Source of the DNA: Promethearchaeati archaeon
GTDB lineage: Archaea; Asgardarchaeota; Heimdallarchaeia; JABLTI01
Direction of reading: 5' to 3'
DNA: 20,906 bases
NCBI GenBank assembly: GCA_013166835.1
Contig: JABLTI010000042.1
Location: forward strand, 1 to 20,906
In this document: positions 1 to 20,906 of the stretch, one piece after another
How positions within the stretch are numbered: the stretch's first letter is position 1
Layout: every line of letters begins with the position of its first letter
Translations under genes and position numbers: made by a program
Notes under the pieces: model-generated
The model's input: only the letters and a program-made list of their open reading frames with translations
What the model was told of the DNA's origin: nothing
The model's database searches: none

Positions 1-243
1 TATTTTGTTCCAGGCCATGGACCAGTTAGTAACAAAGAACCAATAGAATATATTTTAGCCTTTTTTGAATTGGTGAAATCAACTATGCTCAAGATGGCTT
101 CGGAAGGAAAATCTGAGGAAGAAATTCTCAAGAAATGTTATAACCTTGATTTCTACCCTATCAATGAAGAAGAGAAAGGGGATGTAGAAATGAAGGAACT
201 TACCCTCAAAAAGTGGTATGATGTTTGGATTAAAGAAAAATAA
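1..243 (+). CDS. MBL-fold metallo-hydrolase, C-terminal fragment (5' truncated by window)
   Basis: Frame 1 is open from base 1: YFVPGHGPVSNKEPIEY...WYDVWIKEK*. VPGHG is the typical last metal-binding His motif of MBL-fold proteins. Confidence 0.7.
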   Translation, partial: YFVPGHGPVSNKEPIEYILAFFELVKSTMLKMASEGKSEEEILKKCYNLDFYPINEEEKGDVEMKELTLKKWYDVWIKEK

Positions 244-261
244 ACTGACTGTGGCTTTGAT

Positions 262-1284
262 ATGAAAAAGGTTAGATTAGGAAGAACAAATCTTAAAGTC
301 TCTCGAGTAGGCATTGGTGGCATTCCTCTCCAGCGCCCCTCAGAGAAAGATGCTATCGAAGTCATTAAACATGCAGTCGATAATGGTATAAACATCATTG
401 ATACTTCTATAGGTTATGGTAATAGCGAAGAAAGAATTGGGAAAGCACTTGTTGGTCGTAGAGATGATGTTATATTAATTACTAGGACTAGTGCAGCAGA
501 TAAGAAACGAGCTGCTGAACATATAGAACAAAGCTTGAAGAATTTGCAAACGGATTTTATCGATATTTATGAGCTACATAACTTTAGTACTCCTGAAAGG
601 TATCAAGCTGCTTTTAGTGAAGGAGGAATCATGGAAGCGGTCTATGATGCACAGGCTAAAGGTAAAATCGGTCATATAGGCTTTACTAGTCACTGTATTA
701 ACACAGTAAAAATGGCAGTAAAATCAGAAATTTTTGACGTTATTCTTTTTCCATTCAACTTTGTCAATAATGAAGCTGAAGAAGAATTGCTTCCAATAAC
801 AAAGAAACTTGATATTGGATTTACTGCAATGAAGCCATTTGCAGGTGGTAGACTTACTGAAGCAAATTTAGTGCTGAAATATCTCTTACAATTTGATAAT
901 GTAGTTCCGGTTCCTGGTGTAGAGAAAAAAGAAGAAATTAATGAAATATTGGAAATTGTAAATGGTACATGGAATATCACTTTAGAAGAAGAACAAAGAA
1001 TGGATAATATTCGAAAGGAATTAAGTGATCCATTTTGTCAATGGTGTGGTTATTGTGCTCCTGGTTGTCCACAAGAAATCTATATGCCGTTTGTTATCAA
1101 TGCAGAAAGTATGTGGAAACTCTGGCCCCATGAATCGAATGTTAAACGATACAAAGATATTCTCGTTGCTGCAAAAACATGCACAGATTGCGGGGAATGC
1201 GAGGAAAAATGCCCATATAATCTACCGGTAAGGGATTTGATGGAGAAAGGAATTGAGTATATTGAAAGCAAAATTACTATTTAG
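262..1284 (+). CDS. Aldo/keto reductase with C-terminal 4Fe-4S dicluster domain
   Basis: RLGRTNLKVSRVGIGG start, IDTSIGYG, LQTDFIDIYELH, AMKPFAGG; Cys motifs CQWCGYCAPGCP and CTDCGECEEKCP. Confidence 0.92.
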   Translation: MKKVRLGRTNLKVSRVGIGGIPLQRPSEKDAIEVIKHAVDNGINIIDTSIGYGNSEERIGKALVGRRDDVILITRTSAADKKRAAEHIEQSLKNLQTDFIDIYELHNFSTPERYQAAFSEGGIMEAVYDAQAKGKIGHIGFTSHCINTVKMAVKSEIFDVILFPFNFVNNEAEEELLPITKKLDIGFTAMKPFAGGRLTEANLVLKYLLQFDNVVPVPGVEKKEEINEILEIVNGTWNITLEEEQRMDNIRKELSDPFCQWCGYCAPGCPQEIYMPFVINAESMWKLWPHESNVKRYKDILVAAKTCTDCGECEEKCPYNLPVRDLMEKGIEYIESKITI

Positions 1285-1304
1285 TTAAGTAAAGGTGAAG
1301 AAAG

Positions 1305-2186
1305 ATGAAATATGAAATAAAAACATATCAAGAATCATTTCTTGAAGATCAATACGAAGTTGGAAAAGAAGCAATCAAAGATTGGTTATTCGAAGCTCAA
1401 ACACCAGTAAAATCATTAAGAGAAACCTATTCACAACCAGGTTTTGATCCTACAACTAGGTTTTATGCCTTTATAGATGATAAAATGATAGGTTATGTTC
1501 TTACTCGAGTTTTGGGTGAAATTGATGGTGTTATAAAAGCTGATCTCAGTTATCCTAGAGTATTGCCTGGATATGAAGATGCTTTTGATCTTCTATATGA
1601 GAAGGCAATTGAGGAATTAAAGAAAAGAGATGCTAAGGTAGTTCGATCCATAGCATCCAAACAATGGCCAAATACTATTGAGGCATTTGAAAAACTAGGA
1701 TTTGCATATACTTCAGAAGTATATCGGATTTTTAATCTGGAAACAGGCAAATTTAACATAGATGACAAATTGGATATGAAAGGAATTTCAGAATTTAACA
1801 AAGAAACAGATTTTGACGACGTTGTGGAGTTCTTTGTTAGAACTAGAGGTATGAAAGAAGAAAGAGCAATGCAAGTAATGGATATAATAGCAAATGTTTA
1901 TCCTGAAGAATTTTTTGCCCACATTTTGTTGCGCAGTAATAATAAAATCGCAGCTCGTGCTGTTTGCACACGCATGAGTGATGATACTGGAAATTTCTAT
2001 TACTTTGGTGATGAAGACAATTTTGACAACCCCATTATAACTAAAATGATTGCAGTGTTAAAGGAAAAAGGAATAGAAAATGTGAATGCCTTTCTTACTA
2101 AAGATACTCTTAGCCAAGAAGAAAAACATCTAAAATTAGGTTTTATTAACTATGGAGAAGTCTCCAGATATGAAAAAGAAATCTAG
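1305..2186 (+). CDS. Putative tandem-GNAT-fold N-acetyltransferase
   Basis: RBS GGTGA upstream; FYAFIDDKMIGYV strand and two KLGF-type motif-B endings (AFEKLGF, HLKLGF); canonical acetyl-CoA motif A not obvious. Confidence 0.55.
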   Translation: MKYEIKTYQESFLEDQYEVGKEAIKDWLFEAQTPVKSLRETYSQPGFDPTTRFYAFIDDKMIGYVLTRVLGEIDGVIKADLSYPRVLPGYEDAFDLLYEKAIEELKKRDAKVVRSIASKQWPNTIEAFEKLGFAYTSEVYRIFNLETGKFNIDDKLDMKGISEFNKETDFDDVVEFFVRTRGMKEERAMQVMDIIANVYPEEFFAHILLRSNNKIAARAVCTRMSDDTGNFYYFGDEDNFDNPIITKMIAVLKEKGIENVNAFLTKDTLSQEEKHLKLGFINYGEVSRYEKEI

Positions 2187-2224
2187 AATTAGTTGATGAG
2201 GTGTGAAAGATATTAGAAATAGCT

Positions 2225-2578
2225 ATGAATCAAATTAATGTTCCAGATTTAGAGAAAGCAATAGAATGGTATACCAAGAAATTAGGATTTGAAGTTTCGA
2301 AAGAACATTTTTACCCACCACAAGCAGTTGATTTAGTGCAAAAGAGTGGTATAAGATTACTTTTGTACAAAGTGGAAAAAAGTGTAGAGATTGATTATCC
2401 AAATGTCAATCAATCAGTAATTATTTTCAAAACGAAAGACTTGAAAGAAACAATGAAGAAAATGAAAGAAAAAGGGGTAGAATTAATTTATCCAGATGCA
2501 ATTGAATTCCCAGCAGGACTTTTCAACGCATTCAAAGATCCTTTCGGAAATGTCCATGAAGTTGTTCAAATCAAATAA
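2225..2578 (+). CDS. VOC/glyoxalase-bleomycin resistance family protein (start may be ATA at 2210)
   Basis: INVPDLEKAIEWYTKKLGF and FKDPFGNVHEV are hallmark VOC motifs. Confidence 0.9.
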   Translation: MNQINVPDLEKAIEWYTKKLGFEVSKEHFYPPQAVDLVQKSGIRLLLYKVEKSVEIDYPNVNQSVIIFKTKDLKETMKKMKEKGVELIYPDAIEFPAGLFNAFKDPFGNVHEVVQIK

Positions 2579-2650
2579 AATCTTCTATTGCAAATCTTTG
2601 AGTATTACATACATTTTTATAGAATTAATATACACATTACTGTAGACAAA

Positions 2651-2746
2651 CGACTTTGTAGATTATTGCTTGAGAGATTCAGACAGTATCTCACTGAAAG
2701 ACCTCAAACATAATCACTGGATGGCAGTCGAACATCCACCGAGTCG
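2651..2746 (+). promoter_or_regulatory. Putative structured 5' leader RNA (two hairpins closed by a basal stem)
   Basis: Pairings read by eye: CGACT 2651-55/AGTCG 2742-46; GATTAT 2661-66/ATAATC 2710-15; TTGAG 2670-74/CTCAA 2703-07; TTCAG 2678-82/CTGAA 2694-98; TGGATG 2718-23/CATCCA 2733-38. Lies after a TATA-like TTTTTATA (~2613-2620). Confidence 0.45.
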
Positions 2747-2776
2747 ATTTGATCATAAACAATGAGGTATAGCTAA

Positions 2777-3856
2777 ATGAAGAAGACTCGTAAGAGAATT
2801 CTAAAACAAGTAGCAGCAGGTAAGATATCTGCTGAACAAGGGGAAAAGCTCCTACAAGAGCTTGAGCGTGATGAGAGAAGATCTGATGCTTCTCTAAGTA
2901 ATTTTGGTTCGAATGTTATTACTCCAGCCAATCTCAAGAATCTAATTCCTAAATTAGCTCCCGCTGTCACTGAAGAATTTTTTGAAGCAATGGAAAGTGG
3001 AGCCTATCTTGGCATAACTTGGCAGGAATTCAAAGAACTAGTTCTCAAAAACATCAATCCTGATTATGTTAAAGAATTAACAAGATTAGGATATGGTGAT
3101 TTAACAGATAATCACACATATGAATTTGTGATTTTCGGAGTAAATCCAGAGTACATTAAAGGATTACAAAAAAGAGGGTACAAAGAAATCCCTGAACATA
3201 AGCTCATAGAAATGGCTATTCATAGAGTTTCACTTGAGTTTATTGATGAAATGGAAGCAGTAGGCTACGAAGATATACCAATTGACACACTTCTAGAATT
3301 AAGAATTCATCAAGTTTCACCAGAATCCATTTCTCAATATAATGCAATGGGCTACAAAGACTTGGAACTCAGAAAGCTTATTGAGATGAAAATACACCGA
3401 ATTTTACCAGAGTTTATCCACTCATATGAGAAAATTGGCTATAAAGGACTTCCAGTGGATAAGTTAATTGAATTAGGAATACACAAAGTTACTCCTGAAT
3501 TTATCTCTAACTTTCGTAAAATTGATCCTCAAATAAGTGACATCAACGATTTCATTGAAATGAGAATTCATCGTGTATCAAATGAATTCTATCAGGATAT
3601 TCGAGAGTTAGGTTATGATGTGGATTCAATTAAAAGACTGCTTGAAATGAGGATCCACAGAGTGTCTCCAGAATTCATTAAAGATATTAATGGATTATTC
3701 TCTGAAGATTTGAGCTTAGAAACACTAATTGAGTTCAGAATTCACAACATAAACAAAGACTACATTGAGATTTTGCGAGATAAAGGTGCAAAAGAACTAA
3801 CACCAGAAAGAATCGTTGATGCAAAAATACATGGATTCTTAAATTACTTTGACTAG
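2777..3856 (+). CDS. SHOCT-like (YvlB/LiaX N-terminal-like) domain plus ~10 tandem 29-aa helical repeats; function unknown
   Basis: RBS GAGGT; N-terminal RKRILKQVAAGKISAEQGEKLL; repeats of consensus LxxxxLIEMxIHxVxPEFIxxxxxxGYxD with 29-aa period. Confidence 0.8.
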   Translation: MKKTRKRILKQVAAGKISAEQGEKLLQELERDERRSDASLSNFGSNVITPANLKNLIPKLAPAVTEEFFEAMESGAYLGITWQEFKELVLKNINPDYVKELTRLGYGDLTDNHTYEFVIFGVNPEYIKGLQKRGYKEIPEHKLIEMAIHRVSLEFIDEMEAVGYEDIPIDTLLELRIHQVSPESISQYNAMGYKDLELRKLIEMKIHRILPEFIHSYEKIGYKGLPVDKLIELGIHKVTPEFISNFRKIDPQISDINDFIEMRIHRVSNEFYQDIRELGYDVDSIKRLLEMRIHRVSPEFIKDINGLFSEDLSLETLIEFRIHNINKDYIEILRDKGAKELTPERIVDAKIHGFLNYFD

Positions 3857-3877
3857 GCAAAATTTACGAAAAACAAA

Positions 3878-3910
3878 GATTTGTATTAGTATAGAAAGCT
3901 AGTACAAATC
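3878..3910 (+). repeat. Intergenic inverted repeat/hairpin
   Basis: GATTTGTATTAG-9 nt-CTAGTACAAATC, 12-bp stem with one G.U pair. Confidence 0.7.
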
Positions 3911-3939
3911 ATCCTTTATTTCCAGATGAGGTAAAAACT

Positions 3940-4839
3940 ATGGAAGAAACACGAAAAAGTATTCTGAAGAAAATTTCAGAGGGCAATCTTTCTGTAGAAG
4001 AAGCTGAAATACTACTAGATGAGATAAAGGAAAGAGATCGTTCTATTTATTCCAAAGAATTAGCAAAAGTCGGTTATGATGACATTACTACTAATCAACT
4101 AATTAAAATGGCTAGACATGAAATAACTATTGAATTCATTCTTGCGCTTGATGAAGCAGGCTTTAGTAACCTCTCACCAAATGCTCTTGTTCGGCTAAAG
4201 TTAGGTGATGTAACACCCGATTACATATCTTCTGTTAGGGATTTGTTCACACTGCCGATATCTGTGACTAATCTTGTTATTTTTGTGAGGCAAGGAGTAA
4301 CACCTGCTTTTATTGAAGAAATTCAAGATTTAGGTTATCCCGAAGTTTCACCGTCAAAAATTGCAAAACTAAGTACTTTTGGTATTACTGCTTCTTATAT
4401 CAGGAACATGAATGAAGCATTCTCGAAGCATTTATCTTTGAATCAAATAATTAATAGTAAAATACAGAATATCTCTGAAGAATTTATTGAAGAATTAGCA
4501 AGTATTGGATATGACGATCTTACTATTAATAGACTTGTAGAATTCAAAATTCATGGCATAGATAAAGAATTCATAGTAGGTTTTAAGGAAATTGGATACG
4601 TGAAAATTCCATTGAATACTCTAGTAAATCTAGCAATTCACACGATTACTCCAGATTTTATTTTTGAAATGCAAAAAATGCTTGTAGAAGAGCTTAATTT
4701 ACAGCAAATACTGGATTTAAAAATCCATAATGTCACTAAAGAATTTCTGCAGAAACTGAAAGAGAGAGGAGTAAAAACAATTACTGCTCAAAAGGCAATT
4801 GATGCAAAGATACATGGATTCTTAAAATACTTTGAATAG
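3940..4839 (+). CDS. Paralog of 2777..3856: SHOCT-like N-terminus plus 8-9 tandem 29-aa repeats
   Basis: RBS GAGGT; TRKSILKKISEGNLSVEEAEILL; same repeat period; near-identical C-terminus DAKIHGFLKYFE vs DAKIHGFLNYFD. Confidence 0.8.
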   Translation: MEETRKSILKKISEGNLSVEEAEILLDEIKERDRSIYSKELAKVGYDDITTNQLIKMARHEITIEFILALDEAGFSNLSPNALVRLKLGDVTPDYISSVRDLFTLPISVTNLVIFVRQGVTPAFIEEIQDLGYPEVSPSKIAKLSTFGITASYIRNMNEAFSKHLSLNQIINSKIQNISEEFIEELASIGYDDLTINRLVEFKIHGIDKEFIVGFKEIGYVKIPLNTLVNLAIHTITPDFIFEMQKMLVEELNLQQILDLKIHNVTKEFLQKLKERGVKTITAQKAIDAKIHGFLKYFE

Positions 4840-4926
4840 TCCATTCTTATCAGATATTTGTTCGGTAATCTTTTAAATTACTTGAACAATAAGTAAGAAA
4901 AAACAATTGATTTTGAGGTAAAAAAA

Positions 4927-6069
4927 ATGCAATATCGTCCATTAGGAAAAACAGGAATAAAAGCATCTATTCTAGGTTTTGGAGCCATGAGGTTACCAAC
5001 CTCCACACCTGGTGATCCAACATCAATAATAGAAGATGAAGCTATCAAAATCATAAGACAAGGAATTGATGGGGGAATAAATTACATTGATTCTGCTTAT
5101 GTCTATCATAGAGGAAAAAGCGAGGTTTTGGTAGGGAAAGCTCTCAAAGATGGTTATCGAGAGAAAGTACATATCATGACTAAGAATCCTGTGAGATTAG
5201 TTAATACAACTGAAGACTATCGCACATTATTAGATGAAGAATTGAAAAGATATGATACCGAGTATATCGATGTTTACCTTTTCCATGGATTAAAGAAAGA
5301 AAGCTATGAAGAAAAAATCTTACCACTCGAAATAGTAGATGAAGCAAAAGCAGCTAAGAAAGAGGGACTAATAAAACATATTGGCTTATCATCCCATGAT
5401 AAACCCGAAAATGTAATTGAATTATTAGATACTGGAATTTTCGAAGCCATATTATTACAATACAATATTATTGATAATTCATATGTTGATGCAATCGCAC
5501 ATGCTGCAAAGAAGGGAATAGGCGTTTGTGTCATGGGTCCTGTAGCAGGAGGAAGGTTAGCATTAGAACCGCCGAAAGATTTAGTTGATTGCTTAACCCC
5601 AGGAGAAGAAACTTTCATAGATCTAGCATTCAAACATGTTTGGGACAATCCAAATGTCACTGTAGCACTCTCAGGAATGGGTGATGCTGATATGGTGACG
5701 AAAAATCTCGCGCTAGCCAATGCAGAAGTTGTTACCCTTACTCCTGAAGAAAGAGAGCGAACAAAGAAGATTGATACTACTTACAAACAATTATCTGATG
5801 TAATTTGTACTCAATGTGGTTATTGTGAACCATGCGAACAGGAAGTAAACATAACTCGAATTCTGAAACAATTAATTCATTGGGAAGTATATGGTTGGGA
5901 CATGGCGAAACGCTACTATCAAATGATTGGCAACTCCCCAATTGCTCCGGGGAAACAAGCTCCTGCTTGTATTGAATGTGGTGATTGTGAAGAAAAATGT
6001 CCTCAAGGTATTCCTATTATTGAAAAGCTAAAAGAAGCTCATGAAATTCTAGGTGCTAAAGAAAATTAG
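4927..6069 (+). CDS. Aldo/keto reductase with C-terminal 4Fe-4S dicluster domain
   Basis: MQYRPLGKTG, LGFGAMRLP, IDSAYVY, MTK, YLFH; CTQCGYCEPC and CIECGDCEEKCP; RBS GAGGT. Confidence 0.93.
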   Translation: MQYRPLGKTGIKASILGFGAMRLPTSTPGDPTSIIEDEAIKIIRQGIDGGINYIDSAYVYHRGKSEVLVGKALKDGYREKVHIMTKNPVRLVNTTEDYRTLLDEELKRYDTEYIDVYLFHGLKKESYEEKILPLEIVDEAKAAKKEGLIKHIGLSSHDKPENVIELLDTGIFEAILLQYNIIDNSYVDAIAHAAKKGIGVCVMGPVAGGRLALEPPKDLVDCLTPGEETFIDLAFKHVWDNPNVTVALSGMGDADMVTKNLALANAEVVTLTPEERERTKKIDTTYKQLSDVICTQCGYCEPCEQEVNITRILKQLIHWEVYGWDMAKRYYQMIGNSPIAPGKQAPACIECGDCEEKCPQGIPIIEKLKEAHEILGAKEN

Positions 6070-6121
6070 AACAAACTAAATTCTTTAATGCCTCTTTATT
6101 TTTCTTTTTTATTCGATTACA

Positions 6122-6949
6122 ATGAAACAGTGGGAAAAAGAAAAGCTGGTTGTTGAGAAATCAAAATTCCCAATAACTAAAGATCTGTTGGTTAAGGATC
6201 TCAGAAAAATCGGTCTTCAAGCTGGAGATATTGTCATCGTCCACAGCTCTTTGAGTAAAATAGGTTGGGTTGTTGGTGATGCTATTACTGTTATTTACGC
6301 TTTAATGGAAGCTCTTACTGAAGAAGGAACACTTGTTATGCCCACAATGACTGGCGGAAATACTAATCCGGAAAATTGGAATTATCCACCTGTTCCAGAA
6401 GATTGGAAACCTATTATACGTCAAGAAATGCCCCCATTTGAACCAGCTGTCACCTCAACTCGAGGTATGGGTCGTATTCCGGAATTATTCCGAATTTTAC
6501 CCAATGTTTTTCGTAGTAATCATCCCCAATCATCTTTTTCAGCATGGGGTAAACATGCAAAAGAAATTGTTAGTGAACATAAAGTAGAAACAAGTTTCGG
6601 TTACGATAGTCCTTTAAGGAAAATATATGATCTCAAAGGTAAGATCTTGCTTTTAGGAGTTCATCATAGTTCTAATACTTCTCTTCATTATGCTGAAGTT
6701 AAAGCAGAATTGCCTAATTTTCCAATAGAAACACAAGGTGCTGCTCTTTTAGAGGATGGGAAGAGAGTATGGAAAGCTTGGAAAGAAATGAAATACGATT
6801 CAGATGATTTCGAAGAAATTGGATTAGCTTTTGAGAAATCAGTTAATTATCAAACTGTTAATATTGGTTTAGCAGAGAGTAGACTGATATTTTCAAAAGA
6901 TATTATAGATTTTGCAGTTAAGTGGTTAAGAGAACATCGCAAATATTAA
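6122..6949 (+). CDS. AAC(3)-family (YokD-like) N-acetyltransferase
   Basis: VHSSLSKIGWVVG, GTLVMPT, GRIPELFR, RSNHP-SFSAWG, ILLLGV-NTSLHYAE motifs of the Antibiotic_NAT family. Substrate not inferable. Confidence 0.9.
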   Translation: MKQWEKEKLVVEKSKFPITKDLLVKDLRKIGLQAGDIVIVHSSLSKIGWVVGDAITVIYALMEALTEEGTLVMPTMTGGNTNPENWNYPPVPEDWKPIIRQEMPPFEPAVTSTRGMGRIPELFRILPNVFRSNHPQSSFSAWGKHAKEIVSEHKVETSFGYDSPLRKIYDLKGKILLLGVHHSSNTSLHYAEVKAELPNFPIETQGAALLEDGKRVWKAWKEMKYDSDDFEEIGLAFEKSVNYQTVNIGLAESRLIFSKDIIDFAVKWLREHRKY

Positions 6950-6969
6950 CATCCATTGGAGTATTATAG

Positions 6970-8106
6970 ATGCATTACAGAACACTTGGTAAAACAGGAA
7001 TCAAAGTTTCAATACTTGGATTTGGAGTATTACGATTACCTATGAAAGGAAGAGGAAAAATTGACGTAGAGGAAAGCATCAAAATAATAAGAAAAAGCAT
7101 TGATAATGGAATAAATATCGTTGATACTGCGTATAATTATCATAATGGAAAAAGTGAGATTATTCTTGGTCAGGCGTTAAAGGATGGCTATAGAGAGAAA
7201 GTAACTCTAATAACTAAAAATCCTCTTTGGGAAGTAAAGAAAGCAGAAGATTTCGATCACTTATTAGATGAGCAACTAGCAAAATTAGAGGTAGATTATC
7301 TGGATATCTACCTTTTTCACAACATAAATAAAAAGAGATACGATGAAGTAATTCAGGAATTCAATCTTTTCGATAAAATGAAGGAAGCCAAGAAGAAGGG
7401 GAAAATAAAACATATTGGTTTCTCATCTCATGATACACCCAAGAATATCAAAAAGTACATTGATGAAAATGAATTCGAAGTAATGTTGGTTCAGTATAAT
7501 TTCGTAGATCCAATTAATGAGGAAATAATTCAATACGCACAGGAAAAAGGTCTTGGAGTCATTCTTATGGGCCCATGTGGTGGTGGAAGACTAACAAATG
7601 AACCAACAGAGGAAATGAAGCAATGGTTGACACCAGGTAAAACAAATTTCTCTGATTTAGCCTTCAAATTCGTGTGGTCTAATCCAAATGTTGACATAGC
7701 ACTTTCCGGAATGAGCTCTGAGAAGATGGTTGATGAGAATATAGCATTAGTATCTAGTGATAACTATCAATTAAATGAAGAAGAAAAAGAACACTTACAA
7801 AAAGTTGCTCAGAATTACAGGGAAACATATGATATTAACTGCACTCAATGTGGCTATTGTGATGATTGTCCCCAAGAAGTAAATATCAAATTTATATTCA
7901 AACAACTCATGGTCTCAAGGGATCCTCTAAGAATGCATGGTGCAAGAGCAAATTATCGAGGAATAGGATTAGCTAAGAGATTTCCGGGGAAGAACGCACT
8001 TGCATGTGTTGAATGTGGAGAATGCCTTGAAAAGTGTCCGCAAGAAATCCCCATCATTGATCGTCTTAAAGAAGCTCACTCTATCCTAAAAGAAAGAGAT
8101 CTATGA
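6970..8106 (+). CDS. Aldo/keto reductase with C-terminal 4Fe-4S dicluster domain (close paralog of 4927..6069)
   Basis: MHYRTLGKTG, LGFGVLRLP, VDTAYNY, ITK, YLFH; CTQCGYCDDCP and CVECGECLEKCP. Confidence 0.93.
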   Translation: MHYRTLGKTGIKVSILGFGVLRLPMKGRGKIDVEESIKIIRKSIDNGINIVDTAYNYHNGKSEIILGQALKDGYREKVTLITKNPLWEVKKAEDFDHLLDEQLAKLEVDYLDIYLFHNINKKRYDEVIQEFNLFDKMKEAKKKGKIKHIGFSSHDTPKNIKKYIDENEFEVMLVQYNFVDPINEEIIQYAQEKGLGVILMGPCGGGRLTNEPTEEMKQWLTPGKTNFSDLAFKFVWSNPNVDIALSGMSSEKMVDENIALVSSDNYQLNEEEKEHLQKVAQNYRETYDINCTQCGYCDDCPQEVNIKFIFKQLMVSRDPLRMHGARANYRGIGLAKRFPGKNALACVECGECLEKCPQEIPIIDRLKEAHSILKERDL

Positions 8107-8128
8107 AAAAATGAGTCGCATTTTGAAT

Positions 8129-8788
8129 TTAGAATTTTCTTTTCTTCTTAAACTTGCGATTTAATAAATTTCCAATATGATACCCTGCATAAGAATAACT
8201 ATACGGTTTTTTTCTCTCTGGATGTTCACTTTCATCTTTGAGATATTTCATTGCTAGTTCTCTGTGTTCCTTTCTAAATTTTTTAGCATTCTCCTCACTA
8301 AGATAAATAGAACCGACAGCAATTTCCCCTAATTGGTCATAACGTTTTGTCACATCATCATCTAGGTTATTATAATAATTTTCCAGTATAAATTGAAGAG
8401 TATTAACTAATTCAATAGTGTTCATTTTAGTGATATCTTCGTACATATTACTAAGTTCTTTCTGTCTTTTTGGAGTTTGTTCATCAAATACTCCTTTGTT
8501 GAATTGTTCTCTTATTTTTTGAGAGAGATTTAATTCAATTGGTCTATAGTATCTTGTTTTGCTTCCTGGTTTTGTTATTTCATCTATCAACTCACTATCG
8601 AGTAATTTTTGAATATGATGATGAATGGTTGACTTGCTCTTGCTCAAATAGAAACTTAACTCATCTAAAGTAATATCTCTGTAAACGACTATAAGAAACC
8701 AAATGCTTAGCCTAGTTTTATTACTAATTACTTTAATGTAATTCTTAATGGTATCATTTGCGTTGTTTTGTGAATTCCCAAGTGTCAT
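8129..8788 (-). CDS. ArsR/winged-helix transcriptional regulator with C-terminal extension
   Basis: ISNKTRLSI...ITLDELSFYLSKSKSTIHHHIQKLLDSELI...KTRYY is an ArsR-like wHTH pattern. Confidence 0.85.
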   Translation of the reverse strand: MTLGNSQNNANDTIKNYIKVISNKTRLSIWFLIVVYRDITLDELSFYLSKSKSTIHHHIQKLLDSELIDEITKPGSKTRYYRPIELNLSQKIREQFNKGVFDEQTPKRQKELSNMYEDITKMNTIELVNTLQFILENYYNNLDDDVTKRYDQLGEIAVGSIYLSEENAKKFRKEHRELAMKYLKDESEHPERKKPYSYSYAGYHIGNLLNRKFKKKRKF

Positions 8789-8849
8789 TTTTCTCTCAGT
8801 TTATTATTGTTTTTTTTATTTATAAAAATATACGAAAATCTGATATTAA

Positions 8850-8865
8850 TTTAGAATATTCTAAA
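8850..8865. promoter_or_regulatory. Perfect 16-bp palindrome TTTAGAATATTCTAAA, putative operator
   Basis: In the divergent intergenic region; GAATATTC core recurs at 8917-8924 and a related AGAAATATTTCT at 9180-9191. Confidence 0.55.
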
Positions 8866-8881
8866 AATATCGTTTTTTTCG

Positions 8882-8894
8882 GAAAATTTAAATA
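8882..8894 (+). promoter_or_regulatory. Putative archaeal BRE/TATA promoter for small ORF 1
   Basis: GAAAA followed by TTTAAATA (8887-8894). AT-rich background lowers specificity. Confidence 0.45.
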
Positions 8895-8967
8895 TTCGAT
8901 TTTCTAAGTAAATATAGAATATTCCTATACCTTCCACAATAAAGATTTCCAAAGGGGTAGGACTGTG

Positions 8968-9090
8968 ATGAAGATGTCGAAGACAAAAAGTAAGAAAAAA
9001 AGTAAACTGCGTCTCGATCGCAAGAAAGTCAAGGAATTGGAAAACTCAGGAATATTATTGGGACTATATTATGTCGATGGGCTGATTTAG
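8968..9090 (+). CDS. Small basic ORF 1 (40 aa) MKMSKTKSKKKSKLRLDRKKVKELENSGILLGLYYVDGLI
   Basis: Purine-rich GGGGTAGG upstream; ATG 8968 to TAG 9090; resembles small ORF 4 (KSKLxL...RKxVK). Confidence 0.55.
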   Translation: MKMSKTKSKKKSKLRLDRKKVKELENSGILLGLYYVDGLI

Positions 9091-9157
9091 TCCTATATAT
9101 TCTTGAACCCGCAATTTCTTTATTATGGTCACAAGATACATATTTCCAAGTAAATAA

Positions 9158-9171
9158 GAAATATTTATATA
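9158..9171 (+). promoter_or_regulatory. Putative BRE/TATA promoter for small ORFs 2-5
   Basis: GAAATA followed by TTTATATA (9164-9171), about 25 nt before a run of hairpins. Confidence 0.45.
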
Positions 9172-9328
9172 ACATTGTGAGAAATATTTCTTAACAGTAT
9201 GGGACTGTTGTCTGAAGAATACTTCAGTTTGTAGTCGACTTAGAACTCGGTTTTTGAGAGTTTCAACTAATGAACCTTTGAGAGATGTGTGAAAGTACAC
9301 AGAGGATACTCTCGAAGGAGTGGATGAA

Positions 9329-9415
9329 ATGACACGCAAAAAAAATTCAATCAAATGTGAGATTAAGAAAGAACTGGCTATACCAGGTATGAAAACACAT
9401 CTCATCCAGAGATGA
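9329..9415 (+). CDS. Small basic ORF 2 (28 aa) MTRKKNSIKCEIKKELAIPGMKTHLIQR
   Basis: RBS GGAGTG at 9317-9322, 6 nt before ATG; ends TGA TAA. Confidence 0.5.
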   Translation: MTRKKNSIKCEIKKELAIPGMKTHLIQR

Positions 9416-9454
9416 TAAGAAAAAAGTAGATTAAAAATTAGGAATGAATAAGAA

Positions 9455-9559
9455 ATGATACAGAAAAAGAACAAACAAAGAGATCATTACACAACCAGTA
9501 TTGAGAAAATAAGGAATGATCTTGGCTATCTGGCAGTAAGATCATTGAGAACCGCCTAG
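9455..9559 (+). CDS. Small basic ORF 3 (34 aa) MIQKKNKQRDHYTTSIEKIRNDLGYLAVRSLRTA
   Basis: ATG 9455 to TAG 9559; weak RBS (AGGA); same MxxKKN start as ORF 2. Confidence 0.45.
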   Translation: MIQKKNKQRDHYTTSIEKIRNDLGYLAVRSLRTA

Positions 9560-9581
9560 ATATAATATTGAGGTGATGTAA

Positions 9582-9683
9582 TTGGAAAAAAGTAAGTTAG
9601 TATTAAGAAACCAAATACGAAAACAAGTTAAACATGATATAGAAAAAGCAAGAATGAAAATGTTACTCCTGAATGGAAGATAA
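9582..9683 (+). CDS. Small basic ORF 4 (33 aa, TTG start) MEKSKLVLRNQIRKQVKHDIEKARMKMLLLNGR
   Basis: Strong RBS GAGGTGA (9570-9576) 5 nt before TTG; open to TAA 9683. Confidence 0.6.
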   Translation: MEKSKLVLRNQIRKQVKHDIEKARMKMLLLNGR

Positions 9684-9825
9684 TGAAGTAAGACAAAAAA
9701 TTAACTCAGATGATAACAATGGAAAAACTGTCGCGAGAATTCAAAAACCTAATTCAGCATTTAACAAAAAGCATGCAAAGCAATTTACGAGTGTGGAAAA
9801 ACTTGAGAAGATGTTACAAAAATGA
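9673..9825 (+). CDS. Possible small ORF 5 (50 aa) MEDNEVRQKINSDDNNGKTVARIQKPNSAFNKKHAKQFTSVEKLEKMLQK
   Basis: Overlaps the ORF 4 end by 11 nt (possible coupling); hydrophilic composition; no RBS of its own. Confidence 0.3.
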   Translation: MEDNEVRQKINSDDNNGKTVARIQKPNSAFNKKHAKQFTSVEKLEKMLQK

Positions 9826-10001
9826 ATGCTTCATTTCTCAATTCGGAGTGGATGAAGTCAGTAATCAAGTTTGGACGCCTGCTAAAATGGGATTCAAACT
9901 TGATATACTTTTATCTGAAAACATTGGGATTCTAGAGATTAGAGGTTGGGATTTAGATTTTGCAGAAATTTATTCAAATTTAGATCCACCTTAGTTAATC
10001 T
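9803..10001 (+). ncRNA. Candidate structured RNA region (three consecutive long hairpins)
   Basis: TTGAGAA 9803-09/TTCTCAA 9835-41; ATCAAGTTTGGA 9864-75/TTCAAACTTGAT 9893-9904; GGATTTAGATTT 9949-60/AAATTTAGATCC 9976-87, extended by AGGT/ACCT and AGATTAG/TTAATCT. Mismatches are G.U on the + strand. Confidence 0.4.
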
Positions 10002-10038
10002 AAGTATCTGTTTACTGCTGAATAAAGAATTATTAGTT

Positions 10039-10287
10039 TCATTTTATTAATCTAAATTTTACATTGGGTGCTACACTACAAGCGGTGAATTTCCCACAAC
10101 CAGAGCATTTGCTGGGTGGACAAGAAACATCAAGTTCTTCTGGTTCAACTATTTCTAAATAACCCATTTTCACAAGTTGATCTAGAAGCATTATTGCAGT
10201 TCCCTCTTCTATATCCAACTTTCTAGAGATAGTTGCAGTATTTGCATCTCCACCTGCACGTAAATAATCTAAGAGTTTTGATATCAT
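10039..10287 (-). CDS. feoC: FeoC-like winged-helix Fe-S protein
   Basis: wHTH (ISRKLDIEEGTAIMLLDQLVKMGYL) plus Cx4CxxCx5C (CPPSKCSGCGKFTAC); in the feoB operon. Confidence 0.8.
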   Translation of the reverse strand: MISKLLDYLRAGGDANTATISRKLDIEEGTAIMLLDQLVKMGYLEIVEPEELDVSCPPSKCSGCGKFTACSVAPNVKFRLIK

Positions 10288-10302
10288 CTTATATTACCTG
10301 TT

Positions 10303-11157
10303 CTATTTCTTCCTTTTATGATTTCGTTTTCCATGACCCTTCCTCTGATCTCTCCATTGCTCTCTCCAATCTCTTCTATAATGTCTAAGTCTACGGTGTC
10401 TCCGATAATGATGATGCTCAAAGTGCCATTTCTTTTCTTCTTTTAGAGCTTCTTTCTCCAGAGTAGGATATGGTTTATCTTCATCATCCATACTAGGTAG
10501 AACAACCATATGCCTAATAGCTAATACCCTAAAAAGAGGAATTGCAAAAATGGCCAAGATTATTGGTACATAGAAGAATGTTTCAACTCTGAAAGCAACG
10601 TTGTCTGATATGGTAGTAATTACTGCAGTTATTACATCTGCTAAAATAATAAGAATATAAATTCCCCCGAAAATAATTCCAATCCCTGCACCTATGACTA
10701 AATAGGAATCTGCTTTTTGAGTTTTAGTTGTAAGGTAATACGGAACAGACCAGAACATAATCAATCCAATAATAATCAAAACAAAACCAGTTATCCTCAT
10801 TTGCTCCCATCCTAGAAATGCTGTCTTTTCATATATGTTCCAGGATTCACTCTCGGTAATTCCGAAATTAGAAATTGCCCCTAGGACTCCGAAGATGAAA
10901 TAAACGAGACTAAGAAATATTGAGAATCCAAGTATTAGATTCGTAAATAATGGTTTATTTAATCGTTCTATGAATTGTTTTGGAATATATTGATACCCTC
11001 TTCTTCTTTTCGACTTTAGTGGTTCTTCTATAGCACGGGATAATTCAGGATGTCTTTCAAGATCTTCTGCAGGAATGCTTTTAGTGGATTCTTCAATTTC
11101 TACAATCTCTTCATTTGTTTCCTTGGTTTTCTTGTTCTTTATTTTTATGTCTTTCAT
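10303..11157 (-). CDS. Uncharacterised ~4-TM membrane protein with His/Arg-rich C-terminal tail
   Basis: RBS GGTGGTGA; four hydrophobic stretches; tail WHFEHHHYRRHRRLRHYRRDWREQWRDQRKGHGKRNHKRKK. Confidence 0.75.
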   Translation of the reverse strand: MKDIKIKNKKTKETNEEIVEIEESTKSIPAEDLERHPELSRAIEEPLKSKRRRGYQYIPKQFIERLNKPLFTNLILGFSIFLSLVYFIFGVLGAISNFGITESESWNIYEKTAFLGWEQMRITGFVLIIIGLIMFWSVPYYLTTKTQKADSYLVIGAGIGIIFGGIYILIILADVITAVITTISDNVAFRVETFFYVPIILAIFAIPLFRVLAIRHMVVLPSMDDEDKPYPTLEKEALKEEKKWHFEHHHYRRHRRLRHYRRDWREQWRDQRKGHGKRNHKRKK

Positions 11158-11173
11158 TTATTCACCACCATTT

Positions 11174-13192
11174 TCAAATTCCTACTATAGCACCAACTAA
11201 AAAGTATGCAGCAGCTGATAACGCATACGCAATAATTGTCGTAAATATCAAAGAAAATAACATCCATTTCCAACTATTCGTTTCTTTTTTGATTACCGCT
11301 AGTGTTGCTATACATGGAACATATAGCAAAATGAACACTAACATTCCAAATCCTGCCGCAGGACCTATAATTGATATTGCTCCCGCTAAAGTAGGATTCA
11401 TTGGATTTATTGTCCCAAAATTAAGCAGAGCTCCAAGAGTTCCAATTATAACTTCTTTTGCAACAAAACCTGAAAGCAAAGCAGCTCCGTATTCCCAGCT
11501 AATTGACACGCCTGAAGTTGTTTTCATCCACCAAAAAGCTTGAGCGACTAATCTTCCAATATATTCCATGATACCGGATTCGTTTAGTAGATAAATTATC
11601 ATCATAGATGCTAGAATTAGTGTACTCGCTTTTTTGAAAAATTCTTTAGTTTGATTCCACATTTTAAGTAAAACGCTTTTGAATGTTGGACGAGTAAAGG
11701 GTTGTAATTCAATGATGAGTGAGGTTTTCTCCCCTCTAAAGATTGACTTTCTGAAAAGCCAAGCAAAGACAATTCCAATTAGAATACCAATAACATACAA
11801 GCTCAATGTAACAACTCCTGCAAAAGCAGGGAAAATAGCACCAGCAAAGAGAATATACACCGGTAGTCTTGCAGAACAAGACATGAAGCTATTAATCATA
11901 ATTGTTGTTTTTCTATCTTGCTCATTCTTTATTGACCGGGTAGCCATAATTGCTGGAACATTACAACCGAAACCAAGAAGCATTGGTATCATTGAATGTC
12001 CATCAAGTCCAATGCGACTCATGAATTTGTCCATGATAAATGCAACACGAGAAAGATAGCCAGTGTCTTCTAGAATAGCCAATGCAATAAATAGAATCAC
12101 AAGATATGGGAGGAATGAAAGAACAGACCCAACACCATCAATTACTGCTCCAACAATGAAATTTGAAATTGGATTAATGCCATTACCAGCACCATCGACC
12201 AAATTTGAGATAATATAAACTAAATCTCCTAGTTTGTCAAACGCAATAACTAAAAGATCGACTAAAGGTTGCCCAACAACAAAAGTAAGTTGGAATACCC
12301 CCCACATCACCGAAAGAAAAATTGGAATACCCAGAATTCTATTAGTTAAAACTTCATCAAGCATATCTGTTAAAGGCCATTTCTTCCCACGATAATCAGT
12401 AATGATATTCTTCAGTAACTCTTTTACAATATCATAGCGAGCATCAACAATGGCTAGAGAGGAATCACCAGCAAACTTCTCGGTTATCATTTTGTTAATT
12501 TTATCTCTAAGCTCGTCTTGAAGAACACCAATATCTCGTAAGATCCTCCAAGCGTATTCATCCTCTTCTAATAAAGAAATAGCAAGCCAATTGATAGGGT
12601 ATTTCTTTTCTATACGAGAGGAATAAGGAGCAATTTCTTCAAGAATAGTTGGTAAACATTCAGCAATTGTTCCAGACCACTTTATTGGTTTAGATTCGAT
12701 AGGGTTATCTAAATAATGACATATTGCACCTTTCAGATCAGATAATCCGATTTCTTTTGCTGCAATGGTTTCAATAATAGGTATTTCTAAATTGTCTGAA
12801 AGTTTCTCAACATCTATTTCTAAACCTTTACCTTCAGCGAGATCCATCATATTTAACGCAATTAGAAGATTAACTCCAAGCTCCATTAATTGGGCGGTCA
12901 AATAGAGATTGCGTTCAAGATTAGATGCATCAAGTACTACAACAACTAAATCTGGATTTTCTTCTATAATATACTCTCGAGATATTTCCTCATCAATGGA
13001 ATGAGGAGTTAAGGAATAAATCCCTGGTAAGTCTATAACTTCAATAGTTCTATTTTTATGCTTCATCCCACCCTCTTTCTTTTCAACAGTACAACCTGGA
13101 AAATTAGCTATAGTTTGATTTAATCCTGTTAGCGCATTGAAAATTACACTTTTTCCAACATTTGGATTGCCAACTAGAGCAATTTTTGCCAT
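11174..13192 (-). CDS. feoB: Ferrous iron transporter B
   Basis: G1 GNPNVGKS, NFPGCTVE, DLPG, NMMD; membrane motifs LEDTGYLSR, GFGCNVP, FMSCSARLP, GFVAKEV, LYVPCIAT. Confidence 0.97.
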   Translation of the reverse strand: MAKIALVGNPNVGKSVIFNALTGLNQTIANFPGCTVEKKEGGMKHKNRTIEVIDLPGIYSLTPHSIDEEISREYIIEENPDLVVVVLDASNLERNLYLTAQLMELGVNLLIALNMMDLAEGKGLEIDVEKLSDNLEIPIIETIAAKEIGLSDLKGAICHYLDNPIESKPIKWSGTIAECLPTILEEIAPYSSRIEKKYPINWLAISLLEEDEYAWRILRDIGVLQDELRDKINKMITEKFAGDSSLAIVDARYDIVKELLKNIITDYRGKKWPLTDMLDEVLTNRILGIPIFLSVMWGVFQLTFVVGQPLVDLLVIAFDKLGDLVYIISNLVDGAGNGINPISNFIVGAVIDGVGSVLSFLPYLVILFIALAILEDTGYLSRVAFIMDKFMSRIGLDGHSMIPMLLGFGCNVPAIMATRSIKNEQDRKTTIMINSFMSCSARLPVYILFAGAIFPAFAGVVTLSLYVIGILIGIVFAWLFRKSIFRGEKTSLIIELQPFTRPTFKSVLLKMWNQTKEFFKKASTLILASMMIIYLLNESGIMEYIGRLVAQAFWWMKTTSGVSISWEYGAALLSGFVAKEVIIGTLGALLNFGTINPMNPTLAGAISIIGPAAGFGMLVFILLYVPCIATLAVIKKETNSWKWMLFSLIFTTIIAYALSAAAYFLVGAIVGI

Positions 13193-13245
13193 GATACTAC
13201 AACTTGCCTTTTAACTTTTATTTAAAAAATCCTGTGATCGTCAAA

Positions 13246-13261
13246 GTTAGGTTTGCCTTAC
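13246..13261. promoter_or_regulatory. Putative DtxR/IdeR-family operator upstream of feoB
   Basis: GTTAGGTTTGCCTTAC matches TTAGG-N4-CCTAA with one mismatch; directly downstream (minus strand) of a TATA-like TTTTAAAA at ~13264-13271. Confidence 0.6.
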
Positions 13262-13379
13262 ATTTTTAAAAGTTTTTGGATAGATAGCTAGTTATAAATA
13301 AAATTAAAGACTGAAAGATTATTTATTACATATAGTTGTTTGATTGAGGGAAACTTTACTGAAACTTCCAAAACAAGTG

Positions 13380-15893
13380 ATGAAAAAAAACATATTTTCA
13401 CTATTTCTTGCGTTGCTCATATTATGGAATTCCTCCACATTAATCAATAATGAAAATTTCTTAATCAGAAAAACAGCTACAAATCAAATTGGAAGAAATA
13501 TAATCCAACAAACCTATGAACATGAAAACTACACAAAAATAAGTAGCTATGATGATAATCTCAAGAATTTTGTGGCAAAAGATATACAAGTTAAAAATGA
13601 TTTTCTCTTTATTGCAGCAGGGATTGAAGGTATGATTATTTTTGAAATTACGAATAGTACTTCGCCAGTATTAGTTAGTCAATTTTATAATGGAGGTTCT
13701 ATTCAAGGAATCTCCGTCGTCGATGATATTGCATATTTGGCAGCTTATGATGATGGTGTACAAATTGTCAATATCTCCAATATGTACAAGCCAGAAATGA
13801 TTGGAAAATATAGTGAATCATATTACTTTCATCAGATTTACGTAGATGGTAATTTTGCATATGCAGGATATACTAGTGGCACAGTTGGAGTTGGTGGGAT
13901 AATCATTCTTGATCTTGCAAGTAAAGCGAAACCATTTAAGATTGGACAATATCTCAGAGAACACATAGGAAGAATAGAAGAAATCACACTCAAAGAAAAC
14001 TATGCTATCATAATTGGACAAGCGAGTTCTGCAATCCTTGACATAACAGATAAAACTAATCCAGTTGAGCTTGAGGGGAGACTAGATTATATTTATCTTC
14101 ATAATTCTTTTTTGGATGGAAACATCCTCTATATTGCTGCTGATATTTATGGAGTATTAATCTATGATATTACTGATATCGAAGATTCACAGCTGATAGC
14201 TAGGTATCAAGAAGGAAGCAATCCGATGGATGTCTATGTTGAGAATAATGTAGCTTATGTTGTTTCCAAAAATTTAGGTCTAATTCTCTTAGATGTGACA
14301 GATCCAGCAAATCCAACAATGTTGAGTAATGACAATCGAGGATCCAGTAAAACATTGGTTTGGGTGAAGAATGATTATGCCTTCGTGACAGAAACCACTG
14401 AGTTTTTGCAGGTGTATGATGTCTCTGATAATCTGCTGCCTGAGCTTGTCTACAATATGTCTACCAGTGGATTTTCAGAAGAAATAGCTAATAACGGTGA
14501 TTATGTTTTTGTTGCTGATGAGCATGGTGGAGTCGAAATTATTAATACAACCAATAAACTGTTTCCAGAGAGAGTAGCTGTTTATTCTGAACCTAACAGC
14601 AGTATTTGTGATGTTGTGTATTGGAATGACACTTTGTTTCTTGTTGATGAAAAATATGGATTAATAATAGTAAATATTACAGACATTAGTTTTCCTCAGA
14701 AAATTGTAAATTGGACTAATGGTGGTGAACCTAGGAAAATCGCATATGCTGACAACTACCTATATTTAATTGATTATCTTGAGGGCGTAGAGATAATCAA
14801 TATCACGGATATAAAGAATCCTAATTTAGTGTTTACTTATAGCAAATCAGGTGTAACGGATATTGTTCTGGAAAATACAACTGCGTTTATTAGTATTGAA
14901 GATTCAGGATTCGATATCCTCAATGTTACCTCTAAAGTTTCACCCATTATTCTGAAATCCTATTCTGATACTGGTCCCGCTAAAAGCCTGACTGTTGACA
15001 ATAACCGTCTGTACATTGCTGATGGTTTAAATGGTCTAGAAGTGTATAATATTACTGATAAAATTAATCCTAAAAAATTAGCAACAGGATTAACTATGGA
15101 TTATGCTGAATCAGTCTATGTGAACGATAGCCTTGTGTTGATTGCGGGAGATATTTATGGATTAATTTTTGTCTTAGATAATGGAGGAAGTTATGAAGTT
15201 CTAGAAATATATACTGAAACAGGTGAACCACAGGCAATCTTTGTAAAAGAGGACTTGATTTATATTGCAGATGGTTCTCAGAATTTCCAGATTATAGGAA
15301 AAGACAGTGAGAACGATGGTTTAGCGGATATTGCAGAAGAATACTACGGAACAAATCCTTTACTAGCAGATTCCGATGCAGATGGATTAAGTGATAAAGT
15401 TGAGGTTTCATTATATAGAACAAATCCCTTGTCGAATGATACTGATAATGATCTAATGGGCGATTATTTCGAAATATACAACAGCTTGAACCCAAATGAT
15501 GCTAACGATGCTATAAACGACTTAGATGATGACGATCTAACAAATTTGGAGGAATTTCAACATTTCACGAATCCAAGAGATGCAGACACAGATGATGATT
15601 TCCTCACTGATGGAGAAGAGGTAAACACATATTTCACTGATCCAAGGATACCAGACACCGATGGGGATGGTTGGATGGATAGCTGGGAAATTTATTATGG
15701 AACGAATCCTCTAGATCCTTTAGATTATCCTGATTTCGAAACTACTCCACCCTTTACAGAACCACCTCCAACAAATCCCTATAGTAAGGAATTCAAATAC
15801 TACTATCTTGTCATAGCAGTTGGCAGTATTGTAGTTGTAGCAGGTGTTCTCTATTTAATTATTAGATTTAGAGGGAGAAGATCGTTAATCTAA
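13380..15893 (+). CDS. Cell-surface LVIVD-repeat protein with Ca-binding DxDxDG (TSP3-like) repeats and C-terminal TM anchor (alternative TTG start 13344)
   Basis: Signal-like MKKNIFSLFLALLILW; many YxA-G-IxDITxP repeats; DSDADGLSD, DTDDDFLTDGEE, DTDGDGWMD with TNP motifs; Pro/Thr linker; hydrophobic helix followed by RFRGRR. Confidence 0.85.
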   Translation: MKKNIFSLFLALLILWNSSTLINNENFLIRKTATNQIGRNIIQQTYEHENYTKISSYDDNLKNFVAKDIQVKNDFLFIAAGIEGMIIFEITNSTSPVLVSQFYNGGSIQGISVVDDIAYLAAYDDGVQIVNISNMYKPEMIGKYSESYYFHQIYVDGNFAYAGYTSGTVGVGGIIILDLASKAKPFKIGQYLREHIGRIEEITLKENYAIIIGQASSAILDITDKTNPVELEGRLDYIYLHNSFLDGNILYIAADIYGVLIYDITDIEDSQLIARYQEGSNPMDVYVENNVAYVVSKNLGLILLDVTDPANPTMLSNDNRGSSKTLVWVKNDYAFVTETTEFLQVYDVSDNLLPELVYNMSTSGFSEEIANNGDYVFVADEHGGVEIINTTNKLFPERVAVYSEPNSSICDVVYWNDTLFLVDEKYGLIIVNITDISFPQKIVNWTNGGEPRKIAYADNYLYLIDYLEGVEIINITDIKNPNLVFTYSKSGVTDIVLENTTAFISIEDSGFDILNVTSKVSPIILKSYSDTGPAKSLTVDNNRLYIADGLNGLEVYNITDKINPKKLATGLTMDYAESVYVNDSLVLIAGDIYGLIFVLDNGGSYEVLEIYTETGEPQAIFVKEDLIYIADGSQNFQIIGKDSENDGLADIAEEYYGTNPLLADSDADGLSDKVEVSLYRTNPLSNDTDNDLMGDYFEIYNSLNPNDANDAINDLDDDDLTNLEEFQHFTNPRDADTDDDFLTDGEEVNTYFTDPRIPDTDGDGWMDSWEIYYGTNPLDPLDYPDFETTPPFTEPPPTNPYSKEFKYYYLVIAVGSIVVVAGVLYLIIRFRGRRSLI

Positions 15894-15967
15894 TTCCTTT
15901 TTTTTATTATTCTTTCCCGGATTTGATTAGAGATAATTTCAAATGTTAATATTGTTATTTAGTTTCT

Positions 15968-16765
15968 ATGAAGGAACTAACTGTACTTTCTTGGAATGTT
16001 AATGGAATTCGTGCACTTAGCAAGAAGAATGTCTACAAAGAACAAGATTTTTTCTCATGGTTGGATAGTGAATCACCAGATATTTTGTGTATACAAGAAA
16101 CAAAAGCTCATCCAGACCAAGTATCAGAGAAGCTACTGAATCCACCAGGTTATTTTGGTCATTGGAGCGCAGCAGAAAGAAAAGGCTACAGTGGTGTTGT
16201 AACATTTACAAAAGAGAAACCAATCAGTGTTAGTACTGAATTAGGGGTTAAGCATTTAGATACAGAAGGGAGACATGTTATTACTGAACATTTGGGTTTT
16301 ATTCTAATAAACTCATACTTCCCAAATGGAAAAAAGAATCAGGAACGACTCGATTATAAAATGGAATATTATGCAGAATTTCTAAAGTTTATCAATAAAA
16401 AACGAAAACAAGGTAAATCAATTATTTTCTGTGGAGACGTAAATACCGCTCATACACCAATTGATCTTACTCATCCAAAAGGGAATGAGAAAATTTCAGG
16501 CTTTCTGCCAATAGAACGAGAATGGATTGACAAAGTTATTGAGCAGGGATATATTGATTCATTCAGACATTTTTATCCCGATGTTCCAGAGCAATATACT
16601 TGGTGGACTGTTAGAAGCATTGGTGCTCGAGAGAGAAATGTGGGTTGGCGATTAGATTATTTCTTTGTCTCAGATGATTTAATAAAAAATCTTACAAAAG
16701 CAACAATAATGAAGGATGTTATGGGATCAGATCATTGTCCAGTCCTATTAAAACTAAAGATCTAA
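15968..16765 (+). CDS. xth: Exodeoxyribonuclease III / AP endonuclease
   Basis: SWNVNGIRA, LCIQETK, KGYSGV, YFPNG, GDVNTAH, YTWW, GWRLDYF, SDHCP. Confidence 0.97.
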   Translation: MKELTVLSWNVNGIRALSKKNVYKEQDFFSWLDSESPDILCIQETKAHPDQVSEKLLNPPGYFGHWSAAERKGYSGVVTFTKEKPISVSTELGVKHLDTEGRHVITEHLGFILINSYFPNGKKNQERLDYKMEYYAEFLKFINKKRKQGKSIIFCGDVNTAHTPIDLTHPKGNEKISGFLPIEREWIDKVIEQGYIDSFRHFYPDVPEQYTWWTVRSIGARERNVGWRLDYFFVSDDLIKNLTKATIMKDVMGSDHCPVLLKLKI

Positions 16766-16800
16766 TATGAAAAATAACAATAATCTTTGAGTTGATACCA

Positions 16801-17595
16801 ATGAAAGATTTCACCATAGCGATTTATCAAATGGAGATAATCGTTGGAAAAAAACAGAAAAATCTAGAGAAATTTGAAAATATTATAAAAGAAAATTCAA
16901 CAGAAATAGATCTCTGGGTAGTCCCAGAATTGTTTACAACTGGATTCGCTTATAGTAAGTTCCCGGAACTTTGTGAAAATCTTAGCGACAGTTTCACATT
17001 GCAATTTTTAGAGAAATTGAGTGAAAAATATGATGTTGGGATTGCAGGTTCATTTTTAATAAGAAATGAAAAAAAAGCATTTCAAAATCTGGGTTTCATC
17101 ATTAGTTCTAGTAAGGGATTAATCTACAGATATCCGAAAATTCACCTATGGGGAAATGAGAAGAACTATTTCCTAGCCGGAACTAAGGTACCTCCTCCGA
17201 TAGATTTTGATGGGAAAGCAAAAATTGGATTGTCAATTTGTTATGACCTTAGGTTTCCAGAAGTATGTAGAAGTTTAGTGTTAAATGGCGCAGAAATTTT
17301 AGTTACAACTGCTGCTTGGCCAGAAGCAAGAACTTCTCATTTTGATCTTTTAGCAGCTGCAAGGGCATTGGAAAACACCTCCTATCATATTGCTGTAAAT
17401 AGAGTTGGACTTGAGAAAGATATCTATACAACAAAGTACTCTGGTTCATCTCGAGTAATAGATCCAATGGGGAATCCTATAGTCGAGCTTGGGGATGAAG
17501 AACAAGTAATTACAGCTAGCTTATCAGCAGAATTGCTGAAAGAAACAAGGGAGTACATCCCTGTTTTGAAAGATAGAAAGGAAATAAGCCTTTGA
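16801..17595 (+). CDS. Nitrilase-superfamily carbon-nitrogen hydrolase (omega-amidase-like); alternative TTG start 16792
   Basis: E-K-C triad motifs VPELFTTG, YPKIHL, ICYDLRFPE; ARALEN, GSSRVIDPMG. Confidence 0.9.
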   Translation: MKDFTIAIYQMEIIVGKKQKNLEKFENIIKENSTEIDLWVVPELFTTGFAYSKFPELCENLSDSFTLQFLEKLSEKYDVGIAGSFLIRNEKKAFQNLGFIISSSKGLIYRYPKIHLWGNEKNYFLAGTKVPPPIDFDGKAKIGLSICYDLRFPEVCRSLVLNGAEILVTTAAWPEARTSHFDLLAAARALENTSYHIAVNRVGLEKDIYTTKYSGSSRVIDPMGNPIVELGDEEQVITASLSAELLKETREYIPVLKDRKEISL

Positions 17596-17603
17596 CCAAT
17601 TTT

Positions 17604-18503
17604 CTACATAATTCCAAGAATTTCCTTAATCAATTTTGCAGCAGCTAATGCTGAAATTCCTGAGGGATCAAACTTTGGACACAATTCAACTATGTCAAAT
17701 GAATGGATTTTGATTCCTTGTAAACCATGCAGAAATTCGATTAATTCTCGAGTAGTCAATCCTGCAGGCTCCGGATTTCCTACACCAGGAGCATAAGCTG
17801 GATCAAGAACATCAAGATCTATAGATAAATACACTCCATCAAGATATTTTGGAATGAACGACTTTACAGTTTCAGCAGCTGTTTGAGGACCATTTTGAGC
17901 GATATCTTTTGTTGTGATTGTTTTAATTCCAACGGAATTCGCATAATCTATCTGCTCAGGAGTCGGTGATCTTATGCCGACCTGAATGATTGTTTCTGGT
18001 TCGATATTTGTTTCATCTATTATTCGTTTTACTACACATGCATGAGAGTATGGGTTCCCTTCATAATGTTCGTATAAATCGGGGTGTGCATCAATGTAAA
18101 TTAGACCCATTCGGAGATCTTGTAATTTCTTGAGAGCAGTAAATGCAAAGTATGTGCTTAGATGATCCCCCCCTAAAAAGAAGAAACGCATTCCATGACG
18201 GTGATATTTAGTAAGTGTGCTTAGAACAATGTGTTTCGCTTCCATAGCATCAGGGGTTTCAATTAATCCATCACCTAGATCAAAGATTTGCCAAGTGTCT
18301 TTGATGTTTCTCCCAGTCTCTGCAAACGAATTATAAAGCTGTCCAGAAGTTGCATGACGAATAAAAGTTGGTCCTTCAGCAGCACCTCGTCTAAAAGATG
18401 AGGATGCATCCCAAGGTATACCCAATACCCCTAGGTTTGCGAAATTAATGCTTTCAGTAACAGAATTGAAAAATGGTTCTTTAACAGCTGATTTTTGACT
18501 CAT
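17604..18503 (-). CDS. speB: Agmatinase (ureohydrolase family)
   Basis: GIPWD-SSFRRGA-GP, GGDH, DAHPD, SIDLDVLDPAYAPGVG, DIVELCP. Start moved to ATG 18503, which follows RBS GGTGAG. Confidence 0.85.
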   Translation of the reverse strand: MSQKSAVKEPFFNSVTESINFANLGVLGIPWDASSSFRRGAAEGPTFIRHATSGQLYNSFAETGRNIKDTWQIFDLGDGLIETPDAMEAKHIVLSTLTKYHRHGMRFFFLGGDHLSTYFAFTALKKLQDLRMGLIYIDAHPDLYEHYEGNPYSHACVVKRIIDETNIEPETIIQVGIRSPTPEQIDYANSVGIKTITTKDIAQNGPQTAAETVKSFIPKYLDGVYLSIDLDVLDPAYAPGVGNPEPAGLTTRELIEFLHGLQGIKIHSFDIVELCPKFDPSGISALAAAKLIKEILGIM

Positions 18504-18709
18504 AATTTCACACTCACCATATTTTAAGATAGAATTGTTACACAACTATATGATTTTTTTCGCAGAAAACCGATTATTATATGACCATAAACTATTAACG
18601 AACAAAAAAATATCTTTAAATATGTTTGAGACGTAATATAATATGAAACAAAGGAGAGTAGAGGTGTCAATGTTCCGAATGGTGACGAGTGCACTCTAGG
18701 AATAAGACA

Positions 18710-19393
18710 ATGACTCTAGGAAGATTAGAGAAATGGAGACCGGAAGAAGAATCAGAAATCGCTTATTACAAGCGCCTTCTCCGCAAATCACATAAACAAT
18801 ACTCATTATTGGATCTCCTAGCGGACGCTTTCTTTAGACAAGCTGATTACGAAGAAGCTATTCATTGTTGGCAAAAATTCTTTAGAAAAGGGACTGTGAA
18901 AGATAAATATCGAGTTTTCATGAAAATAGCTCAGTCATATGAGCATATTGGGGAAATAGAACATGCTTATCATTACTATGGGGAAGCAGTAAAAGCAAAT
19001 TCATGGAACTTGAATGCTCTTGGAAAATGGGGACAGATGGCTTATATCTTGGAAAACTATGAAGATGCTTTAGCATCATTTGAAACTATAACCAAACGAG
19101 AATCATATAATGAAATAGCTTGGCACAATTTAGGTCTGACAAATTACAACCTTGGCTTTCAAGAAGAAGCAATAAAATGCTTAGAAACCTCATTAACATT
19201 TGATGACGATAATGCAGACACTTGGTACACTTTAGCTACAATTTATGCAGAGAATTATCTTCTAGATAAAGCCTTGTTTGCTCTTGAACAAGCTTTAACA
19301 TTAGAACCTGAATTGAAAGAAACCGCTCAAGATGAACAATCATTCCATACACTTATGGATCTCTCATTGTTCAGATATATGATACAGGTTTAA
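18710..19393 (+). CDS. Tetratricopeptide repeat protein
   Basis: Repeated TPR patterns (AWHNLGLTNYNLGFQEEAIKCLETSL, TWYTLATIYA...ALEQALTLEP). Start uncertain (GTG 18689 or ATG 18710). Confidence 0.85.
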   Translation: MTLGRLEKWRPEEESEIAYYKRLLRKSHKQYSLLDLLADAFFRQADYEEAIHCWQKFFRKGTVKDKYRVFMKIAQSYEHIGEIEHAYHYYGEAVKANSWNLNALGKWGQMAYILENYEDALASFETITKRESYNEIAWHNLGLTNYNLGFQEEAIKCLETSLTFDDDNADTWYTLATIYAENYLLDKALFALEQALTLEPELKETAQDEQSFHTLMDLSLFRYMIQV

Positions 19394-19462
19394 GTGAAAA
19401 AAAAAATAGAAAAAAAGGGAAGAAGCTTCCCAATTTGGTTGTTCTAAATTATATTCTTTGGA

Positions 19463-19708
19463 CTAAAACCAATAGAATACAAAGAAACCCAGTAGCACAA
19501 TGACTACTGTTACAATTGGTATAATGCAAACTGCTAGCCAACCGAGTATTCTACCTATTCGGCCATTCGATTCACCAGCTGTACCTTTTGATGAATAACC
19601 AGTTATTATTGCAATAATTGGGCCGATACATGGTAGGATTTGTAAGCAACCAAGAATTCCGAATATTAAAGATATAGTTCCTGTAGATGTATCTTGTGGA
19701 TTAGGCAT
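19463..19708 (-). CDS. Small 2-TM membrane protein, DUF4190-like
   Basis: RBS AGGAG; ISLIFGILG...IGPIIAIITG...GRILGW pattern. Confidence 0.65.
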   Translation of the reverse strand: MPNPQDTSTGTISLIFGILGCLQILPCIGPIIAIITGYSSKGTAGESNGRIGRILGWLAVCIIPIVTVVIVLLGFFVFYWF

Positions 19709-19799
19709 TTTTTTAACTCCTTGTTAAAACATTTCATTTACCTTTTTTGTGTTAATAAATATTACTCAGAAAGTTGGAGTAAGCGATAAAGAGGTAGAA

Positions 19800-20555
19800 T
19801 CAGAAAAGGATTGATAAACAAGTCAATGCTCCATCGCATTTTGTGAATTCCGAAACATCAATAGCTTTAACTTTGAATCCTGCTTCTTGTACAGTTTCAA
19901 TTGCTTTTGGATATTTACTAGGCATTATGGTAACACCATGTATTGTAAGAGTGTTTGCTGCATATGATTCAGAACGAGGGATAATAACTTTAGTGAATTG
20001 CTTCAATTGTGGAATATTGGCAAATTTCTCAGCTACAGCCACAGTTTTTTTACCTAGGTAAGTGACATGACTCTTAAGATGCATGAATTCAGGGATAGGA
20101 ATGGTTTCAACATGAACATCCAGAAATGTTTGTAATTGATGAGCCCCATCAATATTGGTTCTTTGGGATAAGCCACAAATAAGACTATCTTCGAGATGGA
20201 TGACATCTCCACCATCAATGGTTGCAGGATCAGAAGCAGCACCTACATTAAAACGATCTTTGAGAACTTTTATGACCTCATTCTCTTCTCCCCGTCTACT
20301 TTCTGCACCTATTCGAGTAATGAAAGCTCTATTCTTATGAATGACAACAGTATCCTCAACGAAACAAGCATCTGGTAGTATGTCCTCTCGAGGCAAAGAA
20401 ATAATCTCTAAACCAAGCTCCTCAAGTGTTTGACAATAAATCTTATGTTGATGACGTGCTTGACCAATGTTGATGTATCTCTTAAGAGGATGATCGGAAA
20501 GACAACTGTCATAACTAATACCTGGTTCTCTGACAATTGCATACTTATATTTCAT
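19800..20555 (-). CDS. Dimethylarginine dimethylaminohydrolase-like amidinotransferase-superfamily protein
   Basis: PDACFVED, SRRGE, DGGDV, RTN, HLKS, YAAN, DGALTCLS. Start set at ATG 20555 (MKYKYAIVR) after RBS AGGGTG. Confidence 0.9.
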   Translation of the reverse strand: MKYKYAIVREPGISYDSCLSDHPLKRYINIGQARHQHKIYCQTLEELGLEIISLPREDILPDACFVEDTVVIHKNRAFITRIGAESRRGEENEVIKVLKDRFNVGAASDPATIDGGDVIHLEDSLICGLSQRTNIDGAHQLQTFLDVHVETIPIPEFMHLKSHVTYLGKKTVAVAEKFANIPQLKQFTKVIIPRSESYAANTLTIHGVTIMPSKYPKAIETVQEAGFKVKAIDVSEFTKCDGALTCLSILF

Positions 20556-20675
20556 AAAATAGCACCCTTGTTTTAACCTAGATTTATCTATGATAAACTG
20601 AAATAAAAGCTTTAGCTGAGCATTAAAAGATGAAAAATGAAATGAATTTTGTCTTTGTAGAGATTTCAATTCATT

Positions 20676-20906
20676 TCATTTCTTCAAAGTAACTAACCAT
20701 TGCAATAAATTCATTACTTTAATCTTAGGATCTGGTTCAGCATCAAAATCAAAGTCGTCTTCATCGAAGTCCATTTCATCTCGAGCAATTGTGTCTGCAC
20801 CTCTACCAAGTGTTAGTTCACAAGTAGGACAGAAAGTGAGAATAATTTCCGCACCTACTGCTTCTGCTTCTCGATACCTTTTCTTAGAAATTTCGATAGC
20901 AATTTC
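20676..20906 (-). CDS. CCG-domain (HdrB/D-like) Fe-S oxidoreductase, C-terminal fragment
   Basis: Manual translation: EIAIEISKKRYREAEAVGAEIILTFCPTCELTLGRG...KIKVMNLLQWLVTLKK*. EA-GA-I-T-CPxC is the typical end of a CCG domain. Confidence 0.75.
   Translation of the reverse strand, partial: EIAIEISKKRYREAEAVGAEIILTFCPTCELTLGRGADTIARDEMDFDEDDFDFDAEPDPKIKVMNLLQWLVTLKK

Follow-up and report, generated by a model that had tools for sequence, protein, structure and literature searches.

The question raised by this locus is what occupies positions 8789-10038 of the window (the whole 20,906-nucleotide stretch analysed here, from a Heimdall-group Asgard archaeon), a gap beside the gene of a DNA-binding regulator that appears empty, yet carries conserved genes. 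No organisms known are more closely related to eukaryotes than the Asgard archaea, whose biology has been read almost entirely from annotation that passes over genes shorter than ~30-50 codons. The conservation pattern of the gap indicates five conserved protein-coding genes, of which four encode very small and strongly basic proteins and the fifth a protein of 94 residues.

Gene content of the gap

The features on which our argument draws are as follows.

8129..8788, minus strand: ArsR-type winged-helix regulator of 219 aa with a helical C-terminal half (Pfam HTH_5; orthologues in 6 species)
8818-8837, no strand assigned: A/T-rich conserved block, probably the regulator gene's TATA box (little or no variation in the 6-species alignment)
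8851-8864, no strand assigned: palindrome TTAGAA-TA-TTCTAA, a presumed regulatory site (invariant or nearly so in the 6-species alignment)
8875..8904, plus strand: probable ORF1 promoter/operator, an inverted repeat TTTTCGRA ... TTCGA around a TTTAAATA box at 8887-8894 (kept in 6/6 species)
8965/8968-9090, plus strand: ORF1, 40 aa (41 aa from 8965; intact in 6/6 species)
9143..9195, plus strand: second promoter, TTTATATA (9164-9171) between 12-nt inverted-repeat arms (9155-9166 and 9182-9193)
9196..9328, plus strand: presumed 5' leader of the second unit, with the motif AGAACTCGGTTTTTGAG inside (folding z-score -2.17)
9320/9329-9415, plus strand: ORF2, 28 aa (31 aa from 9320), a diverged relative of the ORF4 family (intact in 3/4 genomes)
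9455-9559, plus strand: ORF3, 34 aa, with an invariant C-terminal half (intact in 4/4 genomes)
9582-9683, plus strand: ORF4, 33 aa, TTG start, of a multi-copy micro-protein family (intact in 4/4 genomes)
9710-9994, plus strand: 94-aa protein, probably the last gene of the second unit (intact in 3/3 relatives)

The first-pass annotation had proposed four short co-oriented ORFs, and all four are confirmed on the plus strand (coordinates 8965-9683), together with the two ribosome-binding sites that it named (GGAG 8 nt 5' of the ATG at 9329 and GAGGTGA 5 nt 5' of the TTG at 9582). The locus is present at ~91% nucleotide identity in three close relatives, G007, G002 and G003. Across these and the source genome the frames of ORF1, ORF3 and ORF4 are open in all four, and that of ORF2 in three of the four, with a frameshift in G002 and a stop displaced by one codon in G007, a degree of conservation in relatives that goes beyond chance. 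The possible fifth ORF suggested at 9673-9825 lacks a start codon and is interrupted by internal stops in G007 and G003, and is therefore not a gene; the true fifth is the 94-aa ORF. A minus-strand ORF of 136 aa (9064-9474) was also rejected, as it is riddled with stops in G007 and G002. Rfam gave no match at E <= 1 over 8600-10200 and none at the gathering score in the whole window, no tRNA genes were found, and Pfam and NCBIfam returned nothing credible for ORF1-4 or the 94-aa ORF.

Families represented in the array

ORF4, as indicated by profile searches and structure prediction, is a member of an unnamed family of ~29-residue proteins, each predicted to form a single helix. The source genome carries 13 copies, distributed over 10 loci, and a profile derived from these copies finds the family (E <= 0.001) in 12 of the 83 genomes of the class and 12 of the 400 of the phylum. 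The carriers are all 11 genomes of the genus and one of the 389 other phylum genomes (G044), which is the sole match outside the genus at that threshold; copy number ranges from 1 to 15 per genome, and the copies lie in cassettes of two to four different micro-ORFs in series. In a public library of 1.84 billion proteins the same profile matches 47 clusters, 46 of which are 28-58 aa long; some are less than 30% identical to ORF4, and none of the 10 that were looked up bears a name. Neither Pfam nor NCBIfam models the family, and none of its members has a solved structure; a PDB sequence search with its profile gave a single meaningless match (E 0.088), and the ESM Atlas yielded no usable match for ORF4. 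Among the open-access papers listed in literature searches, none dealt with micro-proteins of Asgard or Heimdall archaea.

The earlier annotation had described motifs shared by all four peptides and had read them as one diverged paralogous set. This stands for ORF2 and ORF4, the one linked pair, and is not borne out for the other two. ORF2 reaches 13.2 bits on the ORF4-family profile, a score equalled by 0/1000 composition-matched shuffles, and on this evidence it is a diverged relative of ORF4. The corresponding scores of ORF1 and ORF3 are equalled by 527/1000 and 797/1000 shuffles, and profile-profile comparison with the ORF4 family gives probabilities of 15.5% (ORF1) and 17% (ORF3). ORF1 instead belongs to a separate small family, found in 7 of the 11 genomes of the genus and in none of the 72 other genomes of the class, with two paralogues in the source genome. 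Its orthologues, which share 73-88% amino acid identity, have a basic N-terminal half and a conserved hydrophobic C-terminal end, and a protein word-index search with the 41-aa form gave no match. ORF3 shows no significant relation to other families by profile scores or profile-profile comparison and is left unplaced; a 34-aa ORF at the same position in G009 has 26% identity to it. The 94-aa protein has 19 database homologues, none of which carries a Pfam domain; their names are only "hypothetical protein", one of them being from a Heimdallarchaeota MAG, and the ESM Atlas gave sub-threshold leads only.

AlphaFold2 predicts a helix over residues 2-31 of ORF4 (pLDDT 91), and the 13 copies have net charges of +4 to +8 and mean Eisenberg hydrophobicities of -0.18 to -0.57, with a sole hydrophobic stretch of ~7 residues at the C-terminal end. 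Hydrophobic moments are 0.01-0.29, and helical amphipathicity rises beyond that of shuffles in none of the 13 copies (the best value is matched by 228/1000 shuffles). A transmembrane hydrophobic helix is absent from all 13, and no signal-like hydrophobic stretch is seen, the N-termini being basic. These properties bear on whether the products are membrane-active or toxic peptides, encoded either by type I toxin-like loci or as leaderless bacteriocin-like weapons against competitors. Cationic products of ~30 aa, multi-copy, free-standing, intergenic loci with their own promoters, and the long leader of the second unit would all suit such a role, but the missing transmembrane stretch, the negative mean hydrophobicity and the amphipathicity never above shuffles, in 13/13 copies, argue against it. 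So does the genomic context, as none of the 10 loci adjoins an exporter (ABC exporters included), permease or immunity gene, and PADLOC and PHROGs gave no match for the micro-proteins. We regard this explanation as quite improbable.

Evidence for coding

Several lines of evidence point to translation of the micro-ORFs into protein. Of 85 family matches in 12 genomes, 84 have no internal stop and form open frames of 29-55 aa, and codon-position entropy is highest at the third position, followed by the first and then the second (1.30, 1.03 and 0.68). The dN/dS ratios are 0.11-0.48 for orthologous family pairs and, against G007, 0.27 for ORF1 (5 synonymous and 6 non-synonymous changes), 0.23 for ORF2, 0.25 for ORF3 and 0.65 for the 94-aa ORF, each value reflecting only a few changes; non-synonymous changes are the only ones seen in five very close pairs, and several paralogue pairs give dN/dS above 1. 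A Shine-Dalgarno-like tetramer precedes 20 of 22 micro-ORF starts versus 10.4% of random start triplets, a count that includes some start codons picked with the Shine-Dalgarno sequence in view.

ORF4 itself is almost devoid of synonymous change, with 2 distinct nucleotide changes across the three relatives and a dS of 0.056 versus 0.24-0.52 in its surroundings, so a function at the RNA level is possible, in place of or besides that of the protein. The constancy of ORF4 also suits the proposal that the locus is not protein-coding at all and that a non-coding RNA or regulatory DNA, purine-rich and lysine-codon-like in composition, throws up the ORFs as by-products: A/G-rich sequence easily gives frames rich in K, E and R, and ORF2 is frameshifted in one relative (G002). 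Against this, the 47 public clusters and 85 genomic copies agree in length, start and stop and share a consensus at the protein level, and the ORF4 orthologue in G009, at 52% amino acid identity, is of the same length and ungapped. Start codons switch type and hold their position, ATG replacing TTG in that orthologue and GTG and TTG interchanging at one start position among the ORF1 paralogues. With the codon-position and Shine-Dalgarno statistics also favouring coding, and with no Rfam match, we consider the non-coding proposal very improbable. A search of sequencing runs found no RNA run holding the locus; two runs labelled metatranscriptomic, and flagged "probably DNA", hold one short contig each from a 90-95% identical relative, spanning 9355-9692 and 9550-9916, and the contigs do not give strand, ends or level.

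Promoters and transcription units

The arrangement of predicted promoters indicates that the array is two transcription units and not one cassette, each headed by a TATA box framed by inverted repeats. The first unit lies opposite the regulator gene, and the divergent regulator/ORF1 pair, with its inverted repeat around the TATA box, is kept in 6/6 species, the repeat being a perfect palindrome in G004 and G005. The second promoter region carries an inverted repeat of its own and a direct repeat shared with the ORF1 promoter region; its pattern occurs once in the source genome, at the window's own site, and the block is conserved as far as G009, G001 and G008, where different micro-ORF cassettes follow it. 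The proposal that a single cassette answers to the adjacent regulator is thus kept in part: a link to the divergent regulator is plausible for ORF1, whereas a separate promoter near 9164-9171 serves ORF2, ORF3, ORF4 and the 94-aa ORF, and that the neighbouring regulator also controls this second unit is something we only infer. The leader of the second unit is predicted to fold at its 3' end into a hairpin that takes up part of the ORF2 Shine-Dalgarno sequence, and the AGAACTCGGTTTTTGAG motif also precedes cassettes on contig C175 and in G009 and G044.

The position of the 94-aa ORF, which starts 27 nt past ORF4, invites the explanation that the small ORFs are leader or arrest peptides, translated only to control the next gene, with their C-terminal residues acting inside the ribosome. 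Conservation in the ORF4 family does peak at the C-terminus, right before the stop, the nucleotide sequence of ORF4 is unusually constant, and 3 of 11 cassette ends, the window's included, are followed by a co-directional gene no more than 40 nt away (on contigs C95, C123 and C138). Such a gene at only 3/11 ends means that the feature is not general to the family, however, and at 6/11 ends the next gene is convergent, one more shows a hairpin plus a gap of 122 nt, and another is cut off by the edge of its contig, so that with convergent or distant next genes many cassettes are free-standing. The cassettes also hold two to four different micro-ORFs serially, and in G009 the ORF4 orthologue is followed by a 92-aa ORF with no detectable relation to the 94-aa ORF (E 0.36). 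We consider control of a downstream gene an improbable purpose for these ORFs in general, though it may apply to ORF4 and the 94-aa ORF.

The regulator and its paralogues

The regulator matches Pfam HTH_5 (PF01022) at 23.3 bits versus a cut-off of 22, over residues 40-69, and its scores against the NCBIfam metalloregulator and MsvR models lie far under their cut-offs; in the PADLOC and PHROGs searches it matches only the wHTH part of Csa3 models. Its orthologues in 6 species share 50-67% amino acid identity and an invariant HHH run at residues 56-58. The best solved sequence relative is PH1932 (E 3.9e-6), through the wHTH alone, and Foldseek with the regulator model places 1uly and 2cwe first and second and 2p4w fourth, at TM 0.26-0.30 and an rmsd of 15-19 A for a model of mean pLDDT 60.9. 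Divergence of the gene far exceeds that of both flanks and changes abruptly at its ends: in the comparison with G007 it has saturated synonymous sites (pS 0.74) and a dN of 0.31, while the flanking aldo-keto reductase gene has a dS of 0.52 and ORF1 one of 0.24.

Association of such regulators with micro-ORFs recurs in the source genome. An adjacent ArsR-type wHTH gene is found at 6 of the 10 family loci in a 3.56-Mb genome with only 21 HTH_5 matches, and the other 4 loci lack a neighbouring wHTH regulator; of the 17 loci examined in other genomes (~3 kb each), 13 are without a regulator of the two modelled families. Five paralogous regulators of ~210 aa face four cassettes, each of which carries TTCTCA-N6-TGAGAA, a TATA box and a third TGAGAA. 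This combination occurs only 5 times genome-wide, the remaining site lying at the promoter of one of the ~210-aa regulators; 6 of the 11 members of this regulator family face larger genes, not micro-ORFs. The statement that no RiPP enzyme or exporter adjoins the peptides was borne out by Pfam scans at all 10 loci: radical SAM, YcaO, lanthionine-type and similar enzymes are absent next to the cassettes, the scans having covered 20 ORFs of the window and, for the nine other loci, 60 neighbouring genes.

The close pairing of regulator and ORF1 raises the possibility of a peptide-sensing switch, in which a micro-protein, ORF1 above all, would be the ligand of the helical C-terminal domain of the adjacent regulator, as feedback or as a strain-specific recognition pair. 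The persistence of the divergent pair in 6/6 species agrees with this, as do the sharply bounded divergence of the regulator, which resembles that of specificity loci, and the substitutions in ORF1, which fall in its N-terminal half and leave the C-terminal end invariant. However, the regulator shows neither a TPR match (none at E <= 0.01) nor any other recognised domain for peptide reception, the vicinity of the locus revealed no signal peptide, exporter or protease, and the peptides are both long and strongly basic. Conservation of ORF1 moreover exceeds that of the regulator (73-88% versus 50-67% identity), so no co-diversification of the two is visible, and members of the ORF4 family also exist without an adjacent regulator. 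By analogy with the peptide-regulator cassettes of Bacillota such a role is conceivable, and we rate it as rather unlikely. In a specific, distinctly unlikely form, the switch would be intracellular and its pairing allele-specific, with the micro-protein docking on the C-terminal domain of a Phr-like repressor and the hyper-divergence reflecting diversifying selection on recognition. If true, the genus would carry a set of private regulator/micro-protein circuits, a regulatory logic not described in archaea.

Proposed function

Our preferred explanation, to which we give about an even chance, is that the locus comprises two repressor-gated micro-protein units whose products would bind a partner or nucleic acid. 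One unit would be ORF1, divergent from the ArsR/Phr-like winged-helix regulator, and the other would consist of its own TATA promoter, a ~130-nt leader, and then ORF2, ORF3, ORF4 and the 94-aa protein. The neighbouring regulator may bind the inverted repeats around the TATA boxes, silencing the units until some signal releases it, as Phr does in Pyrococcus. The weakest step in this account concerns the micro-proteins themselves, each of which would be one strongly basic, non-amphipathic alpha-helix with a short, conserved hydrophobic C-terminal cap just before the stop, neither inserted in the membrane nor secreted, and would act in the cytoplasm by stoichiometric binding to an acidic partner (nucleic acid, ribosome or larger protein); the nature of that target is pure conjecture.

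For now, the value of these observations is chiefly that they define the system. In one genus, a gap with conserved genes looks empty when ORFs are listed at the customary cut-off of 60 aa, and the sequences described here offer a concrete set for better small-gene annotation in archaeal MAGs. The repeated association of the micro-protein family with dedicated winged-helix regulators and palindromic operators offers an experimentally tractable candidate regulon.

Comparison with known systems

Type I toxins and leaderless bacteriocins are ~30-residue products of free-standing, multi-copy intergenic loci and lack a leader peptide; the micro-proteins described here, in contrast, are without a hydrophobic or amphipathic helix, immunity or exporter genes, or a PADLOC match. 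In MntR-MntS and Rgg/SHP a transcription factor adjoins or controls the gene of a tiny protein, and the divergent layout of Rgg/SHP resembles that of the regulator/ORF1 pair. There is no homology to either system, however, and the present locus has no TPR receptor and no export or processing machinery, while its peptides are far more basic and not hydrophobic.

Further parallels are offered by Phr, the heat-shock regulator of Pyrococcus furiosus (2p4w), and by PH1932 (1uly, 2cwe), which like the present regulator are ~200 aa long and consist of an ArsR-type wHTH at the N-terminus followed by a helical C-terminal half, although the sequence match is limited to the wHTH and the fold match is poor and made with a low-confidence model. 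Phr is reported to be a palindrome-binding negative regulator that represses inducible genes (PMC10746257). Candidate sites for a Phr-like palindromic operator at both target and own promoter are present here, at ORF1 in 6/6 species and, for the 210-aa set, at four cassettes and one regulator promoter. The operators differ from those of Phr, and the putative targets are micro-protein operons, not chaperone genes, with no heat-shock link.

For the products, a comparison can be made with small proteins of Methanosarcina mazei, where sP26 is reported to pair with glutamine synthetase, sP36 with the ammonium transporter and MtrR with the Mtr complex (10.1101/2020.05.06.080432, PMC10714827, PMC13370731). 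These too are archaeal proteins of a few dozen residues, reported to act by binding a larger protein. They have no sequence relation to the micro-proteins described here and are single genes tied to one pathway, unlike the present family, of which a genome may carry as many as 15 copies, grouped into operons of two to four micro-ORFs and often beside a dedicated regulator. By analogy, binding to a larger protein, as in Methanosarcina mazei, would be the most likely mode of action of the micro-proteins encoded in this gap.

Organization of the micro-ORF locus

The window is a 20.9-kb contig (C95) from a 3.56-Mb metagenome-assembled genome, 85% complete with ~32% G+C, whose neighbouring contigs encode Ras/Arf/Roc-type small GTPases, as is typical for Asgard archaea. 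Within it lies a 1.25-kb stretch devoid of any ORF above the usual cut-off, bordered on one side by the gene of an ArsR-type winged-helix (wHTH) regulator and on the other by a FeoC-like gene followed by FeoB; its plus strand is purine-rich, as are the coding strands of this genome. The window also carries three paralogous aldo-keto reductase genes (262-1284, 4927-6069 and 6970-8106) in one 8-kb stretch, each with a fused 4Fe-4S dicluster domain; mixed in among them are genes for two SHOCT-like proteins and for a member of the aminoglycoside 3-N-acetyltransferase family.

The first-pass annotation described four short ORFs, two with ribosome-binding sites, and a possible fifth. All four ORFs were found as described and both ribosome-binding sites are in place; the fifth (9673-9825) was abandoned, as it has no start codon and contains stops in two relatives (G007 and G003). 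A 94-aa ORF at 9710-9994 is intact in all three relatives compared and has 19 homologues, unnamed or termed 'hypothetical'. A 136-aa ORF on the opposite strand was rejected as a gene, being full of stops in relatives. By its sequence, the array is organized as two predicted transcription units, with the following features.

Features of the micro-ORF locus
8129-8788, minus strand: ArsR-type winged-helix regulator, 219 aa (HTH_5 23.3 bits, cut-off 22)
adjoining the regulator start: A/T block upstream of the ORF1 promoter repeat, within a block conserved in six species
8851-8864: palindrome TTAGAA-TA-TTCTAA upstream of the ORF1 promoter repeat, within a six-species conserved block
8887-8894, plus strand: candidate ORF1 promoter, box TTTAAATA, framed by an inverted repeat (TTTTCGRA ... 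TTCGA) conserved in six species
8968-9090, plus strand: ORF1
9164-9171, plus strand: predicted second promoter, TTTATATA, flanked by inverted-repeat arms of 12 nt each
9329-9415, plus strand: ORF2
9455-9559, plus strand: ORF3
9582-9683, plus strand: ORF4
9710-9994, plus strand: 94-aa ORF

A T-rich stretch follows ORF1 and precedes the predicted second promoter, which is followed by a leader of ~130 nt with moderate folding (z = -2.17), the last hairpin of which is predicted to overlap part of the ORF2 ribosome-binding site. The genome has a single promoter of this type, and related versions head other micro-ORF cassettes in three relatives (G009, G001 and G008). In G001 (L013, 1240-1620) and G008 (L014, reverse strand), a promoter like it precedes three other micro-ORFs of 36, 35 and 36 aa, which are closed by a hairpin and lie between two 210-aa-family regulators (treated below). 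A separate motif, AGAACTCGGTTTTTGAG, able to form a small hairpin, turns up in four genomes, in leaders of unrelated micro-ORF cassettes (window 9252-9268; contig C175, 24649-24682; and the relatives' stretches L008 and L034).

Conservation was followed in three further species of the genus that carry the same locus at ~91% nucleotide identity: G007, G002 and G003, the last on two contigs. When aligned with the window's genome, ORF1, ORF3 and ORF4 are intact in 4/4 genomes and ORF2 in three, the G002 copy being broken by two single-base insertions; in G007 the ORF2 stop is displaced by one codon. Relative to G007, dN/dS is 0.27, 0.23 and 0.25 for ORF1, ORF2 and ORF3, on only 4-7 changes of either kind per small ORF, and 0.09 and 0.21 for the flanking reductase and FeoC-like gene. 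ORF4 differs from G007 by one substitution in 99 nt (dS 0.056), and the 94-aa ORF is similar to a lesser degree (dS 0.11), against 0.24-0.52 for their neighbours. The scarcity of synonymous changes across 9582-9994 suggests either an additional constraint on the nucleotide sequence or a recent inter-species exchange. In G004 and G005, the regulator and a 42-aa ORF1 keep their divergent layout, with the C-terminal half of ORF1 nearly unchanged and the promoter inverted repeat a perfect palindrome, and ORF2-4 are absent from this locus. G009 retains the second promoter, a 34-aa ORF at the ORF3 position (26% identity) and a 33-aa orthologue of ORF4 (52% identical, 85% similar, ungapped), which begins with ATG rather than the TTG of the window.

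The ORF4 family

Searching the genome at the DNA level returned one extra match, two ORF4-like ORFs of 28 aa in tandem, and iterated profile searches of all six-frame segments yielded 13 solid members at 10 loci, together with a weak fourteenth candidate (E 6e-3). The members are 28-34 aa long, nearly all with a Shine-Dalgarno-like sequence before the start, and share the consensus M-x2-KK-x2-IK-x-QIKK-D/E-x-E-x-A/T-R-x-K-x-AL-x-TG-R/A/C-stop. All 13 copies (on C95, C21, C143, C59, C253, C123, C138, C247, C37 and C175) have plus-strand orientation on their contigs, an arrangement with a chance of ~0.002 under random contig orientation; the family-bearing contigs are not generally biased in strand or purine content, and in relatives the copies are found on either strand.

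A profile built from these 13 copies matched (E <= 0.001) 12 genomes, both among the 83 of the class and among the 400 of the phylum: all 11 genomes of the genus, with 1 to 15 copies each, and one, G044, from another family of the class. These counts are lower bounds, since the profile missed the G009 orthologue of ORF4 itself. The G044 copy (L034), the only one outside the genus, is orthologous to the C175 copy, whose leader motif it shares, and lies on a short contig; it may reflect a mis-binned contig or transfer. Among 1.84 billion representative proteins, 47 clusters matched at the same threshold, 46 of them 28-58 aa long. The remaining 86-aa cluster is probably an over-extended gene call, because the motif forms its extreme end, following an internal methionine, and the source contig is only 722 nt. 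The 10 clusters looked up are all unnamed, the peptides have no match in Pfam, NCBIfam, PDB or Atlas, and the open-access literature searched yielded no paper on Asgard micro-proteins.

The family has the signature of coding sequence. No internal stop interrupts 84 of 85 matches, all of which lie in open frames of 29-55 aa; codon-position entropy over 36 distinct sequences is 1.03, 0.68 and 1.30 at positions 1, 2 and 3; dN/dS is 0.11-0.48 for clearly orthologous pairs, and median pN/pS is 0.53 over all 630 pairs. Against this, five nearly identical pairs differ by non-synonymous changes only, and several paralogue pairs exceed 1.

The four peptides had been proposed to form one related set, a view that holds for ORF2 and ORF4 and is not supported for the others. 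ORF2 scores 13.2 bits on the ORF4-family profile, a value reached by 0/1000 shuffles (mean 0.3, s.d. 2.8), and an ORF2-like peptide on C143 scores 7.7 bits (9/1000). The scores of ORF1 and ORF3 were indistinct, being reached by 527 and 797 of 1000 shuffles, and profile-profile comparison gave probabilities of 15.5% and 17%. On these results we consider ORF2 a diverged relative of ORF4 and ORF1 a separate family, with ORF3 unplaced. The ORF1 family has three copies in this genome and occurs in 7/11 genomes of the genus and 0/72 other genomes of the class, and the order ORF1-like, ORF2-like, ORF4-like is repeated on C21 and C143.

Regulators beside the cassettes

The link between cassettes and regulators is clearer at other loci of the genome than in the window. 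Five paralogous proteins of ~210 aa, 36-47% identical to one another and one with an HTH_5 match, lie divergently upstream of four cassettes (C21, two on C143, and C247), and each of these cassettes has TTCTCA-N6-TGAGAA followed by a TATA box and a third TGAGAA. Only five such combined sites exist in the whole genome, the fifth at the C247 regulator's own promoter. More broadly, an ArsR-type wHTH gene is adjacent at 6/10 family loci (C95, C21, C143, C247, C138 and C37), with only 21 HTH_5 matches genome-wide. The association is not universal: no regulator stands beside the C59, C123 and C253 cassettes, 210-aa-family regulators occur at 4/17 loci examined in other genomes, and 6/11 of the genome's members of that family face a larger gene rather than a micro-ORF. 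Some of the genes opposite these six (on C208, C215, C77, C210 and C81) resemble membrane proteins or transporters, and the C77 promoter has similar TTCTC/GAGAA half-sites. The three cassettes on C59, C123 and C253 are preceded by a distinct, dedicated promoter block that the rest of the genome lacks. It consists of CAACTTGTGACCTC ... AAAAGTGAATC followed by a TATA box (C59, 21727-21778; C123, 3552-3590; C253, 41371-41422); on C123, a bactofilin-domain gene begins 39 nt after the micro-ORF.

The regulator paired with ORF1 belongs to a different family, of the same build as the 210-aa proteins and with remote similarity only (best local match E 0.029). Its best solved relative by sequence is PH1932 (wHTH only), and its best fold matches, PH1932 and Phr, are poor (TM 0.26-0.30, model pLDDT 61). 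Divergence in the gene far exceeds that of its surroundings and changes sharply at the gene ends (8129-8788 against L003 of G007, L004, L010, L006 and L007). Compared with G007, nucleotide identity is ~62% overall and ~58-75% in 100-nt bins, against 88-97% in the flanks; pS is 0.74 (saturated), dN 0.31 and amino acid identity 55%, with dS 0.52 in the adjacent reductase. The pattern resembles substitution of an old, divergent allele rather than just rapid protein evolution.

Possible function and comparison with known systems

ORF4 is predicted to form one helix over residues 2-31 (pLDDT 91; AlphaFold2, 43-sequence alignment). The 13 family copies have a net charge of +4 to +8, negative mean hydrophobicity and a helical hydrophobic moment no better than that of shuffled versions, which together speak against insertion into membranes or the formation of pores. 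None of the 10 loci has an exporter, immunity gene, modifying enzyme or protease next to it, in keeping with the initial view that a RiPP is unsupported, and the peptides match no defence-system or phage family. ORF4 may, with low probability, act as a leader peptide ahead of the 94-aa ORF, but a pure leader role is not general because most cassettes are free-standing, with the next gene convergent at 6/11 cassette ends. This leaves a putative basic, cytoplasmic helix whose C-terminal cap is conserved; with modest confidence, it would bind stoichiometrically to nucleic acid, to the ribosome or to a larger protein.

In this scheme, the regulator would repress the micro-protein units in the manner of Phr, which a published account describes as a negative regulator of inducible genes that binds a palindrome (PMC10746257). 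Palindrome-binding repression is known for Phr, whereas for the window's regulator we infer it. For the micro-proteins, the comparison is with the few characterised archaeal small proteins, which are stoichiometric binders, and the same mode would apply here.
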